Notes: generated by a model from the sequence alone, not told the origin. 64,000 nucleotides of DNA from Hyalangium minutum (GCF_000737315.1 NZ_JMCB01000017.1:62001-126000), one strand, 5' to 3'; positions 1-64,000 are shown, counted from the first letter of the stretch. Program-made: numbers and translations.

Positions 1-158
1 CGCCCCGCGGTGCTCGGCCGAGGAGAGAAGTGTCCTCCGGAAGGGCCAGCGGCGGCGTCACCGCAGCCCAGGCTTCCGAGGCACAGCCCCCCCAGGAGCA
101 AGGAAAGAATCAGTCCGGTTGGCCTCCCTAACCTCAGCCACTGCTTGAGCTGGTGCAT
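1..158 (-). CDS. Predicted lipoprotein, 5' part only (runs off the left edge; absent from the ORF track)
   Basis: Manual translation from ATG at 158: MHQLKQWLRLGRPTGLILSLLLGGLCLGSLGCGDAAAGPSGG..., a basic n-region, hydrophobic h-region and lipobox SLGC, open to the window edge; GAGG/AGGGG upstream. Confidence 0.65.
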   Translation of the reverse strand, partial: MHQLKQWLRLGRPTGLILSLLLGGLCLGSLGCGDAAAGPSGGHFSPRPSTAG

Positions 159-231
159 ATGCGCCCCTGACCTCGTGTGAGACAGAAGCTGCCTGTCCGT
201 GAGAGCGGAACTGGGGCCTCTGTTCACAAGG

Positions 232-257
232 GAGGCTCCGGGCGCTCGGGCTATGCA
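232..257 (-). promoter_or_regulatory. Copy of TGCATAGC-N15-CTC motif upstream of the edge lipoprotein gene
   Basis: Minus strand reads TGCATAGC ccgagcGCCcggagc CTC; 73 nt upstream of ATG 158. Confidence 0.55.
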
Positions 258-280
258 CACTTTTTTGGCGAGGAGCACCG

Positions 281-3200
281 TCAAGGCGAGGGCTGGGCCT
301 GAGCCTCCAGCCCACGCAAGGGCCCAGCCTGGCCGGCGAGAATGAACGGCGCCCAGAAGTGCGGATGCGGCTGTGTCTGGCGCAGGGTCCGCATCGCCTG
401 GTGCAGCGCGGCGGAGCGGCCCTCTCCCGCCAGCAGATGCTGGTAGTAGAGCGCCATGAGCTGGTGGGTCACCGTGTCATCGACTTTCCAGAGGCTGGTG
501 ACCAGCGACTCGGCACCGGCCACCATCAGGGCCCGGCGCAGGCCGTAGACCCCCTGGCCGAGGCGCACCTCCCCCCGTCCCGTGTCGCAGGCCGACAGCA
601 CCACCAGCTGCGTGCCCCACAAGTCGAGCCCCGCCAGCTCCAGGGCTGTGACAAGGGAGTCCTCACGGGCAAGCGCCCTGGGCGGCCCCGGCGGGGCCCT
701 CGTGCCCGCGAGCACCAGTCCGGAGCGCAGCAAAGGATCGGCGAGGGGCTGCTGCGGTCCCGCGTCACCGGCGGCACCAAAGTAGCCCACGGCCCGGGTG
801 GAGCCTGAAGGGGTGGAATCCTCGAGAAAGAAGCCGTGGGTGGCGACGTGAAGGATCCCCGGCGGCTTCAGCGTCAACAGCGCCTCCTTGGTGGCGGCGG
901 GCCCCAGCAGGAGCCGCGCCTCGGGAAACAGGCGGTGAATGGTCTCGGCCTCCTTGCGTGTGCCGGGCAGCGAAGGCCAGGGCTGATCGCTCCCCTCCGA
1001 GCGCTGCGCGGAGAGGACACGCTCCACGGAGGCAGAGCGCTTCGTGAGGGCGGGCACCCCTCCGCTGTCCAGGGAGGGAGCAGCGAGAGCGGGGACAAAC
1101 TGAGGATCGGCCAGGACGACCACGGAGTTGGCAAGCGGCAGCTCCTCGGGACGCGGCAGCGCCTCCTTGCCCGAGGTGAGATAGGTGATGTCCATGCGCT
1201 CCACCAGGTAGCGGCGGCCGTCGTGGAGCGCGGCGAACGGGACGAGCGCGAGCTGGCCATCGGGTGAGACGAACAGTCGCTGCACCTTGCCGAGGTGTGG
1301 CGCGATGGGACGGAACACGCGCTGGTAGAGGACCTGGGCTGCGGCGGAAGCGTCCGCCGTCCGGCTCTCGAGCGCCTGATGCAAGCGCAGGACAGCGCGA
1401 TCGATGCGCTCCGCAGGGCCGAGATCCACCGCATGGGTGCGGCCATCCGCGAACAGCAGGAGCGCGAGGTAGCGCAGGGACGCAGGCGCCTGCGAGGCGA
1501 GCGCGCCACGCATGGGGATGAGCAGGCTGTCCCGGTAGGCGACGAACTCGACGAGCGCGCTCCCCCGTGGGAGGGCCTTGACCACACGAGGGATGATCTC
1601 CTCGGGAGACGGGAGCGAGGACAGGGCTCGCATCGGCGCCGAGCGCTTGGCGAGACCTGCCTCGAGGGCATCCCCCTCGTCGGCGAGCTGCTGGAGGCGA
1701 AGCTGATGGTCCGCCGGCGAGAGCGTGCCGGGGCCCGAGAGCGCCAGCGTGGAGAGCTGGGTCCGCACGGCGCGCAGGCTCTCGAAGGTCCTGCGATCCT
1801 CCTCCCCCAAGCCGCGGGAGATGAGGTGGGAGAGGTGGGTCAGCTCTTCCACCGAGCGGCCCTTCCGGAGGAGCGCGGCGGCGAGGGCGAGATGGCGCAC
1901 GCGGGGCTCCTCCGGATGCGCGCTGGCGAGCGCATAGAGCTCCTCCTCCTCTCCTCGCAGAAGGCCCAGGTAACGGGTCAGGCGCACCTCCGAGACGCCA
2001 AGGAGCTCGCGGCGCAGGAACACCTCGGAGGCGGTGAAGGCCCGCGCATAGAACGGCAGGGCTTCGGCAAGACGCTGCTGAGAGAGGGAGAACCGGGCGA
2101 GGTGAAGGAGTGTGGTGATGACCTGGGGATGGTGCTTGCCCAGGGTTTCCTCCCCTACCGCGAGCGCTCGCTCATACAGGGGCCTGGCCCTGTCGTGGAG
2201 CCCCTGGCGCTGATAGAGGAGGGCCAAGCTGGTGAGCGAGGCGGCCACGAGCATATGGCTCTGCCCCAGCGCGGCCTCCCGGAGGGCCAGTGCACGTGCG
2301 TAGAGCCTCTCGGCCTGCGCATAGAGCCCCTGGCACGCATAGAGGTTGCCGAGATCATTGAGCGACTCCGCCACGTCGGGATGACTCTGGCCCAGCGCCT
2401 CCTCCCGGATGGCCAAGGCGCGCTCATACAGCGGCTCGGCCCGGGCATAGAGCCCCTGCTCCTTGTAGAGGTTGGCGAGGTTGTTGAGCGAGACGGCCAC
2501 GACAGGATGGTGCTCGCCAAACACCGCCTCGCGGATGACGAGCGCACGCTCATGCAGCTGCTGGGCCCTGCTCGCGTTCCCCTGCCGCTGATAGAGGAGG
2601 GCCAGGTTGTTGAGCGTGGCCGCGACATGGGGATGCTGCTGGATCTGGGACTGCTCCCAGATGGCCAGGACGCGCTCATACAGGGGCTCGGCCCGGGAGT
2701 AGAGCCCCCGGTCATCGTAGAGGACGGCCAGGTTGTTGAGCGTGGCCGCGACATCCGGGTGGTTCTGGCCGAGGGCCGCTTCGCGAATGGCGATGGCTCG
2801 CTCGTAGAGCGGCTCCGCCCGGGCATAGAGCCCCTGCTCCCGATAGAGGTTGGCCAGGCTGTTGAGCGCGATGGCCAGATCGGCGTGGTCGCGGCCGCTC
2901 GCAGCCTCCCAGATGCGGATCGCCCGCTCGTACAGGGGCTCGGCCCGGGCGTAGAACCCCTGGTTCTTGTAGAGGTTGGCGAGGTTGGTGAGCGACGCGG
3001 AGACAGAGGGGTGCTTCTTGCCCAGAGCGCGCTCGCGGATGGCCAGCGCCCGCTCATGCAAGGGCTCGGCCCGGGCGTAGAGCCCCTGGTCATCCAGGAG
3101 GGTGGCGAGGTTGTTCAACGACATCGCGACATCGGGGTGATGCGTGCCCAGCGCCGCTTCGCGGATGGCCAGCGCACGCTCATACAGGGGCTGGGCCTGG

Positions 3201-3601
3201 GCCTGGAGACCCTGGACGAAGAAGAGCGAGGCGAGGTTGTTGAGTGTGGTGGCGACGTCGAGATGCTCCTTGCCGAGCACTTGCTCCCGAATCGCCAGCT
3301 CGCGCCGCATCAGCGGCTCGGCGCGGGCATAGGCACCCATCCGCCAATGAACCTCGCCGAGCAGGTGGAGGCAGTGGGACACCTCCAGATGTGTCCTGCC
3401 AAGGAGCTCCTCGCGCAGGTGCAACGCGCGCTCCGCGATCGGGACCGCCTCGGTGTAGCGCCCCTCATCCTTCAGCCGGACGCTCTCGTCGAAGGCGCGC
3501 TGGGCCTCCCTCCACCGCTCCTCCGTGGGAACCCTACCCCTCCCCGCGCACCCTGCCGCCCCCACCAGAATGAGCACTGCCGCCACAAGTCCTTGCCGCA
3601 T
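281..3601 (-). CDS. TPR-repeat CHAT-domain (caspase-like) protease, predicted lipoprotein
   Basis: Start moved to MRQGLVAAVLILVGAAGC (GGAGGGGAG RBS, lipobox AAGC); 11 x 42-aa TPR repeats; CHAT motifs LHVATHGFF (His) and VVLSACDTGRG (Cys), C-terminal HPHFWAPFIL. Confidence 0.93.
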   Translation of the reverse strand: MRQGLVAAVLILVGAAGCAGRGRVPTEERWREAQRAFDESVRLKDEGRYTEAVPIAERALHLREELLGRTHLEVSHCLHLLGEVHWRMGAYARAEPLMRRELAIREQVLGKEHLDVATTLNNLASLFFVQGLQAQAQPLYERALAIREAALGTHHPDVAMSLNNLATLLDDQGLYARAEPLHERALAIRERALGKKHPSVSASLTNLANLYKNQGFYARAEPLYERAIRIWEAASGRDHADLAIALNSLANLYREQGLYARAEPLYERAIAIREAALGQNHPDVAATLNNLAVLYDDRGLYSRAEPLYERVLAIWEQSQIQQHPHVAATLNNLALLYQRQGNASRAQQLHERALVIREAVFGEHHPVVAVSLNNLANLYKEQGLYARAEPLYERALAIREEALGQSHPDVAESLNDLGNLYACQGLYAQAERLYARALALREAALGQSHMLVAASLTSLALLYQRQGLHDRARPLYERALAVGEETLGKHHPQVITTLLHLARFSLSQQRLAEALPFYARAFTASEVFLRRELLGVSEVRLTRYLGLLRGEEEELYALASAHPEEPRVRHLALAAALLRKGRSVEELTHLSHLISRGLGEEDRRTFESLRAVRTQLSTLALSGPGTLSPADHQLRLQQLADEGDALEAGLAKRSAPMRALSSLPSPEEIIPRVVKALPRGSALVEFVAYRDSLLIPMRGALASQAPASLRYLALLLFADGRTHAVDLGPAERIDRAVLRLHQALESRTADASAAAQVLYQRVFRPIAPHLGKVQRLFVSPDGQLALVPFAALHDGRRYLVERMDITYLTSGKEALPRPEELPLANSVVVLADPQFVPALAAPSLDSGGVPALTKRSASVERVLSAQRSEGSDQPWPSLPGTRKEAETIHRLFPEARLLLGPAATKEALLTLKPPGILHVATHGFFLEDSTPSGSTRAVGYFGAAGDAGPQQPLADPLLRSGLVLAGTRAPPGPPRALAREDSLVTALELAGLDLWGTQLVVLSACDTGRGEVRLGQGVYGLRRALMVAGAESLVTSLWKVDDTVTHQLMALYYQHLLAGEGRSAALHQAMRTLRQTQPHPHFWAPFILAGQAGPLRGLEAQAQPSP
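2078..3463 (-). repeat. 11 tandem 126-bp coding repeats (42-aa TPR, kinesin-light-chain type)
   Basis: Consensus GLYARAEPLYERALAIREAALGxxHPDVAxSLNNLAxLYxxQ counted 11 times in the translation. Confidence 0.9.
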
Positions 3602-3640
3602 GCTCCCCTCCCGAATGGCTCTCTGCGAGAGCGACGAAGA

Positions 3641-3669
3641 GAGCCACGCGGCACGCCCGCTATGCAGAG
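3641..3669 (-). promoter_or_regulatory. Copy of TGCATAGC-N15-CTC motif upstream of the CHAT gene
   Basis: CTCTGCATAGCGGGcgTGCCgCGtGgCTC; 24/29 identical to the copy at 8690-8718; 39 nt upstream of ATG 3601. Confidence 0.6.
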
Positions 3670-3683
3670 ATTTCCCCTGCGCC

Positions 3684-3709
3684 TGCATAGCGCGGCCGCT
3701 CCCTGTCTC
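3684..3709 (+). promoter_or_regulatory. Back-to-back copy of the motif pointing antisense into the sigma gene
   Basis: TGCATAGC gcggccgctccctgt CTC; forms a 10-bp inverted repeat (3658-3667 / 3683-3692) with the minus-strand copy. Confidence 0.4.
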
Positions 3710-3733
3710 CATACAGTCGTGATGCCCCTACCC

Positions 3734-4609
3734 TCAGTGCCCTGCTTCGCCGCCCTCTTCCTGTCCCAGGATCTGGCTGAGGCTCACGTCGAACCGGCTC
3801 TGGATGGCGGTCATGAGGCTGTCGAACTCTTGAGAGGACAGGCGCAGCGTCTCTCGGAGGCGGTGCTTCGTCTCCTCATACACCCGCTGCCGCACATCCT
3901 TGAGCCAGCGGGAGATCGTCGACTGATCCTTGCCAAACAGCGGCCCCATCCGCGTCGTGGGCAGCCCCTCGAGAAAGTGCAGCCGCAGCAGGTAGCGCTG
4001 ATCGTCCGAAAGGGCGGCGAAGGCCGCGCGCACGGCCCGCCGGAACTCGTGGCGGTAGCGGCTCTTCACCAGCGCCAGCTCCGCGTCCGTTCCCAGCGTC
4101 GGCAGCTCCTCGAGCGCCGCAAGGCCCGCCTCCTCACTGACCGCCCGGACCGAGACGCCTTGCCGGATCGCCATGCGCACGGCGATGACCTTCATCCAGC
4201 TCAGCAGGGCTCCCCGCCCGGTGTACGAGGCAAGCCGGGGCGGCGCCTCGGGCGTGCTCAACAGCAGATGCATCCGGAGCTGCTGGCAGACCTCGTCCAG
4301 CGTCGTGTGGGAGAGCTTGAGGTAGCCCAACAACGCGGGAAGTCTCGCCATGTATTGGTGCTCGAAGAGCTCGCTGGCTCCGGGCACGCCGCTCACACAG
4401 GCGCACGCGAGATACAGGCCCTCGAGGTCCAGCTGCTCGATATGGACCGCGAGCGGTACATCCTCGGGAGCTTGGGTCAGCAGCCCGGTGAGGTGGAGGC
4501 TGAAAACCTCCGTGGGCAAGTCCACTTCTGGCCACTTGCGCCGCCCGGCCTCCCAGGCGCGCCGAATCAAACTCTCGAACGCTTCGTCATCCTGTGGCGG
4601 CTTTTCCAT
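3734..4609 (-). CDS. ECF-type sigma-70 factor with N-terminal extension (myxobacterial type)
   Basis: Region 2-like LLSWMKVIAVRMAI; region 4 LSDDQRYLLRLHFLEGLPTTRMGPLFGKDQSTISRWL; divergent from a zinc-finger kinase. Confidence 0.85.
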   Translation of the reverse strand: MEKPPQDDEAFESLIRRAWEAGRRKWPEVDLPTEVFSLHLTGLLTQAPEDVPLAVHIEQLDLEGLYLACACVSGVPGASELFEHQYMARLPALLGYLKLSHTTLDEVCQQLRMHLLLSTPEAPPRLASYTGRGALLSWMKVIAVRMAIRQGVSVRAVSEEAGLAALEELPTLGTDAELALVKSRYRHEFRRAVRAAFAALSDDQRYLLRLHFLEGLPTTRMGPLFGKDQSTISRWLKDVRQRVYEETKHRLRETLRLSSQEFDSLMTAIQSRFDVSLSQILGQEEGGEAGH

Positions 4610-4683
4610 CGCACCACCCTACCTCTCTTGTTCTCAGTCTACCGCCCTCCTTGACGGGTGGGCGGAGATTGGTGTCGTCTGTC

Positions 4684-7600
4684 ATGGCTCCCATGCTGCG
4701 TACCTCCGCGCTGGCTGAATCGCCCTGTCTCACGGACGAGCTCCTGGCAGGCTTGGTTGACGGCCAGCTGACGCTGGAGGAGCGGGAACGTGTCCATGCG
4801 CACGCGGCCCGGTGCAAGAGCTGCTGCGAGCTACTCGTCGCCGTTACTCGCGGGGGCCTGAGCCAAGAAGTCCTCCCAGTCTTCTCCTCCCAACCCGCCG
4901 AGCCTGCCGAGCCTGTCCCGGCTGACTGGACGCCCCCCGAGGAGTTCCACCAGTTCCGGCTGGTCCGGCCGCTCGGCCGCGGCGCCATGGGCATCGTTTA
5001 TCTGGCGCAGGATCGCACCCTGGACCGGCACGTCGCGGTGAAGTTCATCGCGGCGCCCTGGCCCGATGCCCGGGCCCGCGAGCGCTTCCAGACAGAGGCG
5101 CGCGCCATCGCCCGCCTGAACCACGTCCATGTCGTCACCGTGTTCAGCGCCAGCGAGATCGAGGGTCATCCGTACATCGTCTCCGAGTACCTCACCGGCT
5201 CCAGCCTCGCCCGCCTCGCCCTGCCGCTCCCCTGGCGGCGCGTGCTCGACCTGGGCATCGGACTCTCGCAGGGGCTCGCGGCGGCACATCGTCAAGGCGT
5301 GCTCCACCGCGACCTCAAGCCCGATAATCTCTTCCTGACCTCCGAGGGAGAGGTGAAGCTGCTCGACTTCGGCCTGGCCGAGCTCGTGGACTCCAGCGCG
5401 CGCGCGGAGTCCACCGGGGTGCGCACCCCCGCGGGGACACCGCGCTACATGGCCCCGGAGCTCTTCCGAGGAGAGCTGGCGACCCCCCAGAGCGACCTCT
5501 ATGCGCTCGGACTGATCCTCTACGAGCTCTGCACGGGCACGCTGCCCTCGCGGCACCGCTCCGGCCCGCCCGCCCCGGAAGAAGCGCCCCCGGCCCACAC
5601 GCTCCCGGAGCGCGTCCCAGGGCTCGCCCCGGAGTTCGCCGCCCTCATCGAGCGCTGCCTGCACGCTGACCCACAGGCGCGCTTTCCCTCGGCAGAGGCG
5701 CTCTGCGCCGAGCTCGAGCGGCTCGAGCCCCTCCACGCAGCAGCCACGCTCCCCACCGGCAATCCCTACCGGGGACTGGCCCCTTTCGAGGCCGAGCACC
5801 GCGAGCACTTCTTCGGCCGCGACGCCGACATCCGCGCCGTCATCGAGCGGCTGCGCCACCAGCCCGTCGTGCTCGTCACGGGAGACTCGGGGGTGGGCAA
5901 GTCCTCTCTCTGCCGGGCGGGCATCCTGCCGCGTGCGGCCCGCGGTGCGCTCGATGAGTTCCTCAACTTCTCCACCGTCACGCTGGAGCCCGGCCGCCGT
6001 CCGGTGGCGGCGCTGGCCGCGGCGCTCGCCCCCGTGCTGGGACTCCCGGAGGCGGAGCTTGGGACCCGGCTCAACGGAGAGCCGGACTGGCTGGGGCCCG
6101 CGCTCCGCGAGACGTGCCAGCAGGGACGCGGCCTGCTCCTCTTCGTCGATCAGCTCGAAGAACTCGTCACGCTCAGCGAGCCTGCTCAGGCGGCACGGTT
6201 CGCGAGCCTGCTGGGAGAGCTCGCCCTGCCCGCTCCCGGCGTGCATGTGCTCCTCGCGTCGCGCGGCGACTTCCTGACCCGCGTCGGCGCGCTGCCGAGC
6301 CTGGGAGATGCCGTCGAGCGCGCGCTCTACCTGCTTCGGCCCCTCTCCCCGGACGGAGTGCGCGAGGCCATCACCGGCCCCGCTCGTAGCCACGGCGTCG
6401 TCTTCGAGTCGGAGGCCCTCGTCCAGACTCTTGTCGAGGCCACGGCGCAAGGCTCGGGCAGCCTGCCGCTCCTTCAGTTCACCCTGGCGGAGCTCTGGGA
6501 GCGCCGCGACACGGAGAGGCACTGCATCACTCGAGCGGCGCTGGAGGGGATGGATGGAGTGGCCGGCGCGCTGTCACGGCATGCGGACGGCGTGCTCGCG
6601 CGCCTTGATCGGGCCGAGCAACAGGCCGCGCGGCGCCTGCTCGGCCACCTCATCACCCCAGAGGGCACCCGGAGCGCACGAACCGAGGAGGAGCTCACCA
6701 GCAGCTCGGCGGAGGCCCGGACCGCCCTGCGGGTGCTCATTGAAGGACGCCTGCTGCATGCACGGGGAGAGGCTGGCGGGGCAAGCTATGAGCTGACCCA
6801 CGAGGCTCTCATCGCGAGTTGGAGCACGTTGCGCCACTGGCTCGATGAGGACGCGGGCCTTCGCGCGCTCCGCCAACGGCTGGTCGAGGTAAGCGCGGAG
6901 TGGGAGCGCCTCCGCCATGCGGACGAGCTGCTCTGGAAGGCGCGGCAGCTCACCGAGGCCCGCGCGCTCGACGCCACCTTGTTGGGAGTGCGCGAGCGGT
7001 CCTTCCTGCGAGCGTCCCACCGCGCCGTGCGCCGCCAGAGCCTGCGCCGTGGACTCATCGCGCTCCTGCTCCTGCTCACCGTGGCTGGCTCCTATGGAGG
7101 GCTCCGCCTGCAGGAGCACTTGGCGGTCCAGCGCTTCGTCAGTGCACGCATGGAGCAGGCCCGTGTCTTGATGGCGGAGGGCCAGGCGCAGGGCCAGCGC
7201 TCCAGCACCAACCGGGAGCTGGCCCTCGCCTTGTTCGCGGGCAAGCCTCCGGGCCCTACCGCGGCCCAGGAAGCCCTGGATCCGCTGGGCCTTTGGCTGA
7301 GCGCCGAGGAGCACTGGGGCCAGGCGCTCGACGAGTACAGGCAAGCTGACTCCACGCTCAGCCAGGCCGAGCACAGCCTCGAGGAGGTGCTCGATCGCGG
7401 CCACGAGGAGCCCGAAGCGCTCCAACTCCTGCTGAAGATCCTCCTTGAGCACATCGCGCTGACAGAGCGCTTCCACCGTCCGGAGGAGCGTGCCCCGTTG
7501 CTGGACCGCTTCGAGAGGCTCGCTTCCAAGCACCCGGAGTCGAGCGCCCTGCTCCACGCACCGGCCACGCTCGAGCTCGAGACCGAGCCCCCGGGCGCGC

Positions 7601-8661
7601 ACGTCGAGCTGACGCGCTATGTGAACTCTCACGGGCTCCGGAAGGAAGCGCCCGTTGACGGCATCGAGCCCCTCTCCACCCACTCCGCCATCCGCCTGCC
7701 ACTCCCGGCCGGGGCTTATCACCTCCGCCTCACGCGAGAGGGCCACGCCCCCGTGGAGCTGCCCCTGCTGCTCGAGCGCGGCCAGCGGGAGCAGCTCCGC
7801 CTTCGCCTGCCCAGGGCGAGCGAGGTACCTGCGGGCTATGTCTACGTCCCCCCGGGCTGCTTCCTCATGGGCAGCAATGCACCAGAAGAGGAGCGCGAGT
7901 TCCTGCACAGCGCGCCGCTGCACCGGCGCTGCCTCTCCGAGGGATACCTCATCGGACGAACCGAGGTCACCCTGGGCGACTGGCTGCTCTATTTAAAGAC
8001 GCTGCGTCCGGAAGACGCGGCTCGGCGCCTCCTCGAGACCCCGCACCGGGATCAAGGCAACAGCGCCATCATGCTGCGGCACTTGCCGGAGGGCGGCTGG
8101 AGCTACTCCTTCTTCCTGGTGAACGGACAGGTGCTCGAAGCGCGCGAGGGCGAGCCCATCCGCTACCCGGGACGCAGACACCGCCAGGAGCAGGACTGGC
8201 GCCGCTTTCCCCTCTCGGGCGTCTCCGCCAGCCGCTTCGAGCCCTACCTCGCGTGGCTGTCGTCCTCCGGGCGCCTGCCGGGAGCGCGGCTGTGCGGTGA
8301 ACTCGAGTGGATGCGCGCGGCCAGCGGCGCGGATGATCGCAAGTATCCTCATGGCGACATCCTCCTGAATGACCACGGCAACTTCGATTTGACCTACGGC
8401 CGCCGGCCTGACGCCTTCGGGCCCGACGAGGCCGGCGCGCACCCGGCCTCCGTGAGCCCCTTCGGGCTGCACGACATGGCCGGCAACATCTTCGAGCTCG
8501 CCCGCGCCGAGACCCAGGACCTCGGCGAATATGTCCTCCTGGGAGGCGCCTGGTACTTCGAGCGCGTGAGCACCCTGATCGCCAATCGCCAGGCAGGGAC
8601 CCCCACGCTCCAAGACGCTCGCGTCGGCTTTCGCGTGTGCGCCTCCATGCCGGCTCCTTGA
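4684..8661 (+). CDS. Zinc-finger (ZAS-like) + Ser/Thr kinase + nSTAND-type NTPase + TM helix + FGE-sulfatase-domain protein
   Basis: HAARCKSC (HxxxCxxC); LGRGAMG, HRDLKPDN, DFGLA; NPYRGLAPF..FFGR, GDSGVGKS, LLFVDQLEE; TM LIALLLLLTVAG; YLIGRTEVT, SPFGLHDMAGN, GFRVC. Confidence 0.92.
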   Translation: MAPMLRTSALAESPCLTDELLAGLVDGQLTLEERERVHAHAARCKSCCELLVAVTRGGLSQEVLPVFSSQPAEPAEPVPADWTPPEEFHQFRLVRPLGRGAMGIVYLAQDRTLDRHVAVKFIAAPWPDARARERFQTEARAIARLNHVHVVTVFSASEIEGHPYIVSEYLTGSSLARLALPLPWRRVLDLGIGLSQGLAAAHRQGVLHRDLKPDNLFLTSEGEVKLLDFGLAELVDSSARAESTGVRTPAGTPRYMAPELFRGELATPQSDLYALGLILYELCTGTLPSRHRSGPPAPEEAPPAHTLPERVPGLAPEFAALIERCLHADPQARFPSAEALCAELERLEPLHAAATLPTGNPYRGLAPFEAEHREHFFGRDADIRAVIERLRHQPVVLVTGDSGVGKSSLCRAGILPRAARGALDEFLNFSTVTLEPGRRPVAALAAALAPVLGLPEAELGTRLNGEPDWLGPALRETCQQGRGLLLFVDQLEELVTLSEPAQAARFASLLGELALPAPGVHVLLASRGDFLTRVGALPSLGDAVERALYLLRPLSPDGVREAITGPARSHGVVFESEALVQTLVEATAQGSGSLPLLQFTLAELWERRDTERHCITRAALEGMDGVAGALSRHADGVLARLDRAEQQAARRLLGHLITPEGTRSARTEEELTSSSAEARTALRVLIEGRLLHARGEAGGASYELTHEALIASWSTLRHWLDEDAGLRALRQRLVEVSAEWERLRHADELLWKARQLTEARALDATLLGVRERSFLRASHRAVRRQSLRRGLIALLLLLTVAGSYGGLRLQEHLAVQRFVSARMEQARVLMAEGQAQGQRSSTNRELALALFAGKPPGPTAAQEALDPLGLWLSAEEHWGQALDEYRQADSTLSQAEHSLEEVLDRGHEEPEALQLLLKILLEHIALTERFHRPEERAPLLDRFERLASKHPESSALLHAPATLELETEPPGAHVELTRYVNSHGLRKEAPVDGIEPLSTHSAIRLPLPAGAYHLRLTREGHAPVELPLLLERGQREQLRLRLPRASEVPAGYVYVPPGCFLMGSNAPEEEREFLHSAPLHRRCLSEGYLIGRTEVTLGDWLLYLKTLRPEDAARRLLETPHRDQGNSAIMLRHLPEGGWSYSFFLVNGQVLEAREGEPIRYPGRRHRQEQDWRRFPLSGVSASRFEPYLAWLSSSGRLPGARLCGELEWMRAASGADDRKYPHGDILLNDHGNFDLTYGRRPDAFGPDEAGAHPASVSPFGLHDMAGNIFELARAETQDLGEYVLLGGAWYFERVSTLIANRQAGTPTLQDARVGFRVCASMPAP

Positions 8662-8689
8662 TGGCCTTCGCGCGGAGAAGCCGGAAGCG

Positions 8690-8718
8690 CTCTGCATAGC
8701 GGGACTGCCTCGCGCCTC
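8690..8718 (+). promoter_or_regulatory. Copy of TGCATAGC-N15-CTC motif upstream of the ADYC gene
   Basis: CTCTGCATAGCGGGacTGCCtCGcGcCTC; 73 nt upstream of ATG 8792. Confidence 0.6.
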
Positions 8719-8791
8719 CTCCAAGTGAACCCACAAGGTTCGAGGCCACTCTCCCAGGCAGCTCCACTCCTGCCGTCAGAAAGAGGTTCCC

Positions 8792-9841
8792 ATGAAGAGC
8801 TCGCTGATCCTGCTCCTATGTCTCCTGGCCAGCACCTCCACACGAGCCGCTGTCCCCGAGCGTCCCAAGCCTGCGCGGCCCGCGCCCTGCCAGGGCCAGA
8901 CCCACCCGCGCACCTCCTGGCCCCAGGGCACGATGCTCTGGGGAACCGCACGCCAGACGTCCGAGGACGCGATGAGCAGCGTGCTGACGTCGGTCTACCT
9001 GGACGGCCTTCTCCTGAAAGGCGCTCCGCGCCAGAGCGCGAGCTGGGAGAAGGGCCAGCTGACCGTACCGGGACTCGAGCCCGCGCAGCTGGCTGGAGCC
9101 CTGCTGCGCGGCACCGCCAGTGACGGAGCGTCCGTGGAGGTGGCCCTCTGTGGCGCGGAGCGCTCGGCGGAGAATCCGGCGTTGCTCTGGTACCAGATCG
9201 AGCTCTGGAACCCTCGCACGTCCTCCTGGGAGAACCCGTGCATCGCCACGGCGCGGGTGCCTTCGCCCCGGGTGCTGGCCGTGAACGACCTCTGGGATGC
9301 CACCGGGGCCTCCAAGCATGTGGAGGGGCAGTTCACCTTCGCGTGTGAGAATGGCGCCATCGCCAAGTGCGTCCGCTGGGGCTACACGCCCTGGGAATCC
9401 AAGGACGGGCGCTCAATGCGGGAACTGCACCAAGCGTGCACGCGCATGGCGCGGGCGGACTATTGCGGCAACGGCCGCAGCCACACCCGCGAGGACACCC
9501 CTCTCGATATCTACGACAGCCTCTCGGTTCTCGCCCGGACGCGCGAGCTCTCGTCCGCCTGGGATCCGGCGCGCGCGTCATTCGAGGCGGCGTGGACGCC
9601 CGACGGCGCCGCCTGCCTCTCGCGGACACGGGATGGGCGGGCCCTGGAGACCCTGCGTCAGGAGTGCCCTGAACTCTTCGAGGAGAAACCGAGAGACCTT
9701 GGAGAGGGCGACCAGTGCACCTGGGTGCGCAAGGGCTCGCACGAGGAGGAGGCGCTGCTGCGCAACCGCTCCTATGCGCCGGCCTCGCTAGCCGGAGACC
9801 ACGAAGGCCACGACGAGCGTCACGATCGCGGGCATCAGTAG
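8792..9841 (+). CDS. Secreted ADYC-domain protein
   Basis: Signal peptide MKSSLILLLCLLAS; FTFAC..GAIAKCV.WGY.PW and HQACTRMARADYCG motifs. Confidence 0.85.
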   Translation: MKSSLILLLCLLASTSTRAAVPERPKPARPAPCQGQTHPRTSWPQGTMLWGTARQTSEDAMSSVLTSVYLDGLLLKGAPRQSASWEKGQLTVPGLEPAQLAGALLRGTASDGASVEVALCGAERSAENPALLWYQIELWNPRTSSWENPCIATARVPSPRVLAVNDLWDATGASKHVEGQFTFACENGAIAKCVRWGYTPWESKDGRSMRELHQACTRMARADYCGNGRSHTREDTPLDIYDSLSVLARTRELSSAWDPARASFEAAWTPDGAACLSRTRDGRALETLRQECPELFEEKPRDLGEGDQCTWVRKGSHEEEALLRNRSYAPASLAGDHEGHDERHDRGHQ

Positions 9842-10417
9842 CAACCCCAGCAGAAGCCACGCGGCGGGATGGGCGAAGTTCAAGGTCCAGCCGATCCCCA
9901 CCAGTTTGGGAACCCAGAGCCGGCGGTCCTCGGGGTTGCGATAGAGGAACGCTCCATACCCCTTTGGCAGGGACTCGCCCTCGGCCTTCATCTGCTTCAT
10001 GGCCACGGCGAGCCCCCGTCCCCCCGCTACCAGCGCCAGCGCGATCGCCCCAAAGCACACTCCCAGGACGACCCGCGGTGAGGGCGGACTCGACGAGGGC
10101 AGCAGCACCGCCAGGAGCGCAACGATTCCCACCACTGCGATGGACACCCAGCGCACGATGTTGCCGCAGGCGTGCGCAAGCTGGGGGAATCGCGTCCGGC
10201 TCGTGCGCTCGATGGCCACAGCTATCAGCTCAAGGAAGAGGGCCAGTCCCACTCCGAACAGGAGCGGCCCGAAGACCCCTCCGAACGTCTTCGTGGCCCA
10301 GCCGTTCGGCACGCCTCTGGGACCCCAGTGCACCACCCACCGTGCCGGGAGCGCGTCCCATCGGCTGGCGAGCCACGCCGCCGCCGCTATCAGCATCGCT
10401 AAAGGCATGAAGCGCAT
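9788..10417 (-). CDS. DUF1648/DUF5808-type membrane protein (SdpI/YvaZ-like)
   Basis: WDALPARWVVHWG...PNGW; YRNPEDRRLWVPKLVGIGWTLNFAHP; AGGAGG RBS before ATG 10417. Confidence 0.85.
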   Translation of the reverse strand: MRFMPLAMLIAAAAWLASRWDALPARWVVHWGPRGVPNGWATKTFGGVFGPLLFGVGLALFLELIAVAIERTSRTRFPQLAHACGNIVRWVSIAVVGIVALLAVLLPSSSPPSPRVVLGVCFGAIALALVAGGRGLAVAMKQMKAEGESLPKGYGAFLYRNPEDRRLWVPKLVGIGWTLNFAHPAAWLLLGLLLMPAIVTLVVAFVVSG

Positions 10418-10514
10418 GCCGGGCCCTCCTAAGGTTCTCGTCAACAATGGCGCGTCCCCGCGCCGCGACGCCACCCTGGCTGGCCAGCGGGGGAGCCCCA
10501 CCCCGCAAATGTTA

Positions 10515-10548
10515 AAGCGCGGAAGGAGCGGCCCCTCCTTCCGCGCTT
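10515..10548. terminator. Perfect 14-bp-stem hairpin, probable intrinsic terminator for the minus-strand transcript
   Basis: AAGCGCGGAAGGAG-cggccc-CTCCTTCCGCGCTT; the minus-strand stem ends in TT and continues TAACATTT. Confidence 0.55.
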
Positions 10549-10718
10549 CAGTCCCCCCCGGCTGCTATGCACCTGGTGAGAGGCACATGGGATTTTTTCC
10601 ATGCGTTACTTGTGCCAAATCGACCTGGGTACCGTGCTGTTCCGGAAATCAGGGACTTGAAGACGGGGGTAAAAAATGACCACCTGACGAGTTTCGTCAC
10701 AAGGTGACGCAAGCAGCG

Positions 10719-11510
10719 TCAGGAAGTGACGCCAGGCTGGAGGATGAAGACCCGATCCAGCCGGGTGCTCCCTCGACCGAGCGGCTCCTCCAGACGATAG
10801 TCGAAATCATAGGTGGCCAAAAGGTTCAGCCCCGCCAAGCGGAAGAGGCGCCGCGCCTGGGGCCCGTCGTAGGTGCGGAAGAACCACTCGGTCTCGATGA
10901 GCATGTCCTTGCCCGGCCCGGTAATCCGCAGGCGGTTGCGCATCGGCGAGCGGCGGCGACGGCGATCCGGCAGCCCCTCGCGGGTGTTGCAGACCACGGT
11001 GTCCCGGCCGACTCGGCCCACCCAGCGCTCGCGCTCGAAGGTGGTTCGCGGGTACTCGGTGAGATGGAAGCCGAGCACGTACACCCCCTTCGGCTTGAGC
11101 AGCCGCCGGGTGCTCTCCAAGTGCGCGCGGGCGGCAGCCTCGCTGTCCAGGTAGCGGAAGGTGGACACGAGGTTGAAGGCCAGGTCCACCCGGCCCTCCA
11201 GCTCGGGTGCGGAGAACGACTCCATGCGGGACTGAGAGAGGCGGATGCGGCGCCGCTGCGCTGGAGTCAGGCGCCGACGGGCGTGCGCGAGCATAGGCTC
11301 GGAGATGTCATAGCCGACGATCTCGAGCCCTCGGCGCGCGGCCTCCGCAACGAGCCGCCCGGCGCCACAGGCTGGCTCGAGCCACAGCGAGCCGCCGGTG
11401 CCATACTGCTGGTTCACCCCGAGCAGGAAATCCATCTCCTTCTCGGTGTCGGTGCCGAAGATGGCCTCGTAATACTTGGGGTGGGTGTACCAGTCGGAGC
11501 GTCGTTCCAT
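10719..11510 (-). CDS. Class I SAM-dependent methyltransferase
   Basis: WLEPACGAGR motif I, GYDISEPML, DLAFNLVSTF; start could be as far up as 11564. Confidence 0.9.
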   Translation of the reverse strand: MERRSDWYTHPKYYEAIFGTDTEKEMDFLLGVNQQYGTGGSLWLEPACGAGRLVAEAARRGLEIVGYDISEPMLAHARRRLTPAQRRRIRLSQSRMESFSAPELEGRVDLAFNLVSTFRYLDSEAAARAHLESTRRLLKPKGVYVLGFHLTEYPRTTFERERWVGRVGRDTVVCNTREGLPDRRRRRSPMRNRLRITGPGKDMLIETEWFFRTYDGPQARRLFRLAGLNLLATYDFDYRLEEPLGRGSTRLDRVFILQPGVTS

Positions 11511-11601
11511 GGGGTGCCGGGCCGGAGCGGCGCGCATCCTCCAGCCCGGCGGGCCGAAAGCCAAGGGGCTCGTGGTGAGATGGGCTCTCGGCCTCCCGGG
11601 C

Positions 11602-12297
11602 TCAGTGCGCTACCGGCTCATCCCGGCGGATGCGGCCGTCGACGATCTCGATGATGCGGTCACACCGCTCGGCCAGCCGGGGATCGTGCGTGACGATGAG
11701 GAAGGACGTTCCTTGCTCCACGTTGAAGCGGCGCAACAGCTCGAACACCTGCACCGAGGTCCCTGTATCGAGGTTCCCCGTGGGCTCGTCCGCCAGCACC
11801 AGCCGCGGCGACGTCACCAGCGCCCGCGCGATGGCCACCCGCTGCTGCTGCCCTCCCGAGAGCTTGCTGGGAGGCGACTCCGCGCGCTCGCCGAGCCCCA
11901 CCGCCCGGAGCAGAGCCAGGGCCCGCTCCCGCATCTCGGGCGTCGGGTAGCCCTGGTCCGCCAGCAGCGGCATCATCACGTTCTCCACCGCGGTGAAGGC
12001 GCCCAGCAGGTGGTGGAACTGGAAGATGAAGCCCAGCGATCGCGCCCGCATCCGCGCCAGCCCGTCGTCATCCAGCTTAGAGGTGTCCTGCCCCTGGATG
12101 AGCACCTGTCCCTCGGTGGGCCGGTCCAGCAGCCCGATCAGGTTGAGCAGGGTGCTCTTCCCCGAGCCGGACGGGCCCACCAGCGCCGCGAACTCGCCCG
12201 GCCTCAGCGTCAGGTCCACGCCGAAGAGCACACGGGTGACGACCTCCTCCCCGTAGTCCTTGGTGACGCCTCGGAGCTGGAGGACGGGCTCAGCCAT
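11602..12297 (-). CDS. ABC transporter ATP-binding protein (LolD/MacB-like)
   Basis: [35 protein letters not shown]. Confidence 0.95.
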
Positions 12298-13501
12298 TGC
12301 GGATCACCACCGCGGGATCCAGCCGCGAGGCCCGCCGCGCCGGGACGACCGCCGCCACCAGCCCTGTCACGAGCGCCACGCCTGCCGCCGTGAGGAACAG
12401 CCCCGGCTCCAGAGTGATGGGGAACAGGGGCGAGCCATCCGGGTTGCGCGCGATCGCCGTGAAGAAGAGCGCCAGCCCCGAGCCCATCGCGCTGCCCAGC
12501 ACCGAGCCCACCACGCCCACCACTGCTCCCTGGATGAGGAATACCCGCATCACCTTGGAGGTGGCCGTGCCCATGGCCTTGAGGATGCCGATCTCCCGCG
12601 ACTTCTGGACCACCGACACCACCAGCACCGAGGCAATGCCCAGCGCCACCGCCACGATGACGAAGAACTGGATCATGTACCGCGAGCTGCTCTGCGAGCG
12701 CAGCGCCGTGAGCAACTGCGCGTTCAGCGTCATCCAGCTCTCGGCCACCAGCCCCGTGCGCCGCTGCAGCTCATCCGCGAGCCCCTCCGCGCCGAACAGG
12801 TCCGTCACCTTCAGCTCCAGCGACGACACCCCGCCCATCAGGTCCAGCAGCGTCTGCCCCGAGCGCAGCGGCACCAGCACCCAGCGCCCGTTCACGTCCT
12901 TGTTGCCCAGGTCGAAGATGCCGGTGATGAGGAACGTGTCCGAGCGCCCCTCCGCCGTGGACAGCCGCAGCTTGTCCCCCACCTCCAGCCCGAGGTCCTT
13001 CGCCAGTTCCTGGCCAATCACCGCCTCGGAGCCGCGCAGCCGCCACGCGCCCGCCACCAGCCGCGACGGCACGTCGATGACCTGCGAGAACGGCTCCGGC
13101 TCCACGCCCCGGATGGCCACCGACCGGCTCGCCGTGCCTCGGGCCGCGAAGCCCGGCCCGGACACCACCGGCGCCACGGCTTCCACCCCGGGCGTGCGCT
13201 CGAGCAGCTCGCGCACCTGCTGCCACTGATCCACGGACCGCAGCCGCTGCGCGGGCCGCACCACCTGGAGCAGGGACTCCGGAGAGCGCGTCAGCGGCCG
13301 TGCCACCTCCTCCGGCGCCCGGACAATGATGTGCGGCTGAGAGCCCAGCGTCTTCGCCACGAGGCTGGCCTGGAGCCCATCAATCAGCGCGGAGAGGAAC
13401 ACGATGACCGCCACCCCCACCGAGGCTCCCGCGAGGATCAACACCGTCTGGGCCCGGCCCTCCCGGAGGAAGCGCAACGCGACGAAGAGCTCGAACGGCA
13501 T
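12290..13501 (-). CDS. ABC transporter permease (LolC/E, FtsX-like)
   Basis: N-terminal TM, periplasmic domain, [22 protein letters not shown]. Confidence 0.93.
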
Positions 13502-13507
13502 GTCCCC

Positions 13508-14752
13508 TCACCGCCCCTCTCGCACCCGTGGCCGCACCCGCTGGCCCGGCAGCAGCTTGGAGGACGTCAGGACGAGCTCGCCCTCGGCCAGCCCCTGTAC
13601 CACCTCCACTTGCTCCTCGCCTCGCAGCCCCAGCGTCACGTCCTTGCGCACCGCTCGCCCATCCTGAGGGACCAGCACCCATGGCTGCTCCGAGGCCGTG
13701 TCCCTCACCCCCTCCGTGGGCAACAGGAGCGCGCGCTCCTTTCGCCCCACCTCGATCTCCACGGACACCGTCATCCCCGGCCTCAGGTAGCCCGGTGGCT
13801 GCGGCACCGCGAGCTTCACCTCCACTGTGCCCCGATCTGGATCCACTGACGGCGCCACCGTCTCCACTGTCGCGGCGAAGCGCTCCTTGGGGAATGCATC
13901 CGCGGACGCCTGCGCGGGCTGTCCCTTCTGGAGGAAGGCGAGGCTGCGCTCATCCGGCTCCACCGTGAGGCGCGTCTCCCCCACCCGGGCCAGCGTCAGC
14001 AGCACCCGGCCCGGCTGCACCGAGTCCCCCGGCTCTACCTGCCGTCGCAGCACCACCGCGCGCACCGGCGCCCTCAGCGTGGCGTCGTCGAGCCGCTCCT
14101 GGGCCGCCTTCAGCTCCGCCTCGGCCTGCTCCACCCCAGCCTCCACGAGCCGGACCTCGGCTCCCCCTTGAGCGCTGGCGGTGGCCTGGGCCTGGACGCT
14201 CGACAGACGGCTGCGCGCCACCTCTCGCGCGCTCTGGGCCTGCTCGAGCTGCTCCTGCGTCAGGGCGCCCTCCTCCCGCAGCTTCTGGGCCCGCTCGAAG
14301 GCGCGCTCTGCCTGGTCCCGCTCCAGCTCGGCCTGCCGGACGGCCTGCGCCCGCTGTGGCGCGCTCACATCCAGCAACTGCTTGAGCCGAGCCCGAGCCT
14401 GGAGGACTCCGGCGCGAGCGCGAGCCACGTCCGCCTCCAGCGTGGCGGACTGCAGCTTCAGCATCAGCTGACCGGGCTCCAGCTGGGCGCCCTCCTCCAC
14501 CGCCACCGTCTCCACCGTCCCGGAGAGCACACTGGCCACGGACACCAGCGCTGGAGGAGAGGCCCGCCCGCTCACGACAATCCGGTGGACGAGAGGCCCC
14601 GAGCGGACGCGCAGGGCCTCCACCTCGGCTCCTCGCAGCGAGCGGGCCACCCCAAAGACGGCCAAGAGTCCCACCACCATGAGCAGCCCCGTCCCGAGCG
14701 GGTGCTTCCGCGCCCACCTCGTCAGCCTGGAGCCCCCAGTGTGCAGCGCCAT
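13508..14752 (-). CDS. Efflux periplasmic adaptor (MacA/HlyD-like membrane fusion protein)
   Basis: TM anchor, biotinyl-lipoyl-like VETVAVEEGAQL, coiled coil, LRAPVRAVV, LRPGMTVSVEI. Confidence 0.92.
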   Translation of the reverse strand: MALHTGGSRLTRWARKHPLGTGLLMVVGLLAVFGVARSLRGAEVEALRVRSGPLVHRIVVSGRASPPALVSVASVLSGTVETVAVEEGAQLEPGQLMLKLQSATLEADVARARAGVLQARARLKQLLDVSAPQRAQAVRQAELERDQAERAFERAQKLREEGALTQEQLEQAQSAREVARSRLSSVQAQATASAQGGAEVRLVEAGVEQAEAELKAAQERLDDATLRAPVRAVVLRRQVEPGDSVQPGRVLLTLARVGETRLTVEPDERSLAFLQKGQPAQASADAFPKERFAATVETVAPSVDPDRGTVEVKLAVPQPPGYLRPGMTVSVEIEVGRKERALLLPTEGVRDTASEQPWVLVPQDGRAVRKDVTLGLRGEEQVEVVQGLAEGELVLTSSKLLPGQRVRPRVREGR

Positions 14753-14839
14753 GACGTGTGTCCGCTCCTCCTCTGGAAGGAGCCTGGAACATAACGGCCC
14801 TCGAAGCGGCTTGCCCTCACCTTTGGGGTAGATGCCGTC

Positions 14840-15586
14840 TCAGTGTTCCGTAAAGCGCGCCAGCGCGAGCATCAGCAGCAGGCCGCCAAAGAGCGCCACC
14901 AGGTTGCGCCCCTGCCGCTCCTTGCCGTGCCGGCTGACGTGCGGGAGCAGATCCGACACGGCGATATAGAGGAAGGTGCCCGCCGAGAACGCCAAGGCCC
15001 ACGGCGAGAACTTCTCGATGCGCAGCGCCGCGTTCGAGGCGAAGTAGAGCCCCGCCCCCACCGGCACCATCAGCCCATAGAAGGTGGAGTAGCCCAGGAT
15101 GGCGGAGGTGCTCTTGCCCTCGGACTTGAGGATGGAGGCCAGCGACAGCGAGGACGGCACCTTGTGCGAGACGATGGCGATGAAGGCCATCAGCCCCACG
15201 CCCTCGTTCACCGCCGAGCCCAGCGCGAGCCCATCAATCAGCGTGTGCACCGAGAGCCCCACGAGCGCGGCGAGCCCCAGCCCGTGGTGCGCGTGCTCCG
15301 TGCAGTTCAGCGGCTCCTCGCAGGTGTGGGAGAGGAAATAGCGCTCCAGCACCACCAGGAAGACGAACCCCGCGGGCACCAGCGTGAAGGACGGGTAGCC
15401 CCCGCTGTGGAAGGCCTCCGGGAGCATGTGGAAGAAGGCCGCCCCCAGCATCACCCCGGCGGCGAACGCCAGGAATGTCACCAGCCGGGTGGCCCGCTCA
15501 GTAAACACCACCACCATCGCGCCAACGAGCGCTCCCAACAGGATGATGAACGAGTAGGTGGCGACCGTGGCCACGACCGGCGACAT
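14840..15586 (-). CDS. ZIP family metal transporter
   Basis: FFHMLPEAF, SVHTLIDGLALG, HKVP, LYIAVSDLLP. Confidence 0.92.
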   Translation of the reverse strand: MSPVVATVATYSFIILLGALVGAMVVVFTERATRLVTFLAFAAGVMLGAAFFHMLPEAFHSGGYPSFTLVPAGFVFLVVLERYFLSHTCEEPLNCTEHAHHGLGLAALVGLSVHTLIDGLALGSAVNEGVGLMAFIAIVSHKVPSSLSLASILKSEGKSTSAILGYSTFYGLMVPVGAGLYFASNAALRIEKFSPWALAFSAGTFLYIAVSDLLPHVSRHGKERQGRNLVALFGGLLLMLALARFTEH

Positions 15587-15619
15587 TGGGGCGCGGACCC
15601 TACATCAGATGGAACGGGT

Positions 15620-16888
15620 TCAGTAGTAGCGCCTCATCACCACCAACGAAACCCGCCCCGGACGGACCTCCACTTCACGCGAAGTCACCCTCCCGGCGTA
15701 CTCCACCTGGACCTGGTGCCTGCCTGCGGGCAGCCGGAAGCGCGCGAGCTGGAACTCGGCCGGCAGCGACAGCCAGGAGCGCAGGTCCGGCTCGTTGGCC
15801 AGGTTGAGCAGCAGGAACGTCAGGTAAGCCACCTCCTTGCTCTGGGTCGCCGCCCCTGCCCCCGCCGCCAGCCCTCCCTTCACCAACGCCCCCGCCAGCT
15901 GCTTCGCCACCATCCGGCCCACCCGGTCCTCCAGGTGGACCTTCGCCACGGTGCTCAGGGACGTCACCGTCACCGTCCCTTGCCAGTCACCGCCCACACT
16001 CACCTGCGCCCGGGCCGTGCTGCTCCGGTCCCGGTACACGGGCACGGTGATGAGCTCCACGGCATTCGGCGCGTAGGGGCGGTTCATGGACTGCTTCTCC
16101 GGCGAGAGCCCCGCCTCCACGACGACCACCACCTGCCCCTCTTCCGGCCCGAGCGGCTCGTGAGACAAGCCTGGGAACCTCTGGAGCAGGTCCTGGTACA
16201 CGTCGTCCCGGCCCGTCTTCTTCGCCAGCCGGAGCAGCGGCTCGCCCAGCGCGCCCAGCCGGGGCTCCAGTTCGAGCGCCTTCGCATAGTCGATGTACGC
16301 CGAGTCCCACTCGCGCTGGTCCTCGTACAGAACCCCGCCAAGGTAGCGCGCGATGGCGAGCTGCTCGTACGGCTTCTTCTCCTCGACCACCATCCTCCGC
16401 AGCCGCTCGTTGACGCGGCGGACCTCGACGAGCGCGTCCTCGTCCCTCCCCAGCTGCGCGTAGTTGAGCGCCTGGAGCACGGAGATCATCAGCTTCTCGA
16501 AGTCCTCGCCCCGGTAGGCCCGCTGGCGCTCGTTGCTCAGCAGCGCGCCCGCCTCCTCGCGGAGGGAGATGCCATCCAGCTCCCGAGACAGCCGGTCCGC
16601 CTGCCCCAGCACCTGGATGCTCTCCTCCCAGCGCCCGGCGGAGTGCAGCACCATGCCCCGGTCCAGCAGCACCAGCAGCTGGTCATTCGGGTTCCCGTGC
16701 TCGCCCTCGTGGTCCAGCAGTTCCAGGGCGCGCGGGTAGTTCTCCGCCTGGTAGGCCTCGCGGATGCCGTGGGTGCGCGCCACGTAGTCTCCCGCGCACC
16801 CCACCAGCAGCAGAGGCCCCAACAGCATGAGCAGCCCCAGCACCTGAAGGTGTGGGCTCCTGCCGAGGCGACGGGGCATGTGGCTCAC
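15620..16888 (-). CDS. COG3014-like TPR lipoprotein
   Basis: Lipobox LVGC; YRGEDFEK, ALVEVRR, DLRSWLSLP motifs; adjacent to lpoB. Start uncertain. Confidence 0.75.
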   Translation of the reverse strand: MSHMPRRLGRSPHLQVLGLLMLLGPLLLVGCAGDYVARTHGIREAYQAENYPRALELLDHEGEHGNPNDQLLVLLDRGMVLHSAGRWEESIQVLGQADRLSRELDGISLREEAGALLSNERQRAYRGEDFEKLMISVLQALNYAQLGRDEDALVEVRRVNERLRRMVVEEKKPYEQLAIARYLGGVLYEDQREWDSAYIDYAKALELEPRLGALGEPLLRLAKKTGRDDVYQDLLQRFPGLSHEPLGPEEGQVVVVVEAGLSPEKQSMNRPYAPNAVELITVPVYRDRSSTARAQVSVGGDWQGTVTVTSLSTVAKVHLEDRVGRMVAKQLAGALVKGGLAAGAGAATQSKEVAYLTFLLLNLANEPDLRSWLSLPAEFQLARFRLPAGRHQVQVEYAGRVTSREVEVRPGRVSLVVMRRYY

Positions 16889-16907
16889 CCAAGCCCTCGG
16901 CGGCGCG

Positions 16908-17516
16908 TCACCAGCCCACGGCCCGGCGCTCGAACTTCTTGCGGATCTGCTTCTCGTCCGTCCACTCGATGAGGCCGTTGCGCACGTTGTTCAGCTTCGC
17001 CGTCATCTTGTAATAGACGAGCTTGTCGTTGCCGACCTCCTGGATGATGGAGGCCAGGTCTCCCGTCATGATGAAGTCCACGGACACCTGCTGCCCCGGA
17101 CCCTTGGCCTGGTTCGGGTCCACGTAGCCAGACCCCTGGTACTCGTACTCCTCGGCGATGTCCCAGCGCGCTTGCTGGTCCACCAGCGCGAACCGGCCCG
17201 TCTGCGCCAGCGCCGTCTGGATCTTGTCCCCCAGCGAGCGCATGTCGATGTGCTCCGAGGTGCTGTTCTTCAGCTTGCCCACCAGGACGATGGGCAGCCG
17301 CTGCGGGTCCGTCTGGGCGAAGCGCGGCGAGTTGGACAGGGACTCGGCCATCTTCTTCGCGATGAGCTGCAGGTCGTTCTCGTTGAACTCGTCCGACAGC
17401 ATCTCGATGGTGTTCGGATCCTCGTACGTGCCGCGGGTGTACGCACGGGGGCCGCCCACGTAGCAGGCGCTGAGCATGGCGGCGAGGCTGGCGGAGACGA
17501 TGAGTCGCGTGTTCAT
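16908..17516 (-). CDS. lpoB: Penicillin-binding protein activator LpoB-like lipoprotein
   Basis: Lipobox LSAC; NSTSEHID, GRFALVD, ADF-like VDFIMTGDLASI, GLIEWTDEKQIRK. Confidence 0.8.
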   Translation of the reverse strand: MNTRLIVSASLAAMLSACYVGGPRAYTRGTYEDPNTIEMLSDEFNENDLQLIAKKMAESLSNSPRFAQTDPQRLPIVLVGKLKNSTSEHIDMRSLGDKIQTALAQTGRFALVDQQARWDIAEEYEYQGSGYVDPNQAKGPGQQVSVDFIMTGDLASIIQEVGNDKLVYYKMTAKLNNVRNGLIEWTDEKQIRKKFERRAVGW

Positions 17517-17529
17517 GGGGCGTGCTCTC

Positions 17530-18357
17530 CTAGTTCCATTCGCATTCGAAGCGGCTGCCCTCGAAGCGCCACTTGTAGCCAAGCACCGCGTCCTGCCGGT
17601 ACCCCGCCGTCAGCCGGCAGAGGCTCTGTAACGAGGAGCGCGGGTACTCGAAGGTGTAGAGCTGGGCCTTGGCCCGCTCCTGCGCGGTGAGCTCCGAGGG
17701 GTGCGTGAGCGTGGGCTTCGCGCTGGCGGCCACCATCACCCGGTGCGGACCATACGTCTTCAGCGGCACGCTCCCCGGCAGTTGGATGCGGCGCACCGTC
17801 CGCGCCCGGAGGATGTCGCTGCGGTCCACCATCGTGTCGTGCGCGTTCTGGTTCGACAGCAGCTCCGGGATGTTGAGGCTCAGCACCCGCGTCACGTCTC
17901 CGTCCTCCACGAAGAAGTAGAGGAAGGCCTCGCGCGCGCCGCGGCTCTCGCCCGTGAAGTCCAGCGTCACCAGCAGGTTCAGCGCCCGGTTGGGCGGCAG
18001 CGAGTGCAGCGAGATGGCCGACAGCACGTCCGCGTGCACCCCGGCCTGCTTCAGCCGGATGAGCCCGTCCGCGCTGGCGTCACAAGCGCACCGGCGCTCC
18101 TCGATCATCTTCACCAGCTGCGCGGACGAGAAGCCGGCCTTGGACAGCTTGGCCACCTCCTCGTCCGTGAGCGGCAGCTGATCCGAGCGCTCGTAGATGC
18201 GCGGCAGTTGTTGCGAGTTCCACTCGATGAGGTTGAGGGTCTGCACCTCGCCCGTGGGGAACGGCAAGGTGGGCACCACCGTGCCGCGCGAGGAGGTGGC
18301 GTTCGGCGTCTGGCCGGTGGTGAGCGCAAGCGCGGCAAGCAGGGCGTGGACAATCAT
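17530..18357 (-). CDS. Secreted hypothetical protein
   Basis: Signal peptide MIVHALLAALALTTG; co-oriented in the lpoB cluster. Confidence 0.75.
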   Translation of the reverse strand: MIVHALLAALALTTGQTPNATSSRGTVVPTLPFPTGEVQTLNLIEWNSQQLPRIYERSDQLPLTDEEVAKLSKAGFSSAQLVKMIEERRCACDASADGLIRLKQAGVHADVLSAISLHSLPPNRALNLLVTLDFTGESRGAREAFLYFFVEDGDVTRVLSLNIPELLSNQNAHDTMVDRSDILRARTVRRIQLPGSVPLKTYGPHRVMVAASAKPTLTHPSELTAQERAKAQLYTFEYPRSSLQSLCRLTAGYRQDAVLGYKWRFEGSRFECEWN

Positions 18358-18361
18358 GGCG

Positions 18362-18937
18362 CTAGAACCTGTACCCAAGGCTCATGAAGACCCGGTGCGT
18401 GTTGTTCCGTCCGTCGGACCAGGCTGGCAGCGGAATATCGAGCGCGTACGCGAGCCCGAGGAGGATGTCGTCCCGGGGCCCGAGGAGCAGATCCGCGCCC
18501 ACCTGCGGCGAGAGCCCGAAGCGCGGGCCCACCTCGGGGATGAAGATGGCGCCCGCCTTGAGGCCCGCATGCAGGCTCAGCGGCCAACCGTAGGTGCGGA
18601 AGCGCGGGCCCACCAGCAGGTTCAACCGTCCGCCGTCCAACACATAGGCTCCGGAGAAGTCGAGCTGGTACCAGTCATCGCCCCAGAAGGAGCCCGTGGC
18701 ACCGATGAAGAGCGGCGGGCCCTCGGGCGCCCCCGCAGGCGACGAGCCCTGATTGATGGCCGCGCCCCAGTTGAACTCCAGCGAGAACTGGCCGCCGTTC
18801 AGATCCTGGTAGCCACCCTTGCCGTACTCGGATCCTTCTGGGCCATCCGTGCGGCCTCGCTCCTGGGCCCCGACGGAGAGGGGCAGGAGGGCCACCAGCG
18901 CAACAGCTCCCCACACTCTGGCATGACGCTCCACCAC
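18362..18937 (-). CDS. Small outer-membrane beta-barrel-like protein
   Basis: Probable GTG start with GGAG RBS; signal peptide; alternating amphipathic strands; C-terminal beta-signal VFMSLGYRF. Confidence 0.7.
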   Translation of the reverse strand: MVERHARVWGAVALVALLPLSVGAQERGRTDGPEGSEYGKGGYQDLNGGQFSLEFNWGAAINQGSSPAGAPEGPPLFIGATGSFWGDDWYQLDFSGAYVLDGGRLNLLVGPRFRTYGWPLSLHAGLKAGAIFIPEVGPRFGLSPQVGADLLLGPRDDILLGLAYALDIPLPAWSDGRNNTHRVFMSLGYRF

Positions 18938-19043
18938 GGCAGACTCCAGTGACGAAGGTAGGACTTCTTCGGCCCACGACGCTCCAGCACCGGTCTTATT
19001 CATGCGGCGCGTGCACGGGGACAAGACAACTTTCGGCCGGTTG

Positions 19044-20672
19044 TCACGCCCGAGGCGTTGTGCCCGGCCCCGTGCCTGCCTGCTCGCCCTGAATGACCAC
19101 CTGCCGCGATGAGCTGCGGACCGTGGGCAGCCACTCCGACCGGCCTCGCAGGAAGACGATGAGGCGCTCGCGCACCAGGCACCGCAAGTCAAACAGCTTG
19201 CCCGGATTCGGGGCGCTCACCAGCGCTCGCACCGAGAGGGTCTTGTCCAACACGTCCACCACCATCACATTCTGGACCTTGCCATCCCACAGCTCGCGGC
19301 CCTCGTTCTGCAGGATGCGCAGCAACTCCGCGCGCAGCGCGTCGATGTCCGTGGAGTAGTCCACCTGCAGGAGCACCGGGCCCAGCAGGCTTCCGTTGGC
19401 CCGGGTCCAGTTCTGGAAGGGCTTGTCCAGGAACATGGTGATGGGGACGATCAGCCGGCGCTCGTCCCACACCTGCACCACCACATAGGTGAGGGTGATC
19501 TCCTCCACAGTGCCGAACTCGTTCTCCACCACCACCTTGTCACCCAGGCGGATGGGCTGCGTCACCGACAGCTGGATTCCCGCCAGCAGGTTGGAGATGG
19601 ACTTCTGCGCCGCGAGACCGATGACCAAGCCGGCGAGTCCCGCCGAGGCCAGCAGTGACACGCCCACGTTGCGCACCACCTCGAACTGCATGAGCAGCAG
19701 CGCCGCCGCGACAATATAGGTGGCCACCTCGAAGACGCGCCGGAGCACCGCGAACTGCGTGCCCAGGCTGCGCAGCCGCGCCACATCGTGGGTCGTGTCG
19801 GTGACCTTCTGCTGAAGATAGACGGTGGTCGCCTTCAGGAAGCGCAGGATGAACCACGCCACCGCCACGATGACCAGCGAGTAGCAGATCCGCTCAAACG
19901 CCCTCCTGGCCGACGGAGGCAGCAGAAGGAAGGAGGTGCCCAGCGCCACCAGCGCCGCGTAGTACGGCATGCGCAGCGGCCCTCGGCCTGCGTTCACCAC
20001 CGAGTCGTCCCAGCCCATGTGGGTCCACCGGGCCACCCGCATCGCCGCCGCGATCGATATCCGCTCCAGCAGCGACGCCAGCACCCACCCCGCCACCAGC
20101 GTCACCACCAGACCCAGCCACTGCCACGGCTCCAGCCCCAGCACCGGGCGCTCGAAGAAGACCGCTGGCAGCGTGTCCGCCAGGATGGGCCCATAGGCGT
20201 CGAACAACTTGTCCACCTGCTTCACCGTGGCCTCGGTGAACACCCACACCAGCGCACCATCCTCGCCCCCCGCCACCCGCTGCAGGCGGATGGGCACCAC
20301 CACCCCGTCCAGCGGAATGGTGCCGATCTGATCGAAGCGGGGGTCGGTCTCGTCGCCCTCGGGCGCCTTGCTCAGCGTGGTGAGGTCCACCGGGAGCTTG
20401 CGATCGAGGACGAACTTCAGCCGGCGGGCCAGCTGGGGGCCTCGCTCGGCCTGCTCGGCCCTCGGGATAAAGTCCAGGTCCAGGTAGTGGGCGGACCGCT
20501 TGTAGTCCCCCGCATGCGAGGCCTCCAAGAAGCCCTGGACGGCCGCCTGCGGTGTTTGCCGCTCCACGGTAGGTGGAGGTGCACCCAGGCCCGTATTGAG
20601 GGCCCAGGCCGGAAAGGCCGCGATCACGAGAGCACAAAAGACAGGGAGAGCGCGGTACATGGCCGCTTTCAT
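19044..20672 (-). CDS. mscS: Mechanosensitive ion channel, MscS family, with periplasmic N-domain
   Basis: LLASAGLAGLVIGLAAQKSISNLLAGIQL, PIRLGD, GTVEEITL. Confidence 0.9.
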   Translation of the reverse strand: MKAAMYRALPVFCALVIAAFPAWALNTGLGAPPPTVERQTPQAAVQGFLEASHAGDYKRSAHYLDLDFIPRAEQAERGPQLARRLKFVLDRKLPVDLTTLSKAPEGDETDPRFDQIGTIPLDGVVVPIRLQRVAGGEDGALVWVFTEATVKQVDKLFDAYGPILADTLPAVFFERPVLGLEPWQWLGLVVTLVAGWVLASLLERISIAAAMRVARWTHMGWDDSVVNAGRGPLRMPYYAALVALGTSFLLLPPSARRAFERICYSLVIVAVAWFILRFLKATTVYLQQKVTDTTHDVARLRSLGTQFAVLRRVFEVATYIVAAALLLMQFEVVRNVGVSLLASAGLAGLVIGLAAQKSISNLLAGIQLSVTQPIRLGDKVVVENEFGTVEEITLTYVVVQVWDERRLIVPITMFLDKPFQNWTRANGSLLGPVLLQVDYSTDIDALRAELLRILQNEGRELWDGKVQNVMVVDVLDKTLSVRALVSAPNPGKLFDLRCLVRERLIVFLRGRSEWLPTVRSSSRQVVIQGEQAGTGPGTTPRA

Positions 20673-20836
20673 TACTCCTTTGTCGCGACTTTGCCCGCAA
20701 TCTTCAGCCGGGGGGGCCCCCTCGAAGCGTATGCCTGTGGACACGGCAAGGGGGGCGGCGGGCGAACAGCCGGGCGGAAAGCCGTGGTGCCTTGGGGGAC
20801 GGTAAGTTAGAACGGGGCTCCAAGGGGAAGGCCGCC

Positions 20837-21220
20837 GTGCACGAGAAGCGAAGAATCCTCCTCATCGACGACAGCGAAATCACCCTCGCCATGGAGAAGG
20901 CCGTTCTCGAGGCGCGAGGCTATGAGGTCGTGGCCACCTCGACGCTGATGGAGTTCGAGAAGACGCTGCGAACGTGGCGGCCGGACCTCATCCTCACGGA
21001 CATCCACATGCCCGAGGCCAAGGGCACCGACATCTGCCGCACGCTCAAGAACGAGTACGGCACCCAGGACATCCCCATCATCCTGTTCTCCAGCCTCCCG
21101 GACGACGAGCTGTCCAAGCTGGCCGAGCAGGTGGGCGCCGATGGCTCGCTCTCCAAGGTGAACGGGCTGGAGGCCATGGGCGAGAGAGTCGACGAGCTGG
21201 TGCAGAGCATCCTCTGGTGA
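20837..21220 (+). CDS. Single-domain response regulator (CheY-like)
   Basis: ILLIDDS, PDLILTDIHMP, IILFSS, LSK; GTG start inferred. Confidence 0.9.
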   Translation: MHEKRRILLIDDSEITLAMEKAVLEARGYEVVATSTLMEFEKTLRTWRPDLILTDIHMPEAKGTDICRTLKNEYGTQDIPIILFSSLPDDELSKLAEQVGADGSLSKVNGLEAMGERVDELVQSILW

Positions 21221-22761
21221 TGCGGCAGCTCGCGGTCCTCGCGCTGGCAATGGTGGTGACCTCGGGGTGCAAGCGCTCCCCGGACGCCGTGCCGGATGCG
21301 GCTCCGGCGGCACAGGCTCCAGCTCCCAAGGAGGACAGCTCGGGCGCGGTGCTCCTGTTCTCCGCGGACACGCGCGGCTACCTGGGCCCCTGCGGCTGCA
21401 GCGAGAACATGCGCGGCGGCATCGACCGGGCGGCCCTGCAGGTGATGGAGACGCGCAAGGGCTCGCGGCCCGTCCTTTATATCGATGGAGGCGACAGCCT
21501 CTTCGGTGAGCCCACGCTCGCCCCCGCCCAGGTTCCCCAAGAGGAGCTCAAGGCGAAGACGCTCGCGGAGGCCATGAAGCGCATGGGCCTGGCTGTCCGC
21601 GCCACGGGCGAGCTGGATGACGTGCGCGGCGTGACCTTCCGCCAGAGCCTGGGCCTGCCGGAGCTGCCTCCCGGCGGCGTGAAGCTGCTGCCTGCCGGGG
21701 CTCGTCAGGTGGGCGTGGTGGCCGCGCAGGATGCGGCACAGCTGGTCCAGGGCAGTGCCGAGGCTCGCAAGCAGGGCGCGGACTTCGTGGTCGCCCTCTT
21801 CCACGGCACGGTGGCCCAGGCGCAGGCAGCAGCCGAGCAGCCCGGGCTGGAGGCGAACTTGATTCTCGCCACCCACACCGCCTCGGAGTTCAGCGGCGAG
21901 GAGCACAAGCGGGTCAACGCCACCGTGCCGGTGGTGGGCCTGCAGAGCAAGGGCCGCGAGCTGCTGCGCGTGGACCTGAGCTACGGCCCTCAGAAGGGCC
22001 CCTTCGCTCCCGTGAAGTCTCAGGACGAGACAGACCGTGAGGCGGCTGCGCTCGACCAGCGCATGGCGATGATCAACAAGGAGATCAACCTCCCGGGCAT
22101 CGATCCCCAGCTGCATAAGCTCAAGCAGGCCAAGCTGGAGGAGCTGGTGGCGCGCAAGCAGCAACTGCTGACGCAGCCCATGGAGATCCCCACGGGTACC
22201 AACTCCTACTCCGTGCGCTTCCTCCCGCTGGAGTCCAGCCTGCAAGGCCAGCCCGAGGTAAAGGCCCTCATCACCGAGTACGACCGCGAGGTGGGGAAGC
22301 TGAACCTCACCTGGGCGAAGGAGCACGGGCAGGACTGCCCCGCGCCGAAGAAGGGCGAGGCGGCCTTCGTGGGCAGCAAGGCCTGCCAGGAGTGCCACCA
22401 AGAGGCCTTCCCCGTCTGGGAGCAGTCCAAACACAGCCACGGCTGGGCCACGCTGGAGGAGAAGGGCAAGCAGTTCCACCTCAACTGCGTGAGCTGCCAC
22501 GTCACCGGCTACGAGCAGCCCGGAGGCGTCTGCCGCCTGGACAAGGTGGCGGGCCGCGAGAACGTGGGCTGCGAGAGCTGCCACGGCCCCGGCTCGATCC
22601 ACGCCGAGGATCCGACGCCGAAGAACATCGTCCGCAGTCCCGGGCGTGAGCTGTGCGTCACCTGCCACAACCCGGAGAACTCGCCCCACTTCGACTTCGC
22701 CACCTACCTCCCGCGCGTACTGGGTCCGGGGCACGGGGCGGCGTCCAGGGGACCAAAGTAG
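21220..22761 (+). CDS. Lipoprotein with degenerate UshA/5'-nucleotidase-like domain and C-terminal tetraheme cytochrome c
   Basis: Lipobox-like TSGC; SADTRGYLGPCGC, YIDGGDSLF; four CXXCH motifs (CQECH, CVSCH, CESCH, CVTCH); ATG overlaps the upstream TGA. Confidence 0.85.
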   Translation: MRQLAVLALAMVVTSGCKRSPDAVPDAAPAAQAPAPKEDSSGAVLLFSADTRGYLGPCGCSENMRGGIDRAALQVMETRKGSRPVLYIDGGDSLFGEPTLAPAQVPQEELKAKTLAEAMKRMGLAVRATGELDDVRGVTFRQSLGLPELPPGGVKLLPAGARQVGVVAAQDAAQLVQGSAEARKQGADFVVALFHGTVAQAQAAAEQPGLEANLILATHTASEFSGEEHKRVNATVPVVGLQSKGRELLRVDLSYGPQKGPFAPVKSQDETDREAAALDQRMAMINKEINLPGIDPQLHKLKQAKLEELVARKQQLLTQPMEIPTGTNSYSVRFLPLESSLQGQPEVKALITEYDREVGKLNLTWAKEHGQDCPAPKKGEAAFVGSKACQECHQEAFPVWEQSKHSHGWATLEEKGKQFHLNCVSCHVTGYEQPGGVCRLDKVAGRENVGCESCHGPGSIHAEDPTPKNIVRSPGRELCVTCHNPENSPHFDFATYLPRVLGPGHGAASRGPK

Positions 22762-22905
22762 GCTCGGCTTCTTCTGGCGGTGAATTTCCCGGGCTGCTAA
22801 TGCCTGCTCGGGAAGCAGCCCGCCGGGTTGCTTGTTTGACCGTCAAGAGAAATATCGGAAACTTGGGTTTCCTCCTGCTTCACGGGCCTCGCCCCCAGGG
22901 TCTCC

Positions 22906-24822
22906 ATGCCGTCTCTCTGCCTCATGCTGGTCACCCTTGCTGTCTCGGCCTCCCCGTCCAAGGAAGAGCTGCCCCCCATGCCTCCCCCTCCCGCCGGCAT
23001 GCACGTGCTGGAGCCGGAGGAGAAGAAGCAGCTGCTGGGCAGCGCCGCCGGTGAAGAGCCCGGAGAGCCCGAGGAGGCCAACGAAGAGGTCGAGTCCGAG
23101 TCCGCCGAGTTGGAGGAGATGCGAGCCCTGGAAGGCGCCTCTCTGGACCCGGGAGCGAAGCCCAACGCGGCGGTGCTCCAGTCGCTGCGGCGGCTGGGCC
23201 TGGCCAACCCCCTGCGCCTGCGCATGCTGGACGCGCTGGAGGAGCCCACCTTCCGCGAGGACGACACGCCCGAGGAGCTCGCCCTCATCACGGACCTCCA
23301 GAACTTCGACGTGGCGCAGATCCAGGACCGCTACGACATCCCGTTGGACATGCAGCCGCTGGTGGCCCAGTACATCCACTTCTTCCAGGGCCCGGGCCGC
23401 AAGTGGTTCCGCAAGTGGGTGTCGCGCTCCACGCGCTTCCTTCCGGTGATGCAGCCCATCCTCGAGCAGAAGGGCCTGCCACGCGACACGGTGTACCTGG
23501 CGATGATCGAGAGCGGCTTCTCCGCCAACGCCTACTCGTGGGCGCACGCCGCTGGGCCGTGGCAGTTCATCTCCAGCACCGGGAAGATGTACGGCCTGCG
23601 CCAGGACTTCTGGGTGGATGAGCGGCGCGATCCAGTCAAGGCCACCCATGCCGCCGCGGCCTACCTCAAGCAGCTCTACTCCGAGCTGGGCCACTGGTAC
23701 CTGGCCTGGGCCGGCTACAACACCGGCGGCGGGCGCGTGCGGCGGATGATGGACCGGCACGGCACCTCGGACTTCTGGGCGCTGTCCCAGGAGAAGGGCT
23801 TCGCCAAGGAGACGCAGCACTACGTGCCCAAGCTGATCGCCGCAGCCATGATTGCCAAGAACCCCAGCGCCTTCGGCTTCCGCGACGACGAGTTCGAGTA
23901 CGAGCCCCCGCTGGAGTTCGACGAGGTAAAGCTGGTGGACGCCACGGACCTGGACGTCCTCGCCCGCGCCGCCGGGGTGAGCGTCAAGGACGTGCAGGAG
24001 CTGAACCCGGAGCTGCGCCGCTGGTGCACGCCTCCCGCCTCGGAGAAGCAGCCGTACATGCTGCGGCTGCCCAAGGGCTCCGGCGAGCCGTTCGCGAAGA
24101 ACTTCAAGCAACTGTCGCCCAGCGAGCGCCTGGTCTTCCGCATCCATAAGATCCGGCGCGGCGACACGCTGTCCAAGATTGCCGTCGAGTACGGCACCGC
24201 GGCCGAGGCCATCCTCCAGTTCAACAAGCTGAAGAGCGCTCGCACGCTGCGCGTGAACGCGGAGCTGGCCATCCCCGTGCCCGCCAGCCGCGGCGCCTCG
24301 GCGGTGCTGGAGCGCAAGGTGGCCCAGGCCCGCCGCAGCGGCGTCACCGTGCTGCGCCCCGAGGAGGAGATCCCCGCTGGAACGCCCCGCGCACCGGTGG
24401 CCACCGGCCCCATCAAGACCGAGGTCATCAACGGCCGCACCCGTGTCACCTACGGTGTGCAAGACGGCGACAGCCTGTGGGCTATCGCCCAGCGCTTCAA
24501 CGTGTCGGTGGACGACCTGCGGCGTTGGAACGAGCTGCCCCGTAGCAAGCGCGGGCTGAAGATTGGCACCGTCATCGAGGTGTGGCCGGGCAATGCGCCC
24601 GCTCCGCAGGTGCAGGAGCGCTCGGGCACGGTGGTGGCCTCCACCCAGCCCGCGAAGCCCGCGAGCAGCGCCTCCAAGGTGCACACCCTGGCCGCGGGAG
24701 AGACGCTCTGGTCCGTGGCCCAGCGCTACGGCGTCACCGTCGAGGACATCCAGCGGTGGAACAACATCAAGGACCACCGCAACATCCCCGCCGGGAAACA
24801 GCTGGTGGTGGCCGCTCCGTAG
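22906..24822 (+). CDS. mltD: Membrane-bound lytic murein transglycosylase D-like protein with three LysM domains
   Basis: YLAMIESG, AAGPWQFI, AGYNTGGG, ETQHYVPK; LysM HKIRRGDTL, YGVQDGDSLW, HTLAAGETLW. Confidence 0.9.
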   Translation: MPSLCLMLVTLAVSASPSKEELPPMPPPPAGMHVLEPEEKKQLLGSAAGEEPGEPEEANEEVESESAELEEMRALEGASLDPGAKPNAAVLQSLRRLGLANPLRLRMLDALEEPTFREDDTPEELALITDLQNFDVAQIQDRYDIPLDMQPLVAQYIHFFQGPGRKWFRKWVSRSTRFLPVMQPILEQKGLPRDTVYLAMIESGFSANAYSWAHAAGPWQFISSTGKMYGLRQDFWVDERRDPVKATHAAAAYLKQLYSELGHWYLAWAGYNTGGGRVRRMMDRHGTSDFWALSQEKGFAKETQHYVPKLIAAAMIAKNPSAFGFRDDEFEYEPPLEFDEVKLVDATDLDVLARAAGVSVKDVQELNPELRRWCTPPASEKQPYMLRLPKGSGEPFAKNFKQLSPSERLVFRIHKIRRGDTLSKIAVEYGTAAEAILQFNKLKSARTLRVNAELAIPVPASRGASAVLERKVAQARRSGVTVLRPEEEIPAGTPRAPVATGPIKTEVINGRTRVTYGVQDGDSLWAIAQRFNVSVDDLRRWNELPRSKRGLKIGTVIEVWPGNAPAPQVQERSGTVVASTQPAKPASSASKVHTLAAGETLWSVAQRYGVTVEDIQRWNNIKDHRNIPAGKQLVVAAP

Positions 24823-24834
24823 AGACGCCGCATA

Positions 24835-24840
24835 TATAAT
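24835..24840 (+). promoter_or_regulatory. Perfect TATAAT -10 hexamer, placing +1 on the A of ATG 24847
   Basis: ...CATATATAATGAGGGGATG; no recognisable -35 element. Confidence 0.4.
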
Positions 24841-24846
24841 GAGGGG

Positions 24847-26268
24847 ATGGATTCCACGTCCCCCGTCCCTCAGCGCCTGTCCGGCAAGCGGGCTGTAGTC
24901 ATCGGGGGGAGCATGACGGGGCTCGTGACGGCCCGAGTGCTCTCCGATCACTTCGAAGAAGTCACCCTCATCGAGCGCGACGTGCTCGGCGACGAGCTGA
25001 CCACCGCGCGCAAGGGTGTGCCCCAGGGCCGGCACCTGCACATCCTGCTGGCGCGGGGCGAGCAGATCCTGAGCCAGCTGTTCCCGGGGTTCGTCCCCGG
25101 CCTCGTCCAGGAGGGGGCGGAGCTGCTGGACTTCGGGCGGGACCTGGCCTGGTTCTTCTATGGCTCGTGGCTGGTGCGGACCGATGACAGCCTCCCCATG
25201 ATCTGTGTGAGCCGTCCCCTGCTCGAGGCCCATGTGCGCCGGCGCGTGTTCGCCACCCGGGGCGTGCGCAAGCTCGATGGCCATGAGGTCTCCGGGCTTC
25301 GGACCACGCCGGACCGCCAGCGCGTGACGGGCGTCACCGTGCAGCGGCCCGGGGACCCATCCTCCGCCGAGGCGCTGGAGGCGGACCTGGTGGTCGAGGC
25401 CAGCGGCCGGGGCTCCCGGCTGCCCACGTGGCTCGAGGGCCTGGGGTACCCTCGGCCGGAAGAGACGAGCATCGAGATCGACCTGGGCTACGCCACCCGG
25501 CTGTACCGCCAGCCCTCGCCCTCGCCGTACCCGTGGAAGGCGCTCTACGTACAGGACGCGACCCCGAGCCGCCGGCAGGGCGTCATCACCCCCGTGGAGG
25601 GAGGGCGATGGATCGTCACCCTCGCGGGCATCCTCGGGGAGCATCCCCCCCGGGACCCACAGGGCTTCCTCGACTTCGCCAAGAGCCTGCAGCACGACGA
25701 GCTCTACCGCGCCGTGTCCTCGGCCGAGCCGCTGTCGGACATCGAAGTCTATCGCTTCCCGGCGCACCTGCGGCGCCACTACGAGCGCTTGCCCCGGTTC
25801 CCAGAGGGGCTCGTCGTCGCGGGAGATGCCAGCACGAGCTTTAGCCCCACCTTCGGCCAGGGAATGTCCGCCGCGTGCCTCACCGCGATGGCGCTCGACC
25901 AGGCCCTGGTGGCTCAGCGCCAACGCCGCGGCCCCGGGAACCTCACCGGCCTGCCGCGCCACTACCACTCGGCCGCCGCGAAGGCCACGCTGCAGCCCTG
26001 GCTGCTGGCCTCGGGCGAGGACTTCCGCTTCCCCGAAGTGAAGGGCCAGCGGCCGCTCAGCTTCACGATGATGCGGTGGTTCGTGAAGCACCTGCTCCGC
26101 GCCGCGAGGACCGACGCCGTGGTCTACAAGCGCTTCATGCGCATCACCCACCTGCTCAGCCCGGTCGAGGAGCTGCTCGACCCTCGCGTGCTGGTGCGCG
26201 TGATGCGGGCTCCAGACGTGAGCTCGACCGGCGAGCCCTTCGCCTCCACTCTGAAGAAGACGGGCTAG
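24847..26268 (+). CDS. FAD-dependent oxidoreductase/monooxygenase
   Basis: AVVIGGSMTG Rossmann motif, RKGVPQGRH, ADLVVEASGRGS, VAGDA...FSPTFGQGMS. Confidence 0.9.
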   Translation: MDSTSPVPQRLSGKRAVVIGGSMTGLVTARVLSDHFEEVTLIERDVLGDELTTARKGVPQGRHLHILLARGEQILSQLFPGFVPGLVQEGAELLDFGRDLAWFFYGSWLVRTDDSLPMICVSRPLLEAHVRRRVFATRGVRKLDGHEVSGLRTTPDRQRVTGVTVQRPGDPSSAEALEADLVVEASGRGSRLPTWLEGLGYPRPEETSIEIDLGYATRLYRQPSPSPYPWKALYVQDATPSRRQGVITPVEGGRWIVTLAGILGEHPPRDPQGFLDFAKSLQHDELYRAVSSAEPLSDIEVYRFPAHLRRHYERLPRFPEGLVVAGDASTSFSPTFGQGMSAACLTAMALDQALVAQRQRRGPGNLTGLPRHYHSAAAKATLQPWLLASGEDFRFPEVKGQRPLSFTMMRWFVKHLLRAARTDAVVYKRFMRITHLLSPVEELLDPRVLVRVMRAPDVSSTGEPFASTLKKTG

Positions 26269-26310
26269 CTGCGCGCCACGGAGAGGGCGACGTCATAGGA
26301 TGGCCTCGCT

Positions 26311-29654
<3,344 letters not shown>

Positions 29655-29658
<4 letters not shown>

Positions 29659-32600
29659 ACCTCACCATCGCTGTCTACCAGAGCCGGGGGCCCTCCGGCC
29701 TCCAGTGGACCACGCTGGCGCTCGGGCCGCACACGCGCAGCCGCACGGGCAAGAGCACCGTCAAGCTGCAGCGCAAGCTCGTGGATGACCTGCGCACCAT
29801 CATCGGCGAGCTGCCCGTGCGCGAGCTGGCGTACTTCCAGTTGCCGCGCGGCATCCGCCTGGAGCGCGTGAGGCTGGAGCTGGACTTCAAGCGCGTGCGC
29901 GCCGGAGCCGAGGTCTCCAAGGTCGCCGGCCTCTTCCCGCTCATCCTCGAGCCTCGCATGCGCACCCGCAGCGAGCCGATGACCATCGCCTACCACCCCT
30001 CGCGCCAGGACGAGTGGTTCCCCGTGGATCCCGGGCTTGGCCTCGAAGACCAGGCGAAGGCCTTCTTCACCCGCATGTGGGCGGGGATGGATCAGGGGAC
30101 GCTCGATTCGCTGCGCTCCTCTCGCAAGGACAGCCTCCAGGCGGTCTCGTTCATCGCCCGGCCGAAGTCACTGCTGGACCAGCTCGGCAAGAAGAAGGGT
30201 CCCTGGGACGACCTCGAGATGGATGAACGGCTCGGCAAGAAGAAGCCGAAGCGAGGAGGGCTCCAGGTGCTCAACAACCTGGGCACGAACCTCACCGTCC
30301 AGGCCGCGGAGAACGCGCTCGACCTCGGCATGCCGCGCAGCCCGTACCGAGAGCAGCTCCAGCTCCTGCTGGGCGGCGAGCGCCGCACGCCCGTGCTGCT
30401 CGTGGGCCCTCCAGGCTGTGGAAAGCGGACACTGCTGCGGCGCTTCGTGGCCGAGCAGCTGGAGGCCGAGGACTTCCGCAGCCACCGCAACCTCGACAAG
30501 GTGACCGAGGTCTGGACCCTCGCGGGCAAGCGCATCATCGCCGGCATGAGCTACGTCGGCGACTGGGAGCAGCGCTGCCTGAAGCTCCTGGAGGACGCAC
30601 GCGGAGGCCGGCGCATCCTCCTGATCGAGGACTTGCACGCGTTCGGCCGCATCGGCCGCTCGCGGGACAGTGACGCCAACCTCGCCCTCTTCTTCCAGGG
30701 GCCCCTGGCGCGCGGAGAGATCACCCTCGTGGGAACGGTGACGCCGGAGCAGCTCCAGCGGCTGGAGACCGACGCACCCTCCTTCGCTGCGCTCTTCACG
30801 CAGCTCCACGTGCGCCCCACGAGCTCGGACGAGACGCTGCGGATGCTGCTGCACGAGGCCCGGGAGCTGGAGCTGCGGAACCACGTCATCTGGGAGCCGT
30901 CGCTCTTCCCCACCCTGCTGGAGCAGGCCCACTCGCTCTTCGCGGGGGCGGCACTGCCAGGCAAGGCGCTCGATCTGCTGCGCGAGCTGGCCACGGACTA
31001 CGGCGGGCAGGACATCGAGGTGGACTCCGGAGTGCTCTTCGAGCACCTCTCGCGCAAGACGGGGCTCCCGGACTTCCTGCTCCACCCCAACAAGCGGCTG
31101 GAGCCCGCCGAGGTCCAGACCAGCCTCTCGCGCAAGGTGATGGGCCAGCCCGCCGCCATCGAGGTCGCGAGCGATCTCATCGTGCGCATCCACGCAGGGC
31201 TCACCGATCCCCGGCGTCCCTATGGCGTCTTCCTCTTCACCGGTCCCACCGGGACGGGCAAGACCGAGCTGGCCCGAGCCATGGCGAGCTACCTCTATGG
31301 CGACCCCTCGCGCATGGCGCGGCTCGACATGGCCGAGTTCCAGACGCCGGATGCCGTCGCTCGGCTCACCGGTGACGCCTGGCAGCCCGAGGGCCGCCTG
31401 ACGCGCCTCATCCGCGAGCAGCCCTTCACGCTCGTGCTGCTCGATGAGATCGAGAAGGCACACCCGGCCCTGCTCAACCTGCTGCTGCAGACCTTCGACG
31501 AGGGCCGGCTCACGGATGCCTCGGGAGAGACGGCGGACTTCACCCACACCGTCATCGTGATGACGAGCAACCTCGGTGCCCGTCAAAAGGCCATGGTGGG
31601 GCTCCGAAACCAGGATGCCCAATCCGTGGCGCTCGACTCCGACCGCGCGGTGCGTGAGTTCTTCCCGCCCGAGCTCTTCAACCGCATCGATCGCATCGTG
31701 CACTTCTCGCCGCTCTCGCGAGAGTCGGGAGAGAAGGTGGTGGAGAAGGAGCTCGCGCGGCTGCTGGCGCGGCGGGGCCTGACGTCACGCAACATCTTCG
31801 TGTCCGCGGACGACGCGGTGAAGCGGCGCATCGTCGAGGAGGCGTTCGATCCCACCCTCGGCGCGCGGCCGCTGAAGCGCTACCTGGAGGAGAAGGTGGG
31901 CCAGGTGCTCTCGGAGGCCATCATCCGGGGGCCCCAGGCGCTGATGCGGCTGTTCCAGCTCTACACCCGCGAGGACCGCTTCGAGGTCCAGGCCGACGCG
32001 CTCGTGCCCCGCGAACCCGCCGTCGAAGGGTTTGCCCTGGAGCCGCTCCTGACGCTGCCCGTCGCGAAGCTGCGCGAGAAGGTGCTGGAGGCCCGCGACG
32101 AAATCCAACGCATCCACCAGAGCGAGAACCTGGGCGCGCTGTCCGAGCAGATCCGTTTCCACCTCGCGAGGCTCCAGGCGGGAGAGCACGGCCACGCCGA
32201 GTCGCTCTACACACTGGACGCGATGCGGCTCTACCTGGAGGAGTTCGCCGGACGGCTGGAGGCCATGGCCCGAGCGCCGGAGGAAGAAGCGCGAGAGATG
32301 ATCGAGGTCGAGCGCTTCGCGGACCGGGTACGGACTCCCGCGGATCGCTGGTCTCAGGCGACGCGCACCCGCCTCTTCGATCGGCGGGCCTTCGAGCCGG
32401 TGAAGTTCATCTCCCGCGAGCAGCTGCTGGACTCGCTGGCGGAGGTCTACTTCCTGCGCCGCATCCTGCAAGCCCTCTCCCGCTCCGATCAGCACGTCAT
32501 CACGCTGGAGCTGCTACCACTCGGGCAGTGGCGGCAGGAGGGTGCCTCCGGCTCGCAGCTGGCGCTCTGGCTCGGTGACGCCTATGCGAGCGCTCGCGGC

Positions 32601-33116
32601 GAAGTGGAGAGCTTCGCCGCCCGCTTCCCCGGAGGGGCCTTCATCTCGGGTGGGCCTCGCGAGCTGCCCAACCTGCTGCAAGCGCCCCAAGAGCCCATCC
32701 ACCTGGCCCTCAAGCTGGTGGGCCCGGGTGTGCGGTCCTTCTTCGAGGGCGAGGCGGGGCTCCACGTCTGGCAGTCCACCGGGCGCCTGCCGGAGATCGT
32801 CAAGGTGCGCGTCCACGACGAGCGCGCGCCCGCGCCGCTGGAGCTCATCACCCAGCACGAGGCGAAGCTCCAGGCCTTCCACAAGGCCCGCCAGGCCGGG
32901 GTGAGCCCGCTGCCAGAGAACCCCGAGGCCGCCGCCCCCGTGGTCCGCGCTTACCGCTTCGAGCCGCCCACTCGGACGGGCGCGGTCTCGACGCTCGAGC
33001 TGGATGACTACCTGCTCACCCACAGCGGCACGCACCGGGTCCGCACCCCGGGGGAGGCCCTGCCTGCCCTCTGGCGCCTGCGGATGACCCAGAACTCCTC
33101 GGACGGGAGCGCCTGA
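29655..33116 (+). CDS. ClpA/B-like double AAA+ protein 2 with C-terminal release-factor-like module
   Basis: D1 GPPGCGKR/LLIED; D2 FLFTGPTGTGKTE/LLDEIEKAHP/FPPELFNRID/LGARPL; tail KLVGPGVRSFFEGEAGLH; ATGA overlap with the upstream gene. Confidence 0.9.
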
Positions 33117-33120
33117 ATCC

Positions 33121-35421
33121 ATGAGCGACAAGAGCCTTCGCGTCTACTTCTCCATCCACCACGACGGCCGCCTCACCGGGCGGCTGCTGCCGGCCTGGGC
33201 CCGCTTCTTCGATGAGCCCGGTCCGTCCGCCTACGGCGCCAACGAGGCCGAGGTCTACGCGCTGCTGGAGACGCGCGTGCGGCAGATGCTGCTCGATGAC
33301 GCCTCCGCGATGGAGCGCTTCCTGTGGGAAGAGCCCCTGCAGGCGAAGACGCTCACGGTGGAGATCCACCCCCAGACGACCCACAAGAAGCGGCCCGTGA
33401 TTGGCAAGGCGCTGGTGCCGCTGAAGCTCACGTACGTCTACGGCAAGCTGGAGAGCGGCGCCTACCGCGTGCTGGTGCCTCGCTTCGGCTGGTCGTTCGT
33501 GCTGGAGGAGCTCTCCATTGCGCGCGAGGTGCTGCAGAACGCACTCGCCACGGCGCTGCTCGGTGAGCACCCCAAGGGCCTCTACGACTTCCGCCACGAA
33601 GGCGAGGAGTACGTCCAGAGCTGGGACCCGGGAGGGCTGGAGCCGTCCCAGCGGAACAGCGACACCGAGGAGTCCCATCCGGAGGTGCTCGAGCAGATCG
33701 GCGAGGAGATGACCTCGCGCGCGCTGGGCAGCCGGGCCCCGTCACTGGTCTACGACGCGGACACCCTGGAGCCCTGGCGCGTCTACGTCCTGCGCCAGCC
33801 GCCGCGCTCCATCCTCTTCGTCGGAGGCCCCGGCGTCGGCAAGACGGCGCAGGTGATGAAGATGGCGCGCTGGATCGCGGAGCGGCGGCGCGAGGACAAG
33901 GAGCGGCAGTATCCGAAGATTTGGCGCACCAGTGCCGAGCGCATCGTGGCCGGCATGGTCTACCTGGGCATGTGGCAGGAGCGCTGCCTGAAGATCATCG
34001 ACGCGCTCTCGTACGAGAACCACTACCTCTATGTGGACCGGCTCACCTCGCTGCTGGCGCCGCAACCGGATGGCTCCTCGATTGGCGACTTGCTCCTGCC
34101 CGCCGCGCTCAACGAGGAGATCTCCCTCATCGCCGAGTGCACGGAGGCGGAATTCGAGCGCTGCCAGCGGCGCTTCCCGGAGGCCCTGCGCGCCTTCCGC
34201 GTCATCCGCATGGAGGAGCCCGCCTCCACCCAGATGCCGGAGCTGATGCGGCGCTACCAGGAGACCCGGCGCAGCCGCGTGAGCATTCACCCCATGGGCC
34301 TGCGGCAGCTCGTGGGCCACTTGGAAATGTTCCAGCGCGACACCCTCTTCCCGGGCAAGGCCTTCCGCTTCCTCGACTGGCTGGACCAGCAGGCCGAGCG
34401 CGGCAAGGCCAAGACGCTCTATCCGCGAGACGCCTCGGAGGCCTACGCGCGCTACACCGGCCTGCCCCTGCAGCTCATCAGCGACGAGATCCCCGCCGAG
34501 CAGTCCACGCTCTCGGCGCAGCTCGCTCAAGGCGTCATCGGCCAGGCGCGCGCGTGCGAGCAGGCTGCGGGGGTGCTCTCGCGCTTCAAGGCGGGGCTCA
34601 ATGATCCCGACAAGCCCGTGGGCACGCTGCTCTTCGTGGGCCCCACGGGCGTGGGCAAGACGGAGCTCTCCAAGCAGCTCGCGCGCACGCTCTTCGGCCA
34701 CGAGGACCGGATGATCCGGCTCGACATGTCCGAGTTCATGCTGCCCGGCTCGGCGCAGCGGCTGATGGAGGTGGGCCCCGGCATCACCAGCCTCGCCGAG
34801 CGGGTCCGCCAGCAGCCGATGTCGCTCGTCCTCTTCGATGAAATCGAGAAGGCGCACCCCGAGATCTTCGACTTGCTGCTCGGCATCCTGGGCGAGGGCC
34901 GGCTCACCGACAGCCTCGGGAGGCTGGTGGACTTCCGGATGACGGTCATCTGCATGACGAGCAACCTCGGCGTCGAGCAGTCCGAGCCCATGGGCTACGG
35001 CGCCGAGCGCGGCTCCGGTGACTTCTTGCGCGCCGTGCGCCAGGCGTTCCGGCCAGAGCTCTTCAACCGCATCGATCACGTCATCCCCTTCCGCCGGCTC
35101 TCCGAGGAGGACGTGCTGCGCATCGTTGACCTCGAGCTGGAGAAGGCGGCCTCGCGCGCGGGATTGCTGCGGCGCAAGCTGCGGCTGGTGGTGGAGTCGG
35201 ATGCTCGCGCGTGGCTCGCGCGCCATGGCTATGATCCGAAACTCGGAGCGCGGCCGCTCAAGCGCCTCATCGAAGCCAAGGTGATGGCGCCCATCGCCGT
35301 GAAGCTCTCGGCCGACGCCGCACTCGAAGGCGCCATGCTCCCCGTCGTCGTCGCGGGCAGCCCGGCGGAGCAGCAGCTGGCACCGGACTTCCGCGCGCTC
35401 GCGACCGTGCTCGGCGCGTGA
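33121..35421 (+). CDS. ClpA/B-like double AAA+ protein 3 (no C-terminal extension)
   Basis: D1 GGPGVGKT/LYVDR; D2 GPTGVGKTE/LFDEIEKAHP/FRPELFNRID/YDPKLGARPL; starts 4 nt after the upstream stop. Confidence 0.9.
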   Translation: MSDKSLRVYFSIHHDGRLTGRLLPAWARFFDEPGPSAYGANEAEVYALLETRVRQMLLDDASAMERFLWEEPLQAKTLTVEIHPQTTHKKRPVIGKALVPLKLTYVYGKLESGAYRVLVPRFGWSFVLEELSIAREVLQNALATALLGEHPKGLYDFRHEGEEYVQSWDPGGLEPSQRNSDTEESHPEVLEQIGEEMTSRALGSRAPSLVYDADTLEPWRVYVLRQPPRSILFVGGPGVGKTAQVMKMARWIAERRREDKERQYPKIWRTSAERIVAGMVYLGMWQERCLKIIDALSYENHYLYVDRLTSLLAPQPDGSSIGDLLLPAALNEEISLIAECTEAEFERCQRRFPEALRAFRVIRMEEPASTQMPELMRRYQETRRSRVSIHPMGLRQLVGHLEMFQRDTLFPGKAFRFLDWLDQQAERGKAKTLYPRDASEAYARYTGLPLQLISDEIPAEQSTLSAQLAQGVIGQARACEQAAGVLSRFKAGLNDPDKPVGTLLFVGPTGVGKTELSKQLARTLFGHEDRMIRLDMSEFMLPGSAQRLMEVGPGITSLAERVRQQPMSLVLFDEIEKAHPEIFDLLLGILGEGRLTDSLGRLVDFRMTVICMTSNLGVEQSEPMGYGAERGSGDFLRAVRQAFRPELFNRIDHVIPFRRLSEEDVLRIVDLELEKAASRAGLLRRKLRLVVESDARAWLARHGYDPKLGARPLKRLIEAKVMAPIAVKLSADAALEGAMLPVVVAGSPAEQQLAPDFRALATVLGA

Positions 35422-35634
35422 GTGAAATGTTTCAGTAGCCCGCGAGCCTACGCGAGCGTGGATGCGCCCACCGCAGCGCGCATCCGCGTATCGCGGGAGT
35501 GCCGCGACCACAGCCACTCCCCACATGCAGTGAACACGCGCTGTGCTCCAAGTCGGGTGCGAAGGCGCGCACCCGTTTGCGTTGCGATCGCGATGGAAAC
35601 TTCGCGCCACGAAGTGATGACGCTCGCGCGCAAT

Positions 35635-35648
35635 GATCACCGGTGATC
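35635..35648. promoter_or_regulatory. Perfect 14-bp palindrome, possible operator
   Basis: GATCACCGGTGATC, about 100 nt upstream of the ECF sigma gene. Confidence 0.3.
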
Positions 35649-35745
35649 TTCACGTGATGCAGCAGCGCCATGAATTCGACGTTAGTGTTTTTTGGGGTGT
35701 TTCACGGGTGACCCGGATTCTCCGAGTGCGCACTCCATACCGGCG

Positions 35746-36387
35746 ATGACGAGCACGGCTCCAGAGGCAGTAGGTAGGAGACTCGCCACCGAGGCGCTCC
35801 GCGGAGGCGCGCCCGTGCTGGAGCGTGAAGAGGTGGAGTCGCTGCTGGTGGAGTTGTTGCCCCGCGTGCGCAACCTGGTGCGCTACCTGGTGCGCGGGAA
35901 CTCGGATGTGGATGACATCGCACAGGAAGCGCTCATCGCCCTGCTGCTCGGGCTGCCGACATACCGTGGAGATGGACTGTTGCGCTCGTGGGCGGATCGC
36001 GTGGTGACGCGCACCACGTTCACGTGGCTCAAGCGCATGCGGGACAGCCACTCGCCGCGACTCGATGAGCCCGAGGTGCTGGTGTCCGTGGCCTCCTCGG
36101 ATGCACCGTTGGATGAGTACGTCCACCGTCAGCACCTGGTGATGCTGCTGGACCGGCTCCCCAACGAACAACGGCACTTGCTGGTGCTCCACCACGTGCT
36201 GGAGATGAGCGTGCCGGAGATCGCTGCGGAGCTCGGGATCCCCTTCGAGACCGTGCGCAGCCGGCTCCGCTTGGGCCGTGCTGCGCTGCGGGCCCTGGCG
36301 GCGGAGGAGGAGTCCGAGAAGGTGGCGCTCCCCTTGGTGCGGCTCCAAGCCGCGCACGCACTCGCGGATCCTCTGCTCTCTCGATAA
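35746..36387 (+). CDS. ECF RNA polymerase sigma factor
   Basis: DVDDIAQEALI, LRSWADRV, LDRLPNEQRHLLVLHHVLEMSVPEIA...TVRSRLRLGR. Confidence 0.9.
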   Translation: MTSTAPEAVGRRLATEALRGGAPVLEREEVESLLVELLPRVRNLVRYLVRGNSDVDDIAQEALIALLLGLPTYRGDGLLRSWADRVVTRTTFTWLKRMRDSHSPRLDEPEVLVSVASSDAPLDEYVHRQHLVMLLDRLPNEQRHLLVLHHVLEMSVPEIAAELGIPFETVRSRLRLGRAALRALAAEEESEKVALPLVRLQAAHALADPLLSR

Positions 36388-36544
36388 TCCGAGCGCGCGC
36401 GAAATTTCCAATCGCTTCTCGATTTCTTAAAGCGCGTTAACCCGATTTACCCGCTTGCGGCCACCAGTACGGATGCGCTCTCCGCGCAACCCAGCGCTCG
36501 CTCTTCGAGCTCCGCGCTTGGGCTCCCCTCACTGGAGAAGCCAC

Positions 36545-38473
36545 ATGCGACTCTCCTTCGCGGAACGAAAGTTCTCTCTCTCTGCACTCTCTCTTGGGCT
36601 CGGCCTCGTGGTGACGCTGAGCACCTCCACCGCCATGGCGGCGGATGGGTGCACCTTCACATCCACCAACACCTGGGCCACCGGTTACTGCGCGGAGCTG
36701 CGCGTGACCAACGCCACGGGCTCCAATCTCCAAGGCTGGACCGCCACGTTCCAGTCGGCGCCCGGGATGACGGTCACCTCGCTGTGGAACGGCAGCTGGA
36801 CAGTCGAGGGCTCGCTGAACAAGGTGACGAGCCAGGACTGGAACGGAGCCGTGCTCGCGGGCGGCGTGGCCACGTTCGGCTTCTGCGGCACACACAGTGG
36901 CACGGTCATCCCTCCTGTGAGCTGCACGCTGAGCGGATCATCGGGTGGCAATACGCCTCCGCCCAACCCTCCGGCGGACACACAAGCGCCCTCCGTGGTG
37001 ACGGGGCTGAGTGTCCTGGCGAAGGCGCCGCGGAGCGTGGACCTGGCATGGCAGCCGTCCACGGACAACGTGGGCGTCACCGGCTACGAGGTGTTCCTCA
37101 GCAATGTGAGCACGCCGGTCGCCACGCTCACGGGCACGAGCGCGAGCGTGACGGGATTGACGCCAGGCACGGCGTACACCTTCACGGTGAAGGCGCGGGA
37201 TGCGGCGGGCAATCGCTCCGCTGCCAGCTCGCCGCTCACGGTGACGACACCGAGCCCCAAGAAGCTCGTGGGCTACTTCATCCGGTGGGGCGTGTACGGG
37301 CGCGCCTTCTATCCGAAGACGCTGGATACGAACGGCACGGCGGCGAAGCTGACGCACCTCAACTACGCGTTCGGCAACGTGGTGAACGGCAAGTGCGGCA
37401 TCTTGCCGTCCCCGCTGGGGGATTCGTGGGCCGACTACCAGATGGACTTCGACGCGGCCAAGAGCGTGGACGGCGTGGCGGACCTCTGGAGCCAGCCGCT
37501 CAAGGGCAATTTCAACCAGCTGCGGAAGTTGAAGGCGAAGTATCCGAACCTGAAGGTGCTCATCTCGCTGGGCGGCTGGACGTGGTCCGGGGGTATCTCG
37601 GATGCGGTGAGCACGCCGGAGAAGCGGCAGGCGTTCGTGCAGTCCTGCATCGACCTCTACATCCGCGGCAACATTCCGGGGCTGCCAGCCGGAGCGGCAG
37701 CGGGCGTCTTCGACGGCATTGATATCGACTGGGAGTTCCCTGTCTCGGGAGGGCTGGTGCCAGGCCGTCCGGAGGACACGGTGAACTACACGGCGGCGCT
37801 GGCCGAGTTCCGCCGCCAGTTGGATGCGGTGCGTCCGGGTCTGCAGCTGAGCATCGCCACGCCCTCGGCGCCCGGGAACTACTCGAAGATCGAGCTCGGC
37901 CGCGTCCACGCGTACCTCGATCACCTCAATGTGATGACGTACGACATGCACGGAGCCTGGGACTCGAAGGCGAACTTCCATTCGGCGCTCTACAACCAGA
38001 CCGCGAACCCGGACAAGGCGCGGCGAGACAGCACGCAGGAGGCCGTGCAGGGCCATCTGGCCGCGGGCGTGCCGGCGAGCAAGCTCGTCGTGGGCGTGCC
38101 CTTCTACGGCCGAGGCTGGCAGGGGACTCAGGCGGGCCCGGCGGGAGACGGCCTGTACCAGTCCACGTGGGGGGCGGCGTGGGGCAACTCGGACGACGTG
38201 ACGACGGGCGCCACGGGCCTCTTCGACTACTTCTACATCCGCAACGTGCTGGAGAGCACGGGCGTGAAGCGGCGGCATCCTGAAGCCCAGGTGCCCTACA
38301 TCTACAACCCATCCACGGGGCTGTGGCTGAGCTACGACGACCCTGTCTCGATGGGCGTCAAGGGCGACTACATCCTGAACAACAACCTGGGTGGCGCGAT
38401 GATCTGGGAGCTGAGCGGGGATGATCCCCAGGGCTCGCTCCTCACCGCCCTCAAGAGCAAGCTGAACCCTTGA
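36545..38473 (+). CDS. Secreted GH18 chitinase with CBM2-like and FnIII domains
   Basis: Signal peptide; WATGY...WNG CBM2-like domain; FnIII WQPSTDNVGVTGY; LTHLNYAFG, ISLGGW, FDGIDIDWEFP catalytic DxDxE; GGAMIWELSGD. Confidence 0.95.
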   Translation: MRLSFAERKFSLSALSLGLGLVVTLSTSTAMAADGCTFTSTNTWATGYCAELRVTNATGSNLQGWTATFQSAPGMTVTSLWNGSWTVEGSLNKVTSQDWNGAVLAGGVATFGFCGTHSGTVIPPVSCTLSGSSGGNTPPPNPPADTQAPSVVTGLSVLAKAPRSVDLAWQPSTDNVGVTGYEVFLSNVSTPVATLTGTSASVTGLTPGTAYTFTVKARDAAGNRSAASSPLTVTTPSPKKLVGYFIRWGVYGRAFYPKTLDTNGTAAKLTHLNYAFGNVVNGKCGILPSPLGDSWADYQMDFDAAKSVDGVADLWSQPLKGNFNQLRKLKAKYPNLKVLISLGGWTWSGGISDAVSTPEKRQAFVQSCIDLYIRGNIPGLPAGAAAGVFDGIDIDWEFPVSGGLVPGRPEDTVNYTAALAEFRRQLDAVRPGLQLSIATPSAPGNYSKIELGRVHAYLDHLNVMTYDMHGAWDSKANFHSALYNQTANPDKARRDSTQEAVQGHLAAGVPASKLVVGVPFYGRGWQGTQAGPAGDGLYQSTWGAAWGNSDDVTTGATGLFDYFYIRNVLESTGVKRRHPEAQVPYIYNPSTGLWLSYDDPVSMGVKGDYILNNNLGGAMIWELSGDDPQGSLLTALKSKLNP

Positions 38474-38533
38474 CCCGCTGGGGATGAGGATGCGGACAAT
38501 GCCGGACACGGGTTCCGAGCATTGAGGTAACAG

Positions 38534-39937
38534 ATGAGCAAGCCCGCCAGCCGGGCACGACAAGCGGTGTGGCGGGCCATCAGTGCCTCTGGGGTCAGCC
38601 GGCCTCTGCGGGCACTGCTCGTGCTGGTGGCGCTCGCGTATCTGACTGGCTGCGCGTCCAGCACGTCCGCGAGCAGGCCTCCAACATTCCCGCCCAGAGC
38701 CGCCCTGTCCGACTGCAACGAGGGCTGCGGCGGCTCGGGGTTCTGGGGGAAGAGGGATGACTTCCAGTTCCTCCAGCAGGCCGCTGGGCTGAAAGAGGAC
38801 ACCTGGCACAAGGCCGGAGAAGAGCTGGAGACAGAGGACGCGCAGACGCTCTGGGAGGCGCTGGCGCGGACGGGGACGACGCTCCAGAGCTTCGGTCCGC
38901 GCCGCTGTCTCGTCTTCGTCCTGCGAGAGGTGCTCTCCCGGGATGAGGACGTGCCCTATTCCAAGCTGTTGGAGCGCTTGCGCCCCTTCAACTTCCTGGC
39001 GGTGATGCGCCCGGATGGGTACCTGGTCAGCGCTATCACGGGCCACCCACTTCAGCGCATGGGCCGGGTGGAATTGCGCGAGGGCAGGCTCATGGCCGGC
39101 GCCTTCGAAGTGGGCGCCTTCTACCGAGGCAAGAGCGGTGTCTTCTACACCGTGGGCTCATCGCTCAGCGAGTCAGGAGCCATGGTGGGAGAGCTGGCCC
39201 TGGAGCGGGACTGGTTCAACGCCGCGCTGGATGGAAGTGAGGACGCATTGGGGGAGATGGCTCAGGCGCTCGCCGGGCTCATCCATGACCCCATCCGGAG
39301 TCTGAAGGGGCTCGAGCAACTGCCGTCCGCGGTCGCTGCCCTCATTGCATCTTCCCCTGAATACTTCGCGCACTACTCCGCCCTGCCCTTGCAGGAGCAG
39401 ATCCGCGAAGCCGCCCGGTTATCCACCCACCTGCTCATGCTCTACGGCAGCTCGGCGGGGGCGGCCACACGCCTGGGAATGACAGGGGCAAAGCTGCCGG
39501 TGCTGTCACTCACAGCCGAGGGGGCGCTCGCGATCGAGCAGGTGGCGGTGCCCGTGGGCACCACAGCGGCGGCGCTGGGCACCGGCGCGGGTGCGGTCTA
39601 CGTCCTCATGAAGCCCCCCGCTGATGGCTTCAAGTCCTTCACGGAGGACAACTTCCGGGAGAACCTCGCGCGGCTGACAGGGCAGACACCTCCAGGGGCC
39701 CATGCTCACCACGTGTTTCCTCAGCAGTTCGCAAGAGAATTTCGAGAAGCAGGAATCAACATCCACGATCCGAAGTTCGGCGCTTGGTGGGAACGTTCGA
39801 GCCATCTCAAGAACTCAGCCGCCTACAACAGGCTATGGCGAGAGCTTCTGGATAGAGAACCTCCTCCTACCCTCCATGAGCTGCTCCGATTCGGAAGAGA
39901 GCTGGGACACAAGTATGGATTTCAGGTCCACTACTAA
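38534..39937 (+). CDS. SitA-like polymorphic lipoprotein toxin with C-terminal DUF2380-like (His-rich, HNH-like) tip
   Basis: Lipobox LTGC-ASS; RPDGYLV delivery-type region; tip NFRENLARLTG...AHAHHVFPQ. Confidence 0.75.
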   Translation: MSKPASRARQAVWRAISASGVSRPLRALLVLVALAYLTGCASSTSASRPPTFPPRAALSDCNEGCGGSGFWGKRDDFQFLQQAAGLKEDTWHKAGEELETEDAQTLWEALARTGTTLQSFGPRRCLVFVLREVLSRDEDVPYSKLLERLRPFNFLAVMRPDGYLVSAITGHPLQRMGRVELREGRLMAGAFEVGAFYRGKSGVFYTVGSSLSESGAMVGELALERDWFNAALDGSEDALGEMAQALAGLIHDPIRSLKGLEQLPSAVAALIASSPEYFAHYSALPLQEQIREAARLSTHLLMLYGSSAGAATRLGMTGAKLPVLSLTAEGALAIEQVAVPVGTTAAALGTGAGAVYVLMKPPADGFKSFTEDNFRENLARLTGQTPPGAHAHHVFPQQFAREFREAGINIHDPKFGAWWERSSHLKNSAAYNRLWRELLDREPPPTLHELLRFGRELGHKYGFQVHY

Positions 39938-40520
39938 GACATTTCCGGGCTTCGACAAGCTATTCCAATGGACGGAGTCAGGGGGCAGCCGAGCATTCCG
40001 CGGAGACCTTGATGTGGGGACGCGTGAAGAAGCCGTCGGGCTGCATCGTGCCGAACTGCACCCCAAACACCCCATCCAAGTTCGATGGGCCATGGGAAGC
40101 GCTCAGCCTGTCGAAGTGATCTGGGCGACGTATGCAGCCCCGATCATCGTCTCTGATTCCGTCGTTCATCTGCTCCGGTCTCACAGCTTTACCGGATGGT
40201 CTCTCTACGACGTCACCGTCCATGGCAAGCAGGGTGAACTGCTCCCCGGCTACCACGGTCTGGCCATCACCGGCCGGTGCGGAGCCATCGACTGGTCCAA
40301 GGGGCTCGCGGAGCCCAAGGTCTATCCGGCTCGCGTCTCCACTGTGTGGAAAGGGCTCTTCTTCGATCCCGCCTCCTGGGATGGCTCCGACCTCTTCGTG
40401 CCCACCAATGGGAACTACGTGTGCGTAGTCGAAGCCGTCAAGAAGGCCGTCAAGAAGGCCAAGGTCCGGAACGCGGTCTTCGAAGCGCTCGACCAGTTCG
40501 AGCGCTCCTGGGACCTCTGA
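39915..40520 (+). CDS. Probable cognate immunity protein (Imm11/SitI-like)
   Basis: Overlaps the toxin 3' end by 23 nt; IVSDSV, FTGW, WDGSDLF motifs. Confidence 0.7.
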   Translation: MDFRSTTKTFPGFDKLFQWTESGGSRAFRGDLDVGTREEAVGLHRAELHPKHPIQVRWAMGSAQPVEVIWATYAAPIIVSDSVVHLLRSHSFTGWSLYDVTVHGKQGELLPGYHGLAITGRCGAIDWSKGLAEPKVYPARVSTVWKGLFFDPASWDGSDLFVPTNGNYVCVVEAVKKAVKKAKVRNAVFEALDQFERSWDL

Positions 40521-40524
40521 CGCC

Positions 40525-42276
40525 TCAGCGCTCCTCGAGCAGCATCTTCAACTCGCGCACGCGCCGGGTGACTTCGTCCCGGTCCAGCTTGCGGAACTCC
40601 TCGGGGAGCAGCTCGCGGCTGGTGCACTCCTGCACCGCCACCAGGTTCTGCAGCTCGATCTCCAGCGGGTAGCTCGGCGGGATGAAGTCCGCCAGCACCG
40701 CCTTCAAGTCATCCACGGACACCTGCTCGCGGCCCTCGGCCAGCGCCTTGAACTTGGCGCGCACCATCACCGCCTCGATGTCCGCGCCGCTGAACTGGCG
40801 CGTCCCCTGCGGAATCAGCGACGCGAACGACGGCACATCCACCGTGACGCCCGTCTTCTTCTGCATCACCTTGAAGAGCTCGTCGCGCTCCGCGTCCGTC
40901 TGCGGATAGAAGAGCGCCAGGTGCTCCTCCGCGCGCCCCTGCCGCTTCAAGTCGATCGGCAGCAGGTCCGGCCGCGCCGTCATCAGGAACCAGACGATCT
41001 TCCCGCGGTACTGCGTGTTGCCCATGAACGAGGCAATCGAGCCGAACACGCGGCTGCTCGTCCCCGAGTCCCCGCCGGAATCACGGTTGCCCAGGAACGT
41101 GTCCGCCTCGTCCACCATCACCGCCACCGGCCACAGCGCCTTGAGCAGCGTGAAGATGCGCTCCAGGTTCGACTCCGTGACGCCCTGCCACTGGCTCCGG
41201 AAGTTGAGGAACTTCACCGCCGGGATGCCAATCTCTCCGGCGAAGCTCGTCACCATGAACGTCTTGCCCGTGCCCACCGGGCCGCTGATGAGGTAGCCCA
41301 TGGGCATCACCTCGTTGCGGCCCTTCTTCAGGGCGTTGGCGGCGTGGCGCAGCATCTCCTTCGCCTTGCCATGGCCCGCCACCGAGTCCAGGTTGTTGTT
41401 GGGCTCGATGAACTCCAGCAGGCCGTGGCACTCCGCCTGGATGATCTCCTTCTTCTTCTCCTTGAGCTGCTCGGTCGTGACGCGGATGTCCCGCTCGATG
41501 GCCTCGGTCAGCACCCGGTCCAGGTTGATGCGCGACAGGCCCGCCGTCATCTTCGCCAGGGCCGCCAGCGGCACGTCCGACACGGACTGCAGCTTCTTGC
41601 CCTCCAGCTTGTACCGCACGTAATCCAGCCGCTCCTCCTCGGTGGGCAGCGGCAGCTCGATGGGCGCCACGTACGGGTTGCGCGAGATGCGCGGAGAGAT
41701 GTCCGCCAGGTTCTCCGCCAGCAGCACCACGGAGATGTCGTTGGACAGGAAGTTCGGATCGTGCGCCCACTTGTCCAGCGTGGCCACCACGAAGCGGTCC
41801 TCCGCCGACAGGTGGCTCATCTCCCCGCCCGGCACCAGCGTCTCCGCGAAGTCGATGATGAGCGCCATCGACTTGCCCTCGCTCAGGCGGATCCGCAGGA
41901 AGTTCTCCAGAATCTGGAGCGCCCGGCCCGGATCCCTCGGCAGCGACTTGGCGTAGTCCGTGCCATACATGGCGTCGTAGCCCGTCATCGCCCGCTGCAG
42001 GTCCTTCTGCGTCTCCGGCGACGAGGCGCGGATGCCGGACGAGCGGTCGTAGAAGATGACGTGGTCACGCCCGCCGAAGAGCTCCTCGGCCAGGAACGTC
42101 TTGATGGTGCCGTAGCCCCGGCTGCCGTCCTCCTGGGTAAGGGGCTGCAAGTCCCTCACCGCCCCGTAGAGCAGGAAGGTGGCCACGGTCTTCGTGTAGT
42201 ACTTCTGGGCCAGCTTCTGGGCCCAGCGAGGCAGATCGGACAGCGGATCCGACTTGTTCTTGCGCGCTTTGCTCAC
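40525..42276 (-). CDS. AAA family ATPase (degenerate N-terminal AAA plus active classical AAA domain)
   Basis: GPVGTGKT, SQWQG pore loop, VMVDEAD, TARPDLLPIDLKRQGR; GTG start with GGAGG RBS. Confidence 0.9.
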   Translation of the reverse strand: MSKARKNKSDPLSDLPRWAQKLAQKYYTKTVATFLLYGAVRDLQPLTQEDGSRGYGTIKTFLAEELFGGRDHVIFYDRSSGIRASSPETQKDLQRAMTGYDAMYGTDYAKSLPRDPGRALQILENFLRIRLSEGKSMALIIDFAETLVPGGEMSHLSAEDRFVVATLDKWAHDPNFLSNDISVVLLAENLADISPRISRNPYVAPIELPLPTEEERLDYVRYKLEGKKLQSVSDVPLAALAKMTAGLSRINLDRVLTEAIERDIRVTTEQLKEKKKEIIQAECHGLLEFIEPNNNLDSVAGHGKAKEMLRHAANALKKGRNEVMPMGYLISGPVGTGKTFMVTSFAGEIGIPAVKFLNFRSQWQGVTESNLERIFTLLKALWPVAVMVDEADTFLGNRDSGGDSGTSSRVFGSIASFMGNTQYRGKIVWFLMTARPDLLPIDLKRQGRAEEHLALFYPQTDAERDELFKVMQKKTGVTVDVPSFASLIPQGTRQFSGADIEAVMVRAKFKALAEGREQVSVDDLKAVLADFIPPSYPLEIELQNLVAVQECTSRELLPEEFRKLDRDEVTRRVRELKMLLEER

Positions 42277-42339
42277 GGACAAACGTCCCTCCGCCCCTAT
42301 GGCAGGGGCCCCAGTGCCCACCCGGCGGGGCAGGCGCGG

Positions 42340-44910
42340 CTACTTGCAGCCCGGCTGCTTCTTCAAGGCACCCTTGAGCACCGGCGTCTCCCCCGAAGCA
42401 GAGGGCACCGGCAGCTCGGCGTCATCGAAGCACTTCATCCTCAGGGTCACCTGCTTCACCCCCGCGGGCAGCTTCACCACCGCGGGCGTGGTGGCCCCCA
42501 GCTCCTTGCCGCTGGCCAGGATGGTGGCGCCCTCGGGCTCGGACTCCACGCGCACCGCTAATTCCGCCGGCTCCAGCCGCACCTTCACCTGAAGCGGCTC
42601 GGAGCCCGCGGGCGGGCTGTACTTCTGCTGGTGTGGCTTGTAGCCCGGCGCGCGCACCTCGATGACCATCTCGTCACTGGAGGGCAGATCCTTGATGAAC
42701 GCGTCCTGCGAGCCCTGGGCGCGGATGACCTTGCCGTTGAGCTTCACCTCGGCGTCCTGCGGCACAGTGGCCAGCACCATGGACACGTTCTTCACCAGGG
42801 ACTCGAGCTGGGCGGACACACGCGTCACCTGCGTGCCCGCCTCGATGTTCACCGTCTCGGTGAAGGCCTTGTAGCCCTCGGCGCTGACCGCGACGACGAC
42901 CGGGCCCGCGGCCACCTGCTGCAGCACCACGCCGTTCGACACGGGGGCCTGCTGGGTGTTCAGCATCACCGTGGCCTTGCCAGCCACACTCGGCGGCAGC
43001 TCCACCATGATGAAGCCCATGGCGGGCGAGCGCGTCGCCAGGAAGCCCACCACGCTCAGCAGGACGAGCGCCGCGGCCCCAATGCCGCCCAACAGCACCA
43101 CCTTGTTCCGGCCCTGAGGACGCTCCGACGGCGCCTCCTCATCGTCCGGGTCGGCCTCCTGCTGCTGCCGGTTGACCGGGGGCGGAGGGGGAGGCGGAGG
43201 CCGCGCGCCCAGGGGCGGCAGCGAGGGCGTCGTAGGCGCCGCGGAGGGCGAATGCCGGTGGGGCGAACCCGCCGGGCTCAGCATGGGCGGCCCCCCTGCC
43301 GGAGCATCCGGGCGGACAATGCGCGGCAGCCCGTCCCCGGGATTGCGCCCCGGATTGGACGAGCGGTTGGGCGAAGCGGGCGCCTCGGGCTGCGCGCCCA
43401 CGGCGGGCATCCCGAACACGGACGGCCGCACCTGCACATTGGGCGTCGGAGTCACGACGGGGATGTTCGAGGTGGACGCACGAGGAGGCGCACCGTTCCC
43501 ACCCGAGGGAGGCCCGATGACGGCCGTCTTCCCCGTGGAGGGCGGATCGCCGTCGCCCAGGCCCACGCGCTCGGACTCGAGCGGCGTCACGGCACGGCCC
43601 ACGCCCGGCTGCGTCCGGGGCTCGTCGTTCTCGTCGAAGTACTCGCTCGAGTCCACCAGCATGGTCGCCGCAGACTCGTCGTCCTTGGGCGCCGGGGTGG
43701 CCGCGGCGGCCGTGAGCTTGGGCAGCGCGGTGAGCGAAGGCGTGCGGCGGATGGCCTCGCCTCCCGACACACTCGGCCCGAGGACCGCCGTGGCCCCCGC
43801 GCTCACCTTGGGCATCTCCGCGGGCGTGGGCAGCGGAGGCAGGAGCGGAGCGGCCGGGGAAGCGCTCGGCGTCGGAGAGCCGCCGAAACCGGCCTCGATG
43901 GCGGAGAGCATGCCCTCGGGGGGCTTGATGGTGGAGTACTCCGCCAGGCGCTGCTTCTCGCGCTCCACGTCCTCGGCGAAGGTGGCCTTCATGTACTGCA
44001 TGAGGTCCTTGCGGCCGAAGATGGAGTCGCTGGTGATGAGGAAGCGCTGCAGATCGTCGCCCAGCTCGCTGGCGTACTGGTAGCGCTCGTCCACGTCCTT
44101 GGCGAGCGCCTTGAGGACGATCTTCTCAAGCTGCTCGGGAACCTTCCGGTTGTACGTGGACGGGTTGGGGACCTCTGCCTTGCGCACCTTCTCCAGCACG
44201 GAGAAGTCGCTCTCGCCCACGAAGAGCCGCTCACCGGTGAGCATCTCGTAGAGACACACGCCGATGGCGAACACGTCCGAGCGCCGGTCCAGCGGCAGGC
44301 CGCGGATCTGCTCCGGGCTCATGTAGCCGAACTTGCCCTTGAGGATGCCGGCCTGCGTCTTCGTCGCCTTGCCCGCGGCCTTGGCGATACCGAAGTCGAT
44401 GACCTTCACCTCGCCCTCGAACGAGACGAGGATGTTCTGCGGGGAGATGTCACGGTGGACGATGTTCAGGTCCCGCCCCATCTGGTCCTTCTTGCGGTGG
44501 GCGTAGTCCAGGCCCTCGCACATCTTGGCCACGCAGTAGGCCACCAGCGGGATGGGGGCGGGCTCTCCCTTCTTCCGGCAGCGATCGAAGATCGCCCGCA
44601 TGTCCTTGCCGGGGATGTACTCCATCGCGATGAAGTAGCTGTTGGAGATCTGCCCCAGCTCGTAGATCTGCGCGATGTTGGCGTGAGCCAGCTGGACGCT
44701 GATCTTCGCCTCATCGATGAACATCGTGATGAACTCTTCGTCCTCGGCGATGTTCGGCAGGATGCGCTTGATGGCGACGAGCCGTTCAAAGCCTCCGGCG
44801 CCGAAGGTCTTCCCGCGCCACACCTCGGCCATGCCGCCGATGTTGATGCGGTCGAGAAGGAGATACTTCCCAAAGGGAATGGGCTGCCGCTTCGGTTGAG
44901 AGGTCGTCAC
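42340..44910 (-). CDS. Membrane Ser/Thr protein kinase with Pro-rich linker and C-terminal PEGA-like domains
   Basis: IGGMAEV, VAIKRIL, HRDISPQN, DFGIAKA, GKFGYMSPE; TM helix; VESEPEGATI. Confidence 0.95.
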   Translation of the reverse strand: MTTSQPKRQPIPFGKYLLLDRINIGGMAEVWRGKTFGAGGFERLVAIKRILPNIAEDEEFITMFIDEAKISVQLAHANIAQIYELGQISNSYFIAMEYIPGKDMRAIFDRCRKKGEPAPIPLVAYCVAKMCEGLDYAHRKKDQMGRDLNIVHRDISPQNILVSFEGEVKVIDFGIAKAAGKATKTQAGILKGKFGYMSPEQIRGLPLDRRSDVFAIGVCLYEMLTGERLFVGESDFSVLEKVRKAEVPNPSTYNRKVPEQLEKIVLKALAKDVDERYQYASELGDDLQRFLITSDSIFGRKDLMQYMKATFAEDVEREKQRLAEYSTIKPPEGMLSAIEAGFGGSPTPSASPAAPLLPPLPTPAEMPKVSAGATAVLGPSVSGGEAIRRTPSLTALPKLTAAAATPAPKDDESAATMLVDSSEYFDENDEPRTQPGVGRAVTPLESERVGLGDGDPPSTGKTAVIGPPSGGNGAPPRASTSNIPVVTPTPNVQVRPSVFGMPAVGAQPEAPASPNRSSNPGRNPGDGLPRIVRPDAPAGGPPMLSPAGSPHRHSPSAAPTTPSLPPLGARPPPPPPPPVNRQQQEADPDDEEAPSERPQGRNKVVLLGGIGAAALVLLSVVGFLATRSPAMGFIMVELPPSVAGKATVMLNTQQAPVSNGVVLQQVAAGPVVVAVSAEGYKAFTETVNIEAGTQVTRVSAQLESLVKNVSMVLATVPQDAEVKLNGKVIRAQGSQDAFIKDLPSSDEMVIEVRAPGYKPHQQKYSPPAGSEPLQVKVRLEPAELAVRVESEPEGATILASGKELGATTPAVVKLPAGVKQVTLRMKCFDDAELPVPSASGETPVLKGALKKQPGCK

Positions 44911-45010
44911 GAGATTCGGGGTTCTCGGGTGAGAAGACCGGAGCCTAGCGACCGCCCCTCTCTAGGGTCAACCATCGCACGCCAAGGCGGGCGTGTAGGC
45001 GAGCCCCCGC

Positions 45011-45814
45011 TCAGGGCCCCGGGCGAGCGTCCGTCCCCCCGCTGGAGGCCGCGGGTGGAGCCTCCTCCTCGTCCTCTTCTTCTTCTCGGAAGGCCGGATC
45101 CATGCCCATCCCCGGGTCACCTTCACCCTCCCCGGGAATCACGGGCTCGACGAGGGCAAAGCGCACCTCCCCGTTGGCGGACATCACCGCCGGGGAGCCA
45201 AAGCGCTGTCCGCCCGGGAGCCCCACGAGGGTGATCCACGCGCCCTGCCGGCCCGGCGCCACACAGTAGATCAAGGTCCCCGGCTGCAAGCCGGGTGCCT
45301 CGCTCACAGGACCATTACAGTCCTGTCGCACCTGGAGGGTGTACTGACTGACCGGCTGGCCTCGCACGAGGTAGGGCGGGCGTCCCAACTTCTCGAGGAG
45401 GGGGTTGAGGACGGCGGGCTCGGCGGGGACGGCGGTGGGGGTGGCCAGCTCCTGAGCCTGCTCCTGGAAGGACCGGAGCGCCAGGGAGGCCATGTCCACG
45501 GAGCCCAGGGGCGTACGGCGCTCGGCGACGACGAGATCCACGAAGAGTGCACCCACCAGCACAATGGGCAACAGCCGGTAGCCCTTGTAATCATCGCCCC
45601 GGCGCTTGATCAGGCCCCACAGCCCCCCACCCAGGGCGAGCGCGCCGAGGATGAGCACCCCTGCGGGGCGGACCAGGGAGGGCGGCTCGGTGAAGGCGGC
45701 CACCTCGGCGGTACGGGACCGGAGGGCGTCACTCACATCACCGCCATAGAGCCAGGCCAGCAGCAGCAGACAGCCCCCATTGGCCAGGAGCATCTTTCGA
45801 GAAGGGAGCGTCAT
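45011..45814 (-). CDS. Hypothetical membrane protein
   Basis: Three hydrophobic segments; 4-nt overlap with the upstream permease. Confidence 0.75.
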   Translation of the reverse strand: MTLPSRKMLLANGGCLLLLAWLYGGDVSDALRSRTAEVAAFTEPPSLVRPAGVLILGALALGGGLWGLIKRRGDDYKGYRLLPIVLVGALFVDLVVAERRTPLGSVDMASLALRSFQEQAQELATPTAVPAEPAVLNPLLEKLGRPPYLVRGQPVSQYTLQVRQDCNGPVSEAPGLQPGTLIYCVAPGRQGAWITLVGLPGGQRFGSPAVMSANGEVRFALVEPVIPGEGEGDPGMGMDPAFREEEEDEEEAPPAASSGGTDARPGP

Positions 45815-47091
45815 CCGGCGAGTGTCCGAGCAGGGTCCGTGGCGGCGGCGCGACGGCTGGGGAAGTAGGCTCCGGCGAGCGCCGCGACGAGTCCGAGCGC
45901 CACGCCCCCGAGCACCACCGGCCAGGGAAAGGAGAAGAAGCTATCGGGCTTGAAGGGGAAGTCCGGCAGGTACCGGGCCGCGAGCCGGTTGATGGCGAAC
46001 GCCAGGAGCAGGGCCAGGGCGGTGCCAGTGGCGCCTCCGAGCAGCCCGACCACCCCGGCCTCGGCGAGCACGATGTTGCGTACATCCGAGCGCGAGGCCC
46101 CCACGGCCTGCATCACGCCGATCTCCTTGGCGCGCGCGCGCACCGAGGCGGAGAGCGCGTGGGCGATGTTCACCGCGGCCAGCACGCAGATGAGGATGGA
46201 CAGCAGCGCGAGCGCGGAGGTGGTGAGCGTCACGGCGGCGCCCGCATTCTCGGCGAGCCGCCGCTCTTGGTCGTCGATCTCCAGACCCATCTCCTTCACA
46301 GCCGCGACGAGCCGCGACACCTGGGAGGGGTCCTGCGCCACGAGGGTGACGCCGGTGAACGTCTCGCCGTCCACACCCGAGGCCTTGTTGAGGCGGATGG
46401 CCGTGTCGAGCGGAATGGTGATGCCGGCGAGCAGGCCCCGATCCGAGGCCCCCACCACCTGCGCCTGGGCGGCCGTGGTCGGGCCCGGAGCGGCCTGGGC
46501 CACATAGGAGCGGTTGAACTCCACCGGAAAGCCGAAGCCGACGATCATCTGCGGCGAGAGCTGGGGCAGCTTCCGGGCCGGGGCAAAGGTCTTGTTGTAG
46601 ATCTCCAGGAGCCGCGTGGAGATGACGGCGGGGATGGGCTGATCCGGTCCCGAGTCCTTGAAGGCGCCGAGCTGGACGTCCTTCTCCACCAGCCCGGGGT
46701 CCACGCCCACGGCCAGCACCTCCATACCCATGCGCAACCGGGAGCCGAAGAAGGCGCCCTCGTAGCGGCTGACGGCGGGCACGCGGACGTTCATCTTCCG
46801 GTACACCTTCTCGACACCGGGCAGCGCGGCCAGGCGCTCCACCGTCTCATTGTCCAGCTTGCCGCCCCCGAGCAACGAGCCGAGCGACACGGCCGGAGGC
46901 ACCACGTCCACCAGCCGCGCGTCCGTGGGGAAGATGCGCTCGCGGATGACGCGGCCCACGCCCAGGCCCAGGCCCACGAAGAAGACGAGCGCGCCCACGC
47001 CCACGGCCACGCCGAAGGCGGAGAAGAACGCGCCCTTGCGCTCGCGGGCGAGGCTGAGGCGGACCAACCGCGAGAGGGCGGAGAGCCTCAT
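45811..47091 (-). CDS. ABC transporter permease (FtsX/MacB-like)
   Basis: RAKEIGVMQAVGASRSDV, PSRRAAATDP. Confidence 0.92.
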   Translation of the reverse strand: MRLSALSRLVRLSLARERKGAFFSAFGVAVGVGALVFFVGLGLGVGRVIRERIFPTDARLVDVVPPAVSLGSLLGGGKLDNETVERLAALPGVEKVYRKMNVRVPAVSRYEGAFFGSRLRMGMEVLAVGVDPGLVEKDVQLGAFKDSGPDQPIPAVISTRLLEIYNKTFAPARKLPQLSPQMIVGFGFPVEFNRSYVAQAAPGPTTAAQAQVVGASDRGLLAGITIPLDTAIRLNKASGVDGETFTGVTLVAQDPSQVSRLVAAVKEMGLEIDDQERRLAENAGAAVTLTTSALALLSILICVLAAVNIAHALSASVRARAKEIGVMQAVGASRSDVRNIVLAEAGVVGLLGGATGTALALLLAFAINRLAARYLPDFPFKPDSFFSFPWPVVLGGVALGLVAALAGAYFPSRRAAATDPARTLAG

Positions 47092-47783
47092 GGCGTACCT
47101 CCGGGAGCGGGACGGACGGGCTCCTCGACGAGCTTGCCCTCCTTGAGCCGCAGCACACGGCGGGCGGCGGAGCTCATGCGCTCCTCGTGGGTGACGGCGA
47201 GCACGGTGAGCCCCTCACGGTGCAGCTCGTGGAAGAGCTGGATGACCCCCGCGCCCGTGGCCGCATCGAGGTTGCCGGTGGGCTCATCGCACAGCAACAG
47301 CTTGGGGTCCGTGAAGAGAGCGCGGGCGATGGCCACGCGCTGGCGCTCGCCGCCGGACAGCCGCACCGGGGCGCGGTCCTTCTTGGCCAGGAGCCCCACC
47401 CGATCCAGCATGGCTTCGGCCCGCTTGCGCGCATCGAGCGACTCCGCGCCGAAGTGCGAGGGCATCAGCACGTTCTCCACCGCCGAGAGATTGGGGATGA
47501 GGTGGAAGGACTGGAAGACGAAGCCCACGTGCGAGTTGCGGAAGCGGGCGAGTTCCTGGTCTCGCAACCCGCGCAGCTTGACGCCGCCCACCTCCACATC
47601 GCCGGTGTAGTGGACGTCCAGGCCGCCGAGCAGGTGCAGCAGCGTGGACTTGCCGCTGCCCGAGGGCCCCACCACCGCGACGAAGTCCCCCTGCTCGACT
47701 TCGAGCGACAGGCCATCCAGCACGCGCACCAGCGTGCCATCCCCATCGTGGTACTCCTTGACGATGTCTCGGGCGCGGATCAC
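47088..47783 (-). CDS. ABC transporter ATP-binding protein
   Basis: [35 protein letters not shown]. Confidence 0.95.
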   Translation of the reverse strand: MIRARDIVKEYHDGDGTLVRVLDGLSLEVEQGDFVAVVGPSGSGKSTLLHLLGGLDVHYTGDVEVGGVKLRGLRDQELARFRNSHVGFVFQSFHLIPNLSAVENVLMPSHFGAESLDARKRAEAMLDRVGLLAKKDRAPVRLSGGERQRVAIARALFTDPKLLLCDEPTGNLDAATGAGVIQLFHELHREGLTVLAVTHEERMSSAARRVLRLKEGKLVEEPVRPAPGGTP

Positions 47784-49462
47784 TGGGCCTCGGTGGGCTG
47801 GGGCGGAGTCTGAGCCGGGGGCTGGGCCCCAGGCTGCGCCGCAGGCGGCGCGAGGGTCAACTTCAACGAGAGCTCCGCCTGCACGGCCTTCTCCTTCTGG
47901 GACACGCTGAAGGTCACCGCGCGCAGGTCATCCGTGGCCTCCAGCCAGCGCAGGGCGGTGGCGCGGATGGCGAAGCCTCCCACGCCCCAGGCCTCGGACG
48001 GGAGGTTGCGCACCGAGTCCGCCAGCTTGCGCAGATCCAGCACCATGAAGAGGACCGCGTCCTTCACCGAATCCCGGAGGTCCTGCGCCACCACGCTCTC
48101 TCCCGGCTTGCCCGCCAGGCCCGTGAGCGCCGCCTCCAGCCGCGCGCGAGGCGCCGCGAGCACCAGCTTCCCGTCCACCTCCGCGAAGTGAGCGCCCTCC
48201 CCCGCCCGGTACGAGGTGAGGTACACGCGCTTGCCGTTCACGTCCTCGGGCTTCACCTGCGCGCCGAAGTTGCCAGCGATGGCGGGGATCTTCTCCAGCG
48301 TGGCCTGGGCCTTGGCCGCGTCCTTGGCCTGAGCGACGGCCATCAACTGCACGTACTGGAAGGGACTGGTTCGGCGGATGTCCAGCTCGGGAACCCCCGC
48401 GCCCAGGTTGACCGTGGGCGCCAACGCCACCCCCAGCGAGATGCCGCTCTGCAGGTTGTCGAGCACCTCGCCCTTGATGTCGAAGTTGCTCTGCTGCACC
48501 GCGCGGGTGACATACGGGCCGACGATGTAGGGCCACACGCCGCTGAGTGTGGAGGGCTCTCCGCGGTAGCGCATGATGAGGAAGCTGTCCGCGGGCAGGT
48601 AGCCGAGCAGGTCCGGCCCATCCTTGGGAACGAGCGGAGAGAGGGACTCCTGGGTGTCGGGCCACGGAGCGTCCGCGCGGAGCGTCACGGACTGATCCTC
48701 GATGCGACCCGTGACGGTGAGTCCCTGCACAGTGCCAGGGCGGATGACCTGGGTGCCGCCGGGGAAGTAGAGGTGGAAGTCCCGCTCCTTGGGGAGCCGC
48801 CCCAGCGAGGCGGTCATCACCGGCTCATCCACGAGGCTCTTCTCGAGCGGCAGCGAGGCCATCTCCGGCAGCCGCGCGACGACATTGCCCGGCGCCACCA
48901 GCACGAAGTCCCCGACGAAGAGCATGCCCAGTTGGGGCGTGGGAGCGCCCTTGCGGCTGAAAGTGATGAGCGTGCCGCCGCCCGACTTCTCCTCCTTGCG
49001 CTCGGGGGCGCCGAGGCGGTTGCGCGCGAGGTTGCCGAAGGTCTCCTCCAGGGCCTTGGCATCCTTCACTCCGAGCACGGAGAAAGACTGGCCGGGCACG
49101 AGGACCGCCACGCCCGCGCCCTTGCCGGGATCGATGCCCGCCTTCTCGATGGCCTGGCGGCTGCGCAGATCCACGCCGATCTGGCGCATCACCGAGGTGA
49201 CCACCGCGTCCGCGGACGAGGAGTTCTGCAGTTGCGCCAGGAAGGAGGCGATCTTCAGGTTCTGGAAGCGCGCGAGCTTCTCGCCGAGCGTGCCGAGATC
49301 CTGAACGACGATGGCGAGCTGCACCTCACGCGGCAGAAAGCGCTCGACGGTGGGGGCCTTGCCCCCCGGGGCAGCGGGGCCCGCCTCTTTCCCACAGCGT
49401 GAGCAGCCAGCGAGCACGACGAGGAGGAGCAGCAGGGACCAGGACCAAGCGCGGCGGAGCAT
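47780..49462 (-). CDS. Large hypothetical lipoprotein (DUF3352-like)
   Basis: Lipobox LAGC; internally duplicated beta-rich pattern; 4-nt overlap with the ABC ATPase. Confidence 0.7.
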   Translation of the reverse strand: MLRRAWSWSLLLLLVVLAGCSRCGKEAGPAAPGGKAPTVERFLPREVQLAIVVQDLGTLGEKLARFQNLKIASFLAQLQNSSSADAVVTSVMRQIGVDLRSRQAIEKAGIDPGKGAGVAVLVPGQSFSVLGVKDAKALEETFGNLARNRLGAPERKEEKSGGGTLITFSRKGAPTPQLGMLFVGDFVLVAPGNVVARLPEMASLPLEKSLVDEPVMTASLGRLPKERDFHLYFPGGTQVIRPGTVQGLTVTGRIEDQSVTLRADAPWPDTQESLSPLVPKDGPDLLGYLPADSFLIMRYRGEPSTLSGVWPYIVGPYVTRAVQQSNFDIKGEVLDNLQSGISLGVALAPTVNLGAGVPELDIRRTSPFQYVQLMAVAQAKDAAKAQATLEKIPAIAGNFGAQVKPEDVNGKRVYLTSYRAGEGAHFAEVDGKLVLAAPRARLEAALTGLAGKPGESVVAQDLRDSVKDAVLFMVLDLRKLADSVRNLPSEAWGVGGFAIRATALRWLEATDDLRAVTFSVSQKEKAVQAELSLKLTLAPPAAQPGAQPPAQTPPQPTEAQ

Positions 49463-49638
49463 GGGGCGGAGTGCAGACGGACCCGGGGCCAGAGTCAATT
49501 TCTTCCTGACATCTCAGCGGGATATTCACAGTGGGCGGCTTGTTCATGGCTGGACAGGCTGCTAACAGGGCCGCCGGGCCTGCGGAGGGCGGCGTTGGAT
49601 CCCGCCGCGCAGCGCCCTCTCGCTGGGAGGGTTCACAC

Positions 49639-50742
49639 ATGCGCAAGTACGTCTCGGTCTGGGCCAGGACTCTGGCCTGCCTGCTGGTCCTCGTGTCCGC
49701 TGCAGCGGCCGAGGCAACAACGGTCCGGGTCAACTACGACGTGGGCTACGGAAACCGCATCACCCTGCGAGGCAGCAAGTCGCCGTTCTCGTGGACCACA
49801 GGGGTCAACGCCACGTGGGCCACGGGCAACGCGTGGACGTACACGTGGCCGGACAGTGTGGGGGACGTTGAGCTCAAGCCGATGATCAACGACGCCACGT
49901 GGTCGATCGGGGCCAACTACAAGGTGAAGGCGGGCACCACAGTGAACATCTACCCGTTCTTCCAGGGGCGGGCGGGCACGCTGGTGAAGATCAACAACTT
50001 CAGCTCGCCGCAGCTGGGGAACACGCGGACGCTGCGCATCTACCTGCCGCCGAGCTACTCGCTGAACCCGCTCAAGCGCTACCCGGTGCTCTACATGCAC
50101 GACGGGCAGAACCTGTTCGAGGCGGCCACGGCGTTCGGCGGCGTGGAGTGGCAGGTGGACGAGACGGCCAACAGCCTGATCAATAACGGACAGATGGACG
50201 AGGTGATCGTCGTGGGCGTGGACAACGGCGGAGCCAACCGCATCTACGAGTACACGCCGTGCTGTGATCCGCAGTACGGCGGCGGCGGAGCGGACGTCTA
50301 TGAGCGCTTCCTGCTGGAGACGGTGCGCCCGTACATCAACCAGAACTACCGGACGCTGACGACGAACAAGAACACGGCGATCATGGGCTCGTCGCTGGGT
50401 GGGCTCGTGTCGACCTACATCTCGCGGCGTCACCCCGAGGTGTTCTCGAAGTCGGGCGGCCTGTCGAGCTCGTTCTGGTGGAACGGCCAGGCGCTGACCC
50501 AACAGGTAGAGGCGGCGACGGCGAAGGTGGCGGTGAGCTTCTACATCGACGCAGGCACCAACAGCGACGGGCTCACGGAGACCACGCGGATGCGGGACGC
50601 CCTGGTGACGGACGGCTACGTGCAGGGCCAGGACCTGTACTCCTACGTGGCGCAGGGCGCGGGGCACAACGAGGCGTCCTGGGCGGCCCGGCTGAGCATC
50701 CCGCTGACGTACCTCTTCCCCTGGCAGAGCACGGTGTACTGA
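49639..50742 (+). CDS. Secreted alpha/beta-hydrolase (esterase) with small N-terminal beta domain
   Basis: Signal peptide; YLPPSY, PVLYMHDGQNLF, IMGSSLGG (GxSxG), GAGHNE; GGAGG RBS. Confidence 0.9.
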   Translation: MRKYVSVWARTLACLLVLVSAAAAEATTVRVNYDVGYGNRITLRGSKSPFSWTTGVNATWATGNAWTYTWPDSVGDVELKPMINDATWSIGANYKVKAGTTVNIYPFFQGRAGTLVKINNFSSPQLGNTRTLRIYLPPSYSLNPLKRYPVLYMHDGQNLFEAATAFGGVEWQVDETANSLINNGQMDEVIVVGVDNGGANRIYEYTPCCDPQYGGGGADVYERFLLETVRPYINQNYRTLTTNKNTAIMGSSLGGLVSTYISRRHPEVFSKSGGLSSSFWWNGQALTQQVEAATAKVAVSFYIDAGTNSDGLTETTRMRDALVTDGYVQGQDLYSYVAQGAGHNEASWAARLSIPLTYLFPWQSTVY

Positions 50743-50839
50743 GGCCCCACACGGCTGCCCCTCGGCCAGTGGGCCTCCAACCAGGGGACTTCCCAGGATC
50801 TGGAGTGAAGCCTCGATTTGGTGCTTTGCTGATCCCCTT

Positions 50840-53800
50840 ATGAAGCGCCCCCGCAGCGAGGAAGCTCACGAGACCGTGAGCTTCGCCCGGACCGATCGAG
50901 AGGAGCTGGGGGCGCCAAGAGGACCCGACCTGCCAGAGCGGACGTTCCCGGATGGCGTCCGGATCGCCGGGCGCTATCAGGTGCTGCGCTTCATCGCCAA
51001 GGGCAGCCAGGGCGAGGTGTACGCAGTGGAGGATCTCTCCCTCCACGAGTGCGTCGCCCTGAAGACCATTCACCCGGAGCGCGCCTCCCGGCCCGACGCG
51101 CTGTATCGGTTCAAGGACGAGCTGCGGTTGGCGCGCCGCGTAACACACCCGAATGTCTGCCGGGTCTTCGACTTGGGAGAGCACCTCGCGGTCCAGGAGC
51201 CCTCGGGGAAGTCCCACGCGGTGATGTTCCTCACCATGGAGCTGCTGGAAGGGGAGACCCTCCAGGCCTACGTGGCAAGGAGCGGCCGCCTCCCGCCGGA
51301 GCAAGTCCTGCTCCTGGCCGAGCAGATGGCCTCGGCGCTCGATGCGGCGCACGCGGCGCGGATCATCCACCGCGACTTCAAGAGCAGCAACGTGGTGCTC
51401 ATCCCCTCTCCTGCTTCCCCGGCGAGTCTCCGGGTGGTGGTGACCGACTTTGGGCTCGCCATGGCCCTGGCCCGGGAGAAGGACGCGTCGGCTCCCGGGG
51501 CCGGAGACTTCATCGGGACGCCCAGCTACATGTCCCCCGAGCAGGTGCGCGGTGAGGCCCTCTCCCCGGCCTCGGACATCTACTCGTTCGGCGTGGTCCT
51601 CTATGAGCTGGCCACCGGGCGCCTCCCCTTCGATGCGGAGACGCCCCTGGCCACGGCCTCCCTGCGCCTGGATGCTCCGCCGACCCCGCCTCGGAGCTGG
51701 GTGCCCGAGCTGGAGCCGCAGTGGGACACGGCCCTGCTGCGCTGTCTGGCCCTGAAGCCCCAGGACCGCTTCGCCACCGCGGCGGAGGTGGTAGCCGCCC
51801 TCCGCTCTGCGCCGCGCTCGGTGCAGCCGCCTCTCGCCTCACCTCAGGCCCGCAGATCCTTGGCGGTGTTCACGCCTCGGAGCCTGAGGGCCAGCCCGGA
51901 GACGGCCTGGCTCTCCACGGCCCTCGCGGAGGTGCTCACCGCGGAGCTATCCGCCAGCGGTCAGGTGCGCCTGCTCTCCGGTGAAGAGGTGGCCCGCATG
52001 CGCCGGGAACTCTCCCTCCCCGAAGAGGAGGGCTTCGCCCGGGAGACCCTGGGACGCATCCGCGCGCACTCTCTCGTGGATCTGGTGCTCACGGGCACCT
52101 ACCTCGCGATCGGAGCGGCGGGCGCCGCGACGCTGAGGCTTGACCTGAGCCTCCGCGATGCTGGAAGTGGCGAGACCGTCGCTCACGTGACGGAGGTGGG
52201 CTCGGAGCAGGACTTGTTGGCGCTCCTGTCTCGCGTGGGCAGTGCGCTCCGCCAGAACCTGGGGCTCGAGCCGCTGACTCCCGAGCAGGCCCTGCGTGTG
52301 CGCGGCGCCATGCCCTCCCACCCCGAGGCCGCTCGCCTCTACGCGGAGGGACTCGCCGCCCTGCGCGACTACGAGGCCGCCCTCGCCGTCGAGCGGCTCC
52401 AGCAGGTGGTGGAGCGAGAGCCGGGCTTCGCGCTGGCCCACTCCGCGCTCGCTGCGGCCTATCAAGCGCTCTTCCTCGCCGAGCGGGCCAAGAAGGCCGC
52501 GCGCCGGGCCTTCGAGCTGTCCGAGGGGCTCTCCCCCGAGGAGCGCTGGCTGGTCCAGGCCCGCCACCACGAGGCGCAGGCGGACTGGGTGTCCGCCATC
52601 GAGGCCTACCGCGAGCTCGTGAGGCTCGGCCCCGACTCCGTGGAGTACGGCACCGCCCTGGCGTCCGCTCAGATGTCGGCGGGAAAGCCTCGAGAGGCGC
52701 TCGCCACCATCGAGGCGCTGCGGAGCCTGCCCGCTCCGCTGAGCGAGGATGCGCGCATCGATCTGGTGAACGCGACTGCCACCTCGCTCACCGCCGACTT
52801 CGAGGCCTCCCGCAGGCACGCGGGGCTCGCGGTGGAGAAGGCGTGCCATGCCGGGCAGTGGGTGCTCGCCGCCTCCGCGCTGATCTCCGAGTCCTTCGCG
52901 GTCCGCAACCTGGGCAATCCCGTGCAAGCCGTGGGGCTCGCGGCGGAGGCCGGCCAGCTCTTCCTCAAGGCGGGAGATCGCGGCGGGGCCATCCGCGCCA
53001 TGCTCGGACAGGCCATCGCGCTCATCGACTTGATGCGCCTGCGAGATGCCGAGGGCGTCACGGCGGAAGCGCGCCGGCTGCTGCAGGAATACCGGGGCTC
53101 CGTGCTCGAGGGCGAGGCGCTGGGAATCGCAGGCTGGGTGCATTGCCACCTGGGAGACCTCGACGCCGCGCTGAAGTTCACCCGTGAAGCCGTTACCCTC
53201 TATCAGGGCCTGGAGATGCCTGCGGAGCTGTCCCACCATGATGTCCAAGGGGCGGTGGTGCTGCGTCACCAGGGAGCGCTGGAGGAGGCCCAGCGGCGCC
53301 TGGAGGCCGGGTGCCGCGTCGCGCAGGCCAACGGGGACGACTACACCCAGGCCTGGGCACAGCAGGAACTGGGGTTGCTCTTCATGGACCGGGGATACCG
53401 GCTCCAGGCGCGGTCGCGGCTCGAGCGGGCGCTGACGCTGCGACAGGCCCGGGGCTTCAAGGCCTTCGTCATCGAGACCGAGCTGGAGCTGTCGAAGCTG
53501 GCGCTCGAGGAGGGGCTCACGGATCAGGCCCTCGCGCTGGCGGAGCAGGCTCGCGCCTTCTACGTGGAGCAGCAGAACCGCGACCGGGAGGGGCTGGCTC
53601 ACGCGCAGTTGGCTCGGGTCTTCCAGGCCAAAGGAGAGGCCACGCAGGCTCGGGAGTCCCTGGCACGCGCCCAGGCGCTGGCGGCGAACAGCGAGGACGT
53701 GTTCATCCAAGCGGACGTCCTGCTCACCCGCGCGGCGCTGGCCTTGCTGGGCTCCCCTGCCGAGCAGGAGGAAGCGGAGCGTCAACTCCCAGGCTTCATC

Positions 53801-53983
53801 GAGCGGGCCCAGCAGGCCGGATTGAAAGGGCTGGAGTTCCGGGCGCGGCTGAGCCTGGTGGCGCTCGGGCGGAACCGTGACGCGGACCGGACTCGCGCTG
53901 CGTGCAGCGAGATCGAGCTGGCGGCCACGCGCCTTGGATACATGACACTCGCACAGCAAGCCCGTTCCCTGGCAGGGCGGTGA
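50840..53983 (+). CDS. Ser/Thr protein kinase with C-terminal TPR region
   Basis: AKGSQGEV, VALK, HPNVC, HRDFKSSN, VTDFGLA, GTPSYMSPE; helical repeats. Confidence 0.92.
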   Translation: MKRPRSEEAHETVSFARTDREELGAPRGPDLPERTFPDGVRIAGRYQVLRFIAKGSQGEVYAVEDLSLHECVALKTIHPERASRPDALYRFKDELRLARRVTHPNVCRVFDLGEHLAVQEPSGKSHAVMFLTMELLEGETLQAYVARSGRLPPEQVLLLAEQMASALDAAHAARIIHRDFKSSNVVLIPSPASPASLRVVVTDFGLAMALAREKDASAPGAGDFIGTPSYMSPEQVRGEALSPASDIYSFGVVLYELATGRLPFDAETPLATASLRLDAPPTPPRSWVPELEPQWDTALLRCLALKPQDRFATAAEVVAALRSAPRSVQPPLASPQARRSLAVFTPRSLRASPETAWLSTALAEVLTAELSASGQVRLLSGEEVARMRRELSLPEEEGFARETLGRIRAHSLVDLVLTGTYLAIGAAGAATLRLDLSLRDAGSGETVAHVTEVGSEQDLLALLSRVGSALRQNLGLEPLTPEQALRVRGAMPSHPEAARLYAEGLAALRDYEAALAVERLQQVVEREPGFALAHSALAAAYQALFLAERAKKAARRAFELSEGLSPEERWLVQARHHEAQADWVSAIEAYRELVRLGPDSVEYGTALASAQMSAGKPREALATIEALRSLPAPLSEDARIDLVNATATSLTADFEASRRHAGLAVEKACHAGQWVLAASALISESFAVRNLGNPVQAVGLAAEAGQLFLKAGDRGGAIRAMLGQAIALIDLMRLRDAEGVTAEARRLLQEYRGSVLEGEALGIAGWVHCHLGDLDAALKFTREAVTLYQGLEMPAELSHHDVQGAVVLRHQGALEEAQRRLEAGCRVAQANGDDYTQAWAQQELGLLFMDRGYRLQARSRLERALTLRQARGFKAFVIETELELSKLALEEGLTDQALALAEQARAFYVEQQNRDREGLAHAQLARVFQAKGEATQARESLARAQALAANSEDVFIQADVLLTRAALALLGSPAEQEEAERQLPGFIERAQQAGLKGLEFRARLSLVALGRNRDADRTRAACSEIELAATRLGYMTLAQQARSLAGR

Positions 53984-53999
53984 CCCTACAATTTCCGCG

Positions 54000-54569
54000 A
54001 TGAGTACCTCCGCGGACGCACAGCTCGTCTTTCACGAAGTCACCTCTGAGCGCTGGCGGGACTTCGTGAAGCTCTTCGAGCGCCGCGGCAATCCGTCGTA
54101 CTGCTGGTGCATGCCCTTCCGAGCCGACGGCGCCGAGACACGCAAGACCGACAGGGCGAGCCGGAAGGCCTCCATGTCCAAGCGGGTCAAAGGAGAAGTG
54201 CCCATCGGTTTGCTCGGCTACCTCGATGACGAGCCGATGGCCTGGTGCTCCATCGCCCCGCGCGAGACGTTCCGCCGCCTCGGAGGGCCGAAAGATCCCT
54301 CGGAGCCCAGCGCCGAGTGGGTGTGGTCCCTCACCTGCTTCTTCATCGATCGCCGCCTCCGAGGCGAAGGCGTGATGCACCAACTGCTGGATGCCGCCAT
54401 CCACCATGCGAAGGCCCAAGGGGCCACCGTGCTTGAGGCGTATCCCGTGGACCCCGACTCTCCCAGCTACCGCTTCATGGGCTTCGTCTCCACCTTCGTC
54501 GAAGCGGGGTTCGAGGAGGTCGGCCGCGCCGGGACTCGGCGCCACGTCATGCGGCTGGCGCTCGACTGA
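54000..54569 (+). CDS. GNAT family N-acetyltransferase
   Basis: CWCM, WSLTCFFI, RLRGEGV, LEAYP. Confidence 0.9.
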   Translation: MSTSADAQLVFHEVTSERWRDFVKLFERRGNPSYCWCMPFRADGAETRKTDRASRKASMSKRVKGEVPIGLLGYLDDEPMAWCSIAPRETFRRLGGPKDPSEPSAEWVWSLTCFFIDRRLRGEGVMHQLLDAAIHHAKAQGATVLEAYPVDPDSPSYRFMGFVSTFVEAGFEEVGRAGTRRHVMRLALD

Positions 54570-54593
54570 GGACGCGGCTCGCAGGACTGAGGC

Positions 54594-55400
54594 TCACCGC
54601 ACCCGCGTGCCGTGCGGCAGCGGCTTGCTGATCTCGTCCTGGAAGTCCATGAAGCGCTCCATCTCGCGCACCGTCTCGTCCGTGGCCTGCACCTCGGCAC
54701 TCACCACGTCCAGCTGACGGTTCACCGTCTCCGGATCCCGGATGGTGATGGACTGCTCGTGCGTCAGCCGCATCAGGTCTTCGATCCCCGCCAGTTGGTG
54801 GCTCACCACCTCGCGGCTCTCGCCCGCCTGCTGGAACCGCCCCACCCGCTTGCGCAGGATCTCCAGCCGCTTCTCCTTCACGTCCTTCAGCCGCGGGTTG
54901 GCCTCCTGCGCCACCTCTGCCTCCAGCGCGCGCAGCTCCTTCTCCAGCTGCTCCCGATCCGTGCTGTTCAGGTACGTGCGGTGGTGGTTCAGCGCTGCCA
55001 CCAGCCGCAGGAAGGACGTCAGCAGCGCGTCCAGCCGGGGCTCACTGTCCGTCGCCAGCACCTTGCCTCCCGGTAGGCGCCGGTAGCTCTCCAGGATCTT
55101 CTCCTTCAGCCCCACCAGCACCTGGTAGTGCTCGCGCTGCGAGGGCGCTAGCTCGGACAGCAGCGCGTCTACCTCCTTGCGCGCCGGATCACCCTCCTCG
55201 GTGCCACCCTTCGCACGCACCGCCCGCTGGAACCGCTTCATCGACGGGACGATGCCCAGGTAGAGCCCCTCCACCCCCAGCGCCACGAGCGCCGGCAGCG
55301 GCTCTCCCGTCATCAGCGACGAGGCCCCCGCCGTCAGCAGGCCCACGAGATTGGCTGGCAACAAGAAGGCGGCCTTGATGAAGCTGGGCGAATCCGCCAC
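54594..55400 (-). CDS. Hypothetical membrane-anchored coiled-coil protein
   Basis: Two N-terminal hydrophobic segments followed by long helices; co-oriented downstream of the pspA cluster. Confidence 0.8.
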
Positions 55401-55429
55401 CGAAGCTCTCCTCCCCCTCTCCGGGGGTG

Positions 55430-56617
55430 TCAGGGACCGCGGGCCTCCGACACGTACTTCAACGCTCCAAGATCCCGCGTGTCCTCCGCGGGTGGCGCCA
55501 CCGCCCCCCGCTTGAGTTTCTGGAACAGCGCCGAGGCGCTCTGGAACAACTCGTCATAGGTGACAGGCGCCTCGCCGGAAAGCCCGAAGAACGCTCGATT
55601 GTCCGCCAGTGTCGCCGGAGGCGCCGAGCGGATGGCCTCGGTCGGGTCCCCCAGGTACGGCGCCACGTCCCCCAGCATCCGGGCCGCCGGGCCCGGGTCC
55701 TTTTGAACACTCTGCCCCGCGTCCAGCAGCCCACGCAGCACCCGCCGCACCGCATCCGGGTAGCGCGCCGCGAAGTCCCCGCGCGTCACCAGCACCGTGG
55801 CAATCAAGTGCGGCGCGTCCGCCGTCGTCGCCAGCACCGCTCCGCCGCGATCCCTCGCCGCCAGCTCCACGTCTCCCCAGAGCCCCACCACCGCATCCGC
55901 CCGGCCCTCGCGCAGTGCGCGGCCCGCATCCAGCGTGGAGGGCAAGTCCACCCACTTCACATCCGTCGTCCGCAGGCCCATGCGCGACAGAACCCACATC
56001 GCGAAGTAGTTCGCCGAGCTGCCCGGGTACACGCCCAGGCGCTTGCCGCGCAGGGCCGCCAGGTTCTCCACCCCCACCGCCGCCAGCGCCTCCTGCCCGC
56101 GGCTGCGCCCTAGCAACATCACCGTGCGCGGCGCCGCATCCCGCAGCGAGGGCGTCCAGGCCGCCAGCCGGTCCACCGAGAGACAGGCCATGTCCACCCC
56201 GCCGTTCTCCGCGCCCGCCGCCAGCGCCTGCCGCAGTTCCTCCTCTCGGGCGAACAGCACCGCGCGGGCATCCAGCGCATACGCCGTCTTGAGCACGCCC
56301 TGCGCTGCCCCCAGAGGAGCCGCGGGCACATCCAGCGTCACGGAGCCACCCGTGGCCAGCAGCAGCGCCGAGGCCGAGCCGCGCGGCGTAAAGCCAATCA
56401 GCACCGGCCGCAGCGGCACCGAGGCCACATCCGCCACCGGCGCCGACACACCCGCGGGAAAGTCTCCGGGAGAAAGGCGAATCGCCTCCTGCGCCGCCGG
56501 AAAGAAGCGGCGCTGGAGGCGATCCAGGTACCCCAGCCGGGACGCGAGCGTGTAGCCCACGCCGCCCAGGCACAGGGCAAGGAAGAGGAAGAGGCCTGGC
56601 CCGCGATGCAGCTTCAT
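55430..56617 (-). CDS. Membrane-anchored substrate-binding-fold protein (NMT1/TauA-like)
   Basis: N-terminal TM; LRGKRLGV...[24 protein letters not shown]. Confidence 0.75.
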
Positions 56618-56644
56618 GGCTAGGGCCTCTTCCCCTCGGGAGGG

Positions 56645-57379
56645 CTACTTGATCTCCACCTTCTTGCCGATGGTCTTCGCCGCAGGCTCGCCCACGTCCG
56701 ACACCGGCGCGGGGCTGTCCAGGCCCATCTCCATCTTGAACTGCTTCACCAGCTCGTTGGCCTGCAGCTTCTCGGCCTCCTCCTCGATGGAGAGCGCCTG
56801 GTGGTCCACCGACTCGAGCGCCATCTGCATGCGCGCCTCGTTGACGGCCGCTCCCTCCTGGACCTTGCGGAGCATCTCGTCGTGGGTGGCGTCGATGCCG
56901 GCCACCTGGAAGGACTCCATGGCGTCCGCCACCTTGGACTGCCACTTGGCGCGGCGGGCGTCCCGGATGGCGTTCATCGCCTCCTGGGTCTTCCGCTCCT
57001 TCTCGCGCATGAAGATCTTCTTCACGTTCATCGCCTTCTCGTACGCGGCACGAGCAATCTGCAGCTGCTGCTCGTTGCGCTCGAGGGCCTGCTTCTCGAT
57101 CTGCAGGCGCGAGGCGTACTGCCCGGCGAGATCATCCCGGCCCGCCTGGATGGCGGCCTTCACCTTGGCGGTGAGCTCGCGCACGTCCTGCTGGTACTTG
57201 GCGTTCTCCTTCTCCAGCAGCGTCACGTTCGCCCGCACCATGGCGATGGACTCGTTCATCTTCGGCACCTGATCATTCAGGTCCCGCACGTTCTGCTCGA
57301 GGATGAGCTCCGGGTCCTCGATGGAGGAGACGAAGAAGCCCGCAAAGCTGCGCATTGCTCTCTTGAACCGTTGCCACAT
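56645..57379 (-). CDS. pspA: PspA/IM30 family protein
   Basis: MWQRFKRAM amphipathic helix, [20 protein letters not shown], long coiled coil; GGAGGAGG RBS. Confidence 0.9.
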
Positions 57380-57618
57380 GTTGGCTGCTACCTCCTCCAA
57401 AGTTCCCGGATACCCAGGTCTTATACGATCCCGAGGGCCTCAAGCCTACCCTTCTCCCTCCCGTACGCCTATCCCAAGTGGGAGATTGCCTACCTGTCGC
57501 GGTTTTGCCGGGATGCCCTGGCCCCGGACGAGGAAGCAGGCCCCTCTCCCCCACCACTCATACCGGCGGGCTGTCCACGGGGACCCCTTGGGGGTGGTAA
57601 TGTCTGGCTCCCTCTCAC

Positions 57619-59010
57619 ATGACCCCGCAGGACACCCAAGCTTTCGACTCACTCCTGGATGAGGCCGTGGATCAACAGCGCCGCCGGGTGCTGCGGGTCG
57701 GCGCGGCGGTGCGGGTGGCGGGTGCGCTCGTCTTCCTCCTCATCACCTCGGGGCTGTGGGTTGCGGGCCGGGAGGATTGGGCTTCGTATCCGCTGCCGCT
57801 CGCGCTCTACCTGGGGGTGGCGGTGGTGCTGCTGGCCCTGCACGGCAAGCGCTTCGTCCACTGGTTGGACGTGGCCCAGTCCGGGGTGGACGTGGGGCTC
57901 GTCTTCTGGGTGCAGTACTCCGCCCTGCCCATGGCCCGCTTCCCGGCGGGGATTGCCGGCTTCAGCCTGGGGCTCTTCGCGCTGGTGGTGGTGCTGAGCA
58001 GCCTCACACTGGTGCGGGGCGTCGCCTATACGACAGCGCTGCTGGCCGCCGTGGCCCAGGCCGTGCTCATGCGCGAAGCGGAGGTGACATGGGGCTCGGT
58101 GACGCTGGCCGCCGTGGTGCTGGGCATGGTGGCCTTCATGAGCCAGTACGGTCCCCAGCGTCTACGGGAGCTCGTCCTGGACCTGACCCGCACAGAGATG
58201 GAGCGGCGGGGCGAGGCCCGGCGCGTCCAGGAGCTGGCGCAGGCCCGGCAGACCATCGAGCAGATGCTCGGCGAGGCGCGCGCGCAGAACGAGCAGCTCC
58301 TGGCGCTCCAGCGGGACAAGGACCAGCTCATCCAGTTCCTCGTGCATGATCTGCGCTCGCCGCTGTCCGCGCTGACCATGACTTTCTCCTGGCTGGAGGC
58401 GGAGCTCGCCATTGGCGGAGACCTGCAGCTCATGCAGGGCGTCCGCTCGGGCCTGGCCGTCACCGGGCGCATGGAGCGGATGATCACCGAGCTGCTCGAC
58501 CTGCCCCGCCTGGAGGAGGGCAAGCTGGAGCTACGTCCTCAGCGGCTGGACATCACCGCGATCTTCGAGGAAGTGCGCCAGGCGTTCGGGCAGGCCGCGC
58601 AGTTCCGGCGGCTCACGCTGGAGGTGGAGGCGCCGGTGGGGCTGGTCATCCAGGGAGACAAGGCGCTCCTCATGCGGGTGGTGGAGAACCTCGTGGCCAA
58701 TGCCCTGCGGCACACGCCCCCGGGCGGACGGGTGCGGCTGGAGGCAGGCAACGAGGGCGGCGCTCCCTACCTCGCCGTGCGCAACGACGGCACCCCGATC
58801 GATCCGTTGCTGCGCCCCCGCCTCTTCGACAAGCACGTGCAGGGGGCACAGGAGCAAGGAGCCCGGTCGGGCTACGGCCTGGGGCTCTACTTCTCCCGGC
58901 TCGCTGTCGAGGCCCATGGCGGGCGCATCACCGTGGAGGAGGCACAAGGGTGGGCCACCTCGTTCGTCGCGCGGCTGCCGGTCCGCGGCGAGTCGACCCG
59001 GGCGGCCTGA
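57619..59010 (+). CDS. Membrane sensor histidine kinase
   Basis: Multiple TM helices; HDLRSPL H-box, [17 protein letters not shown]. Confidence 0.93.
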
Positions 59011-59023
59011 CCTTCAGCCGCCG

Positions 59024-60355
59024 TCAGAGGTTCGCGCGCTCGATGATGCGAGTGGCGTGCTTCTGGGCGCGCTCGGCGACGTCGTGGGCGTCCATCGTGA
59101 GCAGCTGCCGGTCCTTGAGGACGAGCTGGCCGTCGATGGCCACGTGACACACGTCCGTGGAGCGAGCGGCGTGGACCACCGCGTCCAGGACGTTCTGAGG
59201 GGTGGGCAGGGTGTGCAGGCCGCGGACGTCCACCACGGTGACGTCAGCGCGCTTGCCCTCCTCCAGCGAGCCCACTTCCTTCTCCATCCCGATCGCCCGC
59301 GCTCCCTCCAGGGTGGCCATCTCCAGCACGCGCATCGGCGGCATGGCCAGAGGGCCCACGCGCGGCTTGTGCAACAGGGCCGCGAGCCGCATCTCCAGGA
59401 AGATGTCCAGGTTGTTGTTGCAGGGAGCGCCGTCCGCGCCCAGGCAGACGTGGACGCCCGAGTCCATCAGCTCGGGCACCTTGGCGATGCCGGAGGCGAG
59501 CTTCAGGTTGGAGCTGGGGCAGTGGCACACCACCGTGCCCGTCTCGCGCAGCAGGCGCTGCTCCTCGGCGGTGAGCCACACGCAGTGGGCCAGCGTCACA
59601 TGGGGGCCGCTGAGCCCCAGCGAGTGAAAGTACGCCACGTTGTCCAGGCCGATGCGCTGGCGCACCAGATCGCACTCGGTGGCGTTCTCGCTGGCGTGGG
59701 TGTGCACGCGCACGCCCTTCTCCTTCGCCAGCCGGGACACCTCTTTGAGGAGCGGCTCGGTGCACGAGAGCACGAAGCGCGGTGCGAAGGCGTAGCGGAG
59801 CCGGTCCCCGTGCGTGCCGTGCCAGCGCTCCAGCAGCGCCAAGCTCTCGGCGAGCGAGGCCTCCGTCGTCTCGCGCAGGCCCGCGGGCAGCGAGTGGCCC
59901 GTGTCCATCATCGCCTTGCCGCCGGTGAGCCGGAACCCGCAGTCCCGCGCGGACTCGAACACCGAGTCGTAGTGACGCACCGTGCCCATGTCGAGCGCCG
60001 CCGTGGCACCGGACTGGATGAGCTCGGCGAAAGTCAGATCGGCCGAGGCCCGCAGGGACTCCGCGTCATGCGCGGCCTCGTAGGGCCAGATGCGCTCGCG
60101 GAGCCAGTCCAGCAGTTCCAGCCCGTCCGCGTGGTTGCGGAACAGCGTCTGGCAGGCGTGCAGGTGGCCGTGGATGAGGCCGGGCAGCACCACCTGGCCG
60201 CGCACGTCGAGCACCCGCCTCGCGGCGCCCTTCACCTTGAGCCCGCGTCCAATCTTGGCGATGCGGCCATCCTGGATGAGGACGTCCGTGTCCGCGAGCA
60301 CCTCGCGCTCGCGGTTCATCGTCACGACGGTGCCATGGGTGAGGAGCAGGTCCAC
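59024..60355 (-). CDS. Amidohydrolase, 5'-deoxyadenosine/MTA-SAH deaminase-like
   Basis: PGLIHGHLH, HTHASE, AHCVW, CPSSNLKL, LGADG. Confidence 0.88.
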   Translation of the reverse strand: MDLLLTHGTVVTMNREREVLADTDVLIQDGRIAKIGRGLKVKGAARRVLDVRGQVVLPGLIHGHLHACQTLFRNHADGLELLDWLRERIWPYEAAHDAESLRASADLTFAELIQSGATAALDMGTVRHYDSVFESARDCGFRLTGGKAMMDTGHSLPAGLRETTEASLAESLALLERWHGTHGDRLRYAFAPRFVLSCTEPLLKEVSRLAKEKGVRVHTHASENATECDLVRQRIGLDNVAYFHSLGLSGPHVTLAHCVWLTAEEQRLLRETGTVVCHCPSSNLKLASGIAKVPELMDSGVHVCLGADGAPCNNNLDIFLEMRLAALLHKPRVGPLAMPPMRVLEMATLEGARAIGMEKEVGSLEEGKRADVTVVDVRGLHTLPTPQNVLDAVVHAARSTDVCHVAIDGQLVLKDRQLLTMDAHDVAERAQKHATRIIERANL

Positions 60356-60388
60356 GCGCGGCTGCTCTTAACACAGAGCAGGCCAGTC

Positions 60389-60793
60389 TCAGAGGAAGTC
60401 GCGCGTGAAGGCGTGCGGCAAGAGCTCCCGGAGGGAGTATTGCGCCTCCTCCCCCTTGAGGTTGCGGCTGCGCACGGGCAAGTCCGGCCCGGCGAACTCC
60501 GCCATCACCTGCCGGCACATGCCGCACGGCGGGCACGGCGTGGGGGTGTCCACCACGATGGCCACCGCCACGGGCCGAACCCTGCCCTGGGCCACCGAGG
60601 CGGCGAACGCATTGCGCTCGGCACACACCGTCAGTCCATAGGTGGCGTTCTCCACGTTACAGCCCGTGACGATGTTGCCGTCCGCGAAGAGGACAGCTGC
60701 TCCTACCGGGAAGCGTGAGTAGGGCACGTGGGCGCGCTCGCGCACCTTGGCAGCCTGCTGGAACAGCGACTCCCAGGGGATCTCCTCGGCCAT
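60389..60793 (-). CDS. cdd: Cytidine deaminase
   Basis: PYSRFPVGAA, CAERNA, PCGMCRQ. Confidence 0.95.
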   Translation of the reverse strand: MAEEIPWESLFQQAAKVRERAHVPYSRFPVGAAVLFADGNIVTGCNVENATYGLTVCAERNAFAASVAQGRVRPVAVAIVVDTPTPCPPCGMCRQVMAEFAGPDLPVRSRNLKGEEAQYSLRELLPHAFTRDFL

Positions 60794-60805
60794 GCTCCCT
60801 CCTGC

Positions 60806-61195
60806 TCAGCGTTTCGGTGCACCCAGCGCCGTCTGGTCCAGGTGGCGCGCAATGGACAGTTCCACCTCGACGGGCAAATCCAAGAAGCGGACCCGCGTGG
60901 CGCCGCTCTGCAAGGCCTCGGGGGTGGTGAGCACCTCGCCACGCACCTTCAGTTCGTCCGTCAGGTTGGGCAGGCGAAAGCGCACCTCCAGCGCCGTGCC
61001 CGGCTCCAGCGCCGTGCCCTTGAAGGCACAGCCGCCCAGGGAGAGGTCTCCCTCGCGGGGCTCGTAGGACGCGTCGCTCCCGGCCTTCCGCACCAGGAAG
61101 TTCATGGGCACTCGGGGCGAGTCCCGCCGCTCCTCGCTCTGGGGTCCCTTGGAATCGTTCCGCTCCGCCATCGCTGTCGAATCCTTGTTGCTCAC
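60806..61195 (-). CDS. Single-domain PilZ protein
   Basis: RRDSPR (RxxxR) and DLSLGG (DxSxxG); GTG start overlaps the upstream TGA. Confidence 0.85.
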   Translation of the reverse strand: MSNKDSTAMAERNDSKGPQSEERRDSPRVPMNFLVRKAGSDASYEPREGDLSLGGCAFKGTALEPGTALEVRFRLPNLTDELKVRGEVLTTPEALQSGATRVRFLDLPVEVELSIARHLDQTALGAPKR

Positions 61196-62022
61196 GCGCG
61201 TGCCACCACAGGAAGAAAGTCCGTCAGCAGCCGCGAGAAGATACCCGCCACCCGGTTCGCCGTCTCGGCCACTTCTTCATGAGTCAGGGGCTTGTCTCCC
61301 ACACCGGCCGCCAGGTTGGTGATGCAGCTGATCCCCACCACGGGGACGCTCATGTGGCTGGCGGCCACTACCTCGGGCACGGTGCTCATGCCCACCGCGT
61401 CCGCCCCCAACGTCCGGAACATGCGGATCTCCGCTGGCGTCTCGTACGAGGGACCCGACACCATGACATAGACCCCCTGCCGCAGGAGCACCTGGGTTCG
61501 CTGGGCGGACTGGAGCAGAAGCTCCCGGAGCGAGGGAGCATAAGCCCGGCTCATGTCCGGAAAGCGAGGACCCAGCCGGTCATCATTGGGGCCCGTCAGC
61601 GCGTTCCAACCCGACAGGTTGAGGTGGTCGGTGATGGCCATCAGGTCGCCCGGGGCGAACTGGGAGTTGATGCCGCCCGCGGCGTTGGTCACCACGAGTC
61701 CCCGGATGCCGAGCGCGCACAGCACGCGGGCCGGGAAGGCGACCTGCACGGAGGAGTACCCCTCATAGGAGTGGACGCGGCCCTGCATGGCGACCACGGG
61801 CTCGCCGCCCACCAGCCCCAGCACGAGCCGGCCCGCGTGACCGGGCACCGACGAGTGGGGGAAGTGCGGCAGCTCGGCATAAGGGATGACGACCTTGCGC
61901 TCGAAGCTGTCGGCGAAGGCCCCCAGCCCGCTGCCGAGGATGATGCCAACCCGAGGCGTTAGCCCCCCGGCCCGCTGGCGGATGGCCTGAACCGTCTCCT
62001 GGACCTGCTCGTAGAGTCCCAT
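61192..62022 (-). CDS. punA: Purine-nucleoside phosphorylase (trimeric type)
   Basis: ILGSGLG, VPGHAG, MQGRVH.YEG, TNAAGG, GPSYETPAE, GMSTVPEV. Confidence 0.93.
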   Translation of the reverse strand: MGLYEQVQETVQAIRQRAGGLTPRVGIILGSGLGAFADSFERKVVIPYAELPHFPHSSVPGHAGRLVLGLVGGEPVVAMQGRVHSYEGYSSVQVAFPARVLCALGIRGLVVTNAAGGINSQFAPGDLMAITDHLNLSGWNALTGPNDDRLGPRFPDMSRAYAPSLRELLLQSAQRTQVLLRQGVYVMVSGPSYETPAEIRMFRTLGADAVGMSTVPEVVAASHMSVPVVGISCITNLAAGVGDKPLTHEEVAETANRVAGIFSRLLTDFLPVVARA

Positions 62023-62127
62023 TCCGGCGGCATCATATATGCCGCCGGGCTCAGGGCGAGGCACTGGAACGCTCGACCGCCAGTTCTGGACGTCCGGGCG
62101 GTTTCTTTGCACCCGAGGCGGACCCGC

Positions 62128-63015
<888 letters not shown>

Positions 63016-63109
63016 GAGTCACCCCTCCCAGGTGGCGCGAGGGATCTCGCACGAGACCCGCCACGTCATCAAGCACTCATGACACGTATCAGGATTTCCT
63101 CTAACCGCT

Positions 63110-64000
63110 CTACTCCAGCCGCTCCACGATGAGCGGCCGAGGCGCCGGAGCCTGCGGGCCGAAGCGGTACGCCGCCAACAGCCGCGCCTTCACGTCCTGG
63201 AGGGGGCCCGCGTCATTATAGTGCACGCGCACCACCGGCTCGCCTGCCTTCACCGGCTCGCCCACCTTGCGCAGCAGCGTGAAGCCCACCGCTGGATCAA
63301 TCCGGCTGTCCACCCGCTGCCGTCCCGCCCCCAGCGCCACCGCCGCCAGCCCCACCGCCTCCGTGTCGATGCCCGTGACGAAACCGTCACCTGGCGCCAG
63401 CACGTCCGCCGTGGCCTTCGCCTGCGGCAACCGGCTGTAGTCATCAATGGCGAGCGGATCGCCGCCCTGCACCTGGACAATCTCCTTGAGCTTGCGCAGC
63501 GCGCTCCCGTCGTCCATGGCGCGCTGCAACAACTGCCGCGCCTGAGCCTCGTTCGCCGCCTTGCCGCCGAGCACGAGCATCTCCGCCGTGAGCGCCAGCG
63601 TCACCTCGGTGTAGTCCGCCGGTGCCTTGCCCCGGAGCATGTCCACCGCCTCAATCACTTCGAGGGCGTTGCCCACCGCGCGTCCCAGCGGCTGATCCAT
63701 GTCCGTGATGAGCGCCGTCACCTTGCGCTTCATCTGCGTGCCGATGCCGATCATCGTCCGGGCCAGGGCGCGCGAGTCCTCCAAGCGCTTCATGAAGGCG
63801 CCACTGCCCGTCTTCACGTCCAGCACGAGCGCGTCGATGCCCTCCGCCAGCTTCTTGCTCATGATGGAGCTGGCGATCAGCGGCAAGCAGTCCACCGTGG
63901 CCGTCACATCCCGGAGCGCGTAGAGCTTCTTGTCCGCGGGAGCCAGCGTGGCCGTCTGCCCGATGAGGCAGGCCCCCACATCCCGCACGAGCCGCCGGTA
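63110..64000 (-). CDS. deoA: Thymidine/pyrimidine-nucleoside phosphorylase, 3' part (5' end outside the window)
   Basis: ADKKLYALRDVTATV, SSIMSKKLAEG, LDVKTGSGAF, GNALEV, GAGR. Confidence 0.93.
   Translation of the reverse strand, partial: YRRLVRDVGACLIGQTATLAPADKKLYALRDVTATVDCLPLIASSIMSKKLAEGIDALVLDVKTGSGAFMKRLEDSRALARTMIGIGTQMKRKVTALITDMDQPLGRAVGNALEVIEAVDMLRGKAPADYTEVTLALTAEMLVLGGKAANEAQARQLLQRAMDDGSALRKLKEIVQVQGGDPLAIDDYSRLPQAKATADVLAPGDGFVTGIDTEAVGLAAVALGAGRQRVDSRIDPAVGFTLLRKVGEPVKAGEPVVRVHYNDAGPLQDVKARLLAAYRFGPQAPAPRPLIVERLE

Follow-up and report, generated by a model that had tools for sequence, protein, structure and literature searches.

A two-block motif as a candidate promoter for an ECF-like sigma factor paired with a membrane kinase in Hyalangium minutum

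A two-block motif, TGCATAGC-N15-CTC, recurs around a sigma factor gene and a divergently encoded kinase gene in a 64-kb stretch of Hyalangium minutum DNA (the window; 64,000 nucleotides), and the question raised by this locus is whether the motif is the promoter read by that sigma factor. From the comparisons described here we consider it probable (about 0.8) that the motif is the promoter core recognised by RNA polymerase carrying this ECF-like sigma factor. The features on which the analysis is based are listed in Table 1.

Table 1. Motif copies, genes and intergenic region of the sigma-kinase locus, in window coordinates
Feature	Coordinates	Strand	Description
Edge lipoprotein, predicted target	1..158	-	5' end (52 codons), runs off the window; reads MHQLKQW…LGGLCLGSLGCG
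Candidate promoter copy 1	232..266	-	TGCATAGC 257-250, N15, CTC 234-232; exact match; matrix score 33.5
CHAT (caspase-like) protease, predicted target	281..3601	-	TPR repeats; lipoprotein signal (…LVGAAGC); Pfam CHAT 2.6e-75 and TPR families
Candidate promoter copy 2	3641..3676	-	TGCATAGC 3666-3659, N15, CTC 3643-3641; exact match; matrix score 37.7
Candidate promoter copy 3, antisense to sigma	3684..3709	+	TGCATAGC-N15-CTC; exact match
Sigma factor gene	3734..4609	-	291 aa; ECF-like, TIGR03001; N-terminal extension of about 95 aa
Sigma-kinase intergenic region	4610..4683	.	Motif-free; conserved to 55% sigma identity (nine-locus alignment)
Divergent regulator (kinase) gene	4684..8661	+	1325 aa; Pfam hits
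Candidate promoter copy 4	8693..8718	+	Exact match; 32 nt past the kinase stop codon
Secreted ADYC-domain protein, predicted target	8792..9841	+	PF20032 8.8e-55

A total of four exact matches were found in the window, at the coordinates and with the identical spacing given by the original prediction, whereas shuffled sequence is expected to contain 0.03 and none of 100 shuffles held at least four copies. All of them lie within the first 9 kb, and the exact-match scan returned zero copies from the remaining 55 kb. The element is confirmed as real and non-random. The octamer by itself occurs five times in the window against 0.76 expected; its fifth occurrence (10564-10571, minus strand) has AAG in place of CTC, a site-matrix score below threshold and no counterpart in the syntenic locus L002, and is probably a chance match. 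A relaxed search allowing one or two mismatches found 26 sites against 18.4 expected, which is background only.

Three of the copies lie upstream of genes for exported proteins, and the claimed range of 39-73 nt was borne out by the distances from CTC to the ATG of the edge lipoprotein (158; 73 nt), the CHAT-TPR lipoprotein (3601; 39 nt) and the ADYC protein (8792; 73 nt). An A-tract (AAAAAA, about 261-266) is found upstream of copy 1, and GGGGAAATCTC upstream of the octamer of copy 2. Extended by three bases upstream, the CHAT and ADYC copies are identical at 24 of 29 positions, the same count as had been reported. The GCC at a shared offset is indeed present in three window copies (spacer positions 7-9), but it is lost in the orthologues and is thus attributed to the GC-rich background rather than to the motif.

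Copies 2 and 3 are arranged back to back with 17 nt separating their octamers, and they can pair as an RNA stem of 9-11 bp, as might be expected if a hairpin or terminator separated the sigma gene from CHAT. Such a structural origin, or one as a small dispersed repeat, is very improbable: the fold is no better than that of shuffled sequences (z = -1.49; 14 of 200 shuffles equal it), the copies at 232 and 8693 are partnerless, no terminator-like sites were found at the motif copies, and an Rfam search of positions 1-11000 gave zero matches. The spacers are also unrelated among the copies, hence the motif is not a mobile repeat.

The same two copies form the inverted repeat GCTATGCAG-N15-CTGCATAGC, which could suit a dimeric regulator, and TGCA is itself palindromic. 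Both features would agree with an operator for a conventional transcription factor, the real promoters being elsewhere in the intergenic regions. However, most copies are single and strictly oriented to the downstream gene, and the conserved blocks are asymmetric (an octamer, a 15-nt unconserved gap and CTC) and separated by a promoter-like distance that does not vary. A search of positions 1-11000 of the window gave no sigma-70-type promoter match, the sigma factor is the only DNA-binding protein in the gene tables that always accompanies the motif, and the letters of the motif change in step with the region 4.2 helix of the sigma factor (see below), so that an operator is an unlikely explanation.

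The 10-20 kb surrounding each sigma gene were examined in the comparative loci. In 11 independent loci from Hyalangium, Stigmatella, Pyxidicoccus and metagenomes, with sigma factors 55-91% identical to that of the window, the motif recurs adjoining the sigma/kinase pair; spacer sequence and target genes vary between these loci, but not the octamer, CTC or the 15-nt distance between them. L002, whose sigma factor is 79% identical and whose genes are in the same order, has all four copies at equivalent places, and there the spacers have diverged but not the octamer or CTC; the counterpart of copy 1 (14366-14391) follows the CHAT gene and that of copy 2 is at 10943-10968. Ten exact copies were counted in 139 kb of related loci, excluding the window, against none in 473 kb of paralogous loci, a split that by our own calculation has a chance of about 4e-7 under equal rates. 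Part of the conservation among the related loci is inherited through common ancestry and not selected.

All of the listed sites lie outside called genes and those with a downstream gene face toward it, mostly at 10-190 nt from the called start. Most of the downstream products carry signal or lipoprotein peptides. The genes themselves differ from locus to locus: a 279-aa lipoprotein (L004), a LuxI-type gene and ADYC (L001), an M16 peptidase, a hemerythrin gene and ADYC (L005), Kelch proteins (L007 and L008), large and small lipoproteins (L009 and L012), or ADYC plus a lipoprotein (L089 from Pyxidicoccus and L090 from Stigmatella). The position of copy 4 before ADYC is occupied in L001, L005, L089 and L090 as well as in L002, and motif variants precede ADYC in the paralogous modules L014, L016, L018, L019 and L024. 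As the targets differ while the sigma/kinase pair stays, the motif is tied to the pair and not to one target.

The spacing is equally restricted. When TGCATA-Nk-CTC was scanned for k = 11 to 23, 22 hits were found at k = 17 and between zero and four at any other value. Conservation in 20 aligned sites extends into columns that were not used for site selection, with A at -8 and at -7 (14 of 20 each), a pyrimidine at -2 (20/20), C at -1 (15/20), G at +10 (17/20) and a pyrimidine directly 3' of CTC (20/20); the A-tract at -9 to -6 is likewise conserved, though outside the positions that picked the sites. These columns suggest a wider consensus of about 38 bp, AAAA-n-T-n-Y-C-TGCATAGC-N15-CTC-Y. 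Common ECF cores are AAC at -35 and CGT at -10. TGCATA and CTC are unlike them, which weighs against an ECF promoter, although CGT or GTC does occur at a few sites (L008 and L017).

Part of this consensus recalls a sigma-54 (-24/-12) promoter, in which the -12 element is TTGCA and a GG at -24 precedes the GC at -12 by exactly 10 nt; many sigma-54 activators are used by myxobacteria, YTGCAT resembles the -12 element and GG is present about 8-10 nt upstream in some copies. The aligned sites leave this reading with hardly any credibility, as there is no conserved G at -24 (columns -12 to -10 are C12/A8/G7 of 20 sites), GG precedes TGCA by anything from 7 to 9 nt, a CTC conserved 15 nt downstream is foreign to sigma-54 promoters, and the locus tables contain no enhancer-binding protein.

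The preferred reading, a promoter for the adjoining ECF-like sigma factor, is linked to the protein itself by covariation. Paralogous sigma clades keep the 8+15+3 layout but use other letters, which track the region 4.2 helix, in helix classes that were drawn up post hoc with the data already seen. TGCATA-N17-C[TC]C was hit 22 times, in 10 of the 16 loci whose helix is [DN]QST.SRW and in none of the SQPT or HRAT classes; TGAATA-N17-C[TA]C was hit 8 times, in 4 of the 5 loci whose helix is SQPTxSRR and in neither of the other two named classes; and TGCGACA-N16-GTC was found in 4 of 21 loci with the helix HRATxARW and nowhere else. The three covarying classes suggest a specificity code and could serve for orthogonal promoter/sigma pairs. 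Tentatively, the TIGR03001-like family as a whole might offer a promoter code, in which the -35 letters can be read off from the region 4.2 helix, for a set of sigma factors controlled by STAND kinases.

Myxobacteria encode dozens of ECF sigma factors, and the sigma gene here lacks an upstream motif copy; both facts leave some room for a promoter that serves another alternative sigma factor encoded elsewhere, with the proximity reflecting a conserved neighbourhood only. This is about as improbable as the operator, since the targets change between loci while the sigma/kinase pair is constant, and each paralogous clade has its own variant at the same place, which is hard to square with a distant sigma factor. 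The original assignment of the motif as the -35/-10 element of the neighbouring sigma factor is favoured by its co-travel with the sigma/kinase pair, the fixed spacing, its absence from the 473 kb of paralogous loci and the region 4.2 covariation, which are all lines of sequence evidence. TGCATA(GC) would be the -35 element, contacted by region 4.2 (helix DQSTISRW), CTC the core of the -10 element, contacted by region 2, and the A-tract would occupy the place of an UP-like element.

The sigma factor is a divergent member of the ECF (group 4) sigma-70 family. It matches TIGR03001 (Sig-70_gmx1, Myxococcales family 1) with 274.3 bits against a cut-off of 154.6 over model positions 7-243 of 244, and TIGR02937 (sigma70-ECF) with 47.2 bits against 42.9. 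Residues 122-256 have a profile match to sigmaE/AlgU, the closest solved sequences, and the top fold matches in a predicted-structure search were all ECF sigma factors (probability about 1.0, with weak E-values of about 4e-3). Like E. coli sigmaE and P. aeruginosa AlgU, it has sigma2 and sigma4 domains, the best matches being sigmaE, AlgU and mycobacterial ECFs; it differs from sigmaE and AlgU in its N-terminal extension and in a region 2 that Pfam does not detect, Sigma70_r4_2 being under the cut-off in the same search. Its predicted promoter also departs from theirs, with TGCATA(GC) and CTC instead of AAC and CGT.

A further difference from sigmaE and AlgU lies in the control of the sigma gene itself: no motif copy was found in its upstream region, while one copy points antisense into the gene. 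Toward the sigma gene the region contains CGCCCA (4664-4659), a 17-nt spacer and TAGACT (4641-4636), for which the same alignment columns of L090 read TGTCCA-N17-TACAAT, and toward the kinase a conserved TTGACG (4651-4656). The sequence suggests that a conserved promoter of the housekeeping type, distinct from the motif, drives the sigma gene. Since the upstream copy is absent, the gene is not autoregulated in the usual way; positive autoregulation is common, although not universal, among ECF sigma factors. The sigma-regulon picture that was first drawn is supported for the local target promoters but not for the sigma gene, which sits behind a housekeeping-like region. Kinase-associated ECF groups are not autoregulated, so that their promoters are not revealed by the sequence upstream of the sigma gene. 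The motif sites provide a testable consensus where that approach fails, and for a sigma family that is unstudied; TIGR03001, the ADYC domain and the sigma-kinase-FGE module are all unmentioned in the literature searched.

The regulator gene adjoins the sigma gene in all related loci whose gene table extends that far. Its product contains, in order, zf-HC2, a Ser/Thr kinase (Pkinase, 4e-47), an nSTAND1 NTPase, a membrane span predicted near residue 800 and a C-terminal FGE-sulfatase (C-type-lectin-like) domain. The N-terminal HxxxCxxC (HAARCKSC) is anti-sigma-like and scores 22.5 bits against the Pfam cut-off of 22.2 for zf-HC2, and the L018 homologue has the same motif. With the zinc motif, kinase and STAND NTPase in the cytoplasm and the FGE/lectin-like sensor outside, this membrane protein might set sigma activity post-translationally, and the released or activated sigma factor would then act on the local promoters and induce the CHAT-TPR lipoprotein, the ADYC protein and the edge lipoprotein. 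The last of these gave no hit in a family search of its 52 codons, and comparison with the N-terminus of the L002/L003 neighbour detected no similarity.

The motif and sigma factor most likely form a fresh example of a well-known type of bacterial gene switch. As in other ECF (group 4) systems, the promoter would have two short conserved blocks at fixed spacing, and the predicted regulon is small and local, of envelope or exported proteins, with the regulator gene adjoining. It includes the caspase-like CHAT lipoprotein, the ADYC protein and other lipoproteins. The ECF43 sigma factors EcfP of Vibrio parahaemolyticus and EcfK of Xanthomonas citri are activated by the Hanks-type kinases PknT and PknS respectively (PMC8999054, PMC13147305). 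The window sigma is likewise paired with a transmembrane Ser/Thr kinase with an extracytoplasmic sensor, no separate anti-sigma gene is present, and post-translational control is likewise expected. ECF43 sigma factors have lost the acidic DAED motif of region 2.2 and have a conserved phospho-accepting Thr (PMC8999054). In contrast, the window family keeps the D/E pair, with xLDEVCQ opposite DAEDLVQE in 28 homologues (by hand alignment, not structural superposition), and at its first position T, M, A, V, L and I all occur rather than a conserved Thr. The window kinase also differs from those of ECF43 in adding the anti-sigma-type zinc motif and the STAND NTPase. The N-terminal HxxxCxxC is shared with zinc-binding anti-sigma (ZAS, zf-HC2) domains such as those of RsiW and RsrA, but here it is fused to a kinase-STAND-sensor protein, not to a simple membrane anchor, and sigma binding is putative.

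It has been proposed that nSTAND1 proteins with FGE/C-type-lectin sensors serve multicellular bacteria as systems for conflict or antigen sensing (PMC10907252, PMC8195603). The window regulator has the same pairing of nSTAND1 with a C-terminal FGE-sulfatase domain, and a CHAT caspase-like protease is encoded nearby. Its N-terminal output differs, being a kinase with an anti-sigma-like motif coupled to a sigma factor, and the predicted output is therefore transcription of exported proteins and not a fused death effector. The promoter could serve as a read-out for this poorly understood class of transmembrane STAND-kinase sensor, a type proposed for bacterial conflict or self-recognition.

Finally, copy 3 had been placed among the promoters of the regulon, and this account is corrected here as the copy is antisense to the sigma gene and precedes no gene. 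Its -10 end lies 24 nt from the sigma stop codon, on a strand without a downstream gene, and it would fire back into the sigma gene. L002 and L012 keep it, at 23 nt (matrix score 42.0) and 70 nt from the stop respectively, and analogous TGAATA copies face the sigma 3' end in L019, L024, L025 and L047. A gene-less copy 4-70 nt from the sigma stop thus occurs in seven loci (the three of TGCATA type, including the window, and the four of TGAATA type), spread over two sigma clades whose motif letters differ. Transcription from copy 3 would yield RNA antisense to the sigma gene; with the kinase/anti-sigma gene in divergent orientation, that RNA could, if unterminated, continue as a sense transcript of sigma's own regulator. 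We regard it as a tentative possibility, somewhat short of even odds, that the gene-less copy is a conserved functional part of the circuit, where sigma-driven antisense and kinase/anti-sigma sense transcription provide hard-wired negative feedback; if so, such feedback would replace the usual autoregulated sigma/anti-sigma operon. Five further loci were observed in which it is instead a motif-driven gene that converges on the sigma gene.

A total of four exact matches to TGCATAGC-N15-CTC were found in the 64-kb window against 0.03 expected from dinucleotide-preserving shuffles. The octamer TGCATAGC alone occurs five times (0.76 expected), and allowing up to two mismatches gives 26 matches against 18.4, a gain in background only. 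Direct reading of the sequence bore out the reported likeness of the CHAT and ADYC copies (24/29 nt) and the distances from motif to start codon, which are 73, 39 and 73 nt for the starts at 158, 3601 and 8792. The GCC common to three spacers is present in the window as described; since other loci do not conserve it, it was rejected as a part of the motif. A site matrix of 39 columns, built from 23 sites, detected no additional site in the window.

Genes, motif copies and neighbouring features of the sigma/kinase module in the window and in loci (L-numbers) retrieved around sigma homologues in other genomes
Feature	Position	Strand	Remark
Lipoprotein gene, 5' end	1-158	-	continues beyond window
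CHAT-TPR lipoprotein	281-3601	-	Pfam/NCBIfam
Sigma factor	3734-4609	-	TIGR03001 'Myxococcales family 1', 274 bits
Kinase, 1325 aa, divergent	4684-8661	+	HxxxCxxC zf-HC2 (N-terminal), Ser/Thr kinase, nSTAND1 NTPase, FGE-sulfatase (C-terminal)
ADYC-domain protein, secreted	8792-9841	+	Pfam/NCBIfam
DUF1648/DUF5808 membrane protein	9788-10417	-
Motif copy	232-257	-	exact pattern match; faces lipoprotein gene
Motif copy	3641-3666	-	exact pattern match; faces CHAT gene
Motif copy (antisense)	3684-3709	+	exact pattern match; back to back with CHAT copy, no gene downstream
Motif copy	8693-8718	+	exact pattern match; faces ADYC gene
Inverted repeat, 5 bp	8725-8743		GTGAACC-cacaa-GGTTCGA
GC-rich hairpin, strong	10517-10548		GCGCGGAAGGAG-cggccc-CTCCTTCCGCGC
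Fifth octamer	10564-10571	-	AAG in place of CTC
Antisense-type copy, L002	10900-10925		23 nt from sigma stop
Antisense-type copy, L012	3066-3091		70 nt from sigma stop
Antisense-type copies, TGAATA letters, L019, L024, L025, L047			4-37 nt from sigma stop
LuxI-type synthase gene, L001	9573-10022	-	149 aa; PF00765, 79.9 bits
Motif copy, L005	~9195-9221	-	1 nt before called start of hemerythrin-domain gene; = L006 1738-1763
Weaker motif copy, L018	7830-7855	-	CGCATAGT-N15-CCC, facing kinase gene

The gene map was obtained from Pfam and NCBIfam scans. The sigma factor scores above cut-off with the general ECF model TIGR02937 as well; sigmaE and AlgU are the solved structures closest to a profile of 28 of its homologues, and ECF sigmas are the best matches to its predicted structure (mean pLDDT 76.5). 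Its first ~95 residues form a conserved N-terminal extension, in which W19 and W26 are invariant and a LYLACAC motif occurs; no Pfam family covers this extension, and it is predicted with high confidence to be helical. The zf-HC2 anti-sigma-type motif of the kinase lies in residues 1-60 (4684-4860), which suggests from sequence a fused anti-sigma domain; it occurs also in the homologue from the paralogous locus L018. The lipoprotein at the window edge showed no similarity to the N-terminus of the neighbour in L002 and L003.

Related loci were retrieved through protein look-up and two collection scans, namely a protein-based scan of genome contigs, which yielded a single locus, and a metagenome scan for sigma homologues. 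The best sigma homologues belong to Hyalangium and to other members of the Archangiaceae and Myxococcaceae. In L002, where the sigma is 79% identical and the gene order is the same, all four copies including the antisense one occur at equivalent places, with the octamer and CTC intact and the spacers mostly changed. In other loci, where the sigma is 55-91% identical, exact motifs or motifs with a single mismatch in the final two octamer positions again adjoin the sigma/kinase pair, and the target genes differ. These are an ADYC gene in L090 (Stigmatella), ADYC and small lipoprotein genes in L089 (Pyxidicoccus), ADYC and LuxI-type genes in L001, ADYC, M16 peptidase and hemerythrin genes in L005, a Kelch protein gene in L007 and L008 (the latter with CGT instead of CTC), and a lipoprotein gene in L004 (279 aa), L009 and L012. 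A signal peptide or lipoprotein peptide is present on most of the proteins encoded by the target genes. The short LuxI-type autoinducer synthase gene is convergent with the sigma gene, aligns to no more than the first half of the PF00765 model and has the motif CTC only 10 nt before its ATG. The called frame of the hemerythrin gene in L005 and L006 overlaps the sigma 3' end by ~150 nt, and its start codon is probably mis-called.

The conservation appears to go beyond shared ancestry. Ten exact copies were found in 139 kb of related loci (window excluded) and none in 473 kb from 75 loci with paralogous sigmas below 50% identity, a split with a probability of ~4e-7 under equal rates. When the gap in TGCATA-Nk-CTC was varied from k=11 to 23 in the related loci, 22 matches were found at k=17 and 0-4 at each other length. 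Among 20 aligned sites, numbered from the octamer, A prevails at -9 to -6 (14/20 at two columns), a pyrimidine occupies -2 and the position after CTC in all 20, and C at -1 and G at +10 and +21 are kept; none of these columns had a role in site selection. These data make the functional element ~38 bp long and asymmetric, split by an unconserved 15-nt gap. This is promoter anatomy, in which an A-tract precedes a -35 block and a -10 block. The 20 sites share no conserved GG, which excludes a sigma-54 promoter. A structured RNA or a repeat is excluded as well: a search of 1-11000 gave no match to known RNA families, the spacers are unrelated among copies, and the fold that the back-to-back copies could form scores z = -1.49, which is not significant, so that they were not read as a hairpin or a terminator either.

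The same 8+15+3 layout (octamer, gap, triplet) was found with other letters in paralogous sigma loci, directly 3' of each sigma gene and before the ADYC genes of paralogous modules. The regions 3' of the sigma genes were inspected in lieu of a ranking of 7-mers repeated within each locus, which was dominated by coding k-mers; a loose pattern, TG[CA][GA]A[CT]-N17-xxC, was dropped as too common in GC-rich coding sequence. Strict patterns were counted instead, with loci grouped by region 4.2 helix into classes defined post hoc, after data inspection: helix [DN]QST.SRW goes with TGCATA-N17-C[TC]C (22 matches, 10/16 loci; absent from both the SQPT and the HRAT class), SQPTxSRR with TGAATA-N17-C[TA]C (8 matches, 4/5 loci; none in the other two) and HRATxARW with TGCGACA-N16-GTC (4/21 loci; none elsewhere). 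Such covariation is what a sigma-specific -35/-10 code would predict. It does not fit a transcription-factor operator, against which the asymmetry and strict orientation of the element also speak, and a distant regulator would hardly produce it; a sigma encoded elsewhere likewise does not fit target genes that change among loci and motif variants specific to clades. Footprint, spacing, locus specificity and helix covariation thus agree with the original prediction, in which the motif would be the -35/-10 element of the sigma in this module.

The motif is absent from the sigma-kinase intergenic region (4610-4683), which is itself conserved among loci whose sigma is as little as 55% identical. 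Toward the sigma gene this region reads CGCCCA-N17-TAGACT, with TGTCCA-N17-TACAAT as the Stigmatella equivalent. Toward the kinase an invariant TTGACG was observed, with the kinase ATG only ~28 nt further. A scan of 1-11000 for sigma-70-type promoters gave no match. In L018, a paralogous module with a sigma 43% identical, the weaker copy lies in the corresponding region, and the kinase may there be a direct target.

The antisense copy in the window (3684-3709) is exact but has no gene downstream; it faces the sigma stop codon and ends 24 nt from it. Since copies of this type recur in two sigma clades, transcription from the sigma's own promoter type toward its own 3' end is a recurrent predicted feature. 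In place of such a copy, L001, L005, L007, L008 and L009 have a motif-driven gene that is convergent with the sigma gene. Sigma and kinase genes diverge, so a transcript from this copy would be antisense to sigma and could continue into the kinase gene; feedback by this route is plausible but unproven. In the TGAATA clade, CAC serves as the -10 in 4/4 of the gene-less antisense copies.

The putative pair is of a well-known kind, an ECF-type sigma and promoter whose regulon is local and made up of exported proteins. We propose that the sigma would be made constitutively from a housekeeping-type promoter and that the adjoining membrane protein would hold it inactive or activate it, whether by phosphorylation, by way of the anti-sigma-like zinc motif or by the two together. 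The signal would be sensed by the external FGE/lectin-like domain; the sigma would then bring RNA polymerase to TGCATAGC-N15-CTC promoters, inducing the CHAT, ADYC and lipoprotein products, which are exported. A functional analogue is the ECF43 phospho-switch known for EcfP and EcfK (PMC8999054, PMC13147305), although the ECF43 region 2.2 signature is not evident here: the hand-aligned stretch keeps an acidic pair (xLDEVCQ) but no conserved Thr. The partner protein combines a ZAS-like motif and a kinase with a STAND-lectin sensor, a type that has been discussed in terms of conflict or antigen sensing (PMC10907252). A literature search returned no paper on TIGR03001, ADYC or the sigma-kinase-FGE module, and only primers matched the octamer. 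New here are this combination in the partner, a probable promoter consensus for an unstudied family (TIGR03001), its unusual -35 and -10 letters, and a sigma without classical autoregulation. Further work would be best spent on the putative antisense promoter and helix-to-motif code.

The fifth octamer has a sub-threshold matrix score, is not kept in L002 and was treated as chance. It shares a divergent intergenic region with the GC-rich hairpin, upstream of the DUF1648/DUF5808 gene. The inverted repeat lies directly 3' of the ADYC promoter and is kept in L002 (~5845-5863, -). At several other sites (A/G)TG(G)AA(C) is found 5-8 nt past CTC, possibly marking the start-site region.
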